Shown: positions 1 to 64,000 of the stretch, piece by piece
Position numbering within the stretch: the first letter of the stretch is position 1
Layout: the number at the start of each line of letters is the position of its first letter
Sequence record: MT968995.1
From: Escherichia phage vB_EcoM_WL-3
Strand: one strand, 5' to 3'
DNA: 64,000 nucleotides
Made by a program: the position numbers and the translations under genes
Notes under the pieces: model-generated
Databases searched by the model: none
What the model was told of the DNA's origin: nothing
Seen by the model: only the letters and a program-made list of their open reading frames with translations

Positions 1-608
1 TTATATATTTTAATTTGCTGGATAATACTATCTTTTTTAACATCAAGCACTTGGTTTTGTGAATTTAATTCACGTATTAGTGCTTTATTAAGCTTATCCA
101 TTTCAGCTAATGTTCCTACCTCAAGCAGGTCTTCCACAAGCTTTCTTCGCGCAGGGGTCGACAAACCCATGAAAGGGGTATACCCTGCTGTACCAAGGAC
201 AACAATCTGCTTGAAACTGGCGTATGACATTCCGATAAGCTGTTCAAATTCTGCTTGGAAATCTTTACTGCTGGCAGATTCATTAAGACGTGTACCGTTA
301 ACGGTGATTTCGAAAACATTTGGTTTTTGTCCTCTTTTGATATAGTACTTTTTCTCATCATATTCCATCCACAGTTCAACTAAAAGTTCTTTCTTATTTG
401 TGCTGTTTATTAATTGACCTTTCTTTACATCACGGAATGGCTTGCCAAAAAGCCCAAACGTGATGGCTTCTAACATAGTAGACTTACCACCACCATTTCG
501 CCCAGTAATAAGAGTTTTTTGAACCTTATCTAGTTGAATGTCAATAGGATTTCCACCTACTGACATTATATTTTGATACCTAACTCGGTTTAGTTTAAAA
601 TTCTTCAC
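1..608 (-). CDS. 46: Recombination endonuclease subunit gp46 (SbcC/Rad50-like ATPase), N-terminal part only; 3' end lies beyond window start
   Basis: Minus-strand frame running off the window edge; GTG start 606-608; hand translation MKNFKLNRVRYQNIMSVGGNPIDIQL...GRNGGGKST (Walker A); synteny beside gp47. Confidence 0.85.
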   Translation of the reverse strand, partial: MKNFKLNRVRYQNIMSVGGNPIDIQLDKVQKTLITGRNGGGKSTMLEAITFGLFGKPFRDVKKGQLINSTNKKELLVELWMEYDEKKYYIKRGQKPNVFEITVNGTRLNESASSKDFQAEFEQLIGMSYASFKQIVVLGTAGYTPFMGLSTPARRKLVEDLLEVGTLAEMDKLNKALIRELNSQNQVLDVKKDSIIQQIKIY

Positions 609-868
609 AAAAGATTCCTTTTAATGTATCTTTTAGACCATTCTATCATATCATCATAATCTAAAAAGTATTCATCAAATTCAGCCATGCAAACAACACC
701 TTGTGCTGCTTTTGATGTGATATAAATTATTCCAACATATCTAGAATCTTCTTCGGTGTATTCAATATTTGCTATGAATTCATCGTTAATGTCAAATGTC
801 GAAAACTTCACAGTATGCATCCTTAATACAAGATACAGCCATATCTTGTAATGATTTAGGTGTGTCAT
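605..868 (-). CDS. Hypothetical small protein between genes 46 and 47 (start uncertain, possibly internal ATG at 820)
   Basis: ORF track 87 aa; no clear SD at either candidate start; overlaps neighbour ORFs. Confidence 0.4.
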   Translation of the reverse strand: MTHLNHYKIWLYLVLRMHTVKFSTFDINDEFIANIEYTEEDSRYVGIIYITSKAAQGVVCMAEFDEYFLDYDDMIEWSKRYIKRNLL

Positions 869-1055
869 TATCTAAAATGTTGAAGTTAAAAGATACAGCC
901 CAGTCAGTGCAGACCGTAACCTTTTTAATACAATTATCTTCAACCTCTAGTGGTTCAAACCAATATTCAATAATTTCTTTATGACCAATATCATCTTTTA
1001 CTTCGCATTCAAAATGCTGACTCATCATAACATTTTTAAATTCATCAAAAGTCAT
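792..1055 (-). CDS. Hypothetical small protein, translationally coupled to gp47
   Basis: ORF track 87 aa; ATG overlaps gp47 stop (ATGA); GAGG SD 8 nt upstream. Confidence 0.55.
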   Translation of the reverse strand: MTFDEFKNVMMSQHFECEVKDDIGHKEIIEYWFEPLEVEDNCIKKVTVCTDWAVSFNFNILDNDTPKSLQDMAVSCIKDAYCEVFDI

Positions 1056-2071
1056 TGTGTTGCCTCTACATATAACTGATTTGCATATTGAATAAGTGCT
1101 TCACGGTCAGAATCAGTGATGTCTGGAATTGCATTAATGTATTCTTCCATCAACGTCTGAAGAGATTGAACTTCAACTTCTTCACTATCATCTGACTCGA
1201 CAGAGTTATCAATCTTTGACACAACTCGTAATGAATGCACAACTTTTTCTAGTTCAGATTCGAACTTCGTTAGATTTTTGTCTACCTCAGTTACTATAAC
1301 ACGTACTGATAGATTTGTAAAATCTTTATAGTCAATTTTTCCCTTAAATGGATATTGAATTCGACGATGCCAGGTAGTGTTGTTTGGAATAAATTCCATT
1401 CGTTCTGTTTCTGTATCAAACATCCAGAACCCGCGAGGGTCATTCTCGTCACCTGCAGTTAGTGTCCATGGTGTCCCAATATATCTGACGTTAGCAGCCT
1501 CAGAGATAGTATGGAAGTGACCAGACCACACCTCTTTATAAGTCTTAAGGAAATCAGGTTCAAGACCGTGAGATTTCATTCCTTTATAAAAATAAAATCC
1601 ATTCAGCTCCCAGTGACCGACACAAAAAGAAGCAGATGAAGTTTTGATGTGTTCAAGAATTTCACCAGTATTTTCTTCACACATCCAAGGAATTAAATCA
1701 ATCAAACATCCGTCAAAATCTACTGTAGTAGGCTTATCATATACTTTAACATTAGGATATTTAGCCAAAAGCTCAGTAGAAGCATTTGGAGTTAAAGTAT
1801 TTTTAAAGTGCATATCATGGTTTCCTACAACAGTATGCAGGGTAATACCAGCATCATCAAGCATTTGAACTATTTCACGAGCGAACTCCATAGTTTTATG
1901 CGTGATTGCTTTTCGCACATCAAAAATATCGCCGTATTGAATCCATGTAGTAATTCCATTTTTCTTAGAATATTCTATCGCCTGCTTAATTCCATCCAAC
2001 TGGATTGATTGAACCCACTCATCATCGGCTTTAACACCTAAATGCCAATCACCTAAATTTAAAATTTTCAT
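1052..2071 (-). CDS. 47: Recombination endonuclease subunit gp47 (Mre11/SbcD-like phosphoesterase)
   Basis: 339 aa; calcineurin-like motifs GDWHLG, GDIFD, GNHD; matches recalled T4 gp47 length and N-terminus. Confidence 0.95.
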   Translation of the reverse strand: MKILNLGDWHLGVKADDEWVQSIQLDGIKQAIEYSKKNGITTWIQYGDIFDVRKAITHKTMEFAREIVQMLDDAGITLHTVVGNHDMHFKNTLTPNASTELLAKYPNVKVYDKPTTVDFDGCLIDLIPWMCEENTGEILEHIKTSSASFCVGHWELNGFYFYKGMKSHGLEPDFLKTYKEVWSGHFHTISEAANVRYIGTPWTLTAGDENDPRGFWMFDTETERMEFIPNNTTWHRRIQYPFKGKIDYKDFTNLSVRVIVTEVDKNLTKFESELEKVVHSLRVVSKIDNSVESDDSEEVEVQSLQTLMEEYINAIPDITDSDREALIQYANQLYVEATQ

Positions 2072-2231
2072 ATATCAAGAACCGTCATTGAAATGCAAAA
2101 TAAAATTATTGAAATAAATCCATCTGGAGTGCTAAAGAACCCAATCCAACATGCTCTAGTAAATAGATAAAATGCAAGAAAAAGTATCACATATCCAAGA
2201 AATATCATTATATCAAACTCCGTATAAAGCT

Positions 2232-2249
2232 AAAGGGCCGAAGCCCTTT
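2232..2249 (-). terminator. GC hairpin (AAAGGGC-CGAA-GCCCTTT) at a-gt stop codon
   Basis: Perfect 7-bp stem with tetraloop, overlapping stop of a-gt. Confidence 0.4.
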
Positions 2250-3450
2250 ATTTTGTAATAATGTCAAATTGTTCTTTAAAGCAGAAGCTTGAATCTTGAT
2301 GCTGATACAAAAATTCATAAGCTTTTTCGCGTTCGCGGTCATAAAGAGCTCGGTCAGATGACAGTTCTTTAATACGTTCAAATGTTGATTCCATGTCATT
2401 TTCATCAAACCAAACGATACCGCTATCATGAGAAATTAATGGAGTATTATCAACACGGAATTTTAAATTTTCGCCCGTAGATTTCCAAAATACTGGAATT
2501 GTTCCGCATGCACCAAGCTCGAGATGAGTATATTCTAAAGAACGTTGTAGATATTTTTTATCTAATTTACTCAGCTGATAACCAAATCCGGATTTACTCA
2601 TACGTTCAAGCATTTCGCTATTTACATAACGGTCAAGAATTTGCGTTGGCAAATTAGGAGCAATTTTAATTTGGTCTACTTGATGAAGACGATAATACTC
2701 GTATGGAATTCCTTTTTCTTTAATAGGAATGAATGCTGGAGAACGTTCCAGACCTTCCATAATAGTACTTAGTCCTGCAGGTTTAAGATGTTTTTCGTGA
2801 AAATCAAACATCTGGTAAAAACCTTTCCATGTAGTCGTACGACCAATCCAACGGTTGATATTCATGTTAATTTCAGAAACATCTTTCCAGTAGGTTGATC
2901 GAACCTTCGCAATATCCATAGGAGGCTGAAAGTTATATACGGTCGGTGCTTCTTCAATATCATCAAACAAAGAAACAGTTTCCGGATACCATTCTTTCAT
3001 TAAAACTTTATTAAAATCGCCATTATCAGAATGACTAAAAATAACATCAGCTCGACGAACAGTTTCTTCTAATCCCAAATTTCGGCGTAAAGAAAGAGAA
3101 GAATGGTCATGCTGATAAACTACAACACGAACCGAAGGTTTAATATTATCAATAATTTTTTTATAGTTATTAATTGTGTCTTCTTCGACTGAAGTAGCAG
3201 GAACTGAATTGATAATTAGAATATCACAATCATTTACCAGCTTAAGTGTTTTATCGTATTCTTTTGCCAATAAAACCGGAATTGAAAATGATTTATAATC
3301 ATGCGCGCAATTACGAGTAAATGATTTATCTTTAGCATAAACCAAAGTTACTTCATGACCATTTTTAATAAACCAATCACGTTGCTCAAGAGAAAATTTA
3401 GTTACACCGCAACCTTCAAGACCTCGAGCCATAAAAATACATACTTTCAT
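2248..3450 (-). CDS. a-gt: DNA alpha-glucosyltransferase
   Basis: 400 aa; N-terminus MKVCIFMARGLEGCGVTKFSLEQRDWFIKNGHEVTLVYAKDKSF matches recalled T4 AGT. Confidence 0.93.
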   Translation of the reverse strand: MKVCIFMARGLEGCGVTKFSLEQRDWFIKNGHEVTLVYAKDKSFTRNCAHDYKSFSIPVLLAKEYDKTLKLVNDCDILIINSVPATSVEEDTINNYKKIIDNIKPSVRVVVYQHDHSSLSLRRNLGLEETVRRADVIFSHSDNGDFNKVLMKEWYPETVSLFDDIEEAPTVYNFQPPMDIAKVRSTYWKDVSEINMNINRWIGRTTTWKGFYQMFDFHEKHLKPAGLSTIMEGLERSPAFIPIKEKGIPYEYYRLHQVDQIKIAPNLPTQILDRYVNSEMLERMSKSGFGYQLSKLDKKYLQRSLEYTHLELGACGTIPVFWKSTGENLKFRVDNTPLISHDSGIVWFDENDMESTFERIKELSSDRALYDREREKAYEFLYQHQDSSFCFKEQFDIITK

Positions 3451-3500
3451 TTAATATCCTCATTGTTTTGGTTTATTTTACCAAAAATTTATAAAGCAAT

Positions 3501-3520
3501 ATAGGAGCCGAGGCTCCTAT
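3501..3520 (-). terminator. GC hairpin ATAGGAGCC-GA-GGCTCCTAT
   Basis: Inverted repeat overlapping stop of small ORF 3517-3690. Confidence 0.4.
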
Positions 3521-3690
3521 CCACATAATACACCATACAGAGGCTCATTAGAGCTTCTAAATTTTATGCGCTTATACGTTATAGTTCCTTCTGCTTTAGC
3601 TTTATCATGAGACTCTTTAAAACGTCTCATCATTTCTACTTTAGAGGAACGAATTTTATTATAATCTATTTCAGAAGTCTGGGTGTTCAT
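3517..3690 (-). CDS. Hypothetical small protein (57 aa, below ORF-track cutoff)
   Basis: Hand translation MNTQTSEIDYNKIRSSKVEMMRRFKESHDKAKAEGTITYKRIKFRSSNEPLYGVLCG; ATG next to upstream stop; followed by hairpin. Confidence 0.35.
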   Translation of the reverse strand: MNTQTSEIDYNKIRSSKVEMMRRFKESHDKAKAEGTITYKRIKFRSSNEPLYGVLCG

Positions 3691-3693
3691 CTT

Positions 3694-3900
3694 TCACAGT
3701 TGCCACCATTTTTTGACTTGATAAGAATCAACCCACACTTTCATATTAGGGTCTGCTCTTACAATAGGAGGATTAACTTCTTTGATTGAACTATCATGGT
3801 ATTCTTTTTCAGAAATTTTCACGCAAAGATGACCATTCAAAGATTCAGTAAATCCTGCATTAATTTTAAGACGCTTGAATTTTACGTGTGTAAGCATCAA
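3694..3900 (-). CDS. Hypothetical small protein
   Basis: ORF track 68 aa. Confidence 0.45.
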   Translation of the reverse strand: MMLTHVKFKRLKINAGFTESLNGHLCVKISEKEYHDSSIKEVNPPIVRADPNMKVWVDSYQVKKWWQL

Positions 3901-4183
3901 TCATATCCTCAATCTGCGATCTAGTAGTCTTCCAAAGAATACTAATGAGTTCATCGTTATATGGCTGTTTTAGAATATCCCGACTTTTCTTGATAGCATA
4001 TTCGTATTGAGCGAAATTATTGTTTTCAGCTGCAATCTGAGCGTGTTTATAAAGACGGTTCAGTTCGCGTTTATTTTTAGACAATAACTTATTTGCTTTT
4101 CTTTCTGCTTCAAGACGGTTCTTTTCTTCAATAGAAGAAATAAGCTTTTCCACTTCATCATTAATTTCGGGTTTATCAGTCAT
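3866..4183 (-). CDS. Hypothetical coiled-coil protein
   Basis: ORF track 105 aa, Lys/Glu-rich heptad-like sequence. Confidence 0.55.
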   Translation of the reverse strand: MTDKPEINDEVEKLISSIEEKNRLEAERKANKLLSKNKRELNRLYKHAQIAAENNNFAQYEYAIKKSRDILKQPYNDELISILWKTTRSQIEDMIDAYTRKIQAS

Positions 4184-4184
4184 A

Positions 4185-4403
4185 TTATTTCTCTAATATA
4201 AAATAAAAATCATCATCTGTTAAATGATACCGATAGTTTAATTCTACACCATTAGATTTAAAAGCGGTATCATACGGATTTTCTGGATCAATATCAATGT
4301 CAAGAGCTAAAACTTCCCTGAGATACATTTTAAGTAAATAGGGAATAGCTTCAACTTCAGGTATTTCTTCCAAGAATCCGGAGAGGTTAATCGTTAGCCT
4401 CAT
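4185..4403 (-). CDS. Hypothetical small protein downstream of gene 55
   Basis: ORF track 72 aa; start overlaps gp55 3' end. Confidence 0.5.
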
Positions 4404-4944
4404 ATAAAAAATCCAAACTAGGAGAATCGTCTACAACACTTTTCTTTTCAGCCCCCGGTGTTCTATAGGTTGATTCTTCGTAATGCGTCATTTTATCGTA
4501 GATGTCTTGAATAAAAGTTTCATCTACTAACGCAACCATATCGTCGTCACGACTGTCATAGACATTGTGAACGAAGTAACTATATTTCTTTGCAACTTCC
4601 TTACGTTCTTTTTTAATACGTTGGACAAATGCATTAAAACAAGCTTGAGTTATATATGCATGTGGGTTTTTATATTTCGTTTCATCAAAATTATGAAGTC
4701 CCTTAATAGAAGCTTCTATACCATCTGCAATCATTTCTTGTTTCCAAGATTGGGTGTATCCTGAAAAGTTGAAACGTTTAGATAAGCCTTCTGCAATAAG
4801 CATAATGGCTAATCCGATAGTATCATTCTGACGAACTACTTTATTTGGGTCTTTATTATTTGCTAATTCTGTTTTCCAATCAATAATAGCTTGTAAAAGC
4901 TCTTTATTGTTTACGTAATTATATTTAGGCTTAGTTTCTGACAT
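4387..4944 (-). CDS. 55: Late-transcription sigma factor gp55
   Basis: 185 aa from internal ATG (track shows upstream GTG); [24 protein letters not shown] matches recalled T4 gp55; SD AGAGGTG. Confidence 0.95.
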
Positions 4945-4974
4945 TTTCACCTCTTAGCTCAATTCATAGATCTA

Positions 4975-5012
4975 TTATATCATAATATTTGAAGATCTAT
5001 CTTAAAGCATAG
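4975..5012 (-). promoter_or_regulatory. Putative middle-type promoter for gene 55 (MotA-box-like TGCTTTA plus -10 TATTAT)
   Basis: Minus-strand CTATGCTTTAAG then 15 nt then TATTAT, about 30 nt upstream of gp55 ATG. Confidence 0.35.
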
Positions 5013-5022
5013 AGGATATCAG

Positions 5023-5292
5023 TTATCTAAGTAAACAGTATGCTTGGAACACTTTCTCCATCATCTTTTTAAATTCATGAATATCTATGTAATGACTAGT
5101 TAAATCAGCATGATATAAAAAGTCTAAAAACTTTTCATGTGTGCTAACATATTCGCTTTCATTTAATTCAGAAACATGGCTTTCCCAATATCCAACACCA
5201 GTCTTATTTGGGAAAAATGAAATTTTCATGTATTGGTCAACATAGAAAATTCCATAATTTTCAATAGTAATAGAAATATTAATAAATTTCAT
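5023..5292 (-). CDS. Hypothetical protein (55.x region)
   Basis: ORF track 89 aa. Confidence 0.55.
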   Translation of the reverse strand: MKFINISITIENYGIFYVDQYMKISFFPNKTGVGYWESHVSELNESEYVSTHEKFLDFLYHADLTSHYIDIHEFKKMMEKVFQAYCLLR

Positions 5293-5504
5293 ACATTCAT
5301 CAACTTAGCCGCTTCAAGAGCTGCATCTAGTGAATCAAATTGGTCAACGTATTCAATCAATTCGCCATAATTAGCGTATAACCACCATTGGCTAAATTCA
5401 TACTCAAGGATGAATCCATTTCCTTCAATTTGAGTTAAACCAATGCCATTTGTATTTACTTCATATCCGGCAAGACGTAAATCGTTAATAAGAGCTTCGT
5501 TCAT
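5289..5504 (-). CDS. Hypothetical protein (55.x region)
   Basis: ORF track 71 aa; overlapping stop/start with neighbours. Confidence 0.6.
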   Translation of the reverse strand: MNEALINDLRLAGYEVNTNGIGLTQIEGNGFILEYEFSQWWLYANYGELIEYVDQFDSLDAALEAAKLMNV

Positions 5505-5506
5505 AA

Positions 5507-5833
5507 TTATGCCTTAGTAATTTTCAGATCAGCAAATTTTTTCTTGCGTTGATTTTTCATACGACGAATAGTTTTATCGGAAATTTCATGCTTTTGATAA
5601 GCTTTAGATTCTACACCAAAAGCTTTAACATCAAATTCTGACAAGATATATTGAACAAACAATTCACGAATAGTATTTCGTCCAATTTTCTGATCATTCT
5701 GTTTCATCATCTGATGAAGCTCTTTTTCCCATTTATCCAAAATTTGAGGAGTTACAATATCGCCTTTTTCTAGCAGAGAAACTACTTTATCATATGCATA
5801 AGAATTGATGGCGTTTTTAATTTGAATAGTCAT
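5507..5833 (-). CDS. Hypothetical basic protein (55.x region)
   Basis: ORF track 108 aa. Confidence 0.6.
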   Translation of the reverse strand: MTIQIKNAINSYAYDKVVSLLEKGDIVTPQILDKWEKELHQMMKQNDQKIGRNTIRELFVQYILSEFDVKAFGVESKAYQKHEISDKTIRRMKNQRKKKFADLKITKA

Positions 5834-5871
5834 ACATTATCCTCAATTGCGTTAAAATTTTATTATCCAAA

Positions 5872-5888
5872 AAGGGCCGAAGCCCTTA
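5872..5888 (-). terminator. GC hairpin GGGCC-GAAG-CCC
   Basis: AAAGGGCCGAAGCCCTT at the stop of ORF 5886-6086. Confidence 0.4.
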
Positions 5889-6086
5889 GCTAAACTGTTT
5901 GGCACCCTTCCAGCCTTCATACATCATTGCGGCTGATATTAATATTGCCCCTGAGCAACTTGAATATTTGTGATTCCAAAACCAGTTCAGAAAAACTTCG
6001 TCATCAATACCTTGGGCTATCATATTTTCAAAGAACTGACGACGAGCTTCGGCAATTCGTTGTGATAATTTAGATTCAGGATTCAT
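5886..6086 (-). CDS. Hypothetical small protein
   Basis: ORF track 66 aa; GGAAAATTTAAATG junction. Confidence 0.55.
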   Translation of the reverse strand: MNPESKLSQRIAEARRQFFENMIAQGIDDEVFLNWFWNHKYSSCSGAILISAAMMYEGWKGAKQFS

Positions 6087-6218
6087 TTAAATTTTCCAAT
6101 TACCGTTTTCATCAATAAATTTAATCCAGTCATTTACTGACCACTTGGTCGTATCGCCTTTTGGAGCAACATTTAAAGTGTATAATCCTTGTTTAAAAAG
6201 CATTCGTTTGATATTCAT
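6087..6218 (-). CDS. Hypothetical small protein (43 aa from internal ATG with GAGGAAA SD)
   Basis: Track ORF 6087-6302 overlaps the upstream ORF; internal ATG at 6218 has a strong SD. Confidence 0.4.
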   Translation of the reverse strand: MNIKRMLFKQGLYTLNVAPKGDTTKWSVNDWIKFIDENGNWKI

Positions 6219-6225
6219 ATTTTCC

Positions 6226-6519
6226 TCAGCTGTAACGATAGCACTCGTTTGATTTACGCTTAGCAACTCGTTGAGAAGTATTGTAATCAAAATCGTCATC
6301 AATGTAAACTGATTTTTTCAACTTTCTTACTTCACCACGCAATTGACGATTTAGCTCATCTTTAACTTCTGAATCAATGCCTTTCATTCTACGCCATTTA
6401 TCAGAGCGAAAAATGTTTTCAACCATATCTTTATGACTTACACCGTCAGGAGCTTTACGCTTTCCGAAATAGTCATAATCACGTACTTTTAAATCTTTAC
6501 GACGATACGTTTTACCCAT
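6226..6519 (-). CDS. Hypothetical basic protein
   Basis: Track ORF 112 aa; start moved to ATG 6519 with AAGGAA SD. Confidence 0.5.
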   Translation of the reverse strand: MGKTYRRKDLKVRDYDYFGKRKAPDGVSHKDMVENIFRSDKWRRMKGIDSEVKDELNRQLRGEVRKLKKSVYIDDDFDYNTSQRVAKRKSNECYRYS

Positions 6520-6694
6520 GGAGTTTAATTTCCTTAGCAACTGAACTAAATACAACACGATCACAAATCATCTGTTTATGTAACTTGAGTATAAGATAAT
6601 AAACTTCAAAACCGTTTACATAAGTAACACGAACAACATTACCATTAATAAAATAATATTGTCCCTTTTTAATTTCTTTATCAACCACAACCAT
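6512..6694 (-). CDS. Hypothetical small protein
   Basis: ORF track 60 aa; early promoter just upstream. Confidence 0.5.
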   Translation of the reverse strand: MVVVDKEIKKGQYYFINGNVVRVTYVNGFEVYYLILKLHKQMICDRVVFSSVAKEIKLHG

Positions 6695-6721
6695 ATCAAA
6701 TCCTCAAAGGCAATTCATATG

Positions 6722-6757
6722 TTAATAATACCACAGTTTGAACTTCTTGTAAACAAC
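6722..6757 (-). promoter_or_regulatory. T4-type early promoter (-35 GTTTACA, -10 TATTAT, A/T-rich upstream element)
   Basis: Minus-strand GTTTACA (6748-6754 rc) and TATTAT (6725-6730 rc), 18-nt spacer. Confidence 0.5.
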
Positions 6758-6830
6758 TTTGTGAAAATTATTTTAGGGAATGATAAGAAGGGAACGATAG
6801 CTTAGAATGGTAATATACAGAATGTGAGAA

Positions 6831-6852
6831 AGAAAGGCCCAGAGGGCCCGTC
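6831..6852 (-). terminator. GC hairpin AAAGGCCC-AGA-GGGCCCGTCTT downstream of nrdH
   Basis: Stem-loop immediately 3' of nrdH stop. Confidence 0.4.
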
Positions 6853-7161
6853 TTAGTCTTCTATGATATCTCTATCATATCCAAGTGAAATGAGAGTTTC
6901 TTTGAAGTGTTTAATGTTCTTTTGTCTAGAATCATTGATGAAAATGACTGGATAACGAATGTTAAGAGATGTGAATCCAGCGCGTTTAGCAAGAGATACA
7001 ATCAGTGGACGATCATACTCAATCTTACCATTATTTGTAAGAACTTTATAGAAAGTAAAAGGAGCATTGAGCTCCTTTAGAAGTTTTGTAACTGATTGAC
7101 ATCCAGGACAACGACCTACTTCATCTGGAATTCCATAGACTTCAATCTTGTTTTGTTTCAC
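6853..7161 (-). CDS. nrdH: Glutaredoxin-like protein
   Basis: 102 aa; CPGC redox motif; position beside nrdG/nrdD. Confidence 0.8.
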   Translation of the reverse strand: MKQNKIEVYGIPDEVGRCPGCQSVTKLLKELNAPFTFYKVLTNNGKIEYDRPLIVSLAKRAGFTSLNIRYPVIFINDSRQKNIKHFKETLISLGYDRDIIED

Positions 7162-7163
7162 AA

Positions 7164-7376
7164 CTATTCCTTACTAAGAGCAGCATTCAGCTTATTAGTA
7201 ATTTTATCCAGACGCTCATTGAACTCACTAGAAGATAGTCCTTTTTCTGGAGAAATCAAACTAATCACGAAAAATATAGCAATAAAAGGAATAAGGAAAA
7301 TAGCTCCAACTGCCATAAACAAAAAGAATGTTACGGTTGTAAGAAAATCAGCTAAACCTTTACGAAATTTATACAT
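7164..7376 (-). CDS. Hypothetical small membrane protein
   Basis: Track ORF from TTG; internal ATG 7376 with AAGGG SD; hydrophobic segment FFLFMAVGAIFLIPFIAIFFVISLI. Confidence 0.5.
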   Translation of the reverse strand: MYKFRKGLADFLTTVTFFLFMAVGAIFLIPFIAIFFVISLISPEKGLSSSEFNERLDKITNKLNAALSKE

Positions 7377-7490
7377 ATTTACCCTTAATTGATTAACCAA
7401 GCATTGATAAGCACTAAACTATATTGCGAATAAAATTCTGGACCAAAATGAAAAATCATATCATTTATAGTGTCCATAATATAATTCAAT

Positions 7491-7961
7491 TTAATCATGT
7501 TTCCACACCCCATCGGTATTTGACCAAAGTCGCTGATTATCTGATCCTCGCCACAGCTTTTTGGTCGGAAGATTTTTCTCATACTTCCCATCAATAATAA
7601 CATCAACATATTTAAGCATTTCTAGTTGTTTAATATCTTCAAATTTATATCCTGTCCACAACCAAATGCTTTTATTGGGATAAAGATTTTTTACTGTTTG
7701 AACAATGCAATGAACAACATCTCGGTTATCAGGATAGAGAGGGTCTCCTCCAGTTATAGTTAATCCTTCTATATAATCATTATTCAAACATTCAATTAAT
7801 TGTTCTAGTGTTTCACCAGTGAATGGAACGCCATTTCTAGCATTCCATGTTGATTTATTATAACACCCTTCACATTTATGCAAACACCCCGTAACGAAAA
7901 GAACGACCCTGCATCCAGGGCCATTCACAAAATCACAGGGATAAAATCTATCGTAATTCAT
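7491..7961 (-). CDS. nrdG: Anaerobic ribonucleotide reductase activating protein (radical SAM)
   Basis: 156 aa; CxxxCxxC cluster (CLHKCEGC); adjacent to nrdD. Confidence 0.93.
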   Translation of the reverse strand: MNYDRFYPCDFVNGPGCRVVLFVTGCLHKCEGCYNKSTWNARNGVPFTGETLEQLIECLNNDYIEGLTITGGDPLYPDNRDVVHCIVQTVKNLYPNKSIWLWTGYKFEDIKQLEMLKYVDVIIDGKYEKNLPTKKLWRGSDNQRLWSNTDGVWKHD

Positions 7962-9775
7962 TGGTGTTTAACCCTATGCATGATTTCTTTATTTTTGCCG
8001 AGATTAAATCCGCGTTCATTCGGATTTCCCAAATAACCACAAGTTCTTCTTATTGTGTTCATCTTTTTAGGATCAGTTTCTCCACAAATAGAACAAACAA
8101 ACCCGTTTTCAGTAGGAGTCATTTCATGGGTACTTCCGCATGTAAAACATTTATCTACTGGCATGTTAACACCAAAATAATCTAAATGTTGTGCAGCATA
8201 ATCCCATACAGCCTCAAGACCTTTTAGGTTATTTTTCATATCAGGAAGTTCAACATAAGAAATGTGACCACCTGTCGCAATGAAATGATATGGGGCTTCG
8301 CGAGAAATTTTTTCAAACGGAGTAATATTTTCTTCTACTGAAACGTGGAAACTATTAGTGTACCAGCCTTTATCGGTAACATCTTTTACACTTCCATATT
8401 TCTCAGTATCAAGTTTACAGAAGCGATAACAAAGGTTTTCAGCAGGTGTAGAATACAAGCTAAAAGCAAAACCAGTTCTTTCAGTCCACTGCTTAAGACG
8501 AGCATTCATTTTAGTTAAAATTTCCTGTCCAATATCACGACCGACAAGAATATTCAATTCGTGAATACCAATGTATCCCAAAGACACTGAACTTCTACCG
8601 TTTTTAAATAACTCAATTATATCGTCATCAGGTTTAAGACGAACCCCGAATGCACCTTCTTGGTAAAGAATAGGAGCAACAGTAGCTTTAACTCCTTTTA
8701 AGGAACTAATTCTACACATCAATGCTTCAAAACACAAATCCATTCGTTCATTGAACAATTCGGCAAATTTCTGTTCATTGAACTGTGTTCCAATATAAGA
8801 ATCTAGCGCAATGCGAGGAAGATTCAGTGTTACAACACCAAGATTATTACGTCCATCAAGAATTTCATTACCAGTCGAATCTTTCCATACACTCAAGAAA
8901 CTACGACAACCCATTGGAGAAACAGGAATAGATGAACCGGTGATAGCTTTATTGTTCTTAGCCGAAATGATGTCAGGATACATTCTTTTACTTGCACACT
9001 CTAGAGCAAGCTGCTTAATATCATAGTTCGGATCGTCTTTATAAAGATTAACACCTTCTTCAACGAACATAACAAGTTTAGGGAAAATAGGAGTTATCCC
9101 GTCACGACCAAGGCCTTTAATACGATTTTTCAGAATTGCTTTCTGAATCATTCGTTCAGTCCAGTCAGTTCCCATGCCAAATGTAATTGTTACAAAAGGC
9201 GTTTGTCCGTTTGAACTAAAGAGAGTATTTACTTCATATTCATAAGCTTGGAATGCATCGTATACGTCTTTTTCTGTTTTAGATTGTGCATAATTCAACG
9301 CATCAGCGATTTGCCATTTTTCTGCATCCTCAATATGTTTTGCATAGGTGCGTTTAACATAAGGAGAAAGGACTTTATCTACATTCGCAAAAGTCGTTCC
9401 ACCATATTGATGGGAAGCAACCTGTGCAGTAATTTGTGCCATAATTGCAGTAGCAACACCGATTGATTTAGGAGTTTCAATCTGTGCATTACCGAGCTTA
9501 AATCCGTTCTCAAGCATTCCTTTTAAATCTACTAAACAGCAATTAGTAAATGGAAGAGCAGGGGAATAATCAATATCATGGAAATGAATAATTCCGCTTT
9601 CATGCGCTTTCATAATAAAAGACGGGACCATATTTTTGGCAATGTGTTTAGACACAATACCAGCCATAAGGTCCCGTTGAGTTGGAAAAACACGAGAATC
9701 TTTATTAGCATTCTCGTTTAAAAGGTCTTTATTAGTTTTATGAATCAATCCTTCAATTTCTTTTTCAATTGTCAT
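7958..9775 (-). CDS. nrdD: Anaerobic ribonucleoside-triphosphate reductase, uninterrupted
   Basis: 605 aa single ORF; C-terminal glycyl-radical region and Cys-rich tail (CFTCGS...CSICG); no intron. Confidence 0.95.
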   Translation of the reverse strand: MTIEKEIEGLIHKTNKDLLNENANKDSRVFPTQRDLMAGIVSKHIAKNMVPSFIMKAHESGIIHFHDIDYSPALPFTNCCLVDLKGMLENGFKLGNAQIETPKSIGVATAIMAQITAQVASHQYGGTTFANVDKVLSPYVKRTYAKHIEDAEKWQIADALNYAQSKTEKDVYDAFQAYEYEVNTLFSSNGQTPFVTITFGMGTDWTERMIQKAILKNRIKGLGRDGITPIFPKLVMFVEEGVNLYKDDPNYDIKQLALECASKRMYPDIISAKNNKAITGSSIPVSPMGCRSFLSVWKDSTGNEILDGRNNLGVVTLNLPRIALDSYIGTQFNEQKFAELFNERMDLCFEALMCRISSLKGVKATVAPILYQEGAFGVRLKPDDDIIELFKNGRSSVSLGYIGIHELNILVGRDIGQEILTKMNARLKQWTERTGFAFSLYSTPAENLCYRFCKLDTEKYGSVKDVTDKGWYTNSFHVSVEENITPFEKISREAPYHFIATGGHISYVELPDMKNNLKGLEAVWDYAAQHLDYFGVNMPVDKCFTCGSTHEMTPTENGFVCSICGETDPKKMNTIRRTCGYLGNPNERGFNLGKNKEIMHRVKHQ

Positions 9776-10245
9776 TTTAAACTCTTTCTAAGCTGCTTCT
9801 TAAATGAAGCTATTAACTGTGTTTTGGTGTCAGATTCATTATATTCAAATCCTCTTTGAAGCATCTCGGCCATCATTTCCTCTTTTCCTAAACGAGAAAA
9901 TTCCTTTGATTTATCTCCAACAAAGTTAGGGTGAATATTATTTTGGGTGTAATCGGATTTTAAATAAGTAAGTAAATTTTCTAACCATTCAAGATAATCA
10001 ACACCTTGTCCCTTTAAGCCAGAACGATTAAATTTATGCTTCATTTGACCTTCTGCGGCATTGCAGAGATTACAAAGCAATCCACGTACCTTTCCTGCTT
10101 TTGGTCCATTTAATTCATGGTCATGATCAAGATGATTAGCTTGAACATCAGGATTTAGTTCTCGTTGGCAAATTAAACATTTACCGTTTTGTGCATCATA
10201 AAATTTCTGTTTTTCTTCTTTGTATAATTTGCCAGTCAATAACAT
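9772..10245 (-). CDS. 49: Endonuclease VII (Holliday junction resolvase)
   Basis: 157 aa, matches recalled T4 gp49 (MLLTGKLYKEEKQKFYDAQNGKCLICQRELNP...HLDHDHELNGPKAGKVRGLLCNLCN). Confidence 0.95.
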   Translation of the reverse strand: MLLTGKLYKEEKQKFYDAQNGKCLICQRELNPDVQANHLDHDHELNGPKAGKVRGLLCNLCNAAEGQMKHKFNRSGLKGQGVDYLEWLENLLTYLKSDYTQNNIHPNFVGDKSKEFSRLGKEEMMAEMLQRGFEYNESDTKTQLIASFKKQLRKSLK

Positions 10246-10284
10246 AATAAATACCCTTACCTTAAATAGATAAGGGTATTTATT
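10246..10284 (-). promoter_or_regulatory. Long A/T-rich hairpin sequestering the gene 49 ribosome-binding site
   Basis: 14-bp inverted repeat AATAAATACCCTTA / TAAGGGTATTTATT directly upstream of gene 49 ATG; fits the known hairpin control of T4 gene 49 translation. Confidence 0.5.
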
Positions 10285-10570
10285 ATTTTTAAGTATTGTA
10301 AAACATTCGATGCAATCGTTTATACTGTCGAATCATCTTTTTAGTAGGACGAGAATAGGTTCCTACGCAAGTGGTCATATGAGGGTCCGTAGAATGTCCT
10401 TTAATAAAAAGTTTCCAAACCTTACCGCCATTTAACTTTTCAGTATAAACCAATTCGGTTTTCATTAAAATGCCTTGTCAGAAAAAGAATTTTGAGTTTT
10501 TTCAAGTATTATAAAACATTTGATGCAATCGCTTATATTGCCGAATCATTTGGTCAGAAAAAGAATTTTG
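10283..10570. repeat. Imperfect direct repeat pair (about 50-70 bp each; 10283-10340 and 10496-10549 with flanking GTCAGAAAAAGAATTTTG copies)
   Basis: Two copies of ...AAGTATT(G/A)TAAAACATT(C/T)GATGCAATCG(T/C)TTATA(C/T)TG(T/C)CGAATCAT at roughly 85 percent identity. Confidence 0.6.
10289..10465 (-). CDS. Hypothetical small protein (58 aa) sharing a C-terminal tail with Pin
   Basis: Hand translation MKTELVYTEKLNGGKVWKLFIKGHSTDPHMTTCVGTYSRPTKKMIRQYKRLHRMFYNT; AAGG SD; tail lies in a direct repeat. Confidence 0.35.
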   Translation of the reverse strand: MKTELVYTEKLNGGKVWKLFIKGHSTDPHMTTCVGTYSRPTKKMIRQYKRLHRMFYNT

Positions 10571-10987
10571 TGTTTCAAGCCATTCAATATATTCTGCCGC
10601 AGCTTGCATCAGGTTACCTTCATAATCATCAATATCTTTTTTCAATGCCACTTTAGCTAATGCATATGAAATACGTTCACCTTGAAAAGCGGCTTTAGGC
10701 TTCTGAACAACTTGATTAGTTCGCTCTACAACTTCTTCAATTTCGCCATTTTCAACGGATTCAGTATTCCATAAGCACCAATACGTAATTGGCTTATCAT
10801 AGATATTAATAATCTTTCCGTCGGAAAGTTCAATTTCAATAATTCCAGTATCAGGTTCTATATCATCTTCACATTCTTTTGCAAGTTCACGAACTTTAAA
10901 GACAGTACCTGCACTAAGTTCCGGCCAGTAATTACACAGCCCTGTATCAACACGATTAATTCTAAACCACTTATCTACTGTAATCAT
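10502..10987 (-). CDS. pin: Protease inhibitor Pin-like protein
   Basis: 161 aa from internal ATG (track shows TTG); position between gene 49 and nrdC as in T4. Confidence 0.6.
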   Translation of the reverse strand: MITVDKWFRINRVDTGLCNYWPELSAGTVFKVRELAKECEDDIEPDTGIIEIELSDGKIINIYDKPITYWCLWNTESVENGEIEEVVERTNQVVQKPKAAFQGERISYALAKVALKKDIDDYEGNLMQAAAEYIEWLETQNSFSDQMIRQYKRLHQMFYNT

Positions 10988-11110
10988 GTCCCATCTCCAT
11001 ATCAATTAAGTCATTTATCGTTGGTTCATTATATACTGTTTCTTCATCAGTGTAAACCGGTTCTTCCGGCTCTGGCTCTACTGTTTCCCATCTAGCCGCC
11101 CACCAGGGTT

Positions 11111-11431
11111 TTATAGCGTAATCCATTCTCGTATTGTCTGAGTTACTACACGTTCATGGAGCTCGACTAGTTCAACAGTCGGAACTGCATAATACCAGTC
11201 AGAATGGTAAGAACCTGAGCGAGATTCATTTACAGACACATGAACGTTATGTTTTGGACTAAAATAAACACACTGACGATATTGGCATTTACCATCTTGC
11301 ACCCAGTCTTCTATTTCAATAGGTTTAAGATAGTCGGAAAAATCGAAATCATAGTTTTCCGAAAATGCATCATGGTCTTCGATGATTTCACTCAGAACTG
11401 CATCAACATCTAATTTATTTTCAATAGTCAT
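11111..11431 (-). CDS. Hypothetical protein (49.x region)
   Basis: ORF track 106 aa. Confidence 0.55.
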   Translation of the reverse strand: MTIENKLDVDAVLSEIIEDHDAFSENYDFDFSDYLKPIEIEDWVQDGKCQYRQCVYFSPKHNVHVSVNESRSGSYHSDWYYAVPTVELVELHERVVTQTIREWITL

Positions 11432-11442
11432 TTTTTCACCAA

Positions 11443-11613
11443 TTAATTTCGCAATTTATTAAGTTCTTCATAATCAATCCAGGATTCTAATCCTGATGGC
11501 AAATCAGATTCAATTTCCCACAGAAGTTCTTCAATTTTATGAAGACGATCTAATTCTTCAGCTGGAATAGTAACCATTGATGGAGCTCTTGATACACTAA
11601 TATCGTAAATCAT
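11443..11613 (-). CDS. Hypothetical small protein (49.x region)
   Basis: Track ORF shortened to internal ATG abutting the upstream stop. Confidence 0.45.
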   Translation of the reverse strand: MIYDISVSRAPSMVTIPAEELDRLHKIEELLWEIESDLPSGLESWIDYEELNKLRN

Positions 11614-11615
11614 AT

Positions 11616-11831
11616 TTACCCCAGTTTGACCATACAATCGCCGTATTTCCACTTAGAAATAGACTTTTCGCCGTTAGAATAATAAACTTCGAGTTTAGCA
11701 CGATTATTTTTAATTTGAATAACCTTGGCTGTCATTAAAGTTCCATACCCATAGTAAACTGCAACTTCATCACCTACATATACCGCGCTTCCGCGGTAAT
11801 CATGGATATAATCAGTTCCTTCGAGCATCAT
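11616..11831 (-). CDS. Hypothetical small protein (49.x region)
   Basis: ORF track 71 aa; start overlaps nrdC stop. Confidence 0.55.
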   Translation of the reverse strand: MMLEGTDYIHDYRGSAVYVGDEVAVYYGYGTLMTAKVIQIKNNRAKLEVYYSNGEKSISKWKYGDCMVKLG

Positions 11832-12091
11832 TTAAAGTATTCCCGCAATTGGTCAAATCCACCAATATGACTTCCATCAGGAGCAAATACCTGAGGCATT
11901 GTCAAGCCAATTTGAGTATCACGACCTAGTTTAGTCAGAAGCTCAGCAATTTTCTCATCGTCAAAAACACCTTTTTCCGGCATAATGTTGATAAACTCAA
12001 ACGGCTGTTTCTTCACGGTCAAAAGACGTTTTGCATTATCGCAATACACACATTTATGGATGTTGCTATCATAACCATATACTTTAAACAT
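11828..12091 (-). CDS. nrdC: Thioredoxin/glutaredoxin
   Basis: 87 aa; CVYC redox motif; matches recalled T4 NrdC. Confidence 0.9.
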   Translation of the reverse strand: MFKVYGYDSNIHKCVYCDNAKRLLTVKKQPFEFINIMPEKGVFDDEKIAELLTKLGRDTQIGLTMPQVFAPDGSHIGGFDQLREYFK

Positions 12092-12092
12092 A

Positions 12093-12335
12093 TTATTCCT
12101 TAATTCCTAGTACTTGTTTAAAAGTCTCGTCGTAATCAAGACTTTGGCCCGTTTGTTCTTTATGTTTGTATATAATATCACTTACTTCTGATAGCATATT
12201 TTTATATGAACGAGTTAAAGCAGATTTAAGCACACTGTATCTATCAGGAAATTTACCGTGTTCATTATAATAAGCTATTGCTAATTCACGGACTGCCTTT
12301 TCGGCAGTCTCCATATATTCTTTACGCTTTGTCAT
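12093..12335 (-). CDS. Hypothetical small protein (nrdC.x)
   Basis: Track ORF trimmed to internal ATG; weak SD. Confidence 0.4.
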
Positions 12336-12639
12336 TTTCTTCTCGGTCAAATCGGTGTTTACAATGGCGGCATTTATAACGAAGATTATTAGTCTGCCAA
12401 TGGACCAATTGCACCTGTTCAGTTCCACACTCAGGGCAATTAGGAACGTTTTTAGAAGCTCTTTCACGTCGTTCAACCATAGCCATAATAGCATCCCATG
12501 CTGGAGGTTTAAAATCTAAATCGTCGCAGCCGTGAATCTTTCCACGCATTTCCATATCATCTTCCTCACCAGCCATAATAATTTTAATTAGACTGGAATT
12601 ACTTGAAGCTGCAATGTCTTCTAATAGACGCTTTTTCAT
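12322..12639 (-). CDS. Hypothetical zinc-ribbon protein
   Basis: 105 aa; CPECG...CRHCKH four-Cys motif. Confidence 0.55.
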
Positions 12640-13565
12640 TTCAATACCTCAATAGCATTGCGTAAACCATTTGCTTTTGCATTAAGAGCTTTTAACAATT
12701 TGGTGTGTTCTGCAATTTGGGCTTCAACTTCAATCAAACGAGCATTGAGATATTCGCGTTCTTCGCTCAGGTTATCAACCTTTTCTACTTTAGGTTCTTT
12801 TACAACTGGCTTATACGTATTAGGGTTCTTCAGTTTAATTAGAATGCGTGAGCTGTATAACATTGAACCATTATCTTCGGTTTCATCATACATTTCTACT
12901 ACGTCCATGATTTTTAACATCATGCGGAGTTTATAAGATAACGAACGAATAGTTTTGTTGTGCTTATTAATTTCTCTAGCTGTCATGGTGCCGAGATTAC
13001 GTGAGTAATAATAAGGAACCTGGATATTAATTAATACTGATGAACCACCTGGCTTGTGTGTTACTTCATCAGCAATAACCCAGTCCTTAACATGAACTGT
13101 ATTTGTACGGTCATCGCCAGCGGTAAACAGTTTGCGAGCATGCTTAAAAAGCATATTCACTTGAGTATTGAATTGACAAGCAAATTTATCAGCAAATTTA
13201 GTTTCAGGAATGGTAGATAACCAATCAGCCAAATGGGTCTTTTTAACATCGTTAATAATAGTAAATTCAACCAAATCGGTTATAGATGTCGAAGTTTTAA
13301 TGAAGCTCGGCTTCATAAAGTTTTTAATGTTATCACGAGCTACAGTAGAAGATAACATACGAGAACGTTTAAACCATTCAAGCAAATTGCCTAACGAATG
13401 AGAATAAGCGTTCTGAGTATCTTTACAGATATGATTTTCCTGGCCAACATACTGAAGGAAATCACGAAGAATATTATTGATTACTGCTCTATGTCCTATC
13501 TGATAATCACGATGTTTAGTAATAAGATTGTCAAAATAATCAATATAATGTTTACGAGTTTTCAT
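12636..13565 (-). CDS. Hypothetical protein with C-terminal coiled coil (nrdC.x array member 1)
   Basis: 309 aa; heptad-rich tail ...[42 protein letters not shown]. Confidence 0.65.
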   Translation of the reverse strand: MKTRKHYIDYFDNLITKHRDYQIGHRAVINNILRDFLQYVGQENHICKDTQNAYSHSLGNLLEWFKRSRMLSSTVARDNIKNFMKPSFIKTSTSITDLVEFTIINDVKKTHLADWLSTIPETKFADKFACQFNTQVNMLFKHARKLFTAGDDRTNTVHVKDWVIADEVTHKPGGSSVLINIQVPYYYSRNLGTMTAREINKHNKTIRSLSYKLRMMLKIMDVVEMYDETEDNGSMLYSSRILIKLKNPNTYKPVVKEPKVEKVDNLSEEREYLNARLIEVEAQIAEHTKLLKALNAKANGLRNAIEVLK

Positions 13566-13621
13566 ATTCTTCTCACTTGGTTAATAATTTATGCTCCAAG
13601 CCGTCCTTGGCTTAAATTACT

Positions 13622-14629
13622 TTACTTAATTAACTGTAAAGCTTGTTCCAGACGATCAAGACGATTAACAGATTCTTCCCAAATCCTTTTAGCTTGTTCA
13701 TACTCTTTGTGCGCTTTATTAGAAATTTCTAGAGCTTCCTTATACGCCTTTTCTAGTGCGATAACTTCTGGACGAATTTCTATCGGTTCAGGTGAATCGT
13801 CAAGACATTCCATTAGTTCCTCAAGGGTAGTTTCTTCTTTAGGAGTATTCACAATTTCATCACATTTTTGCTGGTAAATTTCTTTATCAGTCGGTGAGTA
13901 CGCACACTTTACTTCACGAAGACTAACTACAATTTTATATCCTTCCCAACCGCATATATTCTTAAAAGGACAAGTATGAATATTTTCTACTGTTTCCATA
14001 CAAAGTAATGCAGTCTCTAACTGACGAGTTATATCACTAGCAATTGAGAAAAATTTATTAATGTTCTTTTGATTAGCTTCTGGTGTAAAAAATCCATAAT
14101 TAATAAAAATAGCTACTTTATTTTTATCAAGCTCATATTCTTTTATTGTAATCATATCAGCAGCTAAAGGATGAATTTGACGATAATCGCCATAACATAG
14201 TTTAGAAGCCGATTTCAGAATTTGCTTTTTGAAAAGTCTAAATTTACTAACCCAACGACGAGTAAAAATATTCTCAGGGTCTTCTTTGGTATTAAGATGA
14301 TAAGAATTAACATCACCGAACCAGTTATATCCTACTACATCTTTAGTTCGTTTAATTTCTTTACCAAATTTACTAAGAATATCTCTGTTGACTAAGTATG
14401 AAAGAAGACGAGACCCTTTAAAGGTTTTCTTAATACCATCTTTATTTGTACGACTAGAAATTTCACGAACTTCATGAATAAATTTGCCGGAAGAAACAAT
14501 ACTTGCATCAATATTATTGAGCCATTGATTGATAATAGAAAGAACGCTATTTTGGCCAAACAACGGTATAGGCATAACTTTATTATCAATAACATTATTG
14601 AATGATTTGATGTATTCGTTACGAGTCAT
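13622..14629 (-). CDS. Hypothetical protein with C-terminal coiled coil (array member 2)
   Basis: Start moved to ATG 14629 with GAGGAG SD; tail ...KEYEQAKRIWEESVNRLDRLEQALQLIK. Confidence 0.65.
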   Translation of the reverse strand: MTRNEYIKSFNNVIDNKVMPIPLFGQNSVLSIINQWLNNIDASIVSSGKFIHEVREISSRTNKDGIKKTFKGSRLLSYLVNRDILSKFGKEIKRTKDVVGYNWFGDVNSYHLNTKEDPENIFTRRWVSKFRLFKKQILKSASKLCYGDYRQIHPLAADMITIKEYELDKNKVAIFINYGFFTPEANQKNINKFFSIASDITRQLETALLCMETVENIHTCPFKNICGWEGYKIVVSLREVKCAYSPTDKEIYQQKCDEIVNTPKEETTLEELMECLDDSPEPIEIRPEVIALEKAYKEALEISNKAHKEYEQAKRIWEESVNRLDRLEQALQLIK

Positions 14630-14654
14630 AATAATCTCCTCAGTAGAAAGTAAG

Positions 14655-14690
14655 AACATTATACCACATCCTTGTGGCAAAGTAAACTAG
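14655..14690 (-). promoter_or_regulatory. T4-type early promoter (-35 GTTTAC, -10 TATAAT)
   Basis: Minus-strand GTTTAC then 18 nt then TGGTATAAT upstream of ORF 13622-14629. Confidence 0.45.
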
Positions 14691-15709
14691 TTCAGTGCAT
14701 TTAGTGCATTGTTTAGTTTAGAACGTTGCTTCGTGAGATTTTTGACTTTTTCTTGAGCTTTTTCTAGCATCTTTTCAGCTTCTAGCACTTCATTAGTTGC
14801 TTTGACGAGTTCATCATCTACTGCCTTGATAGACTTCTCAATCGCATCCGCGTGCCATTTTTCAACAGGTTTAAGACTCGGATTTTCAATAGGAAGAAAA
14901 TTCACTTTATTGAATTTCCATGCATCTTTATTGCCTGAACTATACATCCAAAATTTAGAATCGTTTGATGAGTAATTAGATAAATTTAAGTTATCTTGCA
15001 CTTCTTGCTTTTTCTCTTGCGGGACTTCGTCCTTTCTCAAAAAATCGTATTTAAATGAAACGATCATATCAAGTTCATATGTTGTTGTATGTTCCCAATT
15101 TCGCTCAAAACGAGGTAAAATCTTAGAATGAACAGCGGCAACAACATCCATATACTTAAATGCTTCTGTCAACTGCGATTTAAGGCATTCGCAAATTGAA
15201 AGAGAATTTTTTGTATTAGGTTTAAAGCTAATTCGTGCAGTTCTATTATTTTCTTTTAATGGTCTTACTTCCATCTGAAGAGTATAACCATCAAATTTCA
15301 GGTTCTTTAAGTTAATGTCAGAACCTTTTAATCGACTAGCCGTCGACAAAATTTGCTTTAATTGTTTACGGAATAGAGCAATAAATCTCCATTCAATACG
15401 ATAATGATTTGGATTGAAAAATCCAGATGATAAATCGACCTTACTTTGACCAACGCCTTGAACAAATAGAGGATTTTTATAATCAATAGTTTTACAGAAA
15501 TCGGTGAGCTGCTCACGAGCAGTCATTTGTGTAATATACCCCGCTTTACTAAAATGACGTAACCATTCACTGCTATTCAGATGTTTAAAGGCGTGAATGG
15601 AACAATTAACTTTACCAAGGTCTAAATTATTTTCGCACAAAAATGTCATAGCATCACGAGTATAGCTGGCATTACGAACCATATCTTCAATTTGAGAACG
15701 AGTTTTCAT
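14687..15709 (-). CDS. Hypothetical protein with C-terminal coiled coil (array member 3)
   Basis: 340 aa; tail ...LEAEKMLEKAQEKVKNLTKQRSKLNNALNALN. Confidence 0.65.
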   Translation of the reverse strand: MKTRSQIEDMVRNASYTRDAMTFLCENNLDLGKVNCSIHAFKHLNSSEWLRHFSKAGYITQMTAREQLTDFCKTIDYKNPLFVQGVGQSKVDLSSGFFNPNHYRIEWRFIALFRKQLKQILSTASRLKGSDINLKNLKFDGYTLQMEVRPLKENNRTARISFKPNTKNSLSICECLKSQLTEAFKYMDVVAAVHSKILPRFERNWEHTTTYELDMIVSFKYDFLRKDEVPQEKKQEVQDNLNLSNYSSNDSKFWMYSSGNKDAWKFNKVNFLPIENPSLKPVEKWHADAIEKSIKAVDDELVKATNEVLEAEKMLEKAQEKVKNLTKQRSKLNNALNALN

Positions 15710-15717
15710 GGTGTTCC

Positions 15718-16629
15718 TTAAGATTTAAGTAAATCAACAATTTTAATTAATTTTTCACGCTCAGATTTAGCTTTACTACTCAATCCAGATAGTCTGAAAA
15801 TTTCATCGTCATATTGTTGAATAGAAATATTCAGCTCTTCAATCTGTTTATTAAAATAATCAATTTGTTCAGAATGTTTTTCGTTACTACGAACTGGTAC
15901 AGGTTTTGTAGGCAATTTAGTTGAACTGGATTCATCCGGGCGATAAATTAAAATACAACTTGAACCAATAGGGCATTTTGCACCAGATGAATATTCTAAT
16001 GTTCCGGCTTCTTTTAAAACTTCAAAAGCTAAACAGAGATGATGCCCCATATTAACATAATCTGTAGAGTGAGCTCTGACGTAATAATCATCTCCACGAG
16101 TGCTAAATTTAAAGCATTTAAGGTCTTCTGTATTATTGGTCTTAAAAATCATTTGTTTATCTAGACCTTTAGCTAATCGAGCGCCTAATGCTAATAATCG
16201 TCTTTGATTTTCCCACAAATCCGCAATCATTTGATCGAATGATAATTTTGGCATTAGTCGACCATAAAGGTCATATCCTTTATTATAATTACGAAGGATT
16301 TCACTCGCATTAATACGAGACAATGCTCCAATTTTATTAAGGGCTTTCATAATGCGATTAGATAAACTCATTCCAGATCCGTTTGTTCGCTGCAAATGTT
16401 TTTCTAATCCAAATCCAATATCAACTTTAAACTTATCTAAAATTTCTGCATGAACATCTCTGTCAATAACATTCAAATCCAAAGTTGAGTTAAATCTATG
16501 AAAAAATTTATCTGGCTCTGCACTGCGAAATACAGTCCATTCATTCATCATTTTTTTATTAACTAAAGATTTAATTACTGCATTGACATTATTAATTACT
16601 ACTGACATATTTTCCTCACTCAATTTCAA
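15718..16629 (-). CDS. Hypothetical protein with C-terminal coiled coil (array member 4)
   Basis: 303 aa; tail ...IEELNISIQQYDDEIFRLSGLSSKAKSEREKLIKIVDLLKS. Confidence 0.65.
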   Translation of the reverse strand: MKLSEENMSVVINNVNAVIKSLVNKKMMNEWTVFRSAEPDKFFHRFNSTLDLNVIDRDVHAEILDKFKVDIGFGLEKHLQRTNGSGMSLSNRIMKALNKIGALSRINASEILRNYNKGYDLYGRLMPKLSFDQMIADLWENQRRLLALGARLAKGLDKQMIFKTNNTEDLKCFKFSTRGDDYYVRAHSTDYVNMGHHLCLAFEVLKEAGTLEYSSGAKCPIGSSCILIYRPDESSSTKLPTKPVPVRSNEKHSEQIDYFNKQIEELNISIQQYDDEIFRLSGLSSKAKSEREKLIKIVDLLKS

Positions 16630-17023
16630 TTTTACTAAATATACAGAATAAGATGGAACAGACTATATAAGCACCACACACAGATTGAACTAATACCATT
16701 CCAAAGAACCAAACAATATTATCAAACAATGTCTGTTTTACGTCGAAAGGACGTAAACTTACAGTAATATTATCACCTTTTTCTATTGAAGAATACATCT
16801 CTGGGGAAATATATTCACTAAATCTATAACCATCTTTGAGTTCATATACGGCAATAAACGATAAACTAGACCCTTTTCCTTGTGTTCCTGTAATGGTATT
16901 AACTACAGTAACATCATAATCTTTATAATGCATATAATCATTAATTGCGTAATAACCATATGCAATTACTACACATAAACAACATATCAATAAATTCAAT
17001 CTTTTAATTATCAACTGTTTCAT
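16616..17023 (-). CDS. Hypothetical membrane protein (two predicted TM segments)
   Basis: 135 aa; hydrophobic N- and C-terminal stretches. Confidence 0.55.
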   Translation of the reverse strand: MKQLIIKRLNLLICCLCVVIAYGYYAINDYMHYKDYDVTVVNTITGTQGKGSSLSFIAVYELKDGYRFSEYISPEMYSSIEKGDNITVSLRPFDVKQTLFDNIVWFFGMVLVQSVCGAYIVCSILFCIFSKIEIE

Positions 17024-17078
17024 AATAATCTCAATTAAAAGGGCTTAGAACCATTATACCATCCTTGGTATAAAGCGG

Positions 17079-17606
17079 TTATGCGAGTACCGTCTTTAAC
17101 CGTTCTTCAAACTTCCGAAGAGTATTTTGGCGTTCAGCTCTTTGCTTTTTGTAAGTTTCAATACGCTCTGAAATGAGAGTGTATCGTTCATTTACTGATT
17201 CTTTCATAAAATCAGGAATTTCACGAGAAGCTTTAATCTCGTCAAATTTATCAATAACAGCTTGCTCTTCAGCAATTAAGTTATCATACATTAAAATATC
17301 TTTCTTGATAAACTCAATATCTTCTTGAGTTACACGAGATAATTTAGATGCTTTATCCTTTTTGTACTGTTCGTTAGTATCACGAGACCAGTGTAATGTA
17401 CGATTTTTATTCGTATTTTTGTAAATTTCTACAATACCGATCTCATCGATAATAACGATCCAATTCCAACGGGATTTGTAAATTTGTCCTCCATCAACAG
17501 TGATTTCACCTCCGATTGAGATGTCATTAAAGAACTTGCTTTGCGCTTCAGATTTAAATTTACCATCGTTGTAATTTACTAAGTTGAAAATATCTTTAGC
17601 GTTCAT
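17079..17606 (-). CDS. Hypothetical protein
   Basis: 175 aa; ATG with GGAGG SD; early promoter upstream. Confidence 0.6.
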   Translation of the reverse strand: MNAKDIFNLVNYNDGKFKSEAQSKFFNDISIGGEITVDGGQIYKSRWNWIVIIDEIGIVEIYKNTNKNRTLHWSRDTNEQYKKDKASKLSRVTQEDIEFIKKDILMYDNLIAEEQAVIDKFDEIKASREIPDFMKESVNERYTLISERIETYKKQRAERQNTLRKFEERLKTVLA

Positions 17607-17631
17607 TTTCTGTTCCTCCGTAGTTGATAGT

Positions 17632-17667
17632 TGTATAGTACCACAGAGGAACAGTCTTGTAAACCAC
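17632..17667 (-). promoter_or_regulatory. T4-type early promoter (-35 GTTTAC, -10 TACTAT)
   Basis: Minus-strand GTTTAC (17659-17664 rc), TACTAT (17635-17640 rc), 18-nt spacer. Confidence 0.45.
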
Positions 17668-17981
17668 TAAAAGAAACTTCTTTCACAATTTTTTCCACTG
17701 AACCATGCGCTTACCGCTTTCTTAGTCTCAGGAGCAGTGTTATCCATAAACCATTCAAAGGCAGCCTTTTTATGATTCTGGAGGGCTTCTCGGGCTTTAA
17801 TCTGCTCACGGTCTATTAACACTAACATATGAGCCTTTCTTGTCACCATGGGCTTCTTATGATTTTTTGAATACTCCCAGTCATTTGTCCATCGCATTGT
17901 CGTTGCGAATTGAAATACTGCTTCTTTAATCTTAGTTTCGTAAATTTCACGAGCCTTTGAGTATAACATCACTACCTCCAT
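17667..17981 (-). CDS. Hypothetical protein
   Basis: ORF track 104 aa. Confidence 0.5.
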   Translation of the reverse strand: MEVVMLYSKAREIYETKIKEAVFQFATTMRWTNDWEYSKNHKKPMVTRKAHMLVLIDREQIKAREALQNHKKAAFEWFMDNTAPETKKAVSAWFSGKNCERSFF

Positions 17982-18070
17982 TCACCAGTTTAATTCTAGT
18001 CATCTTTTTAATGGCAGTCCATATAATCTATTTCTGAACTGCCTTTTTGTCATAGAAGTCCTCTTATGAA

Positions 18071-19039
18071 TTATTTCAGAAGAGTAACCTCAGCAATTTC
18101 TTCCCAACCGTTTTTGTCGGTCATAATAAAGTCAGCAAGATAAAGAGCAGTACGTAGTGAAACATTGCGTAAACGATTAACATTAACTTTCATCCATGAT
18201 AATGCTTTATAAGTTTCTTCATCAGAAAGACCGCGCTTTTGCATCATGTCAGTTGAAAGAATAACATCTTCAACCCTGACCATAATTTCTTCATTAGTGT
18301 GAACACCCAAATCCAAATAAACTGAGCGGGACACTAATGCTTGTAAGTGTGGAGCAAGTTTAGTACCACGGTCTAATTCGCGGTCAATGTCAACGTTTGT
18401 GATAAAAACAATCGTTCCTTTAAATTCAAACTCACGGTCAATGCCTTTTTCTTCTAAGTAAGAAGATGCAGTGCTCCAGCAGACTTTACGGGTCTCTCCA
18501 GTGTCCAGAGCAGCTTTTAGAAGATTAAGAATGTCCATATCAGAGAAAACATCCACATCATCAATCAAAAGGACAGAATTCTCTTCACGATTATTCCAAA
18601 GCTGTTCATAAAGACCAATACCAGAGATTTTACCATTAATGCTTTTATATTCAATGTATCCATTATCATTTGCTTTATTTAAAGCTTTATCTAAAGAATA
18701 CGTTTTACCAATACCTGCTGCGCCAGAGATAATTAATGAACGAATGTTTCCGTTAATAATACCATTCGTCATCATTCCCATAACATTAAATCTTTTATTA
18801 ATGCGGGTTTTCATATCTTCATACGATTCTTTAACTTCTTCAACTTTTACACCATCATATGAAATGTCTGATTTGTAAACCCAAACACCGCGACGTTTAC
18901 CGTCAATTTCAACAAAAACTTTACCATCTCCTTGTGCATCTACTGGAGCATTATCTGGGAACCATTCGCCTAAGAGCTCAAAAGTTCCAGAGATTTCTTT
19001 ACCGAAGTAGATACCCTTATTGATAGTTACAGTTTTCAT
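18071..19039 (-). CDS. P-loop (AAA-type) ATPase
   Basis: Walker A GAAGIGKT, Walker B LLIDDVD; start moved to ATG 19039 (GGAG SD); upstream 40 codons of the track ORF are translated promoter. Confidence 0.7.
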   Translation of the reverse strand: MKTVTINKGIYFGKEISGTFELLGEWFPDNAPVDAQGDGKVFVEIDGKRRGVWVYKSDISYDGVKVEEVKESYEDMKTRINKRFNVMGMMTNGIINGNIRSLIISGAAGIGKTYSLDKALNKANDNGYIEYKSINGKISGIGLYEQLWNNREENSVLLIDDVDVFSDMDILNLLKAALDTGETRKVCWSTASSYLEEKGIDREFEFKGTIVFITNVDIDRELDRGTKLAPHLQALVSRSVYLDLGVHTNEEIMVRVEDVILSTDMMQKRGLSDEETYKALSWMKVNVNRLRNVSLRTALYLADFIMTDKNGWEEIAEVTLLK

Positions 19040-19070
19040 TTTATTCTCCAAATCCGTATCAGTTGATAGT

Positions 19071-19106
19071 TGTATAGTACCATAAAGCTTTATGCTTGTA
19101 AACAAT
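19071..19106 (-). promoter_or_regulatory. T4-type early promoter cassette (-35 GTTTACA, -10 TACTAT, A/T UP element)
   Basis: Minus-strand GTTTAC (19098-19103 rc), TACTAT (19074-19079 rc); near-identical copy at 32970-33005. Confidence 0.5.
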
Positions 19107-19135
19107 TTTGTGAAAAAATTTTTGAAATAAAAAAA

Positions 19136-19153
19136 GGGAGCCCGAAGGCTCCC
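19136..19153 (-). terminator. GC hairpin GGGAGCC-CGAA-GGCTCCC
   Basis: Perfect stem-loop immediately after the stop of ORF 19156-20202. Confidence 0.45.
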
Positions 19154-19155
19154 TA

Positions 19156-20202
19156 TCATTTATAATAACTTCGGTGGTTTTCAAGATAAACCTGTTCGAG
19201 GAAATTATTCCAAAAGCTCATATCTACTGTTTTAGGCATACCATTCTTAGAAGCTTCAGTAGATGCTGCTTCTACTTGATCGACCACATCTTCCAAAAAC
19301 TCTTGAACTGTTTTAAATGGATGTTTACCCAACTTCACGTCGAGAATAAATGGAGCATCTTGGAGTGGATAAACCAAGTCACCAGTTTTGTAAATTTCCA
19401 ATAGTTGAAGTCCACCACGACAAGCATGACTCAGAGCTTTCCAGTCAATACCTTCATTGGCTTCGGCCTTACGAGCACGTTCACCATATTCAGCATCTAA
19501 TTTGTTCAGTGACTGCTTAAGCTCAATAAGAGAAAGCGTTGTCTGATATTTACGACCCAACACTGTGTAGAACGTTTGTGGACCTGTTTTCTCATGATTA
19601 TGGAACACCCATTCACAGAATTCGTTTTCTGGAAGACGATGCTTAATATCTTCAACTTTAGTGCGACGCTGCTTAATAGAACCATCTTCTTGGTAATCAA
19701 CCCATTGCTCAGGGATTTGATTAACTACTTTCAATACATCACGTAATGCAGCCAAACGAGAACCCTTGACACCGTATTTAGAAGCTTGCTTGCGGACATA
19801 TCCTAAATATGATTTCATGTTAGTCGTATAAAAACGAGAACGGTTGTCTTGAATAAACTTCCACACATCAGGCAAATCAGATTTAACCACTAGTTCAGGT
19901 GGAGTGTGAAGCATATCCAACGCTACAGTTTCACCATCTGCCGCTAATTTAAAGAAATACTTAAGACTGTATAGTTCATGGTCAATATCATCTTTAGTGT
20001 TTTTAGATGATGTGTTGTTAGTGTTTTTACTCATATGCTCTTTAACATTTCCGATAAGAATATCACGAGCAGGAGGAACAAAGATTTCTTTAAAATCTAC
20101 ATCAGATTCTGGAGTAGAAGTTCCATAAAGATGACTACCAAAATAAGACTTAACTACAGTTTTCATTATTAGACCTTTCATAATCTTCATTAAATTGTAC
20201 AA
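19156..20202 (-). CDS. Putative nucleotidyltransferase (pol-beta superfamily motif GS-x10-DVD)
   Basis: 348 aa; motif YFGSHLYGTSTPESDVDFKEIF near N-terminus. Confidence 0.65.
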   Translation of the reverse strand: MYNLMKIMKGLIMKTVVKSYFGSHLYGTSTPESDVDFKEIFVPPARDILIGNVKEHMSKNTNNTSSKNTKDDIDHELYSLKYFFKLAADGETVALDMLHTPPELVVKSDLPDVWKFIQDNRSRFYTTNMKSYLGYVRKQASKYGVKGSRLAALRDVLKVVNQIPEQWVDYQEDGSIKQRRTKVEDIKHRLPENEFCEWVFHNHEKTGPQTFYTVLGRKYQTTLSLIELKQSLNKLDAEYGERARKAEANEGIDWKALSHACRGGLQLLEIYKTGDLVYPLQDAPFILDVKLGKHPFKTVQEFLEDVVDQVEAASTEASKNGMPKTVDMSFWNNFLEQVYLENHRSYYK

Positions 20203-20241
20203 TCAATCGATGATAATTAGATTTTGGATATCCTAATTTAC

Positions 20242-20931
20242 TTATATAAGTTCCGAATGAGACCCACGTTTAGGTCTATTTAATTTAATCCATAACTTAT
20301 AAAGTAAGTCATAGTCTTGCCAATGTTTACCAGTTCTTTGTCTAATTTTAGATGAATTTGATTGTTTCTTTTTAGTTTCAAAATTATTCAAAGATTTTTT
20401 GACTGCAGCAGAGTGTTTTTCTTTAACTCCCGGTCGTTTAAAAGCAGCTTTCACCCCTTTAGATATTTTTTCTTTAACTTCCGGTTTGTTTTGTGCTTCT
20501 AACTGGGATTCTGAAATTTTAGCCCTTATTTCAGGAAGACTTAATGTTATCGAACGTTTTTCTCTGTATTCATTAGACTTCCACATTTCTTTCATTGTAT
20601 TAGAATGTATTTTTGAAAATTTTTCTCTAACTAACTGATATCCTCTTGAAGTTAATTTGAGATTTCTTCCTAAAGAATCTTCTCCAAAATTATAAAATGA
20701 CCACCATGCATAAATTAATCCAGGCGAATTATAATGAATTTTAGCTAAAAGCCAATGGGCTATAAAATGCTCTCTAGCTGTTAATAAAACTAGATTATCA
20801 GAATCATCATTACCACCAATACAAGATGGAATAATATGATGCTTTTCCGTATAAAAATTTAATTTAGATTTATCTAATTTTCTGAGTTTTCCTTTCTTAA
20901 TTAAATTATTATATACTTTAGTATAATTCAT
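20242..20931 (-). CDS. mobD: Free-standing HNH homing endonuclease (mobD-like), a mobile element gene
   Basis: 229 aa; HNH motif EKHHIIPSCIGGNDDSDNLVLLTAREHFIAHW; basic C-terminal DNA-binding region; same location as T4 mobD. Confidence 0.75.
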   Translation of the reverse strand: MNYTKVYNNLIKKGKLRKLDKSKLNFYTEKHHIIPSCIGGNDDSDNLVLLTAREHFIAHWLLAKIHYNSPGLIYAWWSFYNFGEDSLGRNLKLTSRGYQLVREKFSKIHSNTMKEMWKSNEYREKRSITLSLPEIRAKISESQLEAQNKPEVKEKISKGVKAAFKRPGVKEKHSAAVKKSLNNFETKKKQSNSSKIRQRTGKHWQDYDLLYKLWIKLNRPKRGSHSELI

Positions 20932-21005
20932 TGGTTCTTCGTCTCATTTAATTTTGCTTTGCATTTATAACACATGTCTGTTCCACTTGAAATAAACATA
21001 TTTCC

Positions 21006-21563
21006 TCACTTTGAAATCATAGTTGGAATGACAGAATCAAGATAAGTCTTTAGCGCAATAGCTTCGTCTTTGGTAAATGTGACAATATGTGATCGAAAAT
21101 CATCAATTTGACGAATAGTTAAGACATCTCCCTCTTCATAACATTTTGATACATTTAAAAGAGTTTCATCATTCTGATTGCAATCGTTAGTAATAATAGC
21201 ATTGCAATTTTTAAACCATTTTAAACCATGTTTTCTTTCGTTAGAATAATAAAAATATTTAATTTTAGTTATAAAATTATCCCAATTATTAATTGATAAG
21301 CATATTGACTCGCTTTCAATGTTAAATCCTGGGCATGAAGAATAAAAATGAATTTTGTGCTCATCATTGATGCTTACTATTTTATCAGTATAAGGATATT
21401 CAATTTGGGTTAAATGAATGATTTCACTAGGCGTAAAATATAGCATATCGTCTTCTTGCGTCAAACGATACATATTATTTACTTTTTCTATAGCCAATTC
21501 GCCAAAAAGTGGACTAACTTCTAATACTAATCGTTTCATATTGATTCTCTTCGACTCACTCAC
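21006..21563 (-). CDS. Hypothetical protein
   Basis: 185 aa; GTG start with AAAGGAG SD (or ATG 21539). Confidence 0.55.
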   Translation of the reverse strand: MSESKRINMKRLVLEVSPLFGELAIEKVNNMYRLTQEDDMLYFTPSEIIHLTQIEYPYTDKIVSINDEHKIHFYSSCPGFNIESESICLSINNWDNFITKIKYFYYSNERKHGLKWFKNCNAIITNDCNQNDETLLNVSKCYEEGDVLTIRQIDDFRSHIVTFTKDEAIALKTYLDSVIPTMISK

Positions 21564-21565
21564 AA

Positions 21566-21670
21566 TTACATACTCCTTTGAATAATATCAATAATGTTGT
21601 TCACCAGATTATAAGTAAACATCGGATGATAATATTGAATCATCACATACACAACAAACAAAACTTTCAT
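21566..21670 (-). CDS. Hypothetical hydrophobic micro-protein (34 aa)
   Basis: Hand translation MKVLFVVYVMIQYYHPMFTYNLVNNIIDIIQRSM; GAGGAG SD; just downstream of an early promoter. Confidence 0.3.
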   Translation of the reverse strand: MKVLFVVYVMIQYYHPMFTYNLVNNIIDIIQRSM

Positions 21671-21695
21671 TCTCTTCTCCTCGGCAGATGGCAAG

Positions 21696-21731
21696 ATTAC
21701 TATACCATAACCTTGCCAACTTGTAAACCAT
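21696..21731 (-). promoter_or_regulatory. T4-type early promoter (-35 GTTTACA, -10 TATAGT)
   Basis: Minus-strand GTTTAC (21723-21728 rc), TATAGT (21699-21704 rc), 18-nt spacer. Confidence 0.45.
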
Positions 21732-21904
21732 TAAATGACGTTTTCAATAAAATTCTGAAGCTTTGTGTGAGCATCAACCATGATTTTCATTTCTTCCTTT
21801 GCGAAAGCTGTACCTCTTTCACGAGAAGAATACTCATAGTCAGAAACTGCATTAGCGTATTCTTCAATTAGCTTCATTAAAAACATCTGCTTTTCAGTTT
21901 TCAT
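21731..21904 (-). CDS. Hypothetical small protein (57 aa, below track cutoff)
   Basis: Hand translation MKTEKQMFLMKLIEEYANAVSDYEYSSRERGTAFAKEEMKIMVDAHTKLQNFIENVI; the plus-strand track ORF 21578-21871 is antisense to it. Confidence 0.35.
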   Translation of the reverse strand: MKTEKQMFLMKLIEEYANAVSDYEYSSRERGTAFAKEEMKIMVDAHTKLQNFIENVI

Positions 21905-22088
21905 TATTCCACCTAATCATTTCAAGATATTGAACTAACTTAGCTTTGGATTTATCCAAATCCTTTTTAGCTGCTTCTATACCATCGTATGAATATCCTT
22001 CACAATGCTCAACTGCCAATTGGTATGAATCTATTTCAATATCACGTGCTAATTTAATGATTTTTTCAAACTGTTCACGTGTTAGCAT
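21894..22088 (-). CDS. Hypothetical small protein
   Basis: ORF track 64 aa. Confidence 0.5.
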   Translation of the reverse strand: MLTREQFEKIIKLARDIEIDSYQLAVEHCEGYSYDGIEAAKKDLDKSKAKLVQYLEMIRWNNEN

Positions 22089-22090
22089 AC

Positions 22091-22294
22091 TTAAACTCTC
22101 GTATTATGATCGATAATTTCATCAAGAAACATATCTAAAGCTTCTACAGCATTATCAACTTTAGCTTCAAGTTCTTCAGCGCCTTTATTTGCAATGCCTG
22201 CCGAAAACCAAGCAAAGTCACTAAGTTCCTCATCTGCTTTGCGAATTAAAGCTACCAATTCTTTAATTTTATCTGCTTGTTCGATACTAATCAT
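22091..22294 (-). CDS. Hypothetical small acidic protein
   Basis: Track ORF trimmed to ATG overlapping the upstream stop (ATGA). Confidence 0.5.
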   Translation of the reverse strand: MISIEQADKIKELVALIRKADEELSDFAWFSAGIANKGAEELEAKVDNAVEALDMFLDEIIDHNTRV

Positions 22295-22482
22295 TATTCC
22301 ACCACATATGAAAGAGAGAATATTGCACACGCCATATGAGTTGCAGCTTCATCACACATATCATAACGTTTCTTAAGAAGTTCTACAAGTTCTTCACTTG
22401 TAACTTCATCCATGTCGACGAAAAAATCACCATTAATGATGACGTAAATATTTCCTTCTTGATTAAGTGCTTCAATTTTCAT
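22294..22482 (-). CDS. Hypothetical small protein
   Basis: Start moved to ATG 22482 with GAGGAG SD; early promoter upstream. Confidence 0.5.
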
Positions 22483-22508
22483 GATGTTCTCCTCTTTATC
22501 CGATGGTT

Positions 22509-22543
22509 GTATAGTATCACAACTCAAATGGAAAGTAAACCGG
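22509..22543 (-). promoter_or_regulatory. T4-type early promoter (-35 GTTTAC, -10 TACTAT) with flanking inverted repeat
   Basis: Minus-strand GTTTAC (22535-22540 rc), TACTAT (22512-22517 rc); GTTGT/ACAAC inverted repeat around -10. Confidence 0.45.
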
Positions 22544-22556
22544 TAAAATGAAAAAA

Positions 22557-22572
22557 GTCTCCCGAAGGAGAC
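22557..22572 (-). terminator. GC hairpin GTCTCC-CGAA-GGAGAC
   Basis: Stem-loop after the stop of ORF 22578-22964. Confidence 0.4.
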
Positions 22573-22577
22573 TAATG

Positions 22578-22964
22578 TTATTCGAGGGAAAGAAGATATT
22601 TGCTCTGGTAAAACATTCCAGTAATATCATCTATCGTGCTTTGAATGGCTGGAGGCATTTCTTTATAAATGCTGTTAGATTGGTCTAGTATGCGATCAAT
22701 CATTTTAATTGTGTCGGTAGGAAGTTTACTGGCATCTGGAATTGAAGGCGTGTATTTTCTACCAGAATACCCCAAATATTGCTCACCAAATTTATCAATC
22801 AAATCTGGCAACTCAGAGAAAATAAAATCGTATGCTTTGTGTCTAGCATAACTTTTAGTTTCAAAATGCGCAGAATGAAAATAAGCTTGTGCAGCCATTA
22901 ATAAACCTAAGTATTCATCTGCCTTTGAAGGTTTTCCACTTTGTGAAAAGTCGCTGAATTTCAT
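22578..22964 (-). CDS. Hypothetical protein adjacent to rI
   Basis: ORF track 128 aa. Confidence 0.6.
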
Positions 22965-23254
22965 TCAGTCTCCAATTTAATGTTCATAATTCTAGCGTAT
23001 GATTGTGCCATCTCCGCGCCTCGCTCTATACATTCAAAATCAGAAGAGCACGGGTCATTTTTATAGGTCGTTCGCATAAAACTATAGAACTGTTTAGATG
23101 ATTCTACGCTTTTATTTTCAAAAAGCGTATAAACATGTCTAATACCAGATTCCATAAATTTATCAAAATGAGGATCGACATTCGCTTCAATCGGCGGAGA
23201 TAAAACAAACGCTAATCCTAGCATGGCGAATAGTGCCGCTGCTTTTAAGGCCAT
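22961..23254 (-). CDS. rI: Lysis-inhibition regulator rI (membrane/periplasmic)
   Basis: 97 aa; N-terminal signal-anchor MALKAAALFAMLGLAFVLSPPIEA; matches recalled T4 rI. Confidence 0.88.
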   Translation of the reverse strand: MALKAAALFAMLGLAFVLSPPIEANVDPHFDKFMESGIRHVYTLFENKSVESSKQFYSFMRTTYKNDPCSSDFECIERGAEMAQSYARIMNIKLETE

Positions 23255-23266
23255 AAAGGCCTCCTA

Positions 23267-23479
23267 TCATTTTTGTCCTGTATTTACTTTATGCCGATGC
23301 ACGGCCTTAACTTTATCAAGGTATTTTTCAAAATTTCGCAATCTAGTATAGTCTGCCGGAGATTGGTTGAGTGATACTTCTCGACGCAAAGCTGAAATGA
23401 TATTTCCAACTTCCCTACGAATTTCATCTAATTGAAGAACAGTAAGATTGCGAAGTTGCTTTTCAGTTAATTGTAGCAT
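23267..23479 (-). CDS. Hypothetical small protein
   Basis: ORF track 70 aa. Confidence 0.55.
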
Positions 23480-23521
23480 ATATACCCCTTTAGTTAGATA
23501 AACCTATTTATAACTTTTGCA

Positions 23522-24103
23522 CTAACCGAGCTTTTTAGTTAATTCATTCCAATGTTTTCTACACAAAGAAACATAAATTTCATCACCAATACAGATTTGA
23601 TTACCTTCTTTAACTGGTGTTCCATCTTCCATTAATCGAGCTGTCATAATCGCTTTTTTACCGCAATGACAAACTGCTTTTAGTTCAATAAGTTTATCTG
23701 CAATCGCCAAAAGTTCCTTAGAACCTTCAAATAATTTTCCAGCGAAATCAGTCCTTAGACCATAAGCCATAACAGGAACATTATATGTATCGACAATTCG
23801 GCTTAATTGATGCACCTGTTCAGTTTTTAAAAACTGTGCTTCATCTACAAATACACAATGAATATCTTTTTGTGCTTCAGCCCATTTATAGAACTCAAAA
23901 ATATTCATATCATCTGTAATAATATTCGCTTCCTGCTTAATTCCAATGCGAGAAACGACTTCACAGACAGAATCGCGAGTATCAATAGCAGGCTTAAGAA
24001 CTAATACACTCATTCCACGTTCTTTATAGTTATGGGCGGCAGTCAAAAGAGAAGCAGATTTTCCAGCATTCATTGCTGCATAAGTAAAAATTAAACTCGC
24101 CAT
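23522..24103 (-). CDS. tk: Thymidine kinase
   Basis: 193 aa; P-loop AAMNAGKS, Cys cluster CHCGKK...C; matches recalled T4 Tk. Confidence 0.93.
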   Translation of the reverse strand: MASLIFTYAAMNAGKSASLLTAAHNYKERGMSVLVLKPAIDTRDSVCEVVSRIGIKQEANIITDDMNIFEFYKWAEAQKDIHCVFVDEAQFLKTEQVHQLSRIVDTYNVPVMAYGLRTDFAGKLFEGSKELLAIADKLIELKAVCHCGKKAIMTARLMEDGTPVKEGNQICIGDEIYVSLCRKHWNELTKKLG

Positions 24104-24104
24104 C

Positions 24105-24293
24105 TTAGTCCTTAGTTAAATTTTCTAAATATGTTTCTAAATCATTTTCAGCTTTATCGATAGATTTTACTAATTCGTAGTATGTTTCAGCATCTCCATA
24201 ATCCGAAGCCAATTCAAAAGATAAATCTCGTTCTAAACTAATAATTTCGCTGATTAAAAATCGTATTTCATTCTTTTGTTCGCAAGTAATCAT
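24105..24293 (-). CDS. Hypothetical small acidic protein
   Basis: ORF track 62 aa. Confidence 0.5.
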   Translation of the reverse strand: MITCEQKNEIRFLISEIISLERDLSFELASDYGDAETYYELVKSIDKAENDLETYLENLTKD

Positions 24294-24496
24294 AAGGAAT
24301 TTATATAATCAATAAGTTCTTGTTCTTTATCGTCGAAATCTTTACATAGTTCTTCGTATTCGTCGGTATTAAAAGGACCGCATTCATCGCAAACTTTTTC
24401 CAATTCACTATTTTTATCCATAACTTCGTGAATAAGAGAAAACAGTCTGTCTTTTTGTTCTTTACTCAGACTCATAACCATGTAACCTTTAAGCAA
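24290..24496 (-). CDS. Hypothetical small acidic protein
   Basis: ORF track 68 aa. Confidence 0.5.
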   Translation of the reverse strand: MLKGYMVMSLSKEQKDRLFSLIHEVMDKNSELEKVCDECGPFNTDEYEELCKDFDDKEQELIDYINSL

Positions 24497-24684
24497 TATT
24501 CTTCTACATGTTGTTTACGACCTTTCTTATCAATAAAGGTATATTCAACGAATGTTCCAATGTAGTCTTTATCGACATCATGTGGACTATTAATTGGGCA
24601 TTTAGTACGGCAAATGCGTTCCCATTGACGAATAATTTCCGCTTTATTTTTAGGGTCAAACGGATGCGGGTAATGTACTTTCAT
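24472..24684 (-). CDS. Hypothetical small protein
   Basis: ORF track 70 aa. Confidence 0.5.
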   Translation of the reverse strand: MKVHYPHPFDPKNKAEIIRQWERICRTKCPINSPHDVDKDYIGTFVEYTFIDKKGRKQHVEEYCLKVTWL

Positions 24685-25135
24685 AATCCACCACTATTAA
24701 ATCAATATCAGGAGTAAACATGTCGATTAATTTAGAAACCTTATCCCAATCACCGCCAGCAATACCACAACCTATGCGTGGAATGTAAATTACTGGTTTA
24801 AACAAAAGGGTCTCTGCCTGTAGATTTAATTCTATCATGCAGTTTACTAAAGCACCATAATCAAGATTAGGACCCGGTTCGTATTGTGTATACAGGTTAT
24901 AGCATATACCAAATCCTGTAGGATTATGTTTAAAAACAATAGACATATCGCCTAATTTATCACGAGAACCGTACTCGGTAGTGGTTTTATCTATTTCTAA
25001 AATTTTAGGATAGGCCCTTGCTAATTGACCCGCTACACCTGAACCCATAGTATGAAAACAGTTGCACCCGTGCGCAATAATATTACCTTGAAGAAATAGG
25101 GCGACAATATCGCCCTTGATATATTTTACAATCAT
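24656..25135 (-). CDS. Macrodomain protein (TARG1/OARD1-like, putative ADP-ribose hydrolase)
   Basis: 159 aa; motifs KGDIVALF, AHGCNCFHTMGSGVAGQLA and PRIGCGIAGGDWDKV resemble TARG1-type macrodomains. Confidence 0.65.
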   Translation of the reverse strand: MIVKYIKGDIVALFLQGNIIAHGCNCFHTMGSGVAGQLARAYPKILEIDKTTTEYGSRDKLGDMSIVFKHNPTGFGICYNLYTQYEPGPNLDYGALVNCMIELNLQAETLLFKPVIYIPRIGCGIAGGDWDKVSKLIDMFTPDIDLIVVDYESTLPASV

Positions 25136-25473
25136 CTAGTACTCAATCCTCGATTATAAGAATCTACCAAACGGTCAACCATTGAATGACAAGCGGCTTT
25201 ATCTTTCTCCTCCGCAACTGAACATTCTAAGGTATTCCACTTTTTAGCATATCGTTTTAATAAAGTATCGTTCTTGTATCTACTTGATTTATCTCTTTCT
25301 CCGTCTTTATATGCATATATTAATTTCTGCGCAAATTCAGCTTGGCATGCTTTATTTTTCCCACAATAATCCGCGGCAGTACGGTTTACATACTCTCTAA
25401 TTTCAGTGTATGATGTATTTGCTAACGCAGAAAATGAAATTAATCCTATACATAAAACCAAAATTTTAGTCAT
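25132..25473 (-). CDS. Hypothetical secreted/periplasmic protein (signal peptide)
   Basis: 113 aa; N-terminal MTKILVLCIGLISFSALA; four Cys. Confidence 0.55.
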   Translation of the reverse strand: MTKILVLCIGLISFSALANTSYTEIREYVNRTAADYCGKNKACQAEFAQKLIYAYKDGERDKSSRYKNDTLLKRYAKKWNTLECSVAEEKDKAACHSMVDRLVDSYNRGLSTR

Positions 25474-26011
25474 TTACTATTTCCAAAAGTTTATTATTTT
25501 TAAGGTAATTAGCCTTTTCTAGGACTTCAGAAGCATATTTAGAACCAGCTTTAACATTCCATCCCGAATTATAAGAGGATATTGCTTTTCTTATATCGCC
25601 CTTATGTATATTTAACCAATAAGAAAGTTCAATGTACGCCCAGGAAGCTGAATTGGACCGTTTATTCAACATTCTTTTTATTTCAGCATCGGTCATATTA
25701 TAACCAAGTTCCTTGACTCTCGCTCGCATAGTAGGCAAATAATTTTGGAACATTCCATAGGCATGATGCTTTGGTTTAGATTTTAAATTAACTCCGCCAG
25801 AGCTTTCTTGCCATAAAATAGCAGCCATTATATGACCTAATCCGCTCTTGTGGATATTTTTGTGTGTTTTATATTTTCCATCCTTAGAAAATTGTTCCCC
25901 GAATTGATACGCGTAACGCATGTTATCGAGTTGGACATTACTGAAAGTATGCTCGGAGCTATGTGCCATCATTGAAATGGCCAATAGACCAGCGAGTAGT
26001 GCTTTTCTCAT
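25466..26011 (-). CDS. Secreted lytic-transglycosylase-like protein
   Basis: 181 aa; signal peptide; SLT-like motif AAILWQESSGG. Confidence 0.65.
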   Translation of the reverse strand: MRKALLAGLLAISMMAHSSEHTFSNVQLDNMRYAYQFGEQFSKDGKYKTHKNIHKSGLGHIMAAILWQESSGGVNLKSKPKHHAYGMFQNYLPTMRARVKELGYNMTDAEIKRMLNKRSNSASWAYIELSYWLNIHKGDIRKAISSYNSGWNVKAGSKYASEVLEKANYLKNNKLLEIVND

Positions 26012-26018
26012 GCTTACC

Positions 26019-26480
26019 TCATTGAGTTTTAATTACTGCTTTAGAAGCCTTTCCTGGTAAACGACGACTATTGATAATTGCCATCCTGCATTGAAGCGAC
26101 GGGTCTTTGAACTTCGCATTAGGTTTACAAACTGTAAATCCAAGCCAAAGATTTCCATCTGTGATTTCTAAACGTCCAGGACGGTATTCAACCCCATCAA
26201 TAAAATCCTCATCAATGTCAGGACGCGGAGGCATACTCAGGAATTCATTAACTTCTAAAACATGGTCTTTTATTTTGTGGAATAATTCAAAAACATATGT
26301 CTCATCAATCTCCCGTTGAATTGCACGATCAAGAAGATGCTGAGAATATTTTAGATGAAACGATGAGACCCCTGCTGCTTTTGATGCCTCACGAATCTCA
26401 TTGTTAATTTGACGAAACTCCGACTCAAAGTGACGACGAAGCTTATTTCGACGGATAAAAACTTCTGTATTGATAGTCAT
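26019..26480 (-). CDS. regB: Site-specific endoribonuclease RegB
   Basis: 153 aa; length and position match T4 RegB. Confidence 0.8.
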   Translation of the reverse strand: MTINTEVFIRRNKLRRHFESEFRQINNEIREASKAAGVSSFHLKYSQHLLDRAIQREIDETYVFELFHKIKDHVLEVNEFLSMPPRPDIDEDFIDGVEYRPGRLEITDGNLWLGFTVCKPNAKFKDPSLQCRMAIINSRRLPGKASKAVIKTQ

Positions 26481-26504
26481 GTTGTTCTCCTCTTAACTGA
26501 TAGA

Positions 26505-26540
26505 AAAATTATACCACAGTCAAGAGGAAAAGTAAACAGT
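26505..26540 (-). promoter_or_regulatory. T4-type early promoter (-35 GTTTAC, -10 TATAAT)
   Basis: Minus-strand GTTTAC (26532-26537 rc), TGGTATAAT (26508-26513 rc), 18-nt spacer, upstream of regB. Confidence 0.5.
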
Positions 26541-26818
26541 TATTCTTTAAATCTAATCAATTTATTCATAGACTTTGAAACTTCTGCACGAACCTCATGT
26601 AGATTTTTGAGCTGTTCAAGACGCTGCTCATAGTAAGCAATTTCATCTTCTTCGAGACAGTCCTGTGAATCTTCTTTAAGATACCGTGCATAGTCCTGGA
26701 AAGCGTTACGGACTACTTCCTGGAAGTCATCAAGACTTTGAATTTTCTTAGGAGCAGCAGACACACGACGAGGGGCAGTATAATACTCATAACCAAACCC
26801 TGCGCTTAATTGAGCCAT
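26540..26818 (-). CDS. Hypothetical acidic protein
   Basis: Track ORF trimmed to ATG overlapping the upstream stop (TAATG). Confidence 0.5.
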
Positions 26819-27120
26819 TAATATTTTTCCTCTGGTTGGAACACAGCACGACAAGCCCACATACTAGCTTCTTTGAGTTTCGTTTTAGCAATAGCTAACT
26901 GATCGAGGCTTTCAGCATAATTCTTCGCGAGTTCAAAGTCTTCGCAATTATCTAGTGCTTCCCAGAATTCATCATATAAAGCATCAAAGATAAGTCCTAA
27001 ACGAACTTCAGCGTCTTTAATAGCATTTACTTTACCGATTTTTTCGTCGGTATGTGGCTTATAACCTTTAATATCTTCAATCATATTTGACTTCCTCACC
27101 AGTACATAAATCGTATTCAA
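26818..27120 (-). CDS. Hypothetical protein
   Basis: ORF track 100 aa. Confidence 0.5.
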
Positions 27121-27298
27121 CTAAACGAATAGGTTCATGAATGCCATATCCCTGAACAGAAATTTCTGTCGTAGGATAAATTCCACTAATATCACCCATA
27201 TTCCACGCTTCATTAAATTGCTGTTCGCCTGAATTACTAAACCATTCTGCGAAAGCATTTAGCACATCTTCAGAACCTTCAATAATTATCTTTGCCAT
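27077..27298 (-). CDS. Hypothetical small acidic protein
   Basis: ORF track 73 aa. Confidence 0.5.
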   Translation of the reverse strand: MAKIIIEGSEDVLNAFAEWFSNSGEQQFNEAWNMGDISGIYPTTEISVQGYGIHEPIRLVEYDLCTGEEVKYD

Positions 27299-27672
27299 TA
27301 CAAACTCTCAGTAAAGGTACGAGCGATAACGTCGCGCTGCTGTTCCGGAGTCAGAGAGTTAAAGCGAACTGCATAACCGGATACACGGATGGTCAGCTGC
27401 GGATATTTTTCCGGATGCTTAACTGCATCTTCCAGAGTTTCACGACGCAGAACGTTAACGTTCAGGTGTTGACCACCTTCAATTTTAACTGTAGGTTGTG
27501 TTTCAATTTCAATTTCACGGGCATGCAAACCATAGAAAATTTCTGGGTCTACAAAAGAGTCCTCTTTAAAAGTTTTAGAAACAATAATTCGTGCTTGAAT
27601 ACCATCTTCAAAATAAATAGTACCTTTATGTGTGCCTTCAAGAATTTGATATGCTTTCATATAACCTCTCAA
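27298..27672 (-). CDS. Autonomous glycyl radical cofactor (GrcA/YfiD-like)
   Basis: C-terminal [59 protein letters not shown] is near-identical to the glycyl-radical domain of E. coli GrcA as recalled. Confidence 0.85.
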
Positions 27673-28049
27673 TTAGAAAATAAATTTATCCAAGATTGCT
27701 CTTTAATTAAAAATGGCTCAGAATCATATGCCATTAAACTTTGGGTAATTAGTCCTTTAAAAGGCCCATCAATAAATTCCATGGTAAAATATGGAATTTT
27801 ATTCATTAATCTTGCATTAGGAGCAGTGCACAAAACTCTGCATCCTCTGAATACGCCTTTTTGTAATTTGTATTGCTTAGGATAAAATTCGCTCAAGGCG
27901 TTGTTATTTGCCAAAATTTCAAAATGATTCACCAATTTATTTTTAATAGTTTTTGGCGAAAAATAAAGATATTCGAAAAGTTGCGTATCTGTCATCATTG
28001 CATTCCAATTACGAAAAACTGTGGACGAGTAATACCACCAATGCAACAT
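27669..28049 (-). CDS. Hypothetical protein
   Basis: ORF track 126 aa. Confidence 0.5.
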
Positions 28050-28534
28050 TTACTATTGCAACAGTGTTGCACAGTTTCAATATGAATATCGTAAATTTTA
28101 TCCATATCAGGAGATTTAACAGGCTCATCGATTATATACAAAATTCGAGAAAGCGATAAACCTCTGAACTTGCTACCTCTATTACCAACAAAACTACGGA
28201 CAGAATCAGTAAATAAGCGGAATCGAATATCATCATTAGAATAACGTGAAAATTCCTTTTTAATGTTATTTGCAGAAATTTTAGCGTAAGCTGAAGTATT
28301 AGAAAGAACAATAACTGTTCCGCCATCATACAACCAATTAGCAGCAAAGTTAGTCACAGCAATTGATTTACCAGATTGACGTCCACCGTCTAGTCGAAGT
28401 GTGCAATACTGTTTAAGCAAGTCTTCAAATGGCAGGATATATTCGTTTTTACAAATTTCTTCTACTCTAGCATCAGAATGGTGTGTAAAAGCATTCATCA
28501 GGGATAGATAAGGACCAGTTAAAAATGTTATCAT
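27995..28534 (-). CDS. Hypothetical P-loop NTPase
   Basis: Walker A GGRQSGKS, Walker B-like LYIIDEP; start ambiguous (28534, 28564 or 28582). Confidence 0.5.
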   Translation of the reverse strand: MITFLTGPYLSLMNAFTHHSDARVEEICKNEYILPFEDLLKQYCTLRLDGGRQSGKSIAVTNFAANWLYDGGTVIVLSNTSAYAKISANNIKKEFSRYSNDDIRFRLFTDSVRSFVGNRGSKFRGLSLSRILYIIDEPVKSPDMDKIYDIHIETVQHCCNSKCCIGGITRPQFFVIGMQ

Positions 28535-28679
28535 TTTATTCTCTCTAAATTTGGGCCATTCCATGGCGCATGAATTGTCCATTTCTGTATTTACCCATTA
28601 CCGCACTTGGGCTCGACCTTATTACAGGTTGGTGGGAATCCCTCACAGAATCATGAGGTCCAGGTTATTCCCATGTTAT

Positions 28680-29096
28680 TTAAATGTAAATATTTTTGCC
28701 GTAATACTTATACCAGTGTGGCTTCATTAAAATTTTTTCATCGAGTCGTTGTTGACTCAACTTAATAGCTGATTTGCATGGATTATAATCATTTTTCCAT
28801 TCTACTGGAATATCGCTGATGTCAGGAACTTCAGTATCTTTTATACTGAACCCGCGTTTTAAGCATTCCGTTATAATGTCCGATTGACGCTTTCGCAAAA
28901 ATTCTAACTTATCGTAAAAGAAAGTAACATGACCAGAACCTAAAATAAATTTAGAAGATATTTTAAAATCTTTAACGCGCTTACCGTTTGCCACATGCTT
29001 ACGAACTATACCAAAAACACGCGGCAATTCACGGTATTCTGCGATTAAATGTTGATCAGCAAGTTCAGATACTAAAGTCAAATTAATACGAGTCAT
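28680..29096 (-). CDS. denV: Endonuclease V (pyrimidine-dimer DNA glycosylase)
   Basis: 138 aa; [17 protein letters not shown]...[10 protein letters not shown] matches recalled T4 DenV with substitutions. Confidence 0.9.
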
Positions 29097-29155
29097 TTTA
29101 TCCCTCCAAGTAACTGTGAATATACTATCACAATTCTAGGAGAAAGTAAATAGCT

Positions 29156-29686
<531 letters not shown>

Positions 29687-30142
29687 TTAAAAGAGGCTGT
29701 TCATTATTCGGTAAAGTGAAGGACCCATCACATATTGCCACTGAGTACGAGGAATAAGAGCAAAAGCATCCATCTCTGGAATCATAACACCATCTTTATT
29801 TTCAAAATAAGACTCGCAATGGCAATTTCTAAACATCTCATGCTCTACTGGAATCGTATAATAAAATAACTGAAGGTCTTTATTACTAGAATATTTAAAT
29901 ACACCTAGGTCTTCTAGAAGGTCTGGATTATAATTGCTAAAACCAGTCTCTTCTAAACATTCTCTTCGTGCTGCATCTAGTGCGTTTAAATCAGAATTTT
30001 CTACACGGCCTTTTGGAATATCCCAGCGATGTGCCATCATTCCAGGCTTACGAGAACCAGTAACCCGTCCCATGAATAAATCTTTATCTTCTGTCATAAA
30101 GATAATACCAGCTGATAGTGTTTTCATTTTAATTTCCTGCAT
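29687..30142 (-). CDS. nudE: Nudix hydrolase
   Basis: 151 aa; Nudix box GRVENSDLNALDAARRECLEETGF; alternative start ATG 30127 overlapping upstream stop. Confidence 0.8.
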   Translation of the reverse strand: MQEIKMKTLSAGIIFMTEDKDLFMGRVTGSRKPGMMAHRWDIPKGRVENSDLNALDAARRECLEETGFSNYNPDLLEDLGVFKYSSNKDLQLFYYTIPVEHEMFRNCHCESYFENKDGVMIPEMDAFALIPRTQWQYVMGPSLYRIMNSLF

Positions 30143-30384
30143 TCAGTGATAAAGTTATTTAAATTTTGAGTATATTTCTTTTCATCAAAAATCTTTTGTT
30201 GTCTGCGTAGCCGCCATGGCATTTCTATGAACGTGTACCATATCCCAGATAATATTGCTGCTGTAAAAATATTAACAAGTATGGTTAAAAGAATCCAATC
30301 TCCTATTCTGTCCATTGGATTTTTTATAAAAAAGTAAAATATGAATGATGTCACAGGAAGACTAATAATATACCACAGAATCAT
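30124..30384 (-). CDS. Small membrane protein (e.x cluster)
   Basis: 86 aa; two hydrophobic segments; ATGA-coupled. Confidence 0.5.
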   Translation of the reverse strand: MILWYIISLPVTSFIFYFFIKNPMDRIGDWILLTILVNIFTAAILSGIWYTFIEMPWRLRRQQKIFDEKKYTQNLNNFITECRKLK

Positions 30385-30611
30385 AATTTATCTGTGAACC
30401 AATCAGCGTTCGTTAACTTAGCGCGACCATTATAAATACACACGAATTTATCATCTGTTGCAGTAGATGGCTTAACTGGTTGATATCCCATTCTAAACTC
30501 CCTAATTAACAAATTTTTCATATCTTCGGAACAGCCATTCCAGTCAACTCTATCAACTGGAATGCCATCATCCCCATCATCTAAATCATACCAGCGAGTT
30601 TTTAAAATCAT
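30381..30611 (-). CDS. Hypothetical small protein (e.x cluster)
   Basis: 76 aa; ATGA overlaps on both sides. Confidence 0.5.
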   Translation of the reverse strand: MILKTRWYDLDDGDDGIPVDRVDWNGCSEDMKNLLIREFRMGYQPVKPSTATDDKFVCIYNGRAKLTNADWFTDKL

Positions 30612-30868
30612 TTAATTTTCCTACAATCACTCACAAACTCTTCCATTGATTCTTTTTCAATATAAGACATGTAGTTATTATATTCCTTTAATTGTATTTT
30701 GTAATCCTTTTTTCTTTGCCAATTTATTTTAAAATTATCATAATGAAAATATAGCATGGTGCCAAAGAATGAAAATAATGAAATCGCTATAGTATAACGA
30801 AGTTCACTCCAAACCTCTGTTATAATTACTGTGCCGTCGATGTTTAAAATAAAACAGTCAATTAGCAA
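30608..30868 (-). CDS. Small membrane protein (e.x cluster)
   Basis: 86 aa; hydrophobic N-terminal half. Confidence 0.5.
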   Translation of the reverse strand: MLIDCFILNIDGTVIITEVWSELRYTIAISLFSFFGTMLYFHYDNFKINWQRKKDYKIQLKEYNNYMSYIEKESMEEFVSDCRKIK

Positions 30869-30953
30869 TCCAATAAGAGACTACCCGCAAGAGCTGCAAA
30901 TACTGACACAGCAAGAATTAATAGTGCCTCGGGAAACGAATATTTGACTTTAT

Positions 30954-31346
30954 TTAGTTTTGGCTTTTGCATCGTGATTCCTTAACAAATTTCATAATTT
31001 CATTAAATTCATACATATCTAGTTTAAGCTGGTGTTCCTTTTTAATCTTTTTACACTGAGCTTTCCATTCACGTACACGTTTACGATAATGCCTTCCTTG
31101 ATACCAATATCCTACCCAATTTACAGGTACTAATAAAAATGGAACTACTAATGGAAGAATTAATACTGACAGAAATATTACACCAGATTCAATATCAGTC
31201 ATAACATCTATAACTATTCCAATAATCATTAGGATTATAAATGATACAGCTGTCACAGGACCTACTAATACATCAGTAGGAATTAGCTGGCGCTTTAATT
31301 CATACTTCAACGGTTTACTTGGAAGGTATAGTGATGGTTTTGACAT
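30954..31346 (-). CDS. Small membrane protein (e.x cluster)
   Basis: Start moved to ATG 31346 (AAGGAA SD); long hydrophobic segments. Confidence 0.5.
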   Translation of the reverse strand: MSKPSLYLPSKPLKYELKRQLIPTDVLVGPVTAVSFIILMIIGIVIDVMTDIESGVIFLSVLILPLVVPFLLVPVNWVGYWYQGRHYRKRVREWKAQCKKIKKEHQLKLDMYEFNEIMKFVKESRCKSQN

Positions 31347-31929
31347 ATTCTCTACATTCCTTAACAAATTTTTCTAGTAATAAATCGCTTTCAAAATTGG
31401 GATTTTCTACGAATTTATCAAAAAGATCATCAACAATAGTTAAGATATTCTTTTTACTAAGAATACGTTTATTTTCATGCTTCGTTTCAGAATCAACTAT
31501 AAGAGTAAAGAAATATTTCTTGCCCTGAAATTTTACAGTAGTATCAATATAAAATAAATTTGACTTTTGTAAATTACGTTTAAACCATGCGTCACTTAAA
31601 CTATAAACACCGAGATAATCAAAATCGTCGTTTAAATAACAAACCGTCCATTCAGGAGAAATGAAATCAGTAAATTCAACATCAAAATCACACGTCAATG
31701 AATGAATTGATTCAATACTGTTAATGAGTATTCCAGGACGTATTAAAGACTTTTTACCTCTAGAAAATCTTCCGGAAAGGCTTTCATCAGTTTCATATGA
31801 AGACCCCCAATAGTAATTACGTCCTTCTGCCATGCGTTTAAGAGCATTTAGTAATTGGTCTGGAACATCAACCTGTCTTTGGAACTCTTCAAACATTGAA
31901 TTGAAATCACTTTGCATTTTCATTTTCAT
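31315..31929 (-). CDS. Hypothetical protein (e.x cluster)
   Basis: ORF track 204 aa. Confidence 0.55.
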   Translation of the reverse strand: MKMKMQSDFNSMFEEFQRQVDVPDQLLNALKRMAEGRNYYWGSSYETDESLSGRFSRGKKSLIRPGILINSIESIHSLTCDFDVEFTDFISPEWTVCYLNDDFDYLGVYSLSDAWFKRNLQKSNLFYIDTTVKFQGKKYFFTLIVDSETKHENKRILSKKNILTIVDDLFDKFVENPNFESDLLLEKFVKECREYVKTITIPSK

Positions 31930-31948
31930 TCCTATTTACTCCAAGTAT

Positions 31949-31966
31949 AAGGGGCCGAAGCCCCTT
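31949..31966 (-). terminator. GC hairpin AAGGGGC-CGAA-GCCCCTT
   Basis: Stem-loop immediately after the stop of ORF 31971-32564. Confidence 0.45.
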
Positions 31967-31970
31967 ATCA

Positions 31971-32564
31971 TTATTTCAGAGAATTAATGTATTCCTGAAC
32001 ATCGGCAGAGGTAGTTTCAACCCCAGAAATATTACCGTTAAAGGTTTCAACTCGAGCAAGGGTATCTTCAATATCAACCTTAGTCAGTGCTGCAATTTCA
32101 ACTACATCATCAGCAGTACTAATTCCAAGGGCATTTGCTGCACGAGTTTCACGGATATATTCCAATTTAACCGCAAGTTCTTGACGAGCATCATCTAACT
32201 CAACTACTTTCTTGGCGATTTCAATTCGCATTTCAGCATAACCGTCAGCCTTAGTAGTCAACTGCTCAGCTGTTCGACGATATAGTAAACCGAGTTTAGC
32301 ATGCATTGTTACATCTTGGCCTTCGAAAAGAAGTTTACGAATTTCACGCTCTTTTGATTCGGCCTGTCGATTCTTTTCGATAACAAGTTCACGAATACGT
32401 TTTTCTTCGTTAATAGATTTAACAGAAGCAGTTTTTAGATCTTTAATTTTATCAAGTAGTTTTGCTGCTGCAGCAGTATACTGTTCTTCGACAGATAGAT
32501 TTTTAGCCATAGCAGAACCAAGTTTAGTGCGAATAAACTCAACAATTTTCTTCAGTGTGTTCAT
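31971..32564 (-). CDS. Coiled-coil protein, possibly PspA/IM30-like
   Basis: 197 aa; all-helical, heptad-rich; weak by-eye resemblance to PspA family. Confidence 0.55.
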
Positions 32565-32665
32565 AGTATTTCCTTAGGTTAATTGAGATTTAAAATCCGT
32601 AGGAGTATAATACTCTATCGTCAAATTATAGGCTCATAATATCTCAATCATGAGCCTGCGTAAAC

Positions 32666-32929
32666 TTATTTCATATTATTGAAATATTCTTCTGCGATTT
32701 CGTCGTTATCATGGTAAACTTTAGAAGACAGTTTAACATAACCTTCTGCTGTGAACATATTAATCACAACTTTTACAGTATACCACTGACCGTCTTCATT
32801 ACCCATTACTGCGTAAGTTTCAAACATCGGATGATCAGGACCGATAACTTTAATATCATTCACTGTATGACCGAAATCTTCTGAAACGCATTTCATAAAG
32901 AAGTTGAACAGTTCGCCGTAATTATCCAT
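32666..32929 (-). CDS. Hypothetical small acidic protein
   Basis: Start moved to ATG 32929 (GGAG SD); upstream 40 codons of the track ORF are translated promoter. Confidence 0.5.
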   Translation of the reverse strand: MDNYGELFNFFMKCVSEDFGHTVNDIKVIGPDHPMFETYAVMGNEDGQWYTVKVVINMFTAEGYVKLSSKVYHDNDEIAEEYFNNMK

Positions 32930-32969
32930 TTCATTCTCCAAGTTGTTTTCTGTATCAGTAGTTGATAGT

Positions 32970-33005
32970 TGTATAGTACCATGGAAGAACAGAGATGTAA
33001 ACAGT
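32970..33005 (-). promoter_or_regulatory. T4-type early promoter cassette (-35 GTTTACA, -10 TACTAT), near-duplicate of 19071-19106
   Basis: Minus-strand GTTTAC (32996-33001 rc), TACTAT (32973-32978 rc). Confidence 0.5.
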
Positions 33006-33132
33006 TTTGTGAAAAAATTTTTAGGGAATTCTAGGGCAGGGATGGGCAATTAAAGGATAGGATAATATATTATAAAGGGTATAAACTAAATGATGCCTAG
33101 AGAGGTCCAGAAAGGCCTAGATACCAAAAAGC

Positions 33133-33151
33133 CCTATCATTTAGATAGGGA
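33133..33151 (-). terminator. Hairpin CCCTATC-ATTTA-GATAGGG
   Basis: 7-bp stem immediately after the stop of ORF 33159-33722. Confidence 0.4.
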
Positions 33152-33158
33152 TTTAAAA

Positions 33159-33722
33159 TTATTTACCTAGTTTAGTTATTATAGCTTCGGCAGCAGCTTT
33201 TAGCTTAGATGCGGTGTTAATACGATTTTTAATTTCAGTATACGCATCGCCAAGAACGTCGAGGCTATCAGAATAAACACTTACACTATTGCGTTCGCTA
33301 TTTGAAATAGAACCTTTAGTTTTGCGGTCAAAATCGGTGTACACGTCTTGAAGATCGCGGGCTGCCTTCTTTGCATCATCCAATGCATCAAGAGCTTTAT
33401 TCAAAGCATTAACGTATTTTTTAGTGTCGAACATATTCTTAGAAATTTTAACAGGTGCGCGTTCAGGAGTAGCTAACACAGATTTAGGAACCTGAGCGCC
33501 AGATGCCAATTTCTTAGAAATTTTGAAAAATGCTTTATTGAATTTATTTTCTTGACTCATTGTAAAAGAACTATTATCGATGTTGTACATTTCAATAGCT
33601 TTAGCTTTCCACTTAAGAAAATCGCCGCGGTCTTTTGGATCCAATTGGAAGAATACTTTAGTAAGTTCTGCTTCAGATGGTAATTTTGCTGCTTCGGTTA
33701 AAAATTCGGCATAGGTTTTCAT
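33159..33722 (-). CDS. Capsid-targeted internal protein (IPIII-like)
   Basis: 187 aa; N-terminal capsid targeting sequence MKTYAEFLTEA of the MKTYQEFIAE type; basic, Lys/Ala-rich. Confidence 0.65.
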   Translation of the reverse strand: MKTYAEFLTEAAKLPSEAELTKVFFQLDPKDRGDFLKWKAKAIEMYNIDNSSFTMSQENKFNKAFFKISKKLASGAQVPKSVLATPERAPVKISKNMFDTKKYVNALNKALDALDDAKKAARDLQDVYTDFDRKTKGSISNSERNSVSVYSDSLDVLGDAYTEIKNRINTASKLKAAAEAIITKLGK

Positions 33723-33812
33723 TTAAAATCCTTGAAATAATTTATCGGTCGGTTATTAATTATTTATTACTTTGTTATTATCCGTAACAGCATTCTCTAT
33801 GTGATTCAAACT

Positions 33813-33840
33813 AAAAAGCCCCAACCTTTCGGTCGGGGCT
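33813..33840 (-). terminator. Intrinsic terminator (10-bp GC stem, then U-run on the minus strand) ending the tRNA/small-RNA transcript
   Basis: AGCCCCAACC-TTTC-GGTCGGGGCT preceded on the plus strand by AAAAA. Confidence 0.5.
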
Positions 33841-34150
33841 AAGCCTTGCGGCAACCTTGTCGGGGTTCCACCTGCTAAGGCAAGTGTTTGTACGAAACGC
33901 CGGGATTCGAACCCGGTTATTAAGTAGTTGACGCTACTCAATATTTTTAAAAGGCCATATCTCGACCATATCCGAACGTTCCGTCAAAAACGCTACTCGG
34001 CTTACGGCAAAGATATTTCCTCGAATCGATAATTCGGTGCGCCGTTTCTGCTGTGATGTAAGAGGGCATCAACAAATCATAAAGATTTATTAACACAATT
34101 CCTTACCCAGGGAACATCAGTCCGACGACTTACCGGTAGCGACCCGGTTT
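33841..34150 (-). ncRNA. Small stable RNA region (T4 RNA C / RNA D-like, tRNA-like T-arm element)
   Basis: Non-coding 0.3 kb between terminator and ORF; GC-rich stems, CCGGG-TTCGAAT-CCCGG element; position matches T4 species 1/2 RNAs; boundaries not determined. Confidence 0.35.
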
Positions 34151-34151
34151 C

Positions 34152-34502
34152 TTAATATTCTTTTAAAGCATCAACCTGTTCACGACGTTTACGCCATAAA
34201 TCAATTGCTTCATACGCAGATTCAGCATTTCGAATTGGACGACATTTATATAAAGACTTGTGATTTTGATATTGTGTAGATAACGGAATTTTATCTAAAA
34301 GGTCTTTACGTTCAAAATATTCGTAACCATCTAAACCAAATGAACGATTTTTGAGAAATTGCCAATGACCATATTCGTTTTCGACATAAACATAATCTGC
34401 ATGCTGATAAAGCAAATTAATTACACGTTCAGAAATAACAGTGTCATTGTGATTAAAATAGAATGTTAAATCATGAACTACTAAATAAACATTACCTTTC
34501 AT
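34152..34502 (-). CDS. Hypothetical protein
   Basis: ORF track 116 aa. Confidence 0.5.
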   Translation of the reverse strand: MKGNVYLVVHDLTFYFNHNDTVISERVINLLYQHADYVYVENEYGHWQFLKNRSFGLDGYEYFERKDLLDKIPLSTQYQNHKSLYKCRPIRNAESAYEAIDLWRKRREQVDALKEY

Positions 34503-34521
34503 ATTTTCCTCACTTATAATT

Positions 34522-34597
34522 GGTCGAGGCAGTAGGGATCGAACCTACGACCTAGGACTTAGAAGGTCCTTGCTCTTCCTTCTGAGCTATGCCTCGG
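34522..34597 (-). tRNA. tRNA-Arg (anticodon UCU)
   Basis: Hand-folded cloverleaf; anticodon stem-loop GGACC-UUCUAAG-UCC; TTCGATC T-loop; encoded CCA. Confidence 0.8.
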
Positions 34598-34601
34598 ATT
34601 T

Positions 34602-34676
34602 GGCGGACATGATAGGATTCGAACCTATAACCAATCGCTTAACAGGCGATCGCTCTGCCATTGAGCTACACATCCA
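34602..34676 (-). tRNA. tRNA-Asn (anticodon GUU)
   Basis: Hand-folded; anticodon arm ATCGC-CTGTTAA-GCGAT; TTCGAAT T-loop; encoded CCA. Confidence 0.7.
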
Positions 34677-34680
34677 AATT

Positions 34681-34767
34681 GGTGGGGAGTGATGGAGTCG
34701 AACCACCCGAGTCGCAATGACAATGGATTTACAGTCCACACCGCTACCTCTACGGGATAACTCCCCT
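34681..34767 (-). tRNA. tRNA-Tyr (anticodon GUA), long variable arm
   Basis: Anticodon loop CTGTAAA identical to E. coli tRNA-Tyr; TTCGACT T-loop; encoded CCA. Confidence 0.7.
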
Positions 34768-34779
34768 AATTCTTAATTT

Positions 34780-34854
34780 GGTGGCCCTGGGTGGAATTGA
34801 ACCACCATCTGGCGATTATGAGTCGCTTGCTTGAACCTTCCAGCTACAGGGCCA
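34780..34854 (-). tRNA. tRNA with anticodon CAU (Met or lysidine-type Ile)
   Basis: Acceptor GGCCCTG/CAGGGCC; anticodon loop CTCATAA; TTCAATT T-loop; encoded CCA. Confidence 0.65.
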
Positions 34855-34861
34855 AATTTTC

Positions 34862-35347
34862 TTATTTTATGTAATATTTATTTAAAAACTTTCTAGCTTG
34901 AGTATGGCTAACATTTATAGCATTTGCATAATTTTTAATAAAACCTCGTTCATCCATATTAAAACTTTCTAATATTTTTAATCGTCTAGCTATCTCATCT
35001 TGACTTAAAGTACTTGCATTATTTTTAGAAATTTTTTCTAAGGACTGTACTGAGTGTTTTCGACCATTAAAATTAAAATTTTTAGATTTTGGAGGAAATC
35101 TATCATTTAGTCTCGCATCTTTTGTATTTTGATTATTAGTTGCGCAATATATGTTATTTAATGAGTATGGTCCTTTATCACCAAAACGGCACATACAGTA
35201 TTCATGACCCTTTCTTCCACGCTTATCATAATTTCCCGTTGATTTCCACCAATGCAACCACTCATCAAAAGTTAAATTCCATTCAATGTTTCTACGTATA
35301 GCAGAATTCCGCTGAGAAATATATTTTGCATAATCTTCTTTCATCAC
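34862..35347 (-). CDS. Cys/His-rich ORF in the tRNA gap; candidate mobile nuclease-like gene
   Basis: 161 aa; A/T-rich; motif NLTFDEWLHWW...GHEYCMCRFGDKGPYSLNNIYC; occupies the slot where T4 carries segB. Confidence 0.55.
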   Translation of the reverse strand: MMKEDYAKYISQRNSAIRRNIEWNLTFDEWLHWWKSTGNYDKRGRKGHEYCMCRFGDKGPYSLNNIYCATNNQNTKDARLNDRFPPKSKNFNFNGRKHSVQSLEKISKNNASTLSQDEIARRLKILESFNMDERGFIKNYANAINVSHTQARKFLNKYYIK

Positions 35348-35391
35348 AAATTTCTCTACTTATTACATACACTAAGCTAAATCAGCAAAAC

Positions 35392-35481
35392 TGGCGGAGG
35401 CGATAGGATTTGAACCTATGAGTCGCCGGAGCGACTGCCGGTTTTCAAGACCGGTGCATTAAACCACTCTGCCACGCCTCC
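35392..35481 (-). tRNA. tRNA-Ser (anticodon UGA), long variable arm
   Basis: Anticodon arm CCGGT-CTTGAAA-ACCGG; TTCAAAT T-loop; encoded CCA. Confidence 0.8.
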
Positions 35482-35483
35482 AG

Positions 35484-35557
35484 TCTCCATACAAGGATTT
35501 GAACCTTGGACCTCCTGATCCCAAATCAGGCGCTCTACCAAACTGAGCTACACGGAG
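35484..35557 (-). tRNA. tRNA-Pro (anticodon UGG), 3' CCA not encoded
   Basis: Anticodon arm CCTGA-TTTGGGA-TCAGG; 2 nt from tRNA-Ser (dimeric precursor as in T4). Confidence 0.75.
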
Positions 35558-35567
35558 TAAATTAAAT

Positions 35568-35641
<74 letters not shown>

Positions 35642-35646
35642 AAATT

Positions 35647-35733
35647 TGGTGCGAGAAGTGGGACTCGAACCCACAAGGAAATCATTCCGCAGCATTTTAA
35701 GTGCTGTGCCTTTACCAATTTGGCCATTCTCGC
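35647..35733 (-). tRNA. tRNA-Leu (anticodon UAA), long variable arm
   Basis: Anticodon arm CAGCA-CTTAAAA-TGCTG; TTCGAGT T-loop; encoded CCA. Confidence 0.8.
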
Positions 35734-35734
35734 G

Positions 35735-35807
35735 CTGGGAATAAAGGACTCGAACCTTTGCATCCTGGAATCAAAATCCAGTGCCTTACCAACTTGGCTA
35801 ATTCCCA
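35735..35807 (-). tRNA. tRNA-Gln (anticodon UUG), 3' CCA not encoded
   Basis: Acceptor TGGGAAT/ATTCCCA; anticodon loop TTTTGAT; 1 nt from tRNA-Leu (Gln-Leu dimer as in T4). Confidence 0.75.
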
Positions 35808-35904
35808 ATTATTAACAAAGGCTCTTAAGCAAGAACCCTTGATGATAGAGGGTATTAATCAGTGCGATATGAGTTAATAATAACAAATAATTCTTAAAGC
35901 ATAT

Positions 35905-36192
35905 TTACCATTTATAATAATACATATTTACGATGCATTCAAGACCCAAAGGATTCTTGAAAATATCATATTCAAGAGGACCTTTTTCTGTTTCAATAAA
36001 GAAATCAAAATTTACTGTATTAAATTTACGTTCTTCCTTCACTAATTTAACTTGAGAAGATGAACGGTCAATGTAAACCTTTTCAACTTCAAAACATGTT
36101 AAAATGCCATAATCATCAATCAAAGCTTTAGCCGCGTCTTGATCATATTTATATCCATTTTCAATGGATGATACTTTCGCATAAAGAATCAT
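35905..36192 (-). CDS. Hypothetical protein
   Basis: ORF track 95 aa. Confidence 0.5.
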   Translation of the reverse strand: MILYAKVSSIENGYKYDQDAAKALIDDYGILTCFEVEKVYIDRSSSQVKLVKEERKFNTVNFDFFIETEKGPLEYDIFKNPLGLECIVNMYYYKW

Positions 36193-36194
36193 TA

Positions 36195-36593
36195 TCAGCC
36201 TTCATCAACAATAGTGTGAGTATTAGCATTTACGATTTGCCACCAATCAAAGCGATTAGAATCCATCGGTTTGTTTTCATTTTCTTTGATAATGTCACGG
36301 AGTTCATCTTCAGAGAATGCTTTAGCGATTAAATCGGTATACCCACCACGTGGATAATAATTATCACCTGCAAACAAAAGGAAATTTACCTTCCCGGAAG
36401 GAACATACGCTTCCTTAGGATACTTGTTTCCTGCGTGGTCAACCACTTCAATATAACGGTAAGGAATATCGGTTCTTTCAACCCATTGCCATGCCGCCGC
36501 AGGGGAATCGAAAGCATCTACACCTAAACGATTATCTTCATCTTTAGACGGATTATTTTCGTAATCCGCATATACATAATATTCAACGTTCAT
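36195..36593 (-). CDS. Hypothetical acidic protein
   Basis: ORF track 132 aa. Confidence 0.55.
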   Translation of the reverse strand: MNVEYYVYADYENNPSKDEDNRLGVDAFDSPAAAWQWVERTDIPYRYIEVVDHAGNKYPKEAYVPSGKVNFLLFAGDNYYPRGGYTDLIAKAFSEDELRDIIKENENKPMDSNRFDWWQIVNANTHTIVDEG

Positions 36594-36778
36594 TATTCAC
36601 CTTTAGAAATTTTATCCATAACAATAGCAATTAAACCAATTAAAAATGCTACTACAAGTGAAAAAACATTTTCTGCCGTAGTCAATAATCCGCATATAAA
36701 TCCAACAAACATTGAAAAACTGAAAGCGGAAGCAGAAATTGCAATAGCAACATTTCGAATTAATTCACAACGTTTCAT
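36593..36778 (-). CDS. Small membrane protein
   Basis: 61 aa, two hydrophobic segments. Confidence 0.5.
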   Translation of the reverse strand: MKRCELIRNVAIAISASAFSFSMFVGFICGLLTTAENVFSLVVAFLIGLIAIVMDKISKGE

Positions 36779-36797
36779 TTTATTCTCCTCAGTAGTA

Positions 36798-36838
36798 GAT
36801 AGGGTAATAGTATCACTACCCTATCTAAAAGTAAACTT
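36798..36838 (-). promoter_or_regulatory. Early promoter with stem-loop (PeSL-like cassette)
   Basis: -35 GTTTAC (36831-36836 rc), -10 TACTAT (36807-36812 rc); inverted repeat GATAGGG...CCCTATC around -10. Confidence 0.5.
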
Positions 36839-37070
36839 ATTTTTTACGAAAAATTGATTTATTTTCTGCTGCCCATTTTTCAATAACTGCAGCAGGACCA
36901 GTAACAACAATTTTATCACCGTAATCTTCTGCGGCGAGTTGACCGAAATTATCTAATGCATCACGAAGAACTCCATGAGGCATTTCACCCATTTTATCTT
37001 TCTTGCCAGTGTAAATAAACTCAACTTTTACATCAGCAGTTTCAGCAATAAATTCTTGGTAAGTTTTCAT
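36837..37070 (-). CDS. Capsid-targeted internal protein (IPI-locus ORF)
   Basis: 77 aa from ATG 37070; starts MKTYQEFIAE (canonical capsid targeting sequence). Confidence 0.65.
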   Translation of the reverse strand: MKTYQEFIAETADVKVEFIYTGKKDKMGEMPHGVLRDALDNFGQLAAEDYGDKIVVTGPAAVIEKWAAENKSIFRKK

Positions 37071-37096
37071 TTTGATTTCCATTTGGTTTTGTTTTG

Positions 37097-37136
37097 ATAG
37101 GGTAATAGTATCACAACTAAAACCCTATGTAAACAA
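37097..37136 (-). promoter_or_regulatory. Early promoter with stem-loop (PeSL-like cassette)
   Basis: -35 GTTTAC (37129-37134 rc), -10 TACTAT (37105-37110 rc); inverted repeat ATAGGG...CCCTAT. Confidence 0.5.
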
Positions 37137-37146
37137 CTTTGTGAAA

Positions 37147-37404
37147 TTATTTTAAATCTTCTAATCGTTTCTTCATCTTAGAACCATTTTTAGCAATTTC
37201 TCCTGCATCGGAGCATAATGCTAAAAGTGCTTTAACTTTAGTTTGGTCTCCTTTAAAAGATGAAGGATCGACCGCAGCAGCAAGTTCTTTAATACGAGAG
37301 AAAAGACGCTCAGCTTCAGCTAAAGCCATTCCAAGCTTTACTTCCATACCGTGGGAAGATTCAGTGATAGTAGTTTTTGTAGCAAACTCTTTGAAAGTTT
37401 TCAT
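37147..37404 (-). CDS. Capsid-targeted internal protein (second IP-locus ORF)
   Basis: 85 aa; starts MKTFKEFATKTTITE (capsid-targeting-like); Lys/Ala-rich. Confidence 0.6.
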   Translation of the reverse strand: MKTFKEFATKTTITESSHGMEVKLGMALAEAERLFSRIKELAAAVDPSSFKGDQTKVKALLALCSDAGEIAKNGSKMKKRLEDLK

Positions 37405-37426
37405 TTTTATTTTCCTAATTAATTTT

Positions 37427-37467
37427 GATGAGGTAATAGTATCACTACCTCATCAGTATGTAAACAA
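37427..37467 (-). promoter_or_regulatory. Early promoter with stem-loop (PeSL-like cassette)
   Basis: -35 GTTTAC (37460-37465 rc), -10 TACTAT (37436-37441 rc); inverted repeat GATGAGG...CCTCATC (compensatory versus the other two copies). Confidence 0.5.
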
Positions 37468-37477
37468 CTTTGTGAAA

Positions 37478-38162
<685 letters not shown>

Positions 38163-38163
<1 letters not shown>

Positions 38164-38888
38164 TATAGTACCTTTAGTGTATTTTTAATTTTAGAAAAAA
38201 GTTCTTCAAGAGAACCATCGTTTGTAATTACTAAATCGCCATCACGAATTGGCAATCCAGCTTCTGTAATATGTGTATCATTGGATTTTTGACCAGGACG
38301 AACTACATGAATTACTGTAGCACCCATCGCCCTAGCCGCATCCATTTCATGATCTTGACGGGTATCAGGAACGATATAATAATCATAACCTGAGTTAAAT
38401 TTATCAAGATAATCTAAAGCAAATAATTTTACCCAGTACATGCGGTCGAAGTTATTAACAATCAAATCCGTACCTAGGGCTTGCATCAGACGACGGACTG
38501 ACCATTGATCTTCAATATTATTTATAACGTCAATAATCTTGTTAAATGCTACGGAATTAACTGATTCTTGTCCTTCGTCATCAAAAACAAACACACCTTT
38601 AATTGGGCTTTTACCATTAAGATAGCAAAATGCTTGTTCCATAATCGTGATTACTTCTAATTTAGTTAGATTTAAATTAGTCTCACGATCATAGTCAATT
38701 CCTTCAAACTCTTTACGAGTTAAGCAAGGATAGTCGGTATTTGCTGCAAATACTCCCCATGCATAAGCCAATGCATCCTTAATAGGACCAGCAAGTTGGT
38801 ATTTAACTGCAGAATAATTGCTCATGATAAAATCAGCAGTAGTATCTTTTCCACTACGCTTTACACCGCTTAAAAAGATTAGTTTCAT
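38163..38888 (-). CDS. 1: Deoxynucleoside monophosphate kinase gp1
   Basis: 241 aa; P-loop GVKRSGKDT; matches recalled T4 gp1. Confidence 0.9.
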
Positions 38889-38937
38889 ATGTTTCTCCTC
38901 AAATTTAGTTAAGATTATAACACATGAAACTGAAGCA

Positions 38938-39468
38938 TTAAACTTCCGCTATAATTTTTCCATCTTTTTCTACTTGAAAATACGTATAAGGAATCGTTGC
39001 TGTACATACTAAAGCCGGGTCTGAATCTTCTGTGTAGCTAAATTCTACTTCAGACAGGTCAGAAACCCAAGGCTTATAAAAATTTATTGACATCACGATT
39101 TCAGTTTTGCTATTATCTAAAATGTAAAGCGTAATGTATTCAGGACCTGTTTTTTGGGCAGTATTTTCACCTGTAAGATAGTTGCTAGTTCCTAGCATCC
39201 ATTCATACATTCCTATCCATGACTTAAGTTCTTCATCAACTATAAATCTCACGATGAGTGGATCGTACTCAAATGTAGCACCTGGACGTTGTGCTCGGCC
39301 CAGTCCAAACGGCCCAGTCACGGTATCAGTAACAGGTATTCTAATTCCTGGAATAGGAACTGACTGAGCATTTAAAGTAAAAGCAGATGTAGTATTACTA
39401 TGTGGTATTGATACTACAAAGTTAGTTGTATTTGCTTGGTTAAAAATTTGTTGCAGTGCTTGCGACAT
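38938..39468 (-). CDS. 3: Tail completion / sheath stabiliser gp3
   Basis: 176 aa from ATG 39468 (GAGGAA SD); the track ORF extends 27 codons upstream. Confidence 0.82.
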   Translation of the reverse strand: MSQALQQIFNQANTTNFVVSIPHSNTTSAFTLNAQSVPIPGIRIPVTDTVTGPFGLGRAQRPGATFEYDPLIVRFIVDEELKSWIGMYEWMLGTSNYLTGENTAQKTGPEYITLYILDNSKTEIVMSINFYKPWVSDLSEVEFSYTEDSDPALVCTATIPYTYFQVEKDGKIIAEV

Positions 39469-39574
39469 ATATTCCTCATAATGCTTTATAACTGTTGGTG
39501 GTATAATGGGTCTAAGTCCCTTCCATTCAATTCCATTTAGAACAAACAACAGAAAAGAATGGAAGATAATAGAA

Positions 39575-40399
39575 TTAGATATTTGACCAGACTTTGTTTG
39601 CAGAGAAACGTTTTCCTTTTGAAACGAACTGCTGAAGTGGCATTAACACAACGTTCGCCCAGTCTTTCGGGGCGATTTCAACAAGGCTACCCATAATATT
39701 ACCAGGTATATATGCCTTAATCATTTGGTCTGCACCCCTAAATCCTTTCACTTGACTCCAATCAATTTTTAATTTCGTTTTATTAGTAATAGTAGGTGTA
39801 TTTGAATATTGCTTTAAAAGCTCTTCTAGGAATTGCTGGCGAGCTTTAGGTGGAATATAGTGCAAGTTCAATCCGTACATTAAATTATGCTTACCTAAAC
39901 CAAGGTAAATTATCAAAGGAAATTTATCCCAGTAAGGAAGAGTTTCCTTGTGTTTAGCATCATAAGCAAAAGCATATATTCGTCCCGGCTGCGGGCGAAC
40001 AACTTTATGTCCTTTTACTTGCTTAATAGTTTCAGCAAACCACTTTCTGGTTTTATTATTAATTGCTGCGCCTTCATTACGAATTTTATCGCGCAATGTT
40101 TGTCTGAATGAATTTATCATAAGCAGTTGTCTTTCTTGCTTATTGAGTTTATTCATTGGTTTTGATTCAAGCTTTTGAATCTTTTCAGCCGTTTTAATTC
40201 CTGAAGCATATTTTGACATTGCTGAAGTAAACGTAGAGTATTTGATTCCTCTTTCTTCAGCAAATTGCTTTCCGGTCATTCCTTTTGCTTTGGCCTTTTT
40301 ATATTCAAGACCTATCTGAATCCATTTCTTTTCGTTTAATGATTGCTTAACCTTTGGAACTTGGGGAGTGCTTTCATTAATTATTTGAAAAATAGCCAT
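39575..40399 (-). CDS. 2: DNA end-protector protein gp2
   Basis: 274 aa; basic; T4 order 3-2-4. Confidence 0.88.
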
Positions 40400-40851
40400 T
40401 ATGCCCCCTTAAAGCCAAGAGCTCGTAATCCATCTTCTGTTAAAATTCTAAATTTTATTCCACGCTTTTCAGCTAAAGCTTGAGCTGCTTTCCATTTGTC
40501 AGTATTAACGGAATATGTATAAATTTCATTCATAAATCTTTTCTTCGCTGCAGTTGTTAGATGTGCTGGTTTAACTGGTGGTTGTGTTTCTTTTTTAGGT
40601 TTTATTTCAATAAAAAATTCTTGTCCAGAAGAATCTTTCATCCAAATATCCATGAAGTATCTACGTTTTTTCCCTTCTGCATTACAAAAATAAGGAATTA
40701 CTGCTGTTTCACTACCCCATGCAATAATTTCTGGATTTTTATCTAACCATTCAAAAAAGAATTTTTCCCAATTTGATCTATACGTAATTTTTTTAGGGTC
40801 ACCTCTATACTTTGATATATTTTTAGGAACCCATTTTCCAGAATATGCCAT
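40399..40851 (-). CDS. 4: Head completion protein gp4
   Basis: 150 aa; ATGA-coupled to gp2; divergent from gene 53. Confidence 0.88.
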
Positions 40852-40862
40852 TGGATTCTCCT

Positions 40863-40885
40863 TATAAATAGATAATATATTTATA
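40863..40885. promoter_or_regulatory. Divergent late promoters (TATAAATA on both strands) between genes 4 and 53
   Basis: Plus TATAAATA 40863-40870 (29 nt before gene 53 ATG); minus TATAAATA at 40878-40885 rc (27 nt before gene 4 ATG). Confidence 0.55.
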
Positions 40886-40898
40886 AACAGGAGGGCCC

Positions 40899-41489
40899 AT
40901 GCTCTTTACATTTTTTGATCCGATTGAATATGCGGCCAAAACGGTGAATAAAAACGCGCCGACTATTCCTATGACAGATATTTTTAGAAACTATAAAGAC
41001 TATTTTAAACGCGCTCTTGCGGGATACCGCTTACGTACTTATTATATCAAAGGTTCACCACGCCCGGAAGAATTAGCAAATACTATATATGGAAATCCAC
41101 AGTTGTATTGGGTTTTATTGATGTGTAATGATAATTATGACCCGTATTATGGATGGATTACTTCACAAGAAGCAGCTTATCAAGCATCTATACAAAAATA
41201 CAAAAATGTAGGTGGAGACCAAATAGTATATCATGTGAATGAGAACGGTGAAAAATTTTATAATTTAATATCATACGATGATAATCCATATGTTTGGTAT
41301 GATAAAGGTGATAAAGCTAGAAAATATCCTCAATATGAAGGAGCACTTGCTGCTGTTAATACGTATGAAGATGCTGTTCTTGAAAATGAAAAACTTCGTC
41401 AAATAAAAATAATAGCAAAATCAGACATTAATTCATTTATGAACGACCTTATACGTATAATGGAGAAATCTTATGGAAATGATAAGTAA
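40899..41489 (+). CDS. 53: Baseplate wedge protein gp53
   Basis: 196 aa; synteny; late promoter upstream. Confidence 0.9.
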   Translation: MLFTFFDPIEYAAKTVNKNAPTIPMTDIFRNYKDYFKRALAGYRLRTYYIKGSPRPEELANTIYGNPQLYWVLLMCNDNYDPYYGWITSQEAAYQASIQKYKNVGGDQIVYHVNENGEKFYNLISYDDNPYVWYDKGDKARKYPQYEGALAAVNTYEDAVLENEKLRQIKIIAKSDINSFMNDLIRIMEKSYGNDK

Positions 41490-43200
41490 TAACCTTAATT
41501 GGTTTGTTGGTGTTGTTGAAGATAGAATGGACCCATTAAAATTAGGTCGTGTTCGTGTTCGTGTGGTTGGTCTGCATCCACCTCAAAGAGCACAAGGCGA
41601 TGTAATGGGTATTCCAACTGAAAAATTACCATGGATGTCAGTTATTCAACCTATAACTTCTGCAGCAATGTCTGGAATTGGAGGTTCTGTTACTGGACCG
41701 GTAGAAGGAACTAGAGTTTATGGTCATTTTTTAGACAAATGGAAAACTAACGGAATTGTCCTTGGCACGTATGGTGGAATAGTTCGCGAAAAACCGAATA
41801 GACTTGAAGGATTTTCTGACCCAACTGGGCAATATCCTAGACGTTTAGGAAATGATACTAATGTATTAAACCAAGGCGGAGAAGTAGGATATGATTCGTC
41901 TTCTAACATTATCCAAGATAGTAACTTAGACACTGCAATAAATCCCGATGATAGACCACTATCAGAGATTCCAACCGATGATAATCCAAATATGTCAATG
42001 GCTGACATGCTTCGCCGTGATGAAGGATTAAGACTAAAAGTTTATTGGGATACTGAAGGATATCCGACAATTGGTATTGGTCATCTTATCATGAAGCAGC
42101 CAGTTCGTGATATGGCTCAAATTAATAAAGTTTTATCAAAACAAGTTGGTCGTGAAATTACTGGAAACCCAGGTTCTATTACGATGGAAGAGGCGACGAC
42201 TTTATTTGAACGTGATTTGGCTGATATGCAACGGGACATTAAATCACATTCTAAAGTAGGACCAGTCTGGCAAGCTGTCAACCGTTCTCGTCAAATGGCG
42301 TTAGAAAATATGGCATTTCAAATGGGTGTTGGCGGTGTAGCTAAATTTAACACAATGTTAACTGCTATGTTAGCCGGAGATTGGGAAAAAGCATATAAAG
42401 CCGGTCGTGATTCATTGTGGTATCAACAAACAAAAGGCCGTGCATCCCGTGTTACCATGATTATTCTTACGGGGAATTTGGAATCATATGGTGTTGAAGT
42501 GAAAACCCCAGCTAGGTCTCTATCAGCAATGGCTGCTACTGTAGCTAAATCTTCTGACCCGGCTGACCCTCCTATTCCAAATGACTCGAGAATTTTATTC
42601 AAAGAACCAGTTTCTTCATATAAAGGTGAATATCCTTATGTGCATACAATGGAAACTGAAAGCGGACATATTCAGGAATTTGATGATACTCCTGGGCAAG
42701 AACGATACAGATTAGTTCATCCGACTGGAACTTATGAAGAAGTATCACCGTCAGGAAGAAGAACAAGAAAAACTGTCGATAATTTGTATGATATAACCAA
42801 CGCTGATGGTAATTTTTTGGTAGCCGGTGATAAAAAGACTAACGTCGGTGGATCAGAAATTTATTACAACATGGATAATCGTCTTCACCAAATAGATGGA
42901 AGCAATACAATATTTGTACGTGGCGATGAAACTAAGACAGTTGAAGGCAATGGAACTATCCTAGTTAAAGGTAATGTTACTATTGTAGTTGAAGGTAATG
43001 CTGACATTACAGTTAAAGGAGATGCTACCACTTTAGTTGAAGGAAATCAAACTAACACAGTAAATGGAAATCTTTCTTGGAAAGTTGCTGGGACAGTTGA
43101 TTGGGACGTTGGTGGTGATTGGACAGAAAAAATGGCATCTATGAGTTCTATTTCATCTGGTCAATACACAATTGATGGATCGAGGATTGACATTGGCTAA
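41473..43200 (+). CDS. 5: Baseplate hub / tail lysozyme gp5
   Basis: 575 aa; internal T4-lysozyme-like domain (DEGLRLKVYWDTEGYPTIGIGHL); C-terminal VxGxxxxx beta-helix repeats. Confidence 0.95.
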   Translation: MEMISNNLNWFVGVVEDRMDPLKLGRVRVRVVGLHPPQRAQGDVMGIPTEKLPWMSVIQPITSAAMSGIGGSVTGPVEGTRVYGHFLDKWKTNGIVLGTYGGIVREKPNRLEGFSDPTGQYPRRLGNDTNVLNQGGEVGYDSSSNIIQDSNLDTAINPDDRPLSEIPTDDNPNMSMADMLRRDEGLRLKVYWDTEGYPTIGIGHLIMKQPVRDMAQINKVLSKQVGREITGNPGSITMEEATTLFERDLADMQRDIKSHSKVGPVWQAVNRSRQMALENMAFQMGVGGVAKFNTMLTAMLAGDWEKAYKAGRDSLWYQQTKGRASRVTMIILTGNLESYGVEVKTPARSLSAMAATVAKSSDPADPPIPNDSRILFKEPVSSYKGEYPYVHTMETESGHIQEFDDTPGQERYRLVHPTGTYEEVSPSGRRTRKTVDNLYDITNADGNFLVAGDKKTNVGGSEIYYNMDNRLHQIDGSNTIFVRGDETKTVEGNGTILVKGNVTIVVEGNADITVKGDATTLVEGNQTNTVNGNLSWKVAGTVDWDVGGDWTEKMASMSSISSGQYTIDGSRIDIG

Positions 43201-43234
43201 TATACTTCCAATGAGCGCTGATTTAGGAGAATCC

Positions 43235-43729
43235 ATGGAAGGTTCTTCTATTGACGTCACCTTTACCGCTCAATTAGAAACAGGTGAAACGTTAGTATCT
43301 ATAAATATAACTAGTTACGAAGAAACTCCTGGGGTTTTAGTAGAAGAAAATCGCTTATACGGAACATATGAATCTGTGTTTGGATTTGGAAATGACGCGT
43401 TGAAATATCGTTTAGGCGATGAATTTAAAACTGCTGCTTCATGGGAAGAACTTCCTACTGATTCTGATACTCAGTTGTATTTATGGAAAGCTCCTCAAAA
43501 CCTCCAGAAGACATTCACTTACGAAGTAACATTAATATATGACTATCAAGAACAAAGTGAATCTGGAGGTTCTGGTAGTAATTCTAGGTCATCTTCTGAT
43601 ACTACTGAACCAACGGATCCTCCTGCTCCAATAAGAAAAACTCTTGTTAAAAATTACACAAAAACTATAGTTGGAAATTGGAGTCGTTGGGCTAATAAAT
43701 TAAGAAGCTATGTGTATGAGAGGTCATAG
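43235..43729 (+). CDS. 5.1: gp5.1-like protein
   Basis: Track ORF trimmed to ATG 43235 with AGGAG SD. Confidence 0.6.
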
Positions 43730-44023
43730 ATGTCAGGATTAAGTTATGATAAGTGTGTTACTGCTGGCCATGAAGCATGGCCTCCAACAGTTGTGAATGC
43801 TACGCAAAGTAAAGTATTCACTGGAGGAATTGCTGTTCTCGTAGCAGGTGATCCAATTACAGAACATACAGAAATTAAAAAGCCATATGAAACACATGGC
43901 GGAGTGACACAACCTAGAACTTCTAAGGTATATGTCACTGGAAAGAAAGCTGTTCAAATGGCTGATCCAATATCATGCGGTGATACTGTGGCTCAGGCAT
44001 CATCTAAAGTATTCATTAAATAG
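43730..44023 (+). CDS. 5.4: PAAR-repeat baseplate spike tip protein gp5.4
   Basis: 97 aa; PAAR-like sequence; position after gene 5. Confidence 0.8.
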
Positions 44024-44031
44024 GATTTAAA

Positions 44032-46014
44032 ATGGCAAATACCCCTGTAAATTATCAATTAACAAGAACAGCAAATGCTATTCCCGAGATATTCGTCGGG
44101 GGTACGTTTGCTGAAATAAAACAAAACCTCATTGAATGGCTTAATGGCCAAAATGAATTTTTGGATTATGATTTTGAAGGCTCAAGATTAAACGTTCTGT
44201 GTGACCTTTTAGCTTATAATACATTGTACATTCAACAGTTTGGTAATGCTGCTGTGTATGAAAGCTTTATGCGTACTGCTAACTTACGAAGTTCAGTTGT
44301 TCAAGCTGCACAAGATAACGGATATTTACCTACTTCAAAATCCGCTGCGCAGACCGAAATTATGTTAACATGCACCGACGCATTGAATAGGAATTACATT
44401 ACTATTCCTCGCGGAACTCGCTTTTTAGCATATGCAAAAGATACTTCTGTTAATCCATATAACTTCGTTTCTACCGAAGACGTTATTGCTATTCGTGATA
44501 AAAATAACCAATATTTTCCGCGTTTAAAATTGGCCCAGGGACGTATAGTAAGAACTGAAATCATTTATGATAAATTAACACCTATTATCATTTATGATAA
44601 AAATATTGATAGAAACCAGGTTAAATTATATGTTGATGGAGCGGAATGGATTAACTGGACGAGAAAGTCAATGGTTCATGCTGGTTCAACATCAACGATT
44701 TACTATATGCGTGAAACTATTGATGGAAACACTGAATTCTATTTTGGTGAAGGTGAAATTTCTGTTAATGCTTCTGAAGGAGCTTTGACCGCTAATTATA
44801 TCGGAGGTCTCAAACCTACTCAGAACTCTACGATTGTTATTGAGTACATTAGTACTAATGGTGCTGACGCGAACGGAGCAGTCGGATTTTCATACGCAGA
44901 TACATTAACAAATATAACTATCATCAATATTAATGAAAATCCAAACGGTGACCCAGATTTTGTTGGGGCAGATGGAGGCGGTGATCCAGAAGATATTGAG
45001 CGTATTCGCGAATTGGGTACTATTAAACGCGAAACCCAGCAACGATGCGTAACTGCGACTGACTACGATACATTCGTTTCAGAGAGATTTGGTTCTATTA
45101 TTCAGGCAGTTCAGACTTTCACTGATTCTACTAAACCTGGGTATGCATTTATTGCTGCTAAACCTAAATCAGGTTTGTATTTAACTACCGTACAGCGTGA
45201 AGATATTAAAAATTATCTCAAAGACTATAATTTAGCTCCTATTACGCCATCAATTATTTCTCCTAATTATCTTTTTATTAAGACTAATTTAAAAGTCACG
45301 TATGCTTTAAATAAACTGCAAGAATCCGAGCAGTGGCTTGAAGGTCAAATAATTGATAAAATTGATCGCTATTATACCGAAGATGTAGAAATTTTTAACT
45401 CATCTTTCGCTAAATCTAAGATGTTAACTTATGTAGATGATGCAGATCATTCTGTCATCGGTTCATCGGCGACTATTCAAATGGTTCGTGAAGTACAAAA
45501 CTTCTATAAAACACCTGAAGCAGGTATTAAATACAATAATCAAATAAAAGATCGTTCTATGGAATCTAATACGTTTTCATTTAATTCTGGACGAAAGGTT
45601 GTAAATCCTGATACTGGTTTAGAAGAAGATGTATTATATGATGTTCGTATAGTATCAACAGACCGAGATTCTAAAGGAATTGGTAAAGTTATTATTGGTC
45701 CATTTGCTTCTGGCGATGTTACTGAAAATGAAAACATTCAGCCATATACAGGCAATGATTTTAATAAATTAGCAAATTCTGATGGACGCGACAAATACTA
45801 TGTTATCGGTGAAATAAATTATCCGGCTGACATGATTTATTGGAATATCGCTAAAATTAATTTAACATCTGAAAAATTTGAGGTTCAGACTATTGAATTA
45901 TATTCTGACCCAACCGATGATGTTATCTTTACCCGTGATGGTTCACTGATTGTATTTGAAAATGATTTACGTCCGCAATACTTAACTATCGATTTGGAGC
46001 CTATATCACAATGA
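44032..46014 (+). CDS. 6: Baseplate wedge protein gp6
   Basis: 660 aa; synteny and length. Confidence 0.93.
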   Translation: MANTPVNYQLTRTANAIPEIFVGGTFAEIKQNLIEWLNGQNEFLDYDFEGSRLNVLCDLLAYNTLYIQQFGNAAVYESFMRTANLRSSVVQAAQDNGYLPTSKSAAQTEIMLTCTDALNRNYITIPRGTRFLAYAKDTSVNPYNFVSTEDVIAIRDKNNQYFPRLKLAQGRIVRTEIIYDKLTPIIIYDKNIDRNQVKLYVDGAEWINWTRKSMVHAGSTSTIYYMRETIDGNTEFYFGEGEISVNASEGALTANYIGGLKPTQNSTIVIEYISTNGADANGAVGFSYADTLTNITIININENPNGDPDFVGADGGGDPEDIERIRELGTIKRETQQRCVTATDYDTFVSERFGSIIQAVQTFTDSTKPGYAFIAAKPKSGLYLTTVQREDIKNYLKDYNLAPITPSIISPNYLFIKTNLKVTYALNKLQESEQWLEGQIIDKIDRYYTEDVEIFNSSFAKSKMLTYVDDADHSVIGSSATIQMVREVQNFYKTPEAGIKYNNQIKDRSMESNTFSFNSGRKVVNPDTGLEEDVLYDVRIVSTDRDSKGIGKVIIGPFASGDVTENENIQPYTGNDFNKLANSDGRDKYYVIGEINYPADMIYWNIAKINLTSEKFEVQTIELYSDPTDDVIFTRDGSLIVFENDLRPQYLTIDLEPISQ

Positions 46015-49000
46015 CAGTAAAAGCACCTTCAGTCACTAGTCTCAGAATTTCCAAGTTATCCGCAAATCAGGTGCAAGTACGCTGGGATGACGTTGGTGCT
46101 AATTTCTACTATTTTGTAGAAATCGCTGAGACAAAAACAGACTCGGGGGAAAATCTCCCGAGTGATCAATATCGTTGGATTAATTTAGGATATACAGCAA
46201 ACAATAGTTTCTTTTTTGATGATGCTGATCCACTAACATCATACATCATTAGAGTAGCTACAGCTGCACAAGATTTTGAGCAATCTGATTGGGTTTATAC
46301 GGAAGAGTTTGAAACTTTTGCTACGAATGCTTACACATTTCAAAACATGATTGAAATGCAATTAGCCAATAAATTCATTCAGGAAAAATTTACTCTTAAC
46401 AATTCTAATTATGTCAATTTTAATAATGACACTATAATGGCTGCATTGATGAATGAATCGTTCCAATTCAGCCCATCATATGTTGATGTTTCATCAATCA
46501 GTAATTTTATTATTGGTGAAAATGAGTATCATGAAATACAAGGTTCCATTCAGCAAGTATGTAAGGATATTAACCGAGTTTATTTGATGGAATCAGAAGG
46601 GATTCTATATCTTTTTGAGCGTTATCAACCCGTGGTTAAAGTATCTAATGATAAAGGACAAACCTGGAAAGCTGTAAAACTCTTCAATGACCGCGTAGGA
46701 TATCCTTTATCTAAGACAGTATATTACCAATCTGCAAACACAACATACGTTCTAGGATACGACAAGATTTTCTATGGCCGCAAATCTACTGATGTTAGAT
46801 GGTCAGCTGATGATGTCAGATTTAGTTCGCAGGATATAACATTTGCTAAACTTGGCGACCAATTACATCTAGGATTTGATGTAGAAATTTTTGCCACTTA
46901 CGCGACTTTGCCAGCTAATGTATACCGCATTGCAGAAGCTATTACTTGCACCGATGATTACATTTACGTTGTCGCCAGAGACAAAGTTAGATACATAAAA
47001 ACGAGTAATGCACCTATAGATTCTGACCCATTATCTCCAACATATTCGGAAAGGCTATTTGAACCTGATACGATGACTATAACTGGAAATCCTAAAGCAG
47101 TATGTTATAAAATGGATTCTATTGGTGATAAAGTTTTCGCTCTTATTGTTGGAGAAGTTGAAACATTAAATGCTAATCCTAGAACATCAAAAATAATTGA
47201 TTCTGCCGATAAAGGAATATATGTTTTAAATCATGCCACGAAAACATGGAAAAGAGTTTTTGGCAACACTGAAGAAGAAAGAAGACGTATTCAACCTGGA
47301 TATGCGAATATGTCAACTGATGGTAAATTAGTTTCTCTGTCTTCGAGTAATTTTAAATTTTTAAGTGATAACATTGTTAATGACCCTGAAACTGCAGCGA
47401 AATATCAGTTAATCGGTGCTGTTAAATATGAATTTCCTCGTGAATGGCTAGCTGATAAGCATTATCATATGATGGCATTTATAGCAGATGAAAAATCTGA
47501 TTGGGAAACTTTTACGCCTCAACCGATGAAATATTATGCAGAACCATTCTTTAACTGGTCTAAAAAATCTAACACACGTTGTTGGATAAACAACTCTGAC
47601 AGAGCTGTAGTAGTTTATGCTGATTTAAAATACACTAAAGTTATAGAAAATATTCCGGAAACATCGCCAGATAGATTAGTTCATGAATACTGGGATGATG
47701 GTGATTGCACGATAGTAATGCCAAATGTTAAATTCACGGGATTTAAAAAATACGCATCTGGGATGCTTTTTTATAAGTCTTCTGGTGAAATAATTTCTTA
47801 CTATGATTTTAACTATCGAGTGAGAGACACGGTTGAAATAATTTGGAAGCCAACTGGAATATTTTTAAAAGCATTTTTACAAAACCAAGAGCGTGAAACT
47901 CCTTGGTCACCAGAAGAAGAGCATGGATTAGCTGACCCTGATTTAAGACCATTGATTGGCACAATGATGCCTGATTCTTATTTACTACAAGATTCGAATT
48001 TTGAGGCATTTTGCGAAGCATATATTCAATATCTTTCTGATGGATATGGAACTCAGTATAACAATTTACGAAATTTAATTCGTAACAAATATCCACGAGA
48101 AGAGCATGCATGGGAATATTTGTGGTCAGAGATATATAAAAGAAACATTTATTTAAATGCTGACAAACGTGATGCTGTTGCAAGATTTTTTGAATCACGT
48201 AGCTATGATTTTTATTCTACTAAAGGAATTGAAGCATCATACAAATTTCTTTTTAAAGTTCTTTATAATGAAGAAGTTGAAATTGAAATTGAATCTGGGG
48301 CTGGTACTGAATATGATATAATCATTCAATCTGATTCTTTGACTGAAGACTTAGTAGGACAAACGATTTATACAGCTACAGGAAGATGTAATGTTACTTA
48401 TATAGAAAGAAGCTATTCTAATGGTAAATTGCAATGGACTGTAACTATTCATAATCTTTTGGGAAGATTAATTGCCGGTCAAGAAGTTAAAGCAGAAAGA
48501 CTCCCTAGTTTCGAAGGCGAAATTATTCGCGGGGTTAAAGGAAAGGATTTGCTTCAAAATAATATAGACTATATTAATAGAAGTCGATCATATTATGTAA
48601 TGAAAATTAAATCCAATTTACCTTCTTCCCGCTGGAAATCTGACGTTATTCGTTTTGTTCATCCAGTAGGATTTGGATTTATAGCAATTACCCTTTTAAC
48701 AATGTTTATTAATGTTGGTTTAACTCTTAAACATACGGAGACTATAATTAATAAATACAAAAACTACAAGTGGGATTCTGGATTGCCTACTGAATATGCT
48801 GATAGAGTAGCTAAATTAACTCCAACTGGTGAAATTGAACATGATTCAGTAACAGGAGAAGCAATTTATGAACCTGGCCCAATGGCTGGTGTAAAATATC
48901 CTCTTCCTAATGACTATAATGCTGAAAATAATAATTCAATATTTCAAGGTCAATTGCCTTCTGAACGACGCAAGTTAATGAGTCCTCTATTTGACGCATC

Positions 49001-49109
49001 TGGAACAACATTTGCACAGTTTAGGGATTTAGTTAATAAACGTCTAAAAGATAATATAGGAAATCCAAGAGACCCTGAAAATCCAACACAGGTTAAAATA
49101 GATGAATGA
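46011..49109 (+). CDS. 7: Baseplate wedge protein gp7
   Basis: 1032 aa; overlapping start with gp6. Confidence 0.93.
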   Translation: MTVKAPSVTSLRISKLSANQVQVRWDDVGANFYYFVEIAETKTDSGENLPSDQYRWINLGYTANNSFFFDDADPLTSYIIRVATAAQDFEQSDWVYTEEFETFATNAYTFQNMIEMQLANKFIQEKFTLNNSNYVNFNNDTIMAALMNESFQFSPSYVDVSSISNFIIGENEYHEIQGSIQQVCKDINRVYLMESEGILYLFERYQPVVKVSNDKGQTWKAVKLFNDRVGYPLSKTVYYQSANTTYVLGYDKIFYGRKSTDVRWSADDVRFSSQDITFAKLGDQLHLGFDVEIFATYATLPANVYRIAEAITCTDDYIYVVARDKVRYIKTSNAPIDSDPLSPTYSERLFEPDTMTITGNPKAVCYKMDSIGDKVFALIVGEVETLNANPRTSKIIDSADKGIYVLNHATKTWKRVFGNTEEERRRIQPGYANMSTDGKLVSLSSSNFKFLSDNIVNDPETAAKYQLIGAVKYEFPREWLADKHYHMMAFIADEKSDWETFTPQPMKYYAEPFFNWSKKSNTRCWINNSDRAVVVYADLKYTKVIENIPETSPDRLVHEYWDDGDCTIVMPNVKFTGFKKYASGMLFYKSSGEIISYYDFNYRVRDTVEIIWKPTGIFLKAFLQNQERETPWSPEEEHGLADPDLRPLIGTMMPDSYLLQDSNFEAFCEAYIQYLSDGYGTQYNNLRNLIRNKYPREEHAWEYLWSEIYKRNIYLNADKRDAVARFFESRSYDFYSTKGIEASYKFLFKVLYNEEVEIEIESGAGTEYDIIIQSDSLTEDLVGQTIYTATGRCNVTYIERSYSNGKLQWTVTIHNLLGRLIAGQEVKAERLPSFEGEIIRGVKGKDLLQNNIDYINRSRSYYVMKIKSNLPSSRWKSDVIRFVHPVGFGFIAITLLTMFINVGLTLKHTETIINKYKNYKWDSGLPTEYADRVAKLTPTGEIEHDSVTGEAIYEPGPMAGVKYPLPNDYNAENNNSIFQGQLPSERRKLMSPLFDASGTTFAQFRDLVNKRLKDNIGNPRDPENPTQVKIDE

Positions 49110-50106
49110 TTCAAGTGTTATCTATCGTGCGATAGTTACTTCAAAATTTAGAACAGAAAAAATGTTGAATTTTTATAATTCAATTGGAAGTGGTCCGGAT
49201 AAAAACACTATCTTTATTACATTTGGAAGATCAGAACCGTGGTCATCAAACGAAAATGAGGTGGGATTTGCCCCACCTTATCCCACCGATTCTGTATTAG
49301 GTGTAACTGACATGTGGACTCATATGATGGGAACCGTGAAGGTTCTTCCATCTATGCTTGATGCAGTTATTCCTCGTCGAGATTGGGGAGATACTAGATA
49401 TCCGGATCCATACACATTTAGAATTAACGATATTGTAGTGTGTAACTCAGCTCCTTACAACGCTACCGAATCAGGCGCAGGCTGGTTAGTATATCGTTGT
49501 TTAGATGTTCCTGATACCGGAATGTGCTCAATTGAGTCTTTAACTAATAAGGATGAATGCCTTAAGCTAGGTGGAAAATGGACTCCTTCTGTTAGGTCAA
49601 TGACTCCTCCTGAAGGTCGAGGAGACGCGGAAGGAACAATCGAACCTGGAGACGGGTATGTATGGGAATATCTTTTTGAGATTCCGCCTGATGTATCTAT
49701 AAACAGATGCACGAATGAATATATCGTGGTTCCTTGGCCTGAGGAATTAAAAGAAGATCCGACTAGATGGGGGTATGAAGATAACCTCACCTGGCAGCAA
49801 GATGATTTTGGATTAATTTACCGAGTTAAGGCAAATACTATTCGTTTTAAAGCATACTTAGATTCAGTTTATTTTCCTGAAGCTGCATTGCCAGGAAATA
49901 AAGGATTTAGACAAATATCGATAATCACGAATCCTCTTGAAGCTAAAGCTCATCCAAATGACCCAAACGTTAAAGCTGAAAAGGATTACTATGATCCGGA
50001 AGATTTAATGAGGCATTCGGGCGAAATGATTTATATGGAAAATAGGCCACCTATTATTATGGCAATGGATCAAACAGAAGAAATCAATATTCTGTTTACA
50101 TTTTAA
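49102..50106 (+). CDS. 8: Baseplate wedge protein gp8
   Basis: 334 aa. Confidence 0.93.
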   Translation: MNDSSVIYRAIVTSKFRTEKMLNFYNSIGSGPDKNTIFITFGRSEPWSSNENEVGFAPPYPTDSVLGVTDMWTHMMGTVKVLPSMLDAVIPRRDWGDTRYPDPYTFRINDIVVCNSAPYNATESGAGWLVYRCLDVPDTGMCSIESLTNKDECLKLGGKWTPSVRSMTPPEGRGDAEGTIEPGDGYVWEYLFEIPPDVSINRCTNEYIVVPWPEELKEDPTRWGYEDNLTWQQDDFGLIYRVKANTIRFKAYLDSVYFPEAALPGNKGFRQISIITNPLEAKAHPNDPNVKAEKDYYDPEDLMRHSGEMIYMENRPPIIMAMDQTEEINILFTF

Positions 50107-50110
50107 ATTA

Positions 50111-50130
50111 AGGGAGCCCATGGGCTCCCT
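50111..50130 (+). terminator. Intrinsic terminator (GGGAGCCCATGGGCTCCC then T-run)
   Basis: Perfect inverted repeat followed by TTTTTCTTT after gp8. Confidence 0.5.
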
Positions 50131-50137
50131 TTTTCTT

Positions 50138-50145
50138 TATAAATA
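50138..50145 (+). promoter_or_regulatory. Late promoter TATAAATA for gene 9
   Basis: TATAAATACTAT 25 nt upstream of gene 9 ATG. Confidence 0.55.
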
Positions 50146-50169
50146 CTATAAACTCATAAGGAAACCGCT

Positions 50170-51036
50170 ATGTTCATTCAAGAACCAAAGAAATTGATTG
50201 ATACCGGCGAAATTGGTAACGCTTCTACTGGTGATATCTTATTCGACGGTGGTAATAAAATTAATAGTGATTTTAACGCAATTTATAACGCGTTTGGCGA
50301 TCAGCGTAAAATGGCAGTAGCAAATGGCACTGGTGCTAACGGCCAAATTATCCATGCTACTGGATATTATCAAAAACACTCTATTGCAGAGTACGCAACT
50401 CCAGTAAAAGTTGGTACTAGACATGATATTGATACCTCTACTGTTGGTGTTAAAGTTATCATTGAAAGAGGCGAACTTGGCGACTGCGTTGAATTTATTA
50501 ACTCAAATGGATCAATATCAGTTACTAATCCTTTAACGATTCAAGCTATTGATTCAATTAAAGGCGTTTCAGGTAATTTGGTAGTAACTAGCCCATATAG
50601 TAAAGTAACTTTGCGCTGTATTTCATCTGATAATTCTACGTCAGTTTGGAATTATTCTATTGAAAGTATGTTTGGCCAAAAGGAATCACCGGCCGAAGGT
50701 ACATGGAATATTTCTACGTCTGGATCAGTTGACATTCCGCTATTTCATCGTACTGAATATAACATGGCTAAATTGTTAGTTACATGCCAATCAGTAGATG
50801 GAAGAAAAATTAAAACAGCAGAAATAAATATTCTTGTAGATACTGTTAATTCAGAGGTCATTTCTTCTGAATATGCTGTCATGCGAGTTGGGAATGAAAC
50901 CGAAGAAGACGAAATCGCTAATATTGCATTTAGTATTAAAACAAATTATGTAACAGCGACTATAAGTTCTTCAACTGTCGGTATGAGAGCAGCAGTTAAA
51001 GTTATCGCTACGCAGAAAATCGGGGTGGCTCAATAA
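50170..51036 (+). CDS. 9: Baseplate protein gp9 (long tail fibre socket)
   Basis: 288 aa. Confidence 0.93.
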   Translation: MFIQEPKKLIDTGEIGNASTGDILFDGGNKINSDFNAIYNAFGDQRKMAVANGTGANGQIIHATGYYQKHSIAEYATPVKVGTRHDIDTSTVGVKVIIERGELGDCVEFINSNGSISVTNPLTIQAIDSIKGVSGNLVVTSPYSKVTLRCISSDNSTSVWNYSIESMFGQKESPAEGTWNISTSGSVDIPLFHRTEYNMAKLLVTCQSVDGRKIKTAEINILVDTVNSEVISSEYAVMRVGNETEEDEIANIAFSIKTNYVTATISSSTVGMRAAVKVIATQKIGVAQ

Positions 51037-52841
51037 TGAAACAAAATATTAATATCGGTAATGTTGTTGATGATGGTACCGGTGACTACCTGCGTAAAGG
51101 TGGTATAAAAATAAATGAAAACTTTGATGAACTTTATTATGAACTTGGTGATGGAGATGTTCCATATTCAGCCGGTGCCTGGAAAACTTATAATGCTTCA
51201 TCTGGACAAACACTAACGGCAGAATGGGGAAAATCATATGCCATTAATACTTCGTCTGGAAGAGTAACTCTACAACTTCCTAAAGGAACTGTTAATGATT
51301 ACAACAAGGTAATTAGAGCTAGAGACGTATTCGCTACATGGAACATCAATCCAGTTACTTTAGTAGCTGCTTCCGGAGATACAATTAAAGGGTCGTCATC
51401 GTCAGTTGAAATTAATATTCAATTTAGTGATTTAGAGCTCGTTTATTGCGCTCCAGGACGTTGGGAGTATGTCAAAAACAAACAAATTGATAAAATTGTT
51501 AGTTCAGATATTAGTAATGTAGCTCGCAAAGAATTTTTAGTTGAAGTTCAAGGACAAACTGACTTTTTAGATATTTTCCGTGGAACTAGTTATAACGTTA
51601 ATAACATAAGAGTAAAACACCGTGGTAACGAATTATATTACGGCGATGTATTTAGCGAAAACAGTGACTTTGGCTCTCCAGGGGAAAATGAAGGCGAATT
51701 AGTTCCTCTTGATGGATTTAATATTCGATTAAGACAGCCTTGTAATATTGGTGATACTGTTCAAATTGAAACATTTATGGATGGTGTATCACAATGGAGA
51801 AGTTCATATACAAGACGCCAAATAAAAGTACTAGATTCAAAACTAACATCAAAGACTTCTTTAGAAGGAAGCATTTATGTTACTGATTTATCGGCGATGA
51901 AATCAATTCCATTTTCTGCATTTGGATTAATTCCTGGTGAACCCATTAATCCTAACTCTCTTGAGGTTCGTTTTAATGGAATTTTACAGCAGCAGGCTGG
52001 AACAGCTGGATATCCTCTGTTTTTGTGTGAAGGCGCTAGTTCAGATACACAAGAAGGATGTATATCTCTTGGTGGCGAATGGAAAGAATCAAACACAGAT
52101 TATTCTATAGAATATGAAGATGGAAAACCTACCAGTCTTTTATTTGATAGAAAATTTGAATCCGGTGACATTATCGTTATAACATGGTTCAATAACGATT
52201 TAGGAACTCTTTTAGAAAAAGATGACATTATTGAATTGACTGATGACCGCTATGTTAGCAAAGGATCATCTACTGAAGTTACTGGTGATGTGGCCTTAAC
52301 AGATTTTGATAAAATCGGTTGGCCAAATGTTGAAAAAGTTGATTCTTATACTAGAACGTATAATTCAATATCATCTATTTTCGATAGCATTTATCCTGTA
52401 GGTTCAATTTATGAAAATGCTATAAATCCAAATAATCCGGTGACTTATATGGGATTTGGTTCATGGAAATTATTTGGTAAAGGACAAGTTTTAGTAGGAT
52501 GGAATGATGATGTTACGGATCCAAACTTTGCTTTAAACAATAATGATTTAGATTCTAGCGGAAATCCTTCACATACTGCCGGTGGAACAGTTGGTACAAC
52601 ATCAGTAACGCTTGAAAACGCAAATCTTCCTGCGACTAAAACTGATGAAAGAGTTTTAATTGAAGACGAAAATGGATCGGTTATTATTGGGGGTTGCCAA
52701 TATGACCCAGATGAAACTGGTCCTATATATACAAAATACCGTGAAGATTACGCAACAACAAACTCTTCACATACTCCTCCTGCTAATATTAGTAATATTC
52801 AACCGTCTATTACTGTATACCGTTGGATAAGGATTGCATAA
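51036..52841 (+). CDS. 10: Baseplate wedge protein gp10
   Basis: 601 aa. Confidence 0.93.
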
Positions 52842-53500
52842 TGAGTTTACTTAATAATAAAGCGGGAGTTATTTCCCGCTTAGCAGATTTTCTTGGTTTT
52901 AGAACTAAGAAAAATGATATTTCGGTTATGAATAATCAGCCAGTAGGCGCTGTAACAATTTCACAAATAGCAAAAGGTTTTTATGACCCAAATGTAGAAT
53001 CTGCTATCAATGATGTTAGAAATATGGCAGAGCAACAGGTTGGAGCTGTATTAGTTAATATAAGCGGAGTATCTCCTACTGGCGTGCAACAAACAGACTA
53101 TTGGTCATTTGAAGGAACCGTTACTGATACTTCAGCCAAACCAGGTGATCCAGTTATTGTTAACATGTTTGGTATTCCAGTTAAAGCTACTAATGGAATG
53201 ACTTCAATCGAATTTACTAGTGCCGTTAGAGTAGCTCTACAGGAAATGGTTGTAAAATTTATTGCAATTGATTCATTTGAAGACCATCCTACCATAGGAA
53301 ATAAAATACAAGTTAAGTATTTAGATAACCAAGAACATATCTTAGAACAATACTCTGATAAAGGAATTACTTTCAAACAGGAAATAATTTCTCCTTCTAA
53401 ACCTGGGTACGGAACTTGGCAATTATTAGGTGCGCAAACTGTTACGCTAGATAGTCACACACAACCTACAGTATTTTATTATTTTGAGAGAGTAGCATGA
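52841..53500 (+). CDS. 11: Baseplate wedge protein gp11 (short tail fibre attachment)
   Basis: 219 aa from ATG overlapping gp10 stop (TAATG); track start 52823 is inside gp10. Confidence 0.9.
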
Positions 53501-55047
53501 GTAACAATACATATCAGCACGTATCAAATGAATCAAAATATGTTAAATTCGATCCTACTGGATCGAATTTTCCTAACACTGTTACGACAGTGCAGTCTGC
53601 ATTATCAAAAATAAGTAATATCGGCGTAAATGGTATTCCTGATGCAACTATGGAAGTTAAAGGAATAGCAATGATTGCGTCAGAACAAGAGGTTTTAGAT
53701 GGAACTAATAATTCTAAAATCGTTACGCCAGCTACATTAGCAACAAGGTTATTATACCCAAATGCTACTGAAACTAAATATGGTTTAACGCGTTATTCAA
53801 CAAATGAAGAAACGTTAGAAGGCTCAGATAATAATTCATCAATAACGCCGCAAAAACTGAAATACCATACTGACGATGTGTTCCAAAATAGATATTCATC
53901 TGAGTCATCAAACGGGGTTATTAAAATATCATCTACGCCTGCGGCTTTGGCTGGTGTTGATGATACTACGGCGATGACTCCGCTAAAAACCCAAAAACTC
54001 GCAATAAAATTAATTTCACAAATAGCTCCTTCCGAAGATACTGCATCAGAATCTGTGAGAGGTGTGGTTCAATTATCAACTGTTGCGCAAACTCGTCAAG
54101 GAACTCTCCGCGAAGGATATGCAATTTCTCCGTATACCTTTATGAATTCTGTTGCAACACAAGAATATAAGGGTGTTATACGTTTAGGAACACAATCGGA
54201 AATTAACAGTAATTTAGGAGATGTTGCAGTAACAGGTGAAACACTAAATGGTCGAGGAGCTACTGGTTCTATGCGTGGAGTAGTTAAATTAACGACGCAA
54301 GCCGGTATTGCCCCTGAAGGTGATAGTTCTGGAGCATTAGCGTGGAACGCAGATGTAATTAATACGCGTGGTGGACAAACTATTAATGGTTCTTTAAATT
54401 TAGACCATCTTACAGCAAATGGAATTTGGTCACGCGGTGGAATGTGGAAAAATGGCGATCAACCTGTTGCCACTGAAAGATATGCGTCCGAACGAGTTCC
54501 GGTTGGAACTATTATGATGTTTGCGGGTGATTCAGCACCTCCAGGTTGGATTATGTGTCATGGTGGAACCGTGTCAGGTGACCAATTTCCTGATTATAGA
54601 AACGTAGTTGGAACAAGATTTGGTGGCGATTGGAATAATCCTGGCGTTCCTGATATGCGGGGTCTTTTCGTCAGAGGAGCTGGCACAGGCGGTCATATTT
54701 TAAATCAACGAGGACAAGATGGTTATGGAAAGGATAGACTTGGCGTAGGATGTGACGGAATGCATGTTGGTGGTGTTCAAGCACAACAAATGTCATACCA
54801 TAAACACGCCGGTGGTTGGGGGGAATATAACAGAAGTGAAGGCCCATTTGGCGCGTCAGTTTATCAAGGATATCTTGGAACTAGAAAATATTCCGACTGG
54901 GATAATGCTTCATACTTCACTAATGATGGATTTGAATTAGGTGGACCGAGAGATGCTCATGGTACACTTAATCGTGAAGGATTAATTGGTTATGAAACTA
55001 GACCATGGAATATATCATTAAACTATATTATTAAAGTTCATTACTAA
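53497..55047 (+). CDS. 12: Short tail fibre protein gp12
   Basis: 516 aa; ATGA-coupled to gp11. Confidence 0.92.
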
Positions 55048-55056
55048 GGATTACAA

Positions 55057-56514
55057 ATGATTGAATTAAAAGAGTTACCTTTTGTTGATAGCGTTCCTGA
55101 CGAAGGTCAGGAACGTATTTCATGGATTAAAAATGGTGAAGAAATATTAGGAGCTAGTACTAAGTATGGAAATGATGGATCAATGAATAGACCAATTGTT
55201 TCCGTGTTTAAAAACGTCGAAGTTCTTGATGAAAATGTGGGAATTCTTAAAACTGCCATTGAAACATCGCAGAAAGATATTAAAACAATTCAAGGAGTTT
55301 TAGACGTATCAGGAGATATAGAAGCGCTATCGCAGATCAGTGTTAATAAAAATGACATATCAAATTTAAAGACACTTACTAATGAACACACTGATATATT
55401 AACTGGAACTAATAATACAGTTGACAAAATTATTGCTGATATAGGTCCATTTAATGATGAAGAAAACTCTGTTTATAGAACAATTAGAAATGATTTATTG
55501 TGGATTAAACAGGAATTAGGACAATATTCTGGTCAAGACATTAACGGTCTTCCTGTTGTTGGTAATGCTAGCACAGGAATGAAACACAGAATAATAACAA
55601 ATAGTACATTATTATCTTCACAAGGCATTCGTTTAAGCGAATTAGAAAATAAATTTACTGAATCTGACGTAGGATCATTGACTGTTGAAGTTGGTAAATT
55701 ACGTGATGAACTTGGTAATAAACCGGTAGATTTTGGACCAAATATTTATAATAGATTAAACACTATAGATGATAAACAAACTTTAATAAATTCTGATATA
55801 GCAGAAATTAAATCTTCTATTGGATACCCAGAAAATGTTTCTATAATAACAGAAATTAATAATAACAAAAGTAGCATTGAAGCTATTAATAATGAATTAA
55901 ATCAGAGCGAAGGTGTTAAACAACGCTTAACGGCTATTGAAACTTCTATCGGTTCAGATGATATTCCTTCTAGTATTAAAGGAAAAATTAAAAATCACAC
56001 AACTTCTATTGAGTCTTTAAACGGAATTGTTGGTGAAAACACTTCGTCTGGTTTAAGAGCGAATGTTTCGTGGTTAAATCAAATTGTTGGAACTGACTCC
56101 AGCGGAGGACAACCGTCTCCTTCTGGATCTCTATTAAATAAAGTTTCAGTGCTTGAAGGAGAAGTTTCAGTTTTAAACAATAATGTTCAAAATATACAAG
56201 TTGAAATAGGAAATAATAGAACAGGAATTAAAGGTCAAGTTATTGAACTTACTTCACTTATAAATGGAAATAATCCTGACGGATCAACTGTTGAAGAACG
56301 AGGATTAACTAATTCTGTAAAAACGAATGAAACCAACATTGCGGCAGTTACACATGAAGTAAATACAGCTAAAGACAATATATCCTCTTTACAGAGCAGC
56401 GTTCAAGCTCTACAAGAAGCAGGTTATATTCCTGAAGCTCCAAAAGATGGCCAAGCTTACGTTCGTAAAGACGGCGAATGGGTACTACTTTCTACCTTTT
56501 TATCACCAGCATAA
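55057..56514 (+). CDS. wac: Fibritin (whisker) Wac
   Basis: 485 aa; coiled-coil segments; C-terminal foldon [27 protein letters not shown]. Confidence 0.95.
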
Positions 56515-56517
56515 CAT

Positions 56518-56533
56518 GGGGCCGCAAGGCCCC
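56518..56533 (+). terminator. GC hairpin GGGGCC-GCAA-GGCCCC after wac (no clear T-run)
   Basis: Perfect 6-bp stem with tetraloop. Confidence 0.35.
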
Positions 56534-56545
56534 AAAGGATTTTAA

Positions 56546-58247
<1,702 letters not shown>

Positions 58248-58288
58248 TAAATATTATAAACTAATTAAAGCCCAGATTAGGAGAAATC

Positions 58289-61429
<3,141 letters not shown>

Positions 61430-61457
61430 TATTAAAGCATATTAAAGAGGATTAAAA

Positions 61458-63437
61458 ATGACTTTATTATCTCCGGGCATTGAGCTCAAAGAAACTACGG
61501 TTCAAAGCACCGTGGTTAATAACTCTACTGGTACAGCAGCTTTGGCCGGTAAATTCCAGTGGGGTCCTGCTTTTCAGATTAAACAGGTTACAAACGAAGT
61601 AGATTTAGTTAATACTTTTGGTCAACCTACAGCTGAAACTGCTGACTATTTTATGTCTGCAATGAATTTCTTACAATATGGAAATGATTTGCGAGTTGTG
61701 CGCGCTGTCGATAGAGATACCGCTAAAAACTCATCTCCGATTGCTGGTAATATTGAATACACAATTTCTACCCCAGGTAGTAACTACGCGGTTGGAGATA
61801 AAATCACGGTCAAATATGTTTCAGAAGATGTTGAAACAGAAGGTAAAATTACCGAAGTAGATGCTGATGGAAAAATTAAGAAAATTAATATTCCTACTGC
61901 AAAAATTATTGCTAAAGCTAAAGAAGTTGGCGAATACCCAACATTAGGTTCTAACTGGACTGCAGAAATTTCTTCATCTTCTTCCGGTTTAGCTGCAGTA
62001 ATAACTCTTGGAAAAATTATTACTGATTCCGGTATTTTATTAGCTGAAATCGAGAGCGCTGAAACTGCTATGACAGCAGTTGATTTTCAGGCAAATCTTG
62101 AAAAATATGGAATTCCAGGAGTAGTAGCTCTCTATCCAGGCGAATTAGGCGATAAAATTGAAATTGAAATCGTATCTAAAGCTGACTATGCGAAAGGCGC
62201 TTCTGCATTACTGCCAATTTATCCAGGTGGTGGTACTCGTGCATCTACTGCCAAGGCAGTATTTGGATATGGGCCGCAGACTGACTCACAGTACGCTATT
62301 ATAGTTCGTCGTAATGATGCTATTGTTCAAAGTATTGTTCTTTCAACTAAGCGTGGTGAAAAAGATATTTACGATAGTAACATCTATATTGATGACTTTT
62401 TCGCAAAAGGTGGTTCAGAATATATTTTCGCAACTGCGCAAAACTGGCCAGAAGGCTTCTCTGGAATTTTAACTCTGTCTGGTGGATTATCATCAAATGC
62501 TGAAGTAACAGCAGGAGATTTGATGGAAGCTTGGGACTTCTTTGCTGACCGCGAATCTGTTGACGTTCAGTTGTTTATTGCGGGTTCTTGTGCCGGTGAA
62601 TCTCTTGAAACAGCATCTACTGTCCAAAAACATGTTGTTTCAATTGGTGATGCTCGTCAAGATTGCTTAGTATTGTGCTCACCTCCGCGTGAAACTGTAG
62701 TTGGAATTCCTGTAACTCGTGCAGTAGATAATTTAGTTAACTGGAGAACTGCAGCAGGTTCATACACTGATAATAACTTTAATATCAGTTCAACCTACGC
62801 AGCAATTGATGGTAACTACAAATATCAGTATGACAAATATAATGATGTGAATCGTTGGGTTCCATTAGCAGCTGATATTGCTGGTTTATGCGCAAGAACT
62901 GATAACGTATCTCAGACTTGGATGTCTCCAGCTGGTTATAATCGTGGCCAGATTCTTAACGTTATTAAACTTGCTATTGAAACTCGCCAAGCTCAGCGCG
63001 ACCGTTTATACCAAGAAGCTATTAATCCAGTAACTGGTACAGGTGGCGATGGTTACGTATTGTATGGTGATAAAACAGCTACTTCTGTTCCTTCTCCATT
63101 TGATCGTATTAACGTTCGTCGTCTGTTTAATATGTTGAAAACGAATATCGGACGTAGTTCAAAATATCGTTTGTTCGAATTAAACAACGCGTTTACTCGT
63201 TCATCATTCCGCACAGAAACTGCCCAATACTTACAGGGAATTAAAGCTCTCGGTGGAATTTATGAATATCGTGTAGTTTGCGATACAACAAATAACACTC
63301 CGTCAGTAATTGATAGAAATGAGTTTGTTGCAACATTCTACATTCAACCGGCTCGTAGTATAAATTATATCCAACTTAATTTCGTCGCAACTGCTACTGG
63401 TGCAGATTTCGATGAGTTAACTGGTCTTGCAGGTTAA
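61458..63437 (+). CDS. 18: Tail sheath protein gp18
   Basis: 659 aa. Confidence 0.95.
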   Translation: MTLLSPGIELKETTVQSTVVNNSTGTAALAGKFQWGPAFQIKQVTNEVDLVNTFGQPTAETADYFMSAMNFLQYGNDLRVVRAVDRDTAKNSSPIAGNIEYTISTPGSNYAVGDKITVKYVSEDVETEGKITEVDADGKIKKINIPTAKIIAKAKEVGEYPTLGSNWTAEISSSSSGLAAVITLGKIITDSGILLAEIESAETAMTAVDFQANLEKYGIPGVVALYPGELGDKIEIEIVSKADYAKGASALLPIYPGGGTRASTAKAVFGYGPQTDSQYAIIVRRNDAIVQSIVLSTKRGEKDIYDSNIYIDDFFAKGGSEYIFATAQNWPEGFSGILTLSGGLSSNAEVTAGDLMEAWDFFADRESVDVQLFIAGSCAGESLETASTVQKHVVSIGDARQDCLVLCSPPRETVVGIPVTRAVDNLVNWRTAAGSYTDNNFNISSTYAAIDGNYKYQYDKYNDVNRWVPLAADIAGLCARTDNVSQTWMSPAGYNRGQILNVIKLAIETRQAQRDRLYQEAINPVTGTGGDGYVLYGDKTATSVPSPFDRINVRRLFNMLKTNIGRSSKYRLFELNNAFTRSSFRTETAQYLQGIKALGGIYEYRVVCDTTNNTPSVIDRNEFVATFYIQPARSINYIQLNFVATATGADFDELTGLAG

Positions 63438-63445
63438 TTGATTGT

Positions 63446-63459
63446 GGGGCTTCGGCCCC
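63446..63459 (+). terminator. GC hairpin GGGGC-TTCG-GCCCC after gene 18
   Basis: Perfect 5-bp stem with UUCG tetraloop. Confidence 0.4.
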
Positions 63460-63476
63460 TATTCTCGAGGAAACAA

Positions 63477-64000
63477 GTGATTATTTCTAAGTTTGTTACA
63501 ATAAAACCAAGAAATCATTCAAAAATGTGGTCGACAATTCTGGGATATAAAGTATCATATCATGATACAATATCTGTTCCAATAGAATTAATGCCAAAGA
63601 ATAGTAATAAAATAGTTGACGCTAAATGTGATTTGTGTGGTATTAAATTTAGTAGAAGCATTCAGCTTTTAAATAGAACACCCACACATGCATGTAGAAA
63701 ATGTAGCATTAAACAAGTTGCTATTAAAAATTCGGAAGTTCAATCTGGAATAAGCAGACCATGGCAAAGAGGCGATAAACATCCTCGATGGACTGGTAAA
63801 AGAAAAGAGTTTGCATTATATGCTAGTAGAGTTCATTCTATAACTAAGTCAGCTAAAATAAGAAAAATTTGGTCAAAATGGCCGAATGCTGATAAAATAG
63901 GAGTGTGCGGCGTAGAAGGTGCTTACCAACTTGATCACAAGGTATCTATCAAATATGGATTTGATAATTTAATTCCGCCGGAAATTATAGCAAGCGTAAA
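63477..64000 (+). CDS. Free-standing HNH homing endonuclease, partial (runs off window end); mobile element gene where T4 has gene 19
   Basis: Hand-translated frame from GTG 63477 (GAGGAA SD) or ATG 63525; zinc-finger CDLCGIKFSRS...CRKCS; HNH-like core GVEGAYQLDHKVSIKYGFDNLIPPEIIAS; no stop before window end. Confidence 0.65.
   Translation, partial: MIISKFVTIKPRNHSKMWSTILGYKVSYHDTISVPIELMPKNSNKIVDAKCDLCGIKFSRSIQLLNRTPTHACRKCSIKQVAIKNSEVQSGISRPWQRGDKHPRWTGKRKEFALYASRVHSITKSAKIRKIWSKWPNADKIGVCGVEGAYQLDHKVSIKYGFDNLIPPEIIASV

Follow-up and report, generated by a model that had tools for sequence, protein, structure and literature searches.

The locus studied here raises a simple question: is anything encoded in the 145 nt of non-coding DNA that separate two genes of Escherichia phage vB_EcoM_WL-3? 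We analyzed a stretch of 64,000 nt from this phage (record MT968995.1), referred to below as the window. The stretch belongs to a Tequatrovirus and shares 99.8% identity over 401 nt with YUEEL01, ES21 and other phages. An earlier note on this DNA, made from the letters alone, had described the segment as GC-rich and structured, with nested inverted repeats, and had named a structured RNA, a processing or regulatory site, and the remnant of a mobile-element target as possible readings. Our answer is that a conserved structured RNA is very probably encoded in this gap.

The gap between denV and vs.8

All genes around the gap are carried by the minus strand. In the direction of transcription, the lysozyme gene e (29156-29650, assigned from the ORF list and the annotation of relatives) is followed by denV (28680-29096), the 145-nt gap itself (28535-28679), a homologue of vs.8 that encodes 179 aa (27995-28534), and then, also on the minus strand, vs.7 and the GrcA homologue vs.6. 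The bounds of the gap had been given exactly, with the denV stop at 28680 and the vs.8 ATG at 28534-28532. The description of the gap as lying upstream of denV is true in plus-strand coordinates only; since the genes run on the minus strand, the gap flanks denV on its 3' side and forms the 5' leader of vs.8. The end of this leader (28532-28554, minus strand) comprises a linker, a weak Shine-Dalgarno sequence (AGAGAG) and the vs.8 ATG, as placed by the ORF list, the RefSeq annotation of YUEEL01 and the PHROG profile. For vs.8 itself, the only functional hint from Pfam and PHROGs is a weak P-loop or terminase-like similarity.

The gap holds no convincing ORF, as had been stated. The minus strand gives only a 33-aa ORF that starts with GTG (28545-28646) and a 16-codon 5' extension of vs.8, and 1-nt indels among relatives break both of these frames. 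Its G+C content had been put at about half, which is too high: the value is 43.4%, compared with 35.1% for the whole window, and as 5.3% of all 145-nt windows match or exceed it, the enrichment is modest. A G+C content of 50% is reached only by the 48-nt core that is described below.

Thermodynamic folding, which had been proposed as a check, gave no signal. On the minus strand the minimum free energy of the gap is -33.8 kcal/mol, and that of shuffled sequences is -33.7 +/- 4.0 kcal/mol (z = -0.03 for the single sequence); on the plus strand z is -0.65. When both strands of 28535-28679 were scanned, no promoter-like site and no terminator were found. A hairpin in this gap is thus, by itself, no more than chance would produce, and it is the comparative evidence that makes the gap important. 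RNAalifold, applied to a short alignment, recovered only one of the helices described below (P2), and missed the other two, P1 because of its bulge and P3 because it is too short. The structure was therefore assigned by hand and checked by pair counts.

Conservation, structure and strand of the core

A nucleotide search had also been proposed, and it bore out conservation: with blastn, 1,032 phage records match a 156-nt segment from the locus. The matching stretch immediately precedes vs.8 in T4, RB69, Jiaodavirus, Gelderlandvirus, Dhakavirus and Mosigvirus. On its other side, the gene varies among T4-like phages and may be denV, an ipIV-like gene, a gene for another internal protein or a small ORF. 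In more distant genera the segment aligns in its middle only. About 45 nt at 91-97% identity are found in Vequintavirus ('ime', A147) and in PsgM04F, which have nothing else in common with T4 here, and a 360-kb phage contig carries this core too, as do saline-water, TARA ocean, other metagenomic and human-gut contigs. The element had no blastn match (E <= 10) in 5,426 E. coli genomes. The core of this phage shares 93% identity with that of Jiaodavirus or Dhakavirus, whereas the vs.8 coding sequence retains 59-70% nucleotide and 40-65% protein identity (59% and 40% for Jiaodavirus alone). Judged from these identities, selection is stronger on the core than on the neighboring proteins.

The core spans 48 nt (28589-28636, minus strand), with bounds taken from covariance model R1. 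This model has one match in the 64-kb window (70.3 bits, E = 6e-21) and finds no second copy there, the tRNA cluster included. The core is a three-way junction. Helix P1, of 4-5 bp, is formed by a 5' strand ACCA (28630-28633), which directly abuts P2, and a 3' strand U(G)GGU (28593-28597), in which a purine is bulged after the first base pair. The register of the bulge is set by copies without G runs, namely CACU/A(G)GUG, CUGGU/A(G)CCAG, CUGGA/U(G)CCAG, CCAU/A(G)UGG and ACCU/A(A)GGU. P2 is the hairpin ACCU[GUAAUA]AGGU (28616-28629); 99.6% of its cells pair, and its stem sequence is almost invariant. The rare double changes in this stem are compensatory (GCCU/AGGC in L126; ACCA[GUAA]UGGU in L377:159-204). 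Its loop follows the pattern G/A-U-N-N-N-A, with the variants GUGAAA, GUAGCA, GUAACA and AUAAUA, and is once a GNRA tetraloop.

Between P2 and P3 lies the junction strand J2/3, CGA (28613-28615), which is C-R-A in relatives and CA in a few copies. P3 is a mini-hairpin of 2-3 bp, GC[CCAAGU]GC (28603-28612), with a variable loop of 5-6 nt; in divergent copies its stem is GCC/GGC, GUC/GAC or GCG/UGC. The second junction strand, J3/1, is GGUAA (28598-28602); each of its columns (35-39 of alignment A1) either does not vary or is conserved to at least 90%.

Covariation was scored on a family set of 96 matches, or 70 distinct sequences, which came from IMG/VR and metagenome pattern scans and were all confirmed by model R1. 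The model-fitted alignment of the 70 distinct sequences has 94.8% of its cells paired, with a covariation score of 0.384, far above that of shuffles (0.107; reached by 0 of 500) and of partners slid by 1-3 columns (at most 0.064). An alignment fitted to a model is biased towards that model, but a MAFFT alignment of 50 unique sequences agrees, with several pair types at each of the three inner P1 pairs and a score of 0.297 compared with 0.093 for shuffles (0 of 500). The changes are found in P1 and P3. Among the 70 distinct sequences, the first pair of P1 is AU in 38, UA in 15, UG in nine, CG in six and GC in one; the second pair is CG in 53, UA in seven, GC in five, AU in two and GU in one; and the third is CG in 46, GC in 16 and AU in five. 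The second pair of P3 is CG in 58 and UA in 11.

These counts also tell the strands apart. The U-G pairs of P1, present in nine sequences, become A-C mismatches on the plus strand, so the folded molecule is the gene-sense RNA. With compensatory changes and P1/P3 covariation across 70 distinct sequences, unrelated phages included, the structured-RNA reading of the earlier note is strongly supported.

The hairpin to which that note had drawn attention is another matter. Both of its repeats are present: the outer one, TGGGAAT/ATTCCCA, was recovered by repeat search at 28633-28639 and 28667-28673, and the inner one, CCTCA/TGAGG, can be read from the sequence at 28641-28645 and 28654-28658. On the minus strand they form an accessory 5' hairpin, P0 (28634-28672), GGGAAU-AACCUGGA-[CCUCA-UGAUUCUG-UGAGG]-G-AUUCCC. 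P0 constitutes a 'type A' module that is confined to T4-type relatives; phage VR5 has a covarying version of its stem (GGGAGC/GACUCCC), and its inner loop is shorter in two copies (L012, L375). An unrelated 'type B' module takes the 5' position in RB69, Jiaodavirus/Klebsiella, Salmonella and Dhakavirus-type phages, and some hairpin stands directly 5' of P1 in every lineage. The hairpin is therefore real, but it is a lineage-specific accessory and the least conserved part of the element; the conserved core adjoins it.

On the 3' side of the core, T4-like phages carry two further stem-loops. S1 (28568-28592, minus strand) is a variable region with a conserved AUGGAC-type loop motif, surveyed in 39 distinct T4-like leaders. 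Its closing stem ACAU/AUGU becomes CACGU/ACGUG in two of them (L298, L126). S2 (28555-28567, minus strand) is the hairpin GCCA[UGGAA]UGGC, just upstream of the ribosome-binding site and present in 39 of the 39 distinct leaders. Across these leaders it reads GCCA[NGGAA]UGGC, with its sequence conserved and no covariation. The order of core, S1, S2, weak Shine-Dalgarno sequence and start codon is the same in all 39 distinct T4-like sequences. The Mosigvirus EP32B has neither P0 nor S1, and retains the core and the S2 hairpin; S1 is thus dispensable.

Outside the T4-like phages, inspection by eye revealed additional features. Non-T4 lineages have a P0 loop AAGCGG, the 5' sequence GAAAGCAAA and the 3' sequence CCGAGGU(U)AGUAG (CCGAGGUUAGUAG). 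In PsgM04F-type arrays, long enclosing helices surround the element, and in a marine clade there is a covarying pseudoknot (GGGUA/UACCC, GGGGG/CUCCC, GGGAG/CUCUC). These extra features indicate that the RNA of these lineages would adopt a compact tertiary fold.

Linkage to tRNA genes and comparison with known RNAs

Everywhere, the element is co-oriented with its flanking genes. In each of the 31 non-T4-like loci with a tRNA, the element shares the strand of the tRNA genes, with the nearest tRNA 31-1,176 nt away and often with a tRNA on either side. In Vequintavirus and PsgM04F, the DNA that carries it is unannotated and adjoins or forms part of a tRNA cluster. In one Vequintavirus-type contig (L359), a near-consensus promoter, TTGACA-17-TATACT, is located directly upstream of the element and a second promoter directly downstream. 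At another locus (L108), tRNA-Met and tRNA-Pro are followed by the element and then by an intrinsic terminator 19 nt past the core. These contexts, within tRNA arrays, behind a promoter of its own and before a terminator, suggest that the element is a stable RNA not tied to any ORF. By tblastn, no homologue of vs.8 or vs.7 was found near the non-T4-like copies, which makes the core independent of vs.8. The tRNA linkage could also mean merely that tRNA arrays are a convenient place for the expression of stable RNAs.

Several comparisons were made with families already described. Rfam 15 has no match overlapping 28535-28679 at E <= 10, and none overlapping the element in seven other loci at E <= 1. 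A scan of the whole window at gathering thresholds returned nine tRNAs only, and the significant matches in the window and the seven other loci were all tRNAs and group I introns. The element is not a tRNA or tRNA-like gene. All nine tRNAs that ARAGORN calls lie at 34521-35807; in the gap it calls none and the Rfam tRNA model is silent as well, and the three helices of the core lack a T- or D-arm signature.

The closest likenesses are found among structured RNAs that accompany phage tRNA genes. GOLLD and ROOL are RNAs of ~600-800 nt, which are known mainly from Firmicutes prophages and environmental sequence, not from T4-like coliphages. Their occurrence in tRNA-array context is mentioned in PMC12286853. 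Like the core, they are phage-borne non-coding RNAs, co-oriented beside tRNA genes, with an elaborate conserved structure. They differ in size, the core taking up ~48 nt of RNAs of ~100-170 nt and the gap only 145 nt, and have no similarity to the element in sequence or Rfam model. T4 itself has RNAC and RNAD (species 1 and 2), stable RNAs that the enzymes of tRNA processing release. These two RNAs are small and tRNA-linked, and their function is still unsettled (PMC9697503). They lie within the T4 tRNA cluster, whereas in T4-type phages the mRNA leader that contains the element is ~6 kb further downstream. Compared by eye only, the probe sequence for RNAC (PMC9697503) does not resemble the element. 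In kind, then, the element belongs with the known tRNA-associated structured phage RNAs (GOLLD, ROOL, RNAC/RNAD), and in sequence and architecture it is distinct from them.

Literature searches on the element sequence, vs.8, T4 small RNAs and tRNA-array RNAs yielded nothing specific. A RegB paper that mentions denV concerns the Shine-Dalgarno sequence of denV, not the gap between denV and vs.8. One survey (PMC10690425) resembles the present study in combining IMG/VR data with covariation in viral contigs, and gives 10,006 'csRNAs' from IMG/VR, with 8,495 DNA-virus candidates. Its main text names few motifs, none of which corresponds to the element; the element may well be among its DNA-virus candidates.

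A number of other likenesses were tried and rejected. Mimicry of host rRNA was examined by running R1, with filters off, against the E. coli rrnB operon, where the best hit scored 5.4 bits (E = 4.8). The loose pattern GGTCGAGC-N5-7-GCGGTAA, searched on genome contigs, gave chance matches in G+C-rich bacteria with chance-like counts of flanking helices. Five likenesses were dropped as unsupported on inspection by eye: P2 as a mimic of an anticodon loop (GUA/GUG), the GUAAUA loop of the 23S GTPase centre, the 16S 530 loop (GCGGUAAU), RNase P J11/12 (GGGUGAAAG) and the tmRNA tag region. For a sarcin-ricin-type bulged-G fold of GGUAA/CGA, the register is off by one nucleotide.

Candidate roles and their meaning

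We tentatively favor the reading, to which we would give slightly less than an even chance, that the element is a stable partner-binding RNA module that T4-like phages have reused in the leader of an mRNA. When transcribed, the minus strand would yield a compact RNA whose heart is the three-way junction of ~40 nt. This junction would act as the recognition module for one conserved partner, which could be a host or phage protein, another RNA or a small ligand; an invariant P2 stem and invariant junction strands beside a freely covarying P1 are what a recognition surface would look like. In most carriers, the module would be a stable small RNA, either cut from tRNA-array precursors by tRNA-processing enzymes or expressed from its own promoter. 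In T4-like phages, it would have moved into the leader of vs.8 or, sometimes, of an internal-protein gene. It would be followed there by two hairpins that display GGA, might be released by mRNA processing, and might affect the stability or translation of the downstream gene. The data show directly how the element is conserved, on which strand it folds and into what secondary structure, where it occurs, and that it is linked to tRNAs; that a discrete RNA accumulates, that it binds a partner and that it acts on vs.8 in any way is inferred.

Leaders bound by CsrA/RsmA carry at least two GGA motifs in hairpin loops near the ribosome-binding site, and at the level of sequence S1 (AUGGAC) and S2 (UGGAA) reproduce this pattern in the 39 leaders.

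The T4-like leaders fit a purely cis-acting role equally well, as 39 of 39 directly precede an ORF. The element could then be a leader of the riboswitch type, or an operator bound by a protein or tRNA, which senses a ligand or factor and, through S1/S2 and the weak ribosome-binding site, alters translation or stability of the downstream gene; we consider this a possibility worth keeping, though a fairly unlikely one. In every T4-like copy, the element precedes a start codon by 60-130 nt, and the conserved S2 hairpin comes after it. Jiaodavirus has a second full cassette in front of an internal-protein gene, and some phages of 171-177 kb (L126, L298, L387) have two cores in tandem, an arrangement known for some riboswitches. 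With its three-helix junction, covarying P1 and P3, invariant junction strands and GNRA-type loop, the core has the architecture of a conserved small aptamer, similar to that of the c-di-GMP-I (GEMM-I) and purine riboswitches. By eye, the 3' strand of P1 (UGGGU) could pair with a downstream GCCCA, and T4-type and Klebsiella phages retain such a pairing, the latter as GGGGU/GCCCC; it fails in the types of SEA1 (L020), L124 and IME08 (L021). Unlike those aptamers, the core has no consistent regulated gene or expression platform across lineages, and many of its copies lie between tRNAs. The genes downstream of it in T4-like phages, vs.8 and those for internal proteins, have no common function, and elsewhere the position is not that of a riboswitch: the copies lie in tRNA arrays or before a terminator, with no consistent downstream ORF and, before the terminator, no overlapping alternative pairing. 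No riboswitch family of Rfam matches.

A bolder reading is that the junction is the active center of a new class of RNA that large virulent phages co-express with their tRNAs, either as a small self-cleaving or processing ribozyme or as a free-standing aptamer or decoy that would sequester a conserved host factor or an immune signal. We hold this to be rather unlikely. In T4, the element lies ~1.5 kb from vs.4, which we take to be the anti-CBASS sponge Acb2.

We think it improbable that the element is primarily an RNA-processing element, that is, a self-cleaving ribozyme or a site for a structure-specific nuclease that cuts early transcripts and tRNA-array precursors. Such cuts would separate denV from vs.8 and help to release tRNAs, and the position of the element, in the spaces between cistrons and between tRNAs of its own strand, is consistent with this. 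So is its build, as small ribozymes typically combine a small, highly conserved junction core with helices whose sequence is free, and hammerhead and HDV-like small ribozymes are known beside phage tRNAs. However, no Rfam ribozyme model matches at E <= 10, and a cleavage site is not identifiable from the sequence. The hammerhead core has the strands CUGANGA, GAAA and UH, whereas the junction strands of the element are none, C(G)A and GGUAA, with no match to Rfam hammerhead models. In HDV-like ribozymes, including 'theta', the fold is a nested double pseudoknot, and a P1 strand of 6-7 nt separates the P3 hairpin from the P4 hairpin; the two hairpins of the core are only 2-3 nt apart (C(G)A), so its topology lacks such a pseudoknot.

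The earlier suggestion of a mobile-element target is supported only indirectly: the upstream gene changes between phages while the element and vs.8 stay. Together with the duplicated cassettes of Jiaodavirus, this would suit a DNA-level junction for homologous recombination or homing that shuffles gene cassettes in a hyperplastic region, with the structure incidental, but we regard such a junction as very improbable. Compensatory changes keep three helices paired, the G-U pairs work on the transcribed strand only, and conservation of the core extends to phages whose flanking DNA has nothing in common with that of T4; such strand-specific covariation points to an RNA, not a DNA site. PeSL cassettes, reportedly described by Arbiol et al. 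in 2010 as early promoters with stem-loops in the hyperplastic regions of T4-type phages, with variable flanking genes, resemble the element as conserved intergenic cassettes between variable genes of such regions. The element does not fit this family: no promoter was detected in the gap, and the element reaches far beyond T4-type phages and shows RNA-type covariation.

That the gap is coding, as an N-terminal extension of Vs.8, is scarcely credible: the T4 GenBank record gives a 220-aa form (AF158101, CDS 64253-64912), in which an ATG within the P0 hairpin opens a frame that continues into vs.8, but the equivalent frame here begins with GTG and stops at a TAG (28545-28547) out of frame with the vs.8 ATG, relatives show 1-nt indels in P3 and large indels in S1, the substitutions are base-pair covariation and not codon-like, RefSeq annotates the 99.8%-identical YUEEL01 with the 179-aa form, and that form alone is covered by the PHROG profile, whose 177 positions align from its residue 3 on. 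The vs.8 reading frame of the T4 GenBank record is probably overlong by ~40 codons and so hides the RNA element.

To our knowledge, RNAC and RNAD are the only recognized small RNAs of T4. The element is thus a third candidate, in a reference organism of molecular biology. If it does represent a new class of RNA, then an RNA of T4 has been overlooked because the record annotates the region as coding. The core is more than 90% identical among phages without other DNA similarity, while neighboring proteins fall to as little as 40% identity. Such apparent selection on nearly every nucleotide is the usual mark of a catalytic core, a ligand pocket or a docking site for some conserved machine of the cell. 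The element is short, occurs in tractable phages (T4, RB69 and rV5-like phages) and has clear junction nucleotides, so that it is directly testable. Its company in tRNA arrays bears on the questions of why large virulent phages carry clusters of tRNA genes, and what else is expressed from them.

The vs.8 leader and the start of its reading frame

In T4 (L002, AF158101), the vs.8 CDS is given by GenBank as 220 aa (1947-2606), with a start that falls inside P0, the accessory hairpin 5′ of the core, and the whole RNA element is annotated within the CDS. The window phage is 93-97% identical to T4; here, a TAG at 28545-28547 closes the T4-type extended frame, and the vs.8 ATG lies in another frame. 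The annotated T4 start is probably too far upstream, by about 40 codons.

Directly 5′ of the vs.8 ribosome-binding site, on the minus strand of the window (28555-28592), two GGA motifs are situated in or near the hairpin loops of S1 and S2, the two stem-loops 3′ of the core. S1 carries AUGGAC, S2 reads GCCA[UGGAA]UGGC, and the sequence is kept in 39 T4-like leaders. This two-GGA arrangement resembles CsrA/RsmA binding sites, and the motifs are putative sites of this kind.

Duplicated cores and variable flanks

Some T4-like phages contain two copies of the element. Paired copies are found in L022 (1781-1828 and 1259-1306), and paired cores in L126 (5092-5137 and 5203-5250), L298 (9021-9068 and 9135-9180) and L387 (363-410 and 477-522). 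In Jiaodavirus K65PH164, a second full cassette precedes an internal-virion-protein gene. In three phages of about 172-177 kb the two cores are in tandem, about 65 nt apart, and the second is divergent, with CA as J2/3 (the junction strand between P2 and P3) and a P3 of 3 bp.

The flanks of the core vary as well. The type B module, which replaces P0 in RB69, Klebsiella and Dhaka-type phages, lies on the 5′ side of the core, at about 50 nt (L003, L019, L021, L023), and inspection by eye suggests possible pairing between GUCC(U) in the module and (A)GGAC in the S1 loop. By eye, too, the module CCUCAUGAACGUCGAGUCCUCUGAGUGAAGUA looks as if the core (AAGGUCGAGCCC..AGUGCGGUAA) had been duplicated in tandem and had then degenerated. 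In a marine or saline clade (L340, L343, L362, L363, L364, L377; about 40 nt on each side of the core), a CAUG-GNAA-CAUG hairpin is enclosed by the stem UGCGU/ACGCA, or by UGCAA/UUGCA in other members. The hairpin loop and the 3′ tail appear to form a pseudoknot, the covarying pairs of which are GGGUA/UACCC, GGGGG/CUCCC and GGGAG/CUCUC.

tRNA arrays and other loci carrying the element

In PsgM04F-type tRNA arrays (L006, about 1440-1610; also L042, L293, L310 and L388), the element is surrounded by long inverted repeats, each some 20 bp in length (GUGUUCUUAUCGUUGUGA... / ...UCACAACACAACAUUAAGAGCAC), and neighbouring units are each likewise enclosed. In appearance these repeats resemble the processing stems found on either side of rRNAs. 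A 5′ motif, GAAAGCAAA, and a 3′ motif, CCGAGGUUAGUAG, are common to these arrays and the 360-kb contig L335.

Unusual tRNAs were predicted by ARAGORN in phage arrays adjoining the element, with the four-base anticodons atcc, gtac and ctgg, together with an amber-reading "tRNA-Pyl" (cta); the genes are at L351 2501-2599, L383 3782-3880, L357 4505-4594, L391 3587-3669 and L042 9535-9610. One gene in the corresponding array of phage "ime" is annotated tRNA-OTHER. Group I introns (Rfam RF00028) are present in two environmental phage contigs with the element, L341 (4112-4333, 90.9 bits) and L108 (12784-13079, 54 bits). The record L007 (MG065644.1) bears the name "Campylobacter phage A147" and an UNVERIFIED flag. 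Its classification is Vequintavirus, and at the element locus it hardly differs from rV5-like phages of E. coli; Campylobacter is doubtful as its host label.

tRNA clusters and the vs.6 gene of the window

The window itself has nine tRNAs in two sub-clusters (34521-35807, minus strand), separated by 538 nt (34854-35391), in which neither model R1, the covariance model of the core, nor Rfam gave a match. In the GrcA-like gene vs.6 (27298-27672, minus strand), 185 nt at the 3′ end match chromosomal grcA with 98.4% DNA identity in every one of the 5,426 complete E. coli genomes; no match of this kind is seen for the 5′ half. G+C reaches a local maximum of 0.51 over the matching segment. The vs.6 gene looks chimeric, with a 3′ segment that seems host-derived and very recently acquired.

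Follow-up and report, generated by a model that had tools for sequence, protein, structure and literature searches.

The e.5–e.4–e.3–e.2 block

The DNA analysed here is a 64,000-nucleotide stretch of Escherichia phage vB_EcoM_WL-3 (MT968995.1), hereafter the window. Based on sequence homology, the minus-strand region upstream of nudE is the e.5–e.4–e.3–e.2 block of a Tequatrovirus (T4-like coliphage), running into nudE and the lysozyme gene e. The block matched PHROGs 2203 (e.2), 2330 (e.3), 2604 (e.4) and 2607 (e.5) with E values of 1e-37 to 1e-110, the annotations of T4 and phage Nami agree with the assignment, and phages EcNP1 and Nami are 97.8% identical to the region at the DNA level. Intact relatives carry four genes in the block versus six ORFs here, and both halves of each split gene match the two halves of one PHROG profile. 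The genes and flanking features are:

31947–31966, minus strand: GC-rich hairpin (UUCG loop) in the e.6–e.5 interval, where the block has its 5' edge
31315–31929, minus strand: e.5 orthologue, soluble, 204 aa (phrog_2607, E 9e-110; intact full-length profile match)
30954–31346, minus strand: e.4 orthologue, 130 aa from ATG (phrog_2604, E 1e-70 over residues 1–130 of 130)
30862–30972, minus strand: e.3 N-terminal fragment, 36 aa of which about the first 32 are native, one transmembrane (TM) segment (phrog_2330 positions 1–33 of 122, E 5e-10)
30608–30868, minus strand: e.3 C-terminal remnant, 86 codons (phrog_2330 positions 35–122 of 122, E 1e-39)
30381–30611, minus strand: e.2 N-terminal fragment, 76 aa, acidic soluble domain (phrog_2203 positions 1–80 of 166, E 5e-34)
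30124–30384, minus strand: e.2 C-terminal fragment, 86 aa, two TM segments and a basic tail (phrog_2203 positions 82–166 of 166, E 5e-37)
29687–30142, minus strand: nudE (Nudix hydrolase; PF00293, E 2e-13; phrog_1185), the next gene downstream in the direction of transcription

The first-pass annotation had called none of these ORFs identifiable; by PHROG matches and T4 annotation, all are orthologues of T4 e.2, e.3, e.4 and e.5. It had also described four hydrophobic ORFs and one soluble ORF, where we found six ORFs, two of them soluble, and had placed the cluster downstream of nudE, whereas it lies upstream because the genes are on the minus strand. A comparison with T4 e.2–e.5 (UniProt P32273, P32274, P39222 and P39223) showed that the ORFs align, with the same position (between e.6 and nudE/e), order and strand, 75–100% protein identity, and the same TM architecture and tails. 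Precomputed Pfam accessions exist for T4 e.2 (PF26896) and e.4 (PF26873), and the annotation of the block genes is as conserved hypothetical or predicted membrane proteins. Since the genes are long-annotated T4 ORFs of unknown function, e.2–e.5 were already known and the finding as first stated is ordinary.

All ORF junctions in the window overlap, by 32 nt, 19 nt, 7 nt, ATGA, ATGA, and then ATGA or 19 nt. The overlapping stop/start links described earlier thus hold at every junction, but two of the stop/start junctions are products of frameshifts in e.3 and e.2; because these frameshifts split the genes, the ORFs are not all independent. The block is a tightly packed set of early small-membrane-protein genes of a T-even phage, which are probably co-translated. 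Loss of conservation or of TM helices had been named beforehand as a possible refutation; the ORFs are kept in relatives, and TM helices are predicted in the block proteins.

The e.5 protein (201 aa from the start annotated in some relatives) ends in ...EKFVKECREYVKTITIPSK, its gene overlapping the e.4 start by 32 nt. Its identity is 93–100% within Tequatrovirus and falls to about 46% in Mosigvirus, an identical protein is present in public databases, and its dN/dS is 0.07. An exhaustive HMMER search with e.5 found Tequatrovirus and Mosigvirus relatives only, besides one spurious repeat protein (P0216). e.4 has a basic N-terminus, two TM segments (residues ~31–49 and 55–73) with a short loop of acidic character, and a basic tail that ends in FVKESRCKSQN; its homologues are mostly 130 or 126 aa long, it is 81–95% identical to 503 phage records, and its dN/dS is 0.33.

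Hydrophobic segments were scored as 19-residue windows with a Kyte–Doolittle value of at least 1.6. Strong segments had been claimed for four ORFs; the 130-aa, 36-aa and 30124–30384 ORFs reached the threshold, and the 30608–30868 ORF, which holds the second hydrophobic segment of e.3, was borderline (1.57). From hydropathy and the positive-inside rule only, e.4 and e.3 are predicted to be helical-hairpin inner-membrane proteins with both ends cytoplasmic. The C-terminal half of e.2 (e.2C), e.3 and e.4 have the hairpin architecture and the tail in common. A profile comparison for whole-protein paralogy among the three found nothing significant across the TM regions: hhalign aligned e.2C and e.3 only over a 13-column tail (P 6e-4), the other pairs gave P ~0.03, and pairwise BLASTP gave E values of 0.004–0.11. 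An e.4 match on protein P0051 (E 4e-10) was rejected as evidence of paralogy, P0051 being an e.4/e.2 deletion chimera.

Sequence evolution is faster in the membrane proteins than in the neighbouring genes (dN/dS 0.22–0.33 versus 0.03–0.11). In T4, e.2–e.5 RNA is classed as early, and all four proteins have a protein-level temporal class (PMC9697503, supplementary files 4 and 6). On the dN/dS values of 0.22–0.33 and these expression classes, e.2–e.5 are real genes. Searches of Pfam, NCBIfam and PDB sequences gave nothing informative for e.2–e.6, Rfam had no match in 29000–33500, promoter-like sites in the block were not above shuffle expectation, and a literature search for e.2–e.6 by gene name found nothing. 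The e.6/e.5 hairpin was the sole one found inside the block by a terminator scan, which flagged it on the plus strand, not the transcribed strand. An IMG/VR search returned only 4 related loci. AlphaFold models were too poor for use (AlphaFold2 on the single e.5 sequence, pLDDT 38; e.2 with an 18-sequence alignment, all at least 83% identical, pLDDT 52). We found no support for the public labels 'sulfurtransferase', 'phosphoserine phosphatase' and 'host specificity protein'.

Frameshifts in e.3 and e.2

The frameshifts were assessed by a three-way alignment (window, Nami and T4), a comparison with Nami over about 45 kb and a table of 14 genomes, with the normal lengths of e.2–e.4 taken from protein searches of relatives. 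Compared with T4, both e.3 and e.2 are split, in each case by a frameshift private to this window among the public collections searched; e.6, nudE and e are intact in all 14 genomes compared. The two sites are:

30877–30880: e.3 frameshift site, a 2-nt tandem duplication (plus strand AGAG here, AG in relatives)
30387–30389: e.2 frameshift site, −1 nt (plus strand TTT here, TTTT in relatives)

In e.3, the gene strand reads GGTAGTCTCTTATTGG here versus GGTAGTCTTATTGG in relatives. Alignment with Nami and T4 and the 14-genome table showed that this +2 nt change brings a premature stop at codon 37, interrupting a frame that runs uninterrupted for 120 or 124 aa in intact relatives, and synteny showed that the position of the locus between e.4 and e.2 is conserved. 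The C-terminal remnant has only a TTG as a start at its 5' end, without a Shine–Dalgarno sequence; it ends in ...EEFVSDCRKIK, with an ATGA overlap between its stop and the e.2 start. The duplication was not found in 50,697 phage records, IMG/VR or metagenome contigs. e.3 is probably null in this phage.

Most relatives have an intact e.2, which is 162 aa long in 42 of 51 protein clusters and consists of a soluble N-terminal domain followed by a hairpin like those of e.3 and e.4. The gene strand reads GATAAATTATG here versus GATAAAATTATG in relatives, a 1-nt deletion but for which the two fragments are collinear with the 162-aa Nami gene; it was not found in phage records, IMG/VR or genome contigs. 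The deletion creates a premature stop at codon 77, which overlaps the native Met77 codon as ATGA, at the boundary of the soluble domain and the first TM segment. The C-terminal fragment ends in ...NNFITECRKLK, again with an ATGA overlap, here between its stop and the nudE start codon at 30127. In this phage, e.2 may be made as two polypeptides through reinitiation at the first of these overlaps.

Both frameshifts could be sequencing or assembly errors in a phage with intact e.2 and e.3: neither change occurs in any public collection searched, and the e.2 change removes one base from a homopolymer of four, a common kind of error. We consider this unlikely. The e.3 change is a dinucleotide duplication and not a homopolymer error, and a noisy assembly is argued against because no other conserved CDS is frameshifted across about 45 kb of comparison with Nami, where the other small indels are all intergenic or in divergent sequence. 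Loss of e.2 here is also plausible, because e.2 has been disrupted or lost independently in T4, L008, UFV11 and about 10% of records; the T4 lesion differs from the one in the window, being a −1 and a +1 indel with a product truncated at 102 aa. If the splits are real, the genes might still function, with the soluble domain and the hairpin of e.2 made separately by termination–reinitiation; e.2 would then be a case of natural domain fission and not a pseudogene. The deletion lies exactly at the domain boundary, the new stop falls over the Met77 codon, and the 86-aa hairpin-plus-tail ORF keeps its original frame. Against this, no Shine–Dalgarno sequence precedes the Met77 ATG, the arrangement occurs in no other genome among the collections searched, and the adjoining e.3 break has no usable restart, so that we regard continued function as possible but rather unlikely. 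The gene model is corrected to four genes, two of them frameshift-split in this phage.

A C-terminal tail motif and the boundaries of e.2

The first-pass annotation had pointed to a recurring junction sequence. Copies are indeed present (TGTAGGAAAATTAAATGA at 30608–30625, TGCAGGAAATTAAAATGA at 30124–30141 and TGTAGAGAATATG at 31344–31356), but as bare DNA the pattern TGYAGRRAA is not enriched (10 occurrences versus 6.3 expected). The junction encodes a C-terminal peptide, F-[VI]-x-[ED]-C-R-[KE]. In six-frame translation this peptide matched 3 times versus 0.03 expected, each time at a gene end (e.2, e.3 and e.5), and e.4 carries a variant:

31348–31368, minus strand: tail motif in e.5, FVKECRE, with the e.4 ATG directly after (RB69 e.5 has FIMECRE)
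30969–30989, minus strand: variant tail motif in e.4, FVKESRC (RB69 e.4 has FVKEIRC)
30617–30637, minus strand: tail motif in e.3, FVSDCRK (RB69 e.3 ends FIKECRK)
30133–30153, minus strand: tail motif in e.2, FITECRK (Dhakavirus e.2 tail FIEECRK, with Arg as CGT)

The motif was found nowhere else in the 64-kb window, nor elsewhere in 120.7 kb of T4; DCRK and FIVYCR matches at about 12300 and 16850 were rejected, being out of frame with real ORFs. Three phage genera retain it while using synonymous codons (TGT or TGC for Cys; AGG, AGA or CGT for Arg), and within families the tail columns are invariant, in contrast to the variable TM segments and loop. A modest novelty here is this shared C-terminal motif, which apparently is conserved as a peptide in three genera and links four adjacent early proteins.

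The motif codons carry or abut the Shine–Dalgarno sequence and ATG of the next gene, and the motif sits on the start region of the next gene even in e.4 and e.5, whose stops lie 19–32 nt further on. Because it is always so placed, part of its conservation could be at the RNA level. The junction might even be nothing but a translation-initiation cassette (Shine–Dalgarno, spacer and ATG) with the peptide as a by-product: the codons AAG GAA, AGG AAA and GAG GAA give AGGA-type Shine–Dalgarno sequences 6–11 nt before the downstream ATG, the motif in e.4 and e.5 follows the downstream start and not their own stops, and what the e.4 and e.5 tails share is a stretch of DNA, the 16-nt exact repeat AAATTTGTTAAGGAAT (repeat family D8) at 30977–30992 in the e.4 tail and 31356–31371 in the e.5 tail. 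Such a cassette, however, would leave unexplained that the Cys and Arg lie outside the Shine–Dalgarno sequence and are nevertheless kept via synonymous changes in three genera, that the upstream Phe (TTT/TTC) and Val/Ile (GTT/GTG/ATT/ATC) are kept too, and that the motif is missing elsewhere in the window and the T4 sequence despite many more tightly coupled junctions. A purely RNA-level explanation is accordingly somewhat improbable.

A gene cassette is delimited by the motif copies. In about 10% of Tequatrovirus records e.2 is missing exactly between the e.3 and e.2 copies, so that in these records and in L008 the e.3 tail is joined straight to nudE; PP01, RB32 and RB33 are among the phages that have no e.2; in phage UFV11 an e.4/e.2 chimera has formed at a 10-nt microhomology. 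In the 14-genome table, e.2 is broken or missing in T4, this window, L008 and UFV11. PeSL (promoter/stem-loop) cassettes, reported to drive modular shuffling of genes among T4-type phages (PMC2839356 and PMC4122927), similarly involve short repeats at early-gene boundaries and whole-gene gain or loss between close relatives, as for e.2. PeSL cassettes are intergenic promoter-plus-terminator units, whereas the repeats here lie in coding sequence (for a C-terminal peptide, together with the next ribosome-binding site).

A possible accessory role

The hint that the ORFs include superinfection-exclusion or lysis-timing factors is not supported. Compared by BLASTP with T4 Imm, Sp, Imm.1 and 61.4, the block proteins gave only E values above 1 (best 1.1 for Imm, at least 6 for Sp), and the hint remains an analogy. 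We know of no exclusion phenotype for the e.x genes. Imm and Sp are likewise small, early, non-essential T-even proteins acting at the cell envelope, and Imm is short with two hydrophobic segments, in which it resembles e.3, e.4 and e.2C. The F-x-x-E-C-R-K tail is missing from both, and Sp has a signal peptide and is a periplasmic protein, whereas the block membrane proteins have basic N-termini followed by TM hairpins instead of a cleavable signal sequence and a soluble domain. That the block holds five or six small genes, independent of each other but translationally coupled, with exclusion or lysis-timing proteins comparable to Imm, Sp or rI among their products, would fit the hydrophobic segments and overlapping junctions, the classing of the RNA as early by T4 omics, the 80–130 aa two-TM hairpins of the same general architecture as Imm, and the concentration of variation in the TM segments and loop. 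Its gene-count part is already refuted, since two of the junctions are frameshift products and each fragment pair corresponds to a single PHROG profile and, in nearly all relatives, to a single gene; with the BLASTP values and no Pfam family matched, we hold this reading to be very unlikely.

Taken as a whole, an e.5–e.2 block with two private frameshift splits, a shared C-terminal motif marking cassette ends and a putative accessory or docking role is the reading that we hold with good confidence, its functional step being far more tentative. e.2–e.5 would be dispensable accessory genes, because of their early expression, the fast evolution of the membrane proteins and the repeated breakage or absence of e.2. 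The conserved cytoplasmic tail might be a common docking element at the inner membrane face, through which e.2, e.3, e.4 and the soluble e.5 would bind one partner or each other, and the role could be host- or competitor-directed, for example exclusion or counter-defence. We consider this docking tail and host- or competitor-directed role possible, though doubtful, and our best guess, dispensable early inner-membrane accessory factors with a common cytoplasmic docking tail, is made with low confidence. It is a speculative and unlikely extension that the tail defines an unrecognised T-even early set (the e.2–e.4 hairpins and e.5), which would assemble through it, or dock to one common host or phage partner, on the cytoplasmic side of the inner membrane and act as a strain-variable module against the host or competing phages (exclusion or anti-defence), with the tail DNA as a recombination joint for the gain and loss of members. 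The motif coincides with the exact boundaries of an e.2 presence/absence polymorphism, which gives a concrete handle on the role of the block.

Identity and direction of the gene block

The window belongs to a Tequatrovirus, a T4-like coliphage. Its segment 29600-32600 shares 97.8% identity with phages EcNP1 and Nami and has matches in more than 500 phage records. The first-pass annotation had described a translationally coupled cluster of small membrane proteins at 30124-31929, downstream of nudE and with no identifiable member. However, all genes of the region are carried on the minus strand, so the cluster lies upstream of nudE.

Genes of the region in transcription order
31971-32564, minus strand, e.6, 197 aa
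31315-31929, minus strand, e.5, 204 aa
30954-31346, minus strand, e.4, 130 aa
30862-30972, minus strand, e.3 N-terminal fragment, 36 aa
30608-30868, minus strand, e.3 C-terminal remnant with TTG start, 86 aa
30381-30611, minus strand, e.2 N-terminal fragment, 76 aa
30124-30384, minus strand, e.2 C-terminal fragment, 86 aa
29687-30142, minus strand, nudE, 151 aa
29156-29650, minus strand, e (lysozyme), 164 aa
28680-29096, minus strand, denV, 138 aa

Comparison with PHROGs assigned e.5 to phrog_2607 (E 9e-110) and e.4 to phrog_2604 (E 1e-70), while the 36-aa and 86-aa ORFs of e.3 cover positions 1-33 and 35-122 of phrog_2330 (122 positions), and the 76-aa and 86-aa ORFs of e.2 cover 1-80 and 82-166 of phrog_2203 (166 positions, labelled 'membrane protein'). 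The same interval of T4 is annotated as e.2, e.3, e.4, e.5 and e.6, and Nami has a single 162-aa e.2 and a single 120-aa e.3. These matches and the T4 annotation place the ORFs as e.2-e.5; the first-pass annotation had thus correctly sighted a T4 gene block that is known though uncharacterised, but had given it the wrong gene count and direction.

Hydropathy analysis (Kyte-Doolittle, 19-residue windows) revealed two strong transmembrane (TM) segments each in e.4 and the e.2 C-terminal fragment (e.2C), one in the 36-aa e.3 fragment, a borderline one (1.57) in the 86-aa e.3 remnant, and none in the 204-aa and 76-aa ORFs. With TM helices predicted and homologues present in relatives, the hydrophobic small ORFs are real in outline, although their number was miscounted. 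e.2C, e.3 and e.4 share an architecture in which two TM segments separated by a short loop are preceded by a basic N-terminus or N-domain and followed by a Trp and a basic stretch, a helix of ~20 aa and a C-terminal tail, and their charge distribution fits an N-in, C-in topology. Profile-profile comparison supported only the tail between e.2C and e.3 (13 columns, P 6e-4) and gave nothing significant for the remaining pairs, and BLASTP among the three gave E 0.004-0.11, so that paralogy over the whole protein is no more than plausible.

Several neighbouring features were also observed. A hairpin, GGGGC-UUCG-GCCCC, lies between e.6 and e.5 (31947-31966); since no U-tract follows it on the transcribed strand, its likelier role is to stabilise or process mRNA rather than to terminate transcription. 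The corresponding position in RB69 holds another GC-rich hairpin, GAGGAC-UCCG-GUCCUC, with U's after it. In the window denV directly neighbours e (28680-29650), whereas ipII and ipIII separate the two genes in T4 and a 93-aa 'internal head protein' does so in Nami; close relatives thus differ here in their internal-protein content. Two copies of TATAAATA, which we take to be the T4 late-promoter consensus, closely precede the lysozyme gene e (29655-29690, minus strand).

Frameshifts in e.3 and e.2

Every junction of the block overlaps, as had been noted: by 32 nt at e.5/e.4, 19 nt at e.4/e.3 and 7 nt between the e.3 fragments, through ATGA at e.3/e.2 and between the two e.2 fragments, and through ATGA or 19 nt at e.2/nudE, depending on the nudE start chosen. 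However, three-way DNA alignment revealed that 2 nt are tandemly duplicated in e.3 (GGTAGTCTCTTATTGG vs GGTAGTCTTATTGG in relatives; plus strand 30877-80) and that a 4-base run in e.2 has lost one base (GATAAATTATG vs GATAAAATTATG in relatives; plus strand 30387-89). Frameshifts therefore account for two of the junctions described as 'translationally coupled'. The e.2 break sits exactly where the soluble domain gives way to TM1, and the stop that it creates overlaps the codon of the native Met77, so that reinitiation could still yield the membrane half. The e.3 remnant has TTG as its sole start and no Shine-Dalgarno sequence, and e.3 is therefore probably null in this phage.

Both frameshift alleles were absent from 50,697 phage records, whose best matches showed the gap, and from IMG/VR; the e.3 allele was absent from metagenome contigs and the e.2 allele from genome contigs. 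The peptides made by the frameshifts were absent among ~15 billion public proteins, where the window's e.5 was present. Over ~45 kb aligned to Nami, all other small indels were intergenic or in divergent sequence and no further frameshift occurred in a conserved coding region, which argues against simple assembly noise. Pending reads, we consider it likely that the frameshifts are genuine. Isolated indels of 1, 2 and 10 nt relative to Nami, at 5869, 10251, 32950, 33023, 34515 and 37408 in surroundings 96-98% identical, are all intergenic, some beside hairpins or upstream of start codons.

A shared C-terminal tail at the gene junctions

The recurring junction sequence of the first-pass annotation was enriched as a peptide but not as bare DNA. 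In six-frame translation of the 64-kb window, F[VI]x[ED]CR[KE] had three matches vs 0.03 in shuffles, all three being the ends of e.2, e.3 and e.5, and in T4 it occurs only at the same three places (120.7 kb searched, the late-gene block at 71.5-120 kb excepted).

Junctions on the coding strand
e.5/e.4: TTT GTT AAG GAA TGT AGA GAA T-ATG; FVKECRE, then e.4 start
e.4/e.3: TTT GTT AAG GAA TCA CG-ATG-C; FVKESRC, e.3 start inside
e.3/e.2: TTT GTG AGT GAT TGT AGG AAA ATT AAA TGA; FVSDCRKIK, stop
e.2/nudE: TTT ATC ACT GAA TGC AGG AAA TTA AAA TGA; FITECRKLK, stop

An exact 16-nt repeat (family D8) is common to the tails of e.5 and e.4. RB69 tails read FIKECRK-stop in e.3 (TGT AGA), FIMECRE in e.5 and FVKEIRC in e.4, and its e.3 keeps the motif although the following gene is unrelated to e.2. 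Dhakavirus e.2 ends in FIEECRK-stop, with CGT for Arg and TGT or TGC for Cys. The motif thus persists in other genera via synonymous changes, and since Cys and Arg lie outside any Shine-Dalgarno sequence, protein-level selection maintains these residues at least. The tail always overlies the start region of the next gene, for which the flanking K-E, E-E or R-K codons form an AGGA-type ribosome-binding site; the junction is thus doubly constrained, by the peptide and by the next gene's ribosome-binding site. In RB69 (3436-4026), just after e.3, the adjacent small ORFs 138c, 137c and 136c share a ...GWV(S/A)SS..C-stop tail, after which come TAAGGAA and the ATG of the next gene; they form a second group of neighbours in which a C-terminal, Cys-ending junction recurs.

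In the IMG/VR genome IMGVR_UViG_2974787500_000001 (L008), e.2 is missing precisely between the two copies of TGCAGGAAA, one in the tail of e.3 and one in that of e.2, so that e.3 ends in ...FVIDCRKLK-stop and abuts nudE. The same uninterrupted joint was found in PST, RB32, RB33, PP01, UFV-AREG1, VEc74 and others, making up 6 of the 60 rows sampled at even spacing, or roughly 10% of ~494 matching records, which agrees with the tblastn counts of 447 records for e.2 (at least 60% identity) vs 503 for e.4. The state lacking e.2 may stem from a deletion or be ancestral; in either case the repeated tails mark exactly where this variably present gene begins and ends. In phage UFV11, a different event, a deletion between the e.4 and e.2 copies of a 10-nt microhomology, TCCTGTGACA, produced a 106-aa chimera. 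The modest new observation is a shared tail, conserved at protein level, that doubles as a cassette joint.

Conservation, loss and possible function

By tblastn, e.4 and e.5 occur in ~500 Tequatrovirus and ~140 Mosigvirus records, with Mosigvirus identities of 55-57% and 45-47%, respectively; an exhaustive HMMER search found no e.5 homologue outside these two genera. e.3 is at the corresponding position in RB69 and HX01, and Dhakavirus has full-length e.2 homologues (195-197 aa, 29-45% identity). Homologues are 120 or 124 aa for e.3 and mostly 130 or 126 aa for e.4. In 42 of 51 protein clusters e.2 has 162 aa; the rest include 102-aa truncations of the T4 type and a few further short forms. 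In an alignment of 14 Tequatrovirus genomes, partly picked for oddities so that lesion counts are not frequencies, e.6, nudE and e were intact in all, whereas e.2 was disrupted or missing in this window, T4, L008 and UFV11, e.3 in this window and UFV11, e.4 in UFV11 (the chimera) and e.5 in L008 (a frameshift).

Mean pairwise dN/dS among ten intact genomes
e.4: 0.33
e.2 C-half: 0.28
e.3: 0.27
e.2 N-half: 0.22
nudE: 0.11
e.5: 0.07
e: 0.06
e.6: 0.03

The e-block genes are real protein-coding genes, and protein-level evolution is 2-10 times faster in the membrane proteins than in the neighbouring genes. Within families, the TM segments and short loop vary, while the juxtamembrane stretch and tail are nearly invariant.

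Individual genomes showed further lesions. The T4 reference e.2 (L002, ~3492-3960) has two indels, one of -1 (A6 to A5) and, 79 nt on, one of +1, so the annotated product stops at 102 aa; a well-conserved 161-nt remnant of e.2 that includes the ECRKLK tail is left without annotation before nudE. The tblastn match of e.2 in RB59 falls in two pieces, which may reflect a T4-like lesion. L008 (~3501-4113) lacks e.2, and its e.5 frameshift leads to a stop at codon 142. e.6 (31971-32564, minus strand; 197 aa), the most constrained gene nearby, is predicted to be largely helical, is conserved in RB69, has neither a Pfam nor an NCBIfam match, and is labelled 'host specificity protein' in some public records.

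Searches of Pfam, NCBIfam and PDB gave no match for the block proteins, structure models were too weak for use, and the public names 'sulfurtransferase', 'phosphoserine phosphatase', 'DNA primase' and 'host specificity protein' were unsupported in scans. The hint at superinfection exclusion or lysis timing fails as homology: the e.2-e.5 proteins differ in sequence from T4 Imm, Sp, Imm.1 and 61.4, with no similarity found. In T4, RNA of e.2, e.3, e.4 and e.5 is classed as early, and the proteins as early (e.4 and e.5), middle (e.2) and late (e.3) (PMC9697503, supplementary files 4 and 6). The genes are expressed early, apparently dispensable, restricted in lineage and repeatedly lost, and their membrane-embedded parts evolve fast; this pattern suggests, as a tentative and rather doubtful joint reading, that the e.2-e.5 products may be accessory inner-membrane factors directed at the host or at competitors, in which the invariant cytoplasmic tail would serve as a common docking element that also ties the soluble e.5 to the membrane proteins.

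Follow-up and report, generated by a model that had tools for sequence, protein, structure and literature searches.

The e.6 protein of T4-like phages is a divergent PspA/IM30/Vipp1 homologue encoded upstream of proteins with a shared C-terminal tail motif

The e.6 proteins of T4-like phages form a divergent, phage-borne branch of the PspA/IM30/Vipp1 family, which belongs to the ESCRT-III superfamily. We studied e.6 in a 64,000-nucleotide stretch of Escherichia phage vB_EcoM_WL-3 (MT968995.1), hereafter the window, in which an initial annotation made from the letters had pointed by eye to a weak, low-confidence resemblance in length and charge pattern between a 197-aa product and PspA/IM30 membrane-stress proteins. 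That resemblance is borne out by a profile match of the e.6 family to Vipp1, by profile-profile alignment with PspA, by family members that pass the curated Pfam cut-off, by Vipp1 at the top of a structure search and by a published HHpred result; the profile and structure searches by which the initial annotation proposed to judge its own reading thus both return PspA-family proteins. The likeness itself is not new. One sentence in a 2021 genome announcement records that the T4-e.6 homologue of Klebsiella phage Metamorpho matches E. coli PspA (4WHE_A) by HHpred at 99.9% (PMC7862958), and a few database names point the same way, one Vi01-like homologue being called "PspA/IM30 family protein" at NCBI and that of Serratia phage Kevin "PspA protein" in GenBank. 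A broad survey of the evolution of the PSP system is written without discussion of phage homologues (PMC11237479). Our literature searches returned e.6 in omics tables only and found no functional study of it.

The window is from the genome of a T4-like (Tequatrovirus) phage, and the 197-aa ORF occupies exactly the minus-strand coordinates first assigned to it (Table 1). It is a genuine gene: the orthologue of T4 e.6 (NP_049742, 98% identity), widespread, and with a product detected by mass spectrometry in T4. It matches phrog_1203 at E 6e-87 over residues 1-197, the PHROG being labelled "unknown function", and the gene order around it is that of T4 (NC_000866), which together place it in the T4 e.6 family. 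By tblastn, e.6 was found in 1,099 phage records, with coverage of at least 80% in 1,091 of them, and the hosts of these phages include Escherichia, Klebsiella, Shigella, Aeromonas, Enterobacter, Yersinia and others. The gene is nevertheless listed as hypothetical in the T4 reference annotation, and still so in the tables of the CRISPRi-ART (PMC11879866) and HIDEN-SEQ (10.1101/2025.11.20.689424) screens. Many GenBank and UniRef records of e.6 homologues carry the label "host specificity protein", a name for which we found no support. The e.6 gene of phage RB43 (4001-4447 of the locus excerpt) is annotated at just 97 aa, and the tblastn match begins at e.6 residue 52; this gene is either truncated or mis-annotated.

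Upstream of e.6 we noted a Shine-Dalgarno sequence and a weak candidate sigma-70-like promoter. The candidate is consistent with the early transcription of T4 e.6, and sites that match the consensus equally well occur in the region as often as expected by chance. The best sigma-70 match of the region, TTGAGA-17 nt-TATAAT (11 of 12 positions), lies on the plus strand at 32583-32611 and, oriented antisense to e.6, points into the beginning of that gene; chance may account for it. The T4 gene e.7 is missing from the window (32565-32665), and e.6 is separated from an e.8-like ORF by a gap of about 100 nt.

Taken as a single sequence, e.6 gave no match to PF04012 in Pfam even at E values up to 10, where weak coiled-coil noise was all that appeared, no match in NCBIfam, TIGR02977 included, and none among PDB sequences. 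Pairwise BLASTP against E. coli PspA (from NC_000913) aligned the two proteins colinearly (24% identity, E 0.027). A profile of close e.6 relatives reached Vipp1 in the PDB at an E value of only about 2, and hhalign of two narrow alignments failed with a probability of 0.2%; the comparison with PspA by hhalign succeeded only once diverse members of the e.6 family were added. In an HMM search of 1.84 billion representative proteins with the close-relative profile, the family proved to be closed, comprising only 45 representatives at E values of 1e-3 or below, all of 209 aa or less. The diverse alignment used below holds 38 full-length family members whose identity to the window protein goes down to 18%.

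The profile of these 38 proteins matched Synechocystis Vipp1 at E 1e-4, with residues 1-146 lying on 1-147, and several further Vipp1/PspA chains at E 2.5e-4 to 4e-3. Aligned by hhalign with enterobacterial PspA alone, it gave an E value of 1.5e-4 over 167 columns. A contig scan for PspA relatives yielded only sequences of at least 82% identity, and the Vipp1 sequence was therefore added to the PspA alignment; against this combined alignment the probability was 92% (E 6.6e-7, 171 columns, 13% identity), e.6 residues 1-177 being placed on PspA 1-173 and the e.6 motif ARVETF opposite ARFESF. Moreover, five of the 38 members matched PF04012 individually, and two passed its gathering cut-off of 33.9 bits (P0186 with 39.0 and P0185 with 35.1 bits). 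Both had been reached, over their full length, from the close-relative e.6 profile (P0185 at E 1e-21, P0186 at E 3e-20). The similarity of e.6 to PspA and Vipp1 is significant at the profile level, colinear and nearly full length, as expected of common descent; e.6 itself does not reach 33.9 bits against PF04012. As e.6 passes neither the Pfam nor the TIGRFAM threshold, we file it as a divergent homologue that forms its own phage subfamily of PspA/IM30, and not as a threshold member of PF04012 or an orthologue of E. coli PspA.

An AlphaFold2 model of e.6 based on 30 sequences (mean pLDDT 74.7) places helices at residues 3-20, 25-80, 86-145, 165-175 and 186-196. They make up about 79% of the protein, so that its first description as entirely helical was right about its nature and slightly overstated its extent. 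Confidence is low at residues 1-20 and 148-162. The model has the long hairpin followed by shorter C-terminal helices that characterizes the ESCRT-III-like fold, with K90, L91, L94 and R96 invariant in our alignment A1 at the start of the second arm, and T174 and F175 invariant in the same alignment within the C-terminal helices. Residues 2-20 are presumed to form the membrane-binding element: the amphipathic alpha-0 helix of PspA/IM30 proteins has a predicted counterpart here, modelled at low pLDDT over residues 3-20, with a hydrophobic moment of 0.45 over residues 2-19, compared with 0.42 for E. coli PspA, that ranks 6th of 180 windows.

When the model was compared with 350,542 PDB chains by Foldseek, the first eight ranks were all Vipp1, although the E values of the best matches were modest (1e-3 to 2e-2); ranks 9-30 include archaeal CdvB2 filaments at E 0.04 or weaker. 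In a library of viral structures, the first matches after the e.6 family itself were a Snf7 family protein, which is a giant-virus protein at rank 7, and a phage PspA/IM30 protein. We considered whether e.6 might be a generic coiled coil that resembles PspA through helical composition and not through common descent. Such a chance likeness is now unlikely, and we give it hardly any credence: in three independent tests the alignment starts at residue 1 and stays colinear over 146 columns or more, family members score above the curated Pfam threshold, Vipp1 fills all eight top ranks of the structure search, and an independent published HHpred result agrees (PMC7862958).

Among characterized proteins, the best match of e.6 by profile and by Foldseek alike is Synechocystis Vipp1/IM30 (sll0617; PDB 7O3W, 8QFV and the 6ZVR group). 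Both proteins have an N-terminal amphipathic helix and a long hairpin, at an aligned identity of about 14-19% (Foldseek), and e.6, at 197 aa, is shorter than the solved Vipp1 chains of 266-277 residues; unlike Vipp1, it is phage-encoded and expressed early in infection. We take it that e.6 lacks the C-terminal extension of Vipp1. E. coli PspA (PDB 4WHE) aligns colinearly with e.6 and has a similar N-terminal hydrophobic moment, whereas e.6 is 25 residues shorter, has no pspF-, pspB- or pspC-like genes nearby and is preceded by a weak sigma-70-like candidate promoter, psp being sigma-54-dependent (PMC12795941). The resemblance to ESCRT-III, Snf7 and CdvB proteins is weak and at the superfamily level of fold, with no match to a Snf7 sequence profile: PF03357 is absent from the Pfam scan of e.6 and from the 25 families listed for its 38 relatives. 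No Vps4-type ATPase is found among the named genes of annotated e.6 flanks.

Table 1. Positions in the window of e.6, its predicted structural elements and the neighbouring features discussed in the text.
Feature	Coordinates	Strand	Remarks
denV	28680-29096	-	
Endolysin gene e	29156-29650	-	
nudE	29687-30142	-	
e.2, split into 76 aa + 86 aa	30124..30611	-	Second piece ends ...LNNFITECRKLK; motif at 30136-30153
e.3, split	30608..30972	-	C-terminal piece ends ...MEEFVSDCRKIK; motif at 30620-30637
e.4, 130 aa, membrane protein	30954..31346	-	Degenerate tail ...MKFVKESRCKSQN, from translation
e.5, 204 aa, soluble	31315..31929	-	First gene 3' of e.6; ends ...LLEKFVKECREYVKTITIPSK
e.5 tail motif FVKECR	31351..31368	-	
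GC-rich hairpin GGGGC-UUCG-GCCCC	31947..31968	-	UUCG loop; in the 41-nt gap between e.6 and e.5
e.6 CDS, 197 aa	31971..32564	-	ATG-to-stop ORF, stop included; PHROG 1203
Two short C-terminal helices (alpha-4/5 equivalents), residues 165-196	31977..32072	-	AlphaFold2, 165-175 and 186-196; contain ARVETF
Hairpin arm 2 (alpha-2/3), residues 86-145	32130..32309	-	AlphaFold2; begins with the best-conserved stretch of the family
Hairpin arm 1 (alpha-1), residues 25-80	32325..32492	-	AlphaFold2, pLDDT 83-95; colinear with Vipp1 and PspA
Predicted N-terminal amphipathic helix, residues 2-20	32505..32561	-	Counterpart of PspA/Vipp1 alpha-0; aligns to Vipp1 1-20
Shine-Dalgarno AAGGA of e.6	32571..32575	-	Direct sequence reading; 7 nt before the start codon
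Candidate sigma-70-like promoter, TTTACG-17 nt-TATTAT	32636..32664	-	5' of e.6; weak consensus match, 9 of 12 positions

Between 27.6 and 36 kb, the minus strand of the window carries, in order, denV, e, nudE, e.2, e.3, e.4, e.5, e.6, an e.8-like gene, an ORF with an internal-protein-like N-terminus and nine tRNA genes. The initial annotation had placed e.6 just upstream of four translationally coupled small membrane proteins. The gene overlaps (4-32 nt) stand, whereas direct adjacency does not, as the soluble e.5 intervenes; and the four proteins resolve into e.4 and two pieces each of e.3 and e.2; the 76-aa e.2 piece (30381-30611) has no hydrophobic segment, and the 86-aa second piece has two predicted membrane segments. 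Relative to T4 and OQ721909, an insertion of 2 bp near 30880 (GTCTCTTATT compared with GTCTTATT) breaks e.3 into ORFs of 36 aa and 86 aa, and a 1-bp difference near 30387 breaks e.2, whose pieces share an ATGA overlap; these splits could reflect real decay, sequencing error or recoding. The GC-rich hairpin between e.6 and e.5 might serve RNA stability or attenuation. None of e.2 to e.5 matched Pfam, neither e.6 nor e.5 matched the defence-system library, and the single-sequence AlphaFold2 model of e.5 (pLDDT 38) was too low in confidence for a fold search.

A link between e.6 and its neighbours gains support from a C-terminal tail that these proteins share. The tail F-[IV]-x-x-C-[RK] is common to e.5, e.3 (FVSDCRKIK) and e.2 (FITECRKLK), the e.4 form being degenerate, and extends to the consensus [LIV]-[EDN]-x-F-[IV]-x-x-C-[RK] followed by basic residues. 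The proteins that carry it have nothing else in common as a family, and their genes lie downstream of e.6 on the e.6 strand. When e.5 is compared with the genes 3' of e.6 in Aeromonas phage 65 and RB43, a short C-terminal stretch alone aligns (FVKECR, FIKECR and FIHSCK). In the window, the motif occurs in 3 of 312 six-frame ORFs, which are e.5, e.3 and e.2, and in the whole T4 genome in 3 of 1,262, which are e.5, e.3 and an unannotated e.2 remnant. The latter is a 51-aa ORF on the minus strand of T4 (NC_000866, 67472-67627), located between nudE and the annotated e.2 and ending ...NNFITECRKLK; on sequence grounds it is what remains of the C-terminus of e.2, which other phages have at its full length of 162 aa. 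We rejected the idea that the tail is a chance pattern, as its three six-frame occurrences in T4 all fall within this cluster.

Across T4-like loci, which are related to one another so that their counts overstate independence, the motif was present in 118 of 731 ORFs downstream of e.6, compared with 4 of 1,472 upstream or on the opposite strand; likewise, 40 of 43 loci have an ORF with the tail that begins no more than 400 nt past e.6, and two of the three exceptions have FINYCI or FVEYCI. The 122 distinct tail proteins fall into three groups: soluble proteins of about 150-290 aa that adjoin e.6, membrane proteins of 84-197 aa, mostly with two segments, and small soluble proteins. The pair formed by e.6 and an e.5-like gene is retained in differing surroundings, lying between e and the tRNA genes in T4, between gene 31 and the tRNA nucleotidyltransferase gene in Aeromonas phage 65, and between nrdD and nrdG in RB43.

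A similar arrangement recurs in Ackermannviridae. The PspA/IM30-like proteins of Salmonella phage Vi01, SKML-39 and Serratia phage Kevin, of about 200 aa, belong to the same family as e.6, being matched by the e.6 profile over their full length at E 1e-19 to 1e-21, albeit at an identity to e.6 of only about 22-25%. It is divergent Vi01-like members that pass PF04012 directly, and the family therefore spans Straboviridae and Ackermannviridae. As with e.6, small tail-bearing membrane proteins follow the PspA-like gene: in six loci, one to three small ORFs beginning 64-776 nt after it end in I-[IV]-x-x-A-R and basic residues, so that the tail carries alanine where the T4-like partners have cysteine. 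Nine of the ten tail ORFs are predicted as membrane proteins with a single transmembrane segment, and the tail was found nowhere else in the six loci on either strand. The stronger case for linkage lies in this recurrence, the PspA-like proteins of the two phage families being only about 25% identical. The tail motif and its linkage to e.6 appear to be new, no earlier description having been found in literature searches aimed at e.6 and PspA.

PspA homologues encoded beside small membrane anchors are familiar from PspA with PspB and PspC in E. coli and from LiaH with LiaI in Bacillus (PMC11237479). As in these Psp and Lia modules, the PspA homologue e.6 precedes genes for small membrane proteins whose C-termini are cytoplasmic, here with the soluble e.5 in between. 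The adjacency of PspA homologue and tail proteins is strong and conserved in two phage families. Unlike the Psp and Lia anchors, however, the candidate partners of e.6 match no known family, Psp or Lia families included; what they have in common is a short C-terminal motif, and some of them, e.5 for example, are soluble.

The best explanation of these data, which we place a little on the probable side, is that e.6 acts as an early phage PspA-type stabilizer of the inner membrane, with the tails of its neighbours as possible recruiters, a reading drawn from homology, predicted fold, expression timing and gene neighbourhood. Produced early in infection, e.6 would attach to the host inner membrane from the cytoplasmic side via its N-terminal amphipathic helix and polymerize via its long helical hairpin, like PspA and Vipp1. 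The polymer would seal or stabilize the membrane and keep the proton-motive force under the stress that may come from DNA injection, from the phage's own membrane proteins and from superinfecting phage. Because T4 shuts off host transcription, the host would hardly be able to induce its own psp operon, and e.6 would substitute for the response that is blocked. In a more speculative step, the tail F-[IV]-x-x-C-[RK] would be a docking peptide that recruits e.6 to e.5, e.4, e.3 and e.2, by analogy with the recruitment of PspA by PspC and of LiaH by LiaI; the docking idea is speculative and comes solely from gene linkage. Taken further, and only tentatively, T4-like and Vi01-like phages might carry a self-contained membrane-maintenance module, in which e.6 as an ESCRT-III-superfamily polymer and a set of soluble and membrane adaptors, each with a C-terminal docking peptide of the form hydrophobic-[IV]-x-x-[C/A]-R plus basic residues, would reseal or shape the host inner membrane.

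Published data bear on when such a protein would act. In T4, e.6 has an early RNA and a middle-period protein detected by mass spectrometry, while e.4 and e.5 have early RNA and early protein (PMC9697503 supplement). The genes e.2-e.8 were scored "Not Fit" by CRISPRi-ART (PMC11879866 supplement), which we read as no fitness effect of knock-down, and HIDEN-SEQ reported e.6 as non-essential, with 43 of 43 insertions tolerated (bioRxiv 10.1101/2025.11.20.689424 supplement). As e.6 and the other genes of e.2-e.8 are dispensable in laboratory screens, any membrane role would be conditional or redundant.

These data bear directly on a role in lysis timing or inhibition, in which e.6 would stabilize the inner membrane against premature triggering of the holin. 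PspA-type proteins protect the proton-motive force, the loss of which triggers holins, and e.6 lies in one co-directional run with the endolysin gene e. The initial annotation had raised lysis inhibition as a possibility. We found nothing to support this specific role and regard it as quite improbable: in T4, e.6 is transcribed early and its protein appears in the middle period rather than late; the gene is located away from the lysis genes in Aeromonas phage 65, RB43 and Ackermannviridae; and the knock-down and insertion screens saw no fitness effect.

Another reading takes e.6 as a PspA mimic that binds host PspF or PspB/PspC and silences or hijacks the phage-shock response instead of repairing the membrane. 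PspF is the sigma-54 activator that PspA inhibits, and it is bound by the hairpin region (4WHE) of E. coli PspA. The homology of e.6 spans this region as crystallized in PDB 4WHE, e.6 is made early, and the host psp operon is induced only weakly by T4, unlike by PhiX174 (PMC12795941). At an identity to E. coli PspA of about 24% pairwise and 13% by hhalign, however, conservation of the PspF-binding surface is doubtful, and the e.6 family is retained in phages of distant hosts (Aeromonas) and in Ackermannviridae. The conserved amphipathic N-terminus and the co-encoded membrane proteins suit a membrane-directed role better, and host transcription is shut off by T4 anyway; we therefore consider a mimic of this kind unlikely.

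Rather unlikely too, in our estimation, is that e.6 remodels membrane for some other end, either by organizing membrane-attached sites of assembly or replication or in counter-defence, by specifically patching pores that superinfecting phage or membrane-attacking abortive-infection effectors open. Its place in the ESCRT-III superfamily and its position in a variable region rich in small membrane proteins would fit such a function, as would dispensability in standard laboratory hosts, which is usual for accessory counter-defence genes; yet e.6 has no match in the defence-system library, and no defence-related partner is visible in its neighbourhood.

The preferred reading, of e.6 as a PspA-type membrane stabilizer, would have several implications. 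PspA was named for its induction by phage, and here the phage has its own copy. T4 itself, studied more than any other virulent phage, carries the gene, as do over 1,000 sequenced relatives, yet e.6 is still listed as hypothetical. If e.6 is a working phage PspA, phages would actively manage the integrity and energy state of the host inner membrane. Classical observations on T4 include resealing of the membrane after injection and resistance to lysis from without, and a phage PspA could bear on both, as it could on the weak induction of host psp by T4 (PMC12795941). If the tail is indeed a docking peptide, it would make the recruitment of ESCRT-III-type polymers accessible in a small, genetically tractable system.

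Two further ORFs of this region were noted. A 187-aa ORF on the minus strand (33159-33722, phrog_2280) begins MKTYAEFLTEA, a start that resembles the capsid-targeting sequence of T4 internal proteins. Between denV and e (29097-29155), where T4 has ipII and ipIII, these two genes are missing, and the 33159-33722 ORF seems to be an internal-protein gene that has moved or an alternative one. Within the tRNA cluster, a 161-aa ORF on the minus strand (34862-35347), which has no Pfam match, stands where T4 has segB, which encodes a homing endonuclease; OQ721909 has a counterpart that belongs to phrog_16521 and is annotated as hypothetical.

What the first reader, a model, noticed from the sequence alone, without database searches (positions are those of the whole stretch)
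33159..37404. Rearranged internal-protein repertoire: three capsid-targeted ORFs, none between denV and e
Three ORFs begin with a T4-type capsid targeting sequence: MKTYAEFLTEA (33159-33722), MKTYQEFIAE (36837-37070) and MKTFKEFATK (37147-37404). As I recall T4, ipII and ipIII lie between denV and e, but here denV and e are only 60 bp apart. An IPIII-sized gene instead sits next to the small-RNA region, and the IPI locus holds two cassettes, each with its own early promoter and stem-loop. Internal proteins are injected with the DNA and include anti-restriction factors, so this phage probably injects a different set of anti-defence proteins from T4.
Basis: partly seen in the sequence, partly recalled or inferred. 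Interest (0 to 1): 0.55.

Follow-up and report, generated by a model that had tools for sequence, protein, structure and literature searches.

The report
T4-like phage's variant internal-protein set
This T4-like phage carries three genes for proteins that are probably packed into the capsid: two are already-named internal proteins (Ip5, Ip6), and the third belongs to a widespread family that no record annotates and that lies outside the two recognised internal-protein loci.

Summary
Exactly three ORFs in the 64-kb window start with a T4-type capsid targeting sequence (0.005 expected by chance). denV and e are 59 bp apart, where T4 has ipII and ipIII.

Most of it is already known:
- The 85-aa ORF is Ip5, 100% identical to RB15 Ip5 (described in 1994).
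- The 77-aa ORF is Ip6. It is 100% identical to Bas37_0260, which a 2025 preprint reports as an McrBC inhibitor.
- The repeated early-promoter/stem-loop cassettes are the known shuffling elements of the IP loci.
- The direct denV–e junction occurs in 244 phage records. Bas35–37 share the layout but add a second leader-bearing ORF beside the 187-aa gene.

The less ordinary part is the 187-aa ORF between e.8 and rnaC:
- It has no homology to IPIII beyond the leader.
- It belongs to a family found after the tRNA cluster in several Tevenvirinae genera.
- Every full-length member keeps the leader pattern.
- It follows a terminator and a late-promoter-like motif, not an early cassette.
- Every record calls it "hypothetical".
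- Its Bas37 ortholog was scored "Essential" in a transposon screen, which may be a technical artefact.

Packaging of this protein is inferred, not shown.

The parts
37147..37404 (-). ip5: an 85-aa internal protein. Leader MKTFKEFATKTTITE, with predicted protease cut after E15. Predicted mature product 70 aa, pI 9.2.
   Evidence: 100% identical to RB15 Ip5 (Z35082), PST IpV and bas37_0261. Matches phrog_3499, 'internal head protein'.
36837..37070 (-). ip6: a 77-aa internal protein. Leader MKTYQEFIAE, with predicted cut after E10. Predicted mature product 67 aa, pI 6.5.
   Evidence: 100% identical to bas37_0260, reported as an McrBC inhibitor. 94.8% identical to PST IpVI. Annotated ip6/ipVI in fFiEco06, GiZh and VR7. 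Matches phrog_8111.
37423..37493 (-). Early-promoter/stem-loop cassette upstream of ip5, downstream of 57B.
   Evidence: Member of repeat family D1. TTTACA-17 nt-TACTAT with TG extension at 37464-37436. Inverted repeat GATGAGGTA/TACCTCATC read from the sequence.
37092..37162 (-). Early-promoter/stem-loop cassette between ip5 and ip6.
   Evidence: Reference copy of repeat family D1. Promoter match at 37133-37105. Inverted repeat 37089-37109/37116-37136.
36794..36864 (-). Third, more diverged copy of the cassette, between ip6 and trna.4.
   Evidence: Member of repeat family D1, 61% identical to the reference copy. Perfect 11-nt inverted repeat 36796-36806/36817-36827.
33159..33722 (-). 187-aa ORF with leader MKTYAEFLTE and predicted cut after E10. 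Predicted mature product 177 aa, 19.7 kDa, pI 9.5. A candidate internal protein at a third locus, between e.8 and rnaC.
   Evidence: ORF. Properties. 185/187 identical to bas37_0243. Same as RB14ORF136. Split homolog in RB69. Homologs across genera all keep the leader pattern. Matches phrog_2280, unknown function.
33761..33768 (-). AATAAATA, one mismatch from the T4 late-promoter consensus TATAAATA, 46 nt upstream of the 187-aa ORF.
   Evidence: Homologs in other genera have TATAAATA or GATAAATA at -33 to -46. Promoter function is inferred.
33817..33840 (-). Terminator hairpin at the 3' end of rnaC, immediately upstream of the 187-aa gene unit.
   Evidence: Aligns to the T4 rnaC end.
33132..33150 (-). 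Terminator hairpin just after the stop codon of the 187-aa ORF.
   Evidence: On the plus strand, both ends of the segment absent from T4 begin AAAAAGCCC.
29097..29155 (-). The 59-bp e-denV intergenic region, holding a single early-promoter-like element where T4 has ipIII, ipII and two more such elements.
   Evidence: The same junction occurs in 244 phage records.

Best explanation
The window comes from a Tequatrovirus whose set of capsid-packaged internal proteins differs from T4's. The difference arises by gain and loss of modular gene cassettes, not by rearrangement.

**Locus 1 (57B-trna.4).** T4's ipI is replaced by two cassettes, ip5 and ip6. Each sits behind its own T4-type early promoter embedded in a stem-loop.

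**Locus 2 (denV-e).** This locus is empty. A single promoter element remains where T4 has ipII and ipIII.

**Third site (e.8-rnaC).** A 187-aa gene lies here in a different kind of unit: terminator hairpin, late-promoter-like motif, ORF, terminator hairpin.

**Proposed mechanism for all three proteins** (inferred from T4 work, not shown here). The first 10-15 residues bind the prohead scaffolding core. The prohead protease gp21 cuts after the L/I-x-E motif. The mature protein stays with the packaged DNA and enters the host with it.

**Likely functions**
- Ip6 most likely blocks the host McrBC type IV restriction enzyme.
- Ip5's target is unknown.
- I think the 187-aa protein is a conserved, late-made, basic, DNA-associated head-interior protein rather than a strain-specific anti-restriction factor.
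For: **Shown by tool results**
- Three leader ORFs against 0.005 expected by chance.
- Positions 4, 7, 8 and 10 of each leader carry the residues that experiments on IPIII found necessary for targeting (4, 7) and processing (8, 10). An L/I-x-E site precedes a small residue in all three (rules from PMC9026906).
- Ip5 is 100% identical to RB15 Ip5.
- Ip6 is 100% identical to bas37_0260, reported as an McrBC inhibitor.
- Three copies of the promoter/stem-loop cassette.
- A clean 1.09-kb absence at denV-e.

**For the 187-aa ORF**
- tblastn with a distant relative (P0013) finds the family in 350 phage records, all annotated "hypothetical protein". Genera confirmed from fetched loci are Tequatrovirus, Mosigvirus (RB69), Karamvirus, Winklervirus and Kagamiyamavirus, all after the tRNA cluster.
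- All 14 full-length or N-terminally intact members examined, in Tequatrovirus and other genera, start M-x-x-[YF]-x-[EQ]-F-[IL]-x-E, although overall identity falls to 23-31%.
- In one distant contig the homolog and its unrelated neighbour share that phage's own leader variant, MITF(N/K)(E/Q)FLNES.
- A TATAAATA-like motif lies 33-46 nt upstream in every homolog checked.
- In Bas35-37 a second leader-bearing ORF with a perfect TATAAATA sits beside it.
- The predicted mature protein is basic, and relatives have a linker that is 62-71% Pro/Ala/Lys.

**From established knowledge**
- A 10-residue capsid targeting sequence is enough to load foreign proteins into T4 heads (PMC9026906).
Against: - There are no virion mass-spectrometry data for any of the three proteins from this or a related phage. 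One literature search found none.
- The 187-aa gene lacks the early-promoter/stem-loop cassette that marks the classical IP loci.
- Unlike known internal proteins, it is conserved and syntenic across genera.
- Its Bas37 ortholog was scored Essential in a transposon screen (1 of 48 TA sites hit). T4 ipI, ipII and ipIII were all non-essential in the same screen.
- Its late-promoter-like motif has a mismatch at position 1.
- The structure model is of low confidence (pLDDT 67), and fold searches gave nothing informative.
- The McrBC result for Ip6 comes from a preprint.
Confidence: 0.78

Rival explanations
1. The 187-aa protein is a prohead core or assembly component, in the manner of gp67, gp68 or the morphogenetic role of IPIII. 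It would be needed for head assembly or DNA packaging rather than acting as an injected effector. It enters the core through the leader and is cut by gp21, but its job is finished before infection of the next cell.
For: - It is conserved and syntenic across genera, unlike the hypervariable internal proteins.
- It has a late-promoter-like motif.
- Its Bas37 ortholog was called Essential while both flanking genes were freely hit (23/23 and 29/34 TA sites).
- T4 IPIII mutants show half-rate head assembly and 40% burst size (PMC9026906).
Against: - T4, T2 and PST lack the gene and assemble heads normally.
- The gene is frameshifted in the OE5505 and RB69 records.
- The Essential call may be technical. 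The same screen mis-scored the known dispensable late genes hoc, inh, wac and uvsW.
Confidence: 0.25
2. The 187-aa protein is a classical injected anti-defence factor. Its target would be a system present in every E. coli K-12 derivative used in the transposon screen, which would make it look essential there.
For: - All four internal proteins with an assigned function (Ip1, Ip2, Ip3, Bas37_0260) inhibit type IV restriction enzymes (PMC12373910).
- It carries the leader.
- It is dispensable in some lineages, being absent or frameshifted there.
Against: - T4 and T2 grow on K-12 without it.
- Anti-defence internal proteins are hypervariable and sit behind early promoters, whereas this family is conserved and apparently late.
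- The reference library host already lacked the three K-12 type IV systems only in some experiments, and depletion was seen in all of them.
Confidence: 0.15
3. The N-terminal similarity of the 187-aa ORF is a relic of recombination with ip genes. Under this reading the protein is not packaged at all.
For: - The leader-coding DNA is only 64% identical to that of ip6.
- No annotation anywhere calls the protein an internal protein.
Against: - The leader pattern is retained in homologs of 23-31% identity from other genera, and it follows each phage's own leader variant. A non-functional relic would have decayed.
- The leader alone suffices for packaging in T4.
Confidence: 0.07

Closest known systems
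[quoted passage not shown]
   Same: The leader is the same type (MKT[YF]xEF...L/I-x-E). The proteins are small and mostly basic. Ip5 and Ip6 sit in the same locus and the same promoter/stem-loop context as ipI.
   Different: There is no sequence similarity beyond the leader for any of the three. The 187-aa ORF matches IPIII only in gross properties: 177 vs 183 aa, pI 9.5 vs 9.7, K+R 32 vs 33. It co-occurs with ipIII in Shfl2, PhAPEC2 and SCS4, so it is not a substitute for it.
Ip5 and Ip6 of T-even phages (RB15, T2, PST; Repoila et al. 1994, EMBO J 13:4181)
   Same: Identical or near-identical proteins in the same locus, between 57B and trna.4.
   Different: None of substance. PST has the same ip5+ip6 pair but keeps ipIII and ipIV at the other locus.
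Bas37_0260, an McrBC inhibitor of phage Bas37/KarlGJung (HIDEN-SEQ preprint 10.1101/2025.11.20.689424)
   Same: 100% identical to the window's 77-aa protein. Bas37 also has the same empty denV-e junction, ip5 and the 187-aa gene.
   Different: Bas37 carries one more leader-bearing ORF (bas37_0244, 157 aa) beside the 187-aa gene. The window lacks it.
[quoted passage not shown] 2010, PMC2839356; Comeau et al. 2014, PMC4122927)
   Same: Repeated early promoter plus stem-loop flanks each ip5/ip6 cassette. A single element is left at the emptied denV-e locus, as expected from recombination between such elements.
   Different: The 187-aa gene has no such element. Its unit is bounded by terminator hairpins and has a late-type motif. 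In Bas37 the neighbouring cassette is flanked by duplicate copies of the rnaC terminator. Arbiol et al. stated that IP genes are absent outside the two loci.

Membership tests
T4-type capsid-targeted internal proteins | N-terminal capsid targeting sequence with an aromatic residue at position 4 and Phe at position 7 | tested here: met
   All three ORFs have Y/F at position 4 and F at position 7. The rule comes from PMC9026906.
T4-type capsid-targeted internal proteins | gp21 cleavage motif L/I-x-E within the first 10-19 residues | tested here: met
   LTE at residues 8-10 (187 aa), IAE at 8-10 (Ip6) and ITE at 13-15 (Ip5), each followed by A, T or S.
T4-type capsid-targeted internal proteins | Processed protein physically present in the virion and ejected with the DNA | not testable with these tools
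   No proteomic data were found for these proteins. Needs virion mass spectrometry.
T4-type capsid-targeted internal proteins | Gene lies in one of the two recognised IP loci (57B-trna.4 or denV-e) behind an early promoter/stem-loop element | tested here: inconclusive
   Met for ip5 and ip6. Not met for the 187-aa ORF, which lies between e.8 and rnaC with a terminator and a late-like motif upstream.
T4-type capsid-targeted internal proteins | Dispensable on laboratory hosts | tested here: inconclusive
   Public transposon data for Bas37: ip5 18/18 and ip6 15/15 TA sites hit, so both are non-essential. The 187-aa ortholog had 1/48 sites hit and was scored 'Essential'. The screen also mis-scores some dispensable late genes.
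IPIII family (by homology) | Sequence similarity to T4 IPIII beyond the 10-residue leader | tested here: not met
   BLASTP of the 187-aa ORF against T4 IPIII aligns only residues 1-12. A tblastn with the T4 IPIII protein as query lists no hit at the 187-aa locus among the rows shown.
Ip5 family | Full-length identity to RB15 Ip5 | tested here: met
   85/85 identical.
Ip6 / Bas37_0260 family | Full-length identity to annotated Ip6/IpVI and to Bas37_0260 | tested here: met
   77/77 identical to bas37_0260 and 94.8% identical to PST IpVI. Anti-McrBC activity was not tested here.
PeSL-like promoter/stem-loop shuffling elements | Repeated early promoter overlapping an inverted repeat, flanking each variable ORF | tested here: met
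   Three copies at 61-100% identity to the reference copy. A promoter match for two of them and inverted repeats for all three.

The most novel reading that the evidence does not exclude
The 187-aa gene would define a conserved, late-expressed, capsid-targeted protein family of the Tevenvirinae that T4 itself has lost. It would be important, perhaps essential, for propagation of the phages that carry it. It would act as a DNA-associated head-interior protein rather than as a hypervariable anti-defence accessory.

If so, this would overturn two working assumptions drawn from T4: that internal proteins are confined to two hypervariable loci, and that they are dispensable on laboratory hosts.
Probability: 0.25. 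Interest if true: 0.65.

Novelty: new member of a known kind. Interest (0 to 1): 0.42.

Why it matters
Internal proteins are the first phage proteins to reach the host cytoplasm. All four with an assigned function disarm type IV restriction enzymes, so a phage's set of them helps to decide its host range.

For this window most of that story is already in the literature. The added value has three parts:
- A third site carries leader-bearing genes.
- One conserved family there (350 phage records by tblastn) and a neighbouring one (512 records) have never been annotated as internal proteins.
- An overlooked line in a public transposon dataset scores the first of these as essential.

That gives a cheap, direct experiment: virion mass spectrometry plus a clean knockout in Bas36, Bas37 or RB14. 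It also suggests that annotation pipelines should flag the leader motif.

Tried and rejected
**Searches on the 187-aa ORF that gave nothing usable**
- Pfam and NCBIfam scans of the three ORFs: nothing above threshold. The only hit was a weak cytochrome b562 match for the 187-aa ORF, which reflects helical content only.
- PDB sequence search: no real hit.
- Two AlphaFold models (pLDDT 61 and 67) show an all-helical protein with a disordered linker. Foldseek against the viral library returned only the family itself. Against PDB it returned only generic helical bundles at E>0.3.
- A single-sequence search of 1.84 billion cluster representatives found only two distant relatives. One is a repetitive 869-aa Asn-rich protein, which I regard as marginal. 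The other (P0013) was the bridge that revealed the wider family.

**Hypothesis rejected**
- That the 187-aa protein replaces IPIII. It has the same size and charge, and none of the first ten genomes inspected had both. However, Shfl2, PhAPEC2 and SCS4 carry both.

**Other dead ends**
- Rfam finds only tRNAs in the region. rnaC and rnaD were placed by alignment to T4.
- A sigma-70 and MotA-box reading of the region upstream of the 187-aa ORF gave no convincing match.
- One literature search was wasted because IP5/IP6 also means inositol phosphates.
- Repoila et al. 1994 is not held in the library.
- No virion proteome for a carrier of the 187-aa gene was found.

Full report
**What is there**

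The window is from a T4-like phage (Tequatrovirus). The region 32900-37700 matches more than a thousand phage records, the best at about 98% identity. All genes discussed lie on the minus strand.

- 33159-33722 (187 aa)
- 36837-37070 (77 aa)
- 37147-37404 (85 aa)

A six-frame scan for MKT[YF]xEF finds only these three in 64 kb. Shuffled sequence gives 0.005 hits on average. denV (28680-29096) and e (29156-29650) are 59 bp apart. The T4 reference record confirms the order denV, ipII, ipIII, e.

**The two small ORFs are known genes**

- The 85-aa protein is 100% identical to Ip5 of RB15, deposited with the 1994 study of T-even polymorphism, and to IpV of Yersinia phage PST.
- The 77-aa protein is annotated ip6 or ipVI in fFiEco06, GiZh, PST and VR7, and is 94.8% identical to PST IpVI.
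- Both share only the leader with T4 IPI, IPII and IPIII.
- Each follows a copy of a roughly 71-nt repeat. For the copies upstream of ip5 and ip6 the repeat contains a T4-type early promoter, TTTACA-17 nt-TACTAT with a TG extension. All three copies overlap an inverted repeat.
- A third, more diverged copy precedes trna.4.

These are the promoter/stem-loop elements that Repoila et al. and later Arbiol et al. linked to cassette shuffling in the IP loci (PMC2839356; PMC4122927).

**The empty denV-e locus**

Aligned to T4, the window lacks about 1.09 kb holding ipII, ipIII and two promoter elements. The T4 element next to e is joined almost directly to the denV ribosome-binding site. This is the expected product of exchange between such elements. 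The same junction occurs in 244 phage records. It is present in BASEL phages Bas36 (Paracelsus) and Bas37 (KarlGJung), and Bas35 (WilhelmHis) shares the rest of the layout.

**Function of Ip6 and a hint for Ip5**

A 2025 preprint (10.1101/2025.11.20.689424) reports that bas37_0260, one of two genes in the ipI position of Bas37, carries the packaging leader. Its deletion makes the phage sensitive to McrBC. I fetched Bas37 and found the following:
- bas37_0260 is 77/77 identical to the window's Ip6.
- bas37_0261 is 85/85 identical to Ip5.
- bas37_0243 is 185/187 identical to the 187-aa ORF.

In that paper's supplementary tables, insertions in ip5 were about 4-fold depleted on uropathogenic strain CFT073 relative to K-12. 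This is only a lead.

Ip1, Ip2 and Ip3 of T4 each inhibit a different GmrSD type IV enzyme (PMC12373910). For Ip6 it has experimental backing in a phage with the identical protein.

**The 187-aa ORF is the part that is not in the literature**

*Position and boundaries.*
- It lies between e.8 and rnaC, where T4 has only 285 bp.
- Relative to T4, the extra segment begins at the rnaC terminator hairpin and ends at the gene's own terminator hairpin. On the plus strand both boundaries read AAAAAGCCC.
- There is no early-promoter/stem-loop element upstream.

*Annotation.*
- tblastn finds the protein at 85% identity or more in 164 phage records, every one annotated "hypothetical protein". These include RB14 (RB14ORF136).
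- RB69, a Mosigvirus, has it at 94.7% nucleotide identity but split by a frameshift into ORF148c and ORF149c.
- T4, T2 and PST lack it.

*A wider family.*
- The single-sequence search of cluster representatives found a 32%-identical relative, P0013.
- Using P0013 as the query, tblastn finds the family in 350 phage records.
- Fetched loci from Karamvirus, a Mosigvirus-like phage, Winklervirus and Kagamiyamavirus all place the gene just after the tRNA cluster and before e.8/e.6-like genes.
- A profile search of 5.8 billion proteins returned only unnamed or "hypothetical" members with no Pfam domain.

**Evidence that the family is capsid-targeted**

- All 14 full-length or N-terminally intact members examined start M-x-x-[YF]-x-[EQ]-F-[IL]-x-E followed by a small residue. 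The remainder falls to 23-31% identity with the window protein.
- The conserved positions are the ones that mutagenesis of the IPIII leader showed to matter: 4 and 7 for targeting, 8 and 10 for processing. L/I-x-E is the gp21 cleavage motif (PMC9026906).
- In a metagenomic T4-like contig the homolog begins MITFNEFLNES. The adjacent, unrelated ORF has ADP-ribosyltransferase-type Pfam hits and begins MITFKQFLNES. The leader therefore tracks the phage, not the protein body.
- In Bas35-37 a second leader-bearing ORF (157 aa, MKSYTQFLNE) sits next to the 187-aa gene. It is flanked by duplicate copies of the rnaC terminator. That family is in 512 records, again all "hypothetical". The window lacks it.

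The e.8-rnaC interval is thus a third site for leader-bearing genes. This is contrary to the statement that IP genes are absent outside the two loci and to the "two Ip loci" of the 2025 paper.

**How the 187-aa gene differs from classical internal proteins**

- A TATAAATA-like motif lies 33-46 nt upstream of the start in every homolog checked. It is perfect in KMB19, JQD51 and bas37_0244, GATAAATA in CHI14, EcS1 and the metagenomic contig, and AATAAATA in the window, Bas37 and RB69. This suggests late-only transcription after a terminator, in contrast with the early promoters of ip5, ip6 and T4 ipI-III. That is inference.
- The family is conserved and syntenic rather than hypervariable.
- The predicted mature protein (177 aa, 19.7 kDa, pI 9.5, 32 K+R and 23 D+E) resembles IPIII* (183 aa, 20.4 kDa, pI 9.7, 33 and 23) in bulk properties only.
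- Relatives have a central linker of 62-71% Pro, Ala and Lys. Together with the basic charge, this points to DNA association.
- The AlphaFold model is weak. It shows a small helical N-terminal domain, a disordered linker and a long helical hairpin, with no informative fold match.
- I first thought it might substitute for IPIII, but both genes are present in Shfl2, PhAPEC2 and SCS4. That idea is rejected.

**An unexplained public datum**

In the Bas37 transposon screen, bas37_0243 had 1 of 48 TA sites hit and was classed Essential. Its neighbours were freely hit: e.8 at 23/23 and bas37_0244 at 29/34. T4 ipI, ipII and ipIII were non-essential in the same screen. The authors do not mention this gene.

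Caution is needed:
- The screen also scored hoc, inh, segE, uvsW, segC and wac as essential, although they are known to be dispensable.
- Those genes, together with 5.1, 5.3 and 5.4, lie in late-transcribed units (the timing is my own knowledge of T4).
- The transposon's anti-CRISPR gene is described only as lacking a terminator. The searched passages mention no promoter of its own. Insertions in late-only units may therefore fail selection.

Either reading is informative: the gene is important, or it is a late-only unit, as expected for a head component.

**Verdict**

However, the variable IP repertoire, Ip5, Ip6, the cassette structure and the empty denV-e locus are all known or commonplace. 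The residual novelty is the recognition of a conserved, unannotated, leader-bearing family at a third locus. Its packaging still has to be shown.

Noticed in passing
L004 2092-2526 (metagenomic T4-like contig, SRR28624380): A 144-aa ORF with ART-PolyVal/DUF3990 Pfam hits begins MITFKQFLNES. This is the same leader as the adjacent homolog of the 187-aa gene. It is a candidate capsid-targeted ADP-ribosyltransferase, comparable to T4 Alt.
   Followed up: partly
L009 6218-6691 (Bas37 bas37_0244); absent from the window between 33723 and 33816: A second leader-bearing ORF (157 aa, MKSYTQFLNE) has a perfect TATAAATA 46 nt upstream and duplicate rnaC-terminator hairpins on both sides. It is present in 512 phage records, all 'hypothetical'.
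   Followed up: partly
L011 11429-11991 (RB69 ORF148c/149c): RB69, a Mosigvirus, carries the 187-aa gene at 94.7% nucleotide identity to this Tequatrovirus window, but split by a one-base frameshift. This is either a pseudogene or a sequencing error, and the identity is unusually high across genera.
   Followed up: partly
window 37147-37404 (ip5), via the Bas37 supplementary data: Transposon insertions in the identical Bas37 ip5 were about 4-fold depleted on UPEC CFT073 relative to K-12 (mean counts 263 vs 61, q reported as 0). The neighbouring 57B gene was also depleted, so a local effect is possible.
   Followed up: no
window 34152-34502: A 116-aa ORF lies between tRNA-Arg and rnaD. T4 has nothing there. 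It is conserved in RB69 (ORF150c) and Bas37 (bas37_0245), matches phrog_3355, and has unknown function.
   Followed up: no
window 34862-35347 and tRNA cluster 34521-35807: A 161-aa ORF (phrog_16521, no Pfam hit) sits inside the tRNA cluster where T4 has the homing endonuclease segB. The cluster has 9 tRNAs, including Asn, Tyr and a CAT-anticodon tRNA. It differs from T4's set, and from Bas37's, which has a different endonuclease at another position.
   Followed up: no
window 32973-33001: e.8 has its own early promoter of the same TTTACA-17 nt-TACTAT (TG) type just downstream of the terminator of the 187-aa gene. The 187-aa unit is therefore transcriptionally insulated on both sides.
   Followed up: no

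Follow-up and report, generated by a model that had tools for sequence, protein, structure and literature searches.

The tRNA genes of Escherichia phage vB_EcoM_WL-3 (MT968995.1) are interrupted by a protein-coding reading frame, and the question that this locus raises is what the frame encodes and how it came to lie among tRNA genes. We examined it within a stretch of 64,000 nucleotides of the phage DNA (hereafter, the window), comparing the gene, its surroundings, and its predicted protein with those of related phages and with known nuclease families.

The gene and its locus

The ORF occupies positions 34862–35347 on the minus strand and comprises 161 codons, with a GTG start at 35345–35347, an ATG as codon 2, and a TAA stop at 34862–34864. 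Around it lie nine tRNA genes, all on the minus strand, as is the ORF. The upstream subcluster, Gln-Leu-Gly-Pro-Ser (35392–35807, minus), ends with tRNA-Ser(UGA) (35392–35481, minus), the upstream neighbor of the ORF. The downstream subcluster, Met(CAU)-Tyr-Asn-Arg (34521–34853, minus), begins with tRNA-Met(CAU) (34779–34853, minus), the counterpart of the T4 “tRNA-Ile,” and only 8 nt separate the 5′ end of this tRNA gene from the stop codon of the ORF. The arrangement agrees with the original prediction, which placed a 161-aa ORF between two tRNA subclusters. Its description of the ORF as A/T-rich was also borne out, with a GC content of 29.0% compared to 35.1 ± 3.1% in windows of equal size (2nd percentile) and of 23% in the C-terminal half, and the translation does contain the strings NLTFDEWLHWW and GHEYCMCRFGDKGPYSLNNIYC that it had singled out.

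Judged by its conservation, the ORF is a real gene; a chance reading frame was rejected because homologs with 38–61% identity occur in other T4-like genera and the N-terminal domain of the protein has matches in approximately 7,300 clusters. No promoter or terminator of its own was found above shuffle expectation, and no second copy or Seg-like relative was found elsewhere within the 64-kb window. A hairpin that sequesters the ribosome-binding site, as for segB, was considered and rejected, since the 5′ region of the ORF folds no better than shuffled sequences (z 0.39) and contains just a weak 7-bp stem in which GAGAAAU pairs with AUUUCUC.

The gene cannot be regarded as newly seen, as it corresponds to T2L trna.1 (AJ880101) in intact form, found at the same locus with approximately 98% DNA identity, and belongs to PHROG 16521, a group listed as of unknown function in PHROGs. 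[quoted passage not shown] The T2L allele carries two 2-bp deletions that leave coding capacity only for residues ~30 to 161, and in T2 genome records the ORF matches in three frame-shifted pieces. The intact gene is present in the window phage and in at least seven other phage records; the ORF is 96–97% identical to ORFs in phages REP1, OE5505, ECO78, and others, and at the DNA level the locus shares 96.8% identity with phage T2 and 97.3% with phage vB_EcoM_ECO78. In crosses of T4 with T2L, trna.1 was recovered in 0.4% of the progeny, as SegB-driven homing replaces that region (PMC2330249). This loss of trna.1, where spread might be looked for, speaks against homing, but the T2L allele is truncated and was excluded by T4 SegB.

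The original prediction had held that segB takes the corresponding position in T4. That correspondence does not stand. The neighbors of segB in T4 are tRNA-Ile and tRNA-Arg (also PMC2988022), whereas the ORF lies between tRNA-Ser and tRNA-Met(CAU), where both T4 and ime09 have tRNA-Thr. A shared slot was accordingly rejected: the junctions differ and the proteins lack similarity, with no resemblance found between the ORF protein and T4 SegB. The ORF evidently took the place of a tRNA gene located upstream of the segB slot, at a distance of one to several positions. Alignment with the tRNA-Thr genes of T4 and ime09 revealed a remnant of the 5′ half of such a gene at 35342–35386 (minus strand), reaching into the start of the ORF. 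Positions 35371–35386, which read GCTGATTTAGCTTAGT on the minus strand, match the start of the T4 and ime09 tRNA-Thr genes at 15/16 bases, and weaker colinear blocks, GTAGAG and TTGTGATGA, extend to the start codon. The same alignment shows no 3′ half of tRNA-Thr at the locus of the ORF. On these alignments, the ORF is an optional gene of T2-like phages that replaces the tRNA-Thr gene.

Distribution among T4-like phages and beyond

A search with the 1.6-kb region retrieved 848 phage records; a coverage of 80% or more was reached in just 23 of them. T4-like phages typically do not have the ORF, and most records have tRNA-Thr in its stead. Full-length homologs (38–61% identity) are nevertheless found in other T4-like genera, namely Karamvirus, Biquartavirus, and Gelderlandvirus, as well as in Klebsiella phages and a T4-like contig from a metagenome. 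The homolog is located within the tRNA cluster in each of the T4-like genera examined, at a junction that differs from one to the next: after tRNA-Leu in Citrobacter phage CkP1, at Asn|Tyr in Aeromonas phage 31, at Gln|Arg in Salmonella phage S16, and after tRNA-Gly in the metagenomic contig, while Klebsiella phage SmallBear has two homologs, one at Tyr|Lys and the other after Asp. Each of these tRNA-cluster homologs runs up to, or overlaps, the 5′ end of the tRNA gene that follows.

Presence/absence polymorphism with sharp boundaries was found in two pairs of phages, the window phage vs. ime09 and phage 31 vs. 44RR. In phage 31, the homolog forms a clean insertion of ~495 bp in the 13-bp Asn/Tyr spacer and is absent from 44RR2.8t, with flanks that are 99% identical. 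Other endonuclease genes are found at neighboring junctions of these clusters. The next spacer in 44RR carries a T5orf172/MUG113 ORF (GIY-YIG superfamily), RB18 has a SegB-like gene at its Gly|Ser junction, and OE5505 has an annotated HNH endonuclease at the position of tRNA-Gln in the window. Such a distribution is what one would expect if free-standing homing-endonuclease genes were in competition. The suggestion that one mobile gene had replaced another, or that the ORF represents a new family of tRNA-cluster nucleases, thus survives insofar as the ORF behaves as an optional, replaceable mobile gene; it is inexact as to the slot, the ORF sitting where T4 has tRNA-Thr and not segB.

Five distant members, all in phage or island contigs, have no tRNA gene within 3–4 kb, and two of the five lie on the opposite strand inside runs of phage structural genes. 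Association with tRNA genes was therefore rejected as a trait of the whole family; it belongs to the T4-like subfamily with the SegB-like tail and not to the N-terminal domain.

Domain architecture and invariant residues

Neither the protein nor a profile of its N-terminal domain matched a nuclease family in searches of Pfam, NCBIfam, and PDB. Matches to eL37 and ITK, and “ribosomal protein L37E” labels at JGI, were set aside as compositional noise. The AlphaFold2 model was predicted with high confidence (pLDDT 92.2 for the full protein; 93.9, with a pTM of 0.81, for the domain). The N-terminal domain (residues 1–84; 35096–35347, minus) consists of two helices, at residues 2–18 and 27–37, ahead of a beta-beta-alpha unit. 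In the secondary structure of the models, this core spans residues 50–80 (35108–35200, minus): strand 1 (50–54) ends with R54, an omega loop (55–65) carries D57, Y61, and N65, strand 2 covers residues 66–70, and a helix (71–80) carries N74.

A profile search with residues 1–84 recovered 7,279 representatives of clusters defined at 50% identity at E ≤ 1e-3, including 5,172 at E ≤ 1e-10, and some members contain tandem double copies of the domain. No Pfam model covered the N-terminal module in the 254 members scanned. Across the family, the fusion partners of the module are almost exclusively sequence-specific DNA-binding modules of the kind typically seen in homing endonucleases, namely NUMOD3, NUMOD1, I-TevI_DNA-bd, and helix-turn-helix types (Sigma70_r4, HTH_23, and HTH_7; also Mor and GerE). 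In one member, P0204, the module is preceded on its N-terminal side by a canonical Endonuclease_7 domain; that this protein already possesses such a domain speaks against cleavage by the module.

The invariant residues of the domain are W30, W34, R54, D57, G59, Y61, N65, and N74. R54, D57, Y61, N65, and N74 are identical in all sequences of a 129-sequence alignment (129/129), as are the equivalent columns in a second alignment of further family members (125/125). In the 129-sequence alignment, Cys51, Cys53, and Cys68 are kept in 84, 84, and 77% of sequences, respectively, and are otherwise V, A, S, or I, while His48 is kept in 6% of relatives and His32 is unconserved. There is no conserved Cys/His ligand and therefore no conserved zinc site, and the column frequencies rule out a zinc finger or an endonuclease VII-like Cys site. 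The ORF had been called Cys/His-rich, a label that does not suit a protein with only three Cys and four His among 161 residues, none of them conserved as a metal ligand.

The best structural match of the N-terminal domain is the HNH restriction enzyme PacI, with both the N-terminal helices and the beta-beta-alpha unit covered. In an hhalign comparison of the family with the PacI family profile, R54 aligns with R93, Y61 with Y100, N65 with N104, and N74 with N113, and the spacing R-x6-Y-x3-N-x8-N is identical in the two. This alignment has an E-value of 0.0014 over 66 columns and a probability of 18%, with a small PacI family alignment built from a query 100% identical to 3ldy_A; the single-sequence comparison gave an E-value of 0.13, and the PDB profile search gave no match. 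The resemblance to a small phage nuclease or zinc-binding module that was originally noted for the quoted motif was thus half right, in that the protein contains the core of a nuclease-type beta-beta-alpha (HNH/His-Me finger) domain, closest to PacI, and no zinc or Cys-His module.

The beta-beta-alpha core of the superfamily (two antiparallel strands, an omega loop, and a helix) is present, and so are, as invariant residues, the structural Asn before strand 2 (N65) and the helix Asn (N74). The general-base His at the end of strand 1 is absent, its place being taken by the invariant Arg54, and an omega-loop Tyr (Y61) lies seven residues past R54, as Y100 does past R93 in PacI. PacI is itself an HNH enzyme without the general-base His, in which the omega-loop Tyr fills this role and the metal is bound by one Asp and one Asn (PMC4081073; PMC5714182); N113 is a metal ligand (PMC3996161). 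The invariant set of the family reproduces this catalytic pattern, pointing to an activity that is putative.

The position of PacI Asp92, which is invariant across the PacI family, corresponds to residue 53, a Cys in 84% of sequences and otherwise Ala or Ser. The two Cys4 zinc sites of PacI are not matched in the hhalign comparison, as the segment with the CxxC knuckle is deleted and C109 and C112 align with residues other than Cys. The replacement of the HNH-defining His by an invariant Arg, the Cys, Ala, or Ser in place of Asp92, and the absence of both Cys4 sites all speak against cleavage.

The C-terminal part of the protein is a predicted DNA-binding region (residues ~92–158; 34874–35074, minus), with a NUMOD3-like motif followed by a four-helix helix-turn-helix. 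The motif, GRKHSVQSLEKISKNN (residues 95–110; 35018–35065, minus; also given as GRKHSVQSLEKIS), aligns with the NUMOD3 region of the SegB-like protein of RB18. NUMOD3 was detected in relatives and falls below the Pfam threshold in the ORF protein. The C-terminal module shares 33% identity (E 2e-15) with the C-terminal part of the SegB-like GIY-YIG protein of the RB18 type, a similarity that is restricted to ORF residues 53–157. In the same Pfam scan, the RB18 protein scored for GIY-YIG and NUMOD3, whereas the ORF protein had no GIY-YIG match. The view that the ORF does not encode a GIY-YIG protein is upheld, with only its DNA-binding C-terminal part resembling a Seg protein.

Putative function and related systems

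We consider the ORF to be a putative free-standing homing-endonuclease-type gene with a new variant of the HNH domain, a reading to which we assign a probability of roughly 55%. The evidence establishes the gene as real, together with its two-module architecture, its fold, its alignment register with PacI, its presence/absence polymorphism, and its association with tRNA clusters; catalysis, the target site, and homing are inferred from these. In phages without the ORF, the C-terminal NUMOD3-like motif and helix-turn-helix would bind a target within the tRNA-gene region, most likely in the tRNA-Thr gene or the adjacent junction. The N-terminal domain would act as a PacI-like His-Me finger (beta-beta-alpha-metal) that has lost the canonical His and the zinc knuckles and may cleave DNA by a one-metal mechanism, with N74 and probably D57 holding Mg2+. 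Tyr61 of the omega loop would stand in for the missing His, as in PacI, while R54 could stabilize the phosphate and N65 brace the loop. In a mixed infection, the break would be repaired from the genome that bears the ORF, which would thereby be copied in. In the lineage of the window phage, insertion of the ORF would have replaced the 3′ half of tRNA-Thr, destroying the presumed target and so protecting the carrier.

An unlikely alternative is that the protein is a non-catalytic, site-specific DNA binder, in which a degenerate His-Me finger serves DNA binding or dimerization and which acts as a regulator or persists as a domesticated or defunct relic of a homing endonuclease. Support for it comes from the change of His to Arg and the non-acidic residue at the PacI Asp92 position, given that a His-Me finger without the His can bind DNA without catalysis, as in Smad MH1, and that the superfamily includes two inactive groups lacking the His (PMC5714182). 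Partners of a regulator type are also frequent in the family (Sigma70_r4, HTH_23, Mor, and GerE), the module of P0204 is paired with a canonical Endonuclease_7, and a “PacI-like” HNH protein of Skunavirus showed no exclusion in the single assay reported (PMC12724721). On the other hand, the invariant set is exactly the R, Y, N, and N of PacI-type catalysis plus an Asp, and invariance across thousands of clusters, with varied contexts and DNA-binding modules, suits catalysis better than target recognition. In addition, partners such as NUMOD3, NUMOD1, and I-TevI_DNA-bd are hallmarks of nucleases, and the sporadic, junction-hopping distribution requires a mechanism of mobility.

It is less probable still that the protein modulates RNA processing in the manner of T4 Srd, its N-terminal domain binding RNase E or another RNA-processing enzyme and tuning the processing of tRNA or mRNA instead of cutting DNA. 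The family profile aligns with Srd residues 11–81 in the PacI register (E 0.0022), Foldseek matches are labeled “Anti-sigma factor” or Srd, and there is a weak match (E 0.0035) with PHROG 4592, “decoy of host sigma70.” Srd binds RNase E in the N-terminal half of that enzyme (PMC13232886), and the ORF, with no promoter of its own and abutting the 5′ end of a tRNA gene, lies inside the tRNA precursor transcript. However, the similarity is weak and confined to the His-Me-finger-like part, the remaining ~160 residues of Srd are absent from the ORF, and the C-terminal half of the ORF is a DNA-binding module in common with Seg endonucleases. Distant family members lack any tRNA or RNA-processing context, and the gene is dispensable and decaying in T2. 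A small zinc-binding or Cys-His module, or an accessory enzyme of tRNA modification or repair kept for translation-related reasons, can be dismissed as very improbable, as the tRNA-cluster location in all T4-like genera examined and a visible CMC motif are outweighed by the absence of a conserved Cys/His ligand set, the destruction rather than service of a tRNA gene, the absence of the ORF from most relatives, the location of members outside T4-like phages away from tRNA genes, and the lack of similarity to any tRNA enzyme family in Pfam and NCBIfam searches.

Parts of the homing-endonuclease reading concern matters that are already known: the ORF has been catalogued since 2008, HNH homing endonucleases have been described, and the Tyr mechanism has been recognized in PacI, a restriction enzyme. 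In Skunavirus, free-standing phage HNH genes have likewise been named “PacI-like” on the basis of HHpred (PMC12724721). We did not find in the literature a description of the large zinc-free family, its invariant R/D/Y/N/N motif, the SegB-like tail, the subfamily at tRNA junctions, or the resemblance to Srd. More tentatively, at a little short of even odds, T2 trna.1 may be the first representative to be named of a very large class of homing endonucleases in phages, one that comprises 7,000 or more clusters at the 50% identity level and has no function in Pfam, NCBIfam, or PHROG. The catalytic domain of this class would be a zinc-free, His-free His-Me finger of the PacI type with an omega-loop Tyr and the motif R-x2-D-x3-Y-x3-N-x8-N. 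This domain would also have been recruited in T4 Srd, and one subfamily would be invading the tRNA junctions of T4-like phages in competition with SegB-type GIY-YIG, T5orf172, and HNH genes.

If the protein cuts DNA, it would represent a mechanistically distinct class of homing endonucleases, in which an HNH domain depends on Tyr and Arg, without His or zinc. This would provide a function for thousands of “hypothetical” phage proteins and a catalytic domain that is compact, at ~85 residues, and whose DNA-binding modules can be exchanged. It would also explain the long-known non-homology of the T2 and T4 tRNA regions by two competing mobile nucleases, not one. If the protein is inactive, the ORF would be no more than an ordinary, optional phage gene with room for a better annotation.

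PacI (PDB 3LDY/3M7K; His-Me finger group 20, Jablonska et al. 2017) resembles the ORF protein in lacking the canonical His and possessing the omega-loop Tyr. The ORF protein differs in having neither the two Cys4 zinc sites nor the invariant metal ligand Asp92, its invariant acid, D57, being at a different position. PacI is also a stand-alone restriction enzyme without a NUMOD/helix-turn-helix tail, and the similarity of the two is at the profile level only (E 0.0014). The HNH_3 enzymes of the I-HmuI type (His-Me finger group 2) have a beta-beta-alpha-metal domain followed by NUMOD/helix-turn-helix modules, as does the ORF family (PMC5714182 for the group architecture), and I-HmuI has a structural Asn and a helix Asn at positions equivalent to those of the ORF. 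The D74-H75 pair of I-HmuI, which includes the general-base His, is replaced by Cys/Ala/Ser-Arg in the ORF family, and the HNH_3, HNH, and zf-His_Me_endon models of Pfam did not match any family member scanned.

The N-terminal ~80 residues of T4 Srd contain ER-x-D..GY...N........N in the register of the family (ERFDNNVGYIKGNVIAVKKKYN, residues 11–81), and residues 5–70 of the ORF family align with Srd 11–81, weakly and with a single Srd sequence. Srd has a different C-terminal region of ~160 residues, to which the ORF has no counterpart, and it lacks the NUMOD/helix-turn-helix tail. The resemblance raises the question of what role a PacI-like domain plays in Srd; the related N-terminal domain of Srd is known for RNase E binding and not for DNA cutting, which speaks against cleavage.

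The systems closest to the ORF in their setting are T4 SegB and the RB18-type SegB-like gene. All three are sporadic, free-standing genes wedged between tRNA genes and ending a few nucleotides before the next tRNA gene. Cleavage and homing have been demonstrated for SegB (PMC2330249), whereas for the ORF we infer them. The C-terminal NUMOD3 and helix-turn-helix of the RB18-type protein are homologous to those of the ORF, but the catalytic domains are unrelated, GIY-YIG in the former and PacI-like beta-beta-alpha in the latter. The junctions also differ, with the ORF at Ser|Met, T4 SegB at Ile|Arg, and the RB18 SegB-like gene at Gly|Ser.

Decayed trna.1 alleles in T2L and T2

Comparison of the 161-codon ORF (window 34862-35347) with its T2L counterpart (AJ880101; nt 1387-1870 of that locus) revealed two 2-bp deletions, shared by the T2L and T2 alleles, at ORF nt ~24-25 and nt ~93-94. 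Through these deletions both alleles have lost the first ~29 residues, including R19, F27, and W30; trna.1 as published is therefore a decayed version of the ORF. The first T2L deletion lies 6 nt upstream of the AUUUCUC arm of a possible 7-bp stem at the 5′ end of the ORF (window 35310-35360, minus strand), in which the Shine-Dalgarno-like GAGAAAU could pair with this AUUUCUC, located ~20 nt inside the ORF. Compared with shuffled sequence, the fold of this 35310-35360 region showed no extra stability (z 0.39).

A possible counterpart of the N-terminal domain in T4 Srd, and domain arrangements in relatives

The profile of the N-terminal domain family, which is predicted to be a PacI-like His-Me finger lacking the His, aligned to ~80 N-terminal residues of T4 Srd (NC_000866 11039-11785; positions 3040-3786 of the T4 comparison locus) with an hhalign E of 0.0022, and the link to Srd was also recovered by Foldseek and by a weak match to PHROG 4592. 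The N-terminal part of Srd carries ER-x-D..GY...N........N in the same register as R93/Y100/N104/N113 of the restriction enzyme PacI. Therefore, Srd, an RNase E-binding protein (PMC13232886) labelled “anti-sigma”, may contain a PacI-like His-less His-Me finger.

Domain arrangements were noted for the family profile search relatives P0129-P0139 and P0204. About a dozen top-scoring relatives contain a tandem pair of the domain, and in P0204 (319 aa) a canonical Endonuclease_7 is followed by the family domain, NUMOD3, and a helix-turn-helix.

Endonuclease-type ORFs in and near tRNA clusters

Besides a homolog of the ORF, OE5505 possesses an annotated HNH endonuclease (L019:1929-2537) at the position of the window's tRNA-Gln, and the tRNA cluster of Klebsiella phage SmallBear_ER8 (L018) holds two PHROG 16521 copies and one Seg-like homing endonuclease. 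The gene content of these two clusters indicates that several endonuclease-type ORFs accumulate in the tRNA clusters of T4-like phages. In Aeromonas phage 44RR2.8t, a 184-aa ORF with T5orf172/MUG113 domains of the GIY-YIG superfamily (L009:1229-1783) occupies the tRNA-Tyr/tRNA-Lys spacer and extends into the 5′ end of tRNA-Lys. This ORF is absent from phage 31, which is 99% identical and instead has a family member in the adjacent Asn|Tyr spacer.

Directly downstream of tRNA-Arg lies a 116-aa ORF (window 34152-34502, minus strand) corresponding to T2L “trna.2” (PHROG 3355, without assigned function). Its counterpart is named “endonuclease” in the ECO78 record, a label for which Pfam and NCBIfam gave no backing. 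In Citrobacter phage CkP1, the tRNA following the homologous ORF (L006:1963-2038) is recorded as tRNA-Thr(TGT) and was called tRNA-Tyr(GTA) by ARAGORN.
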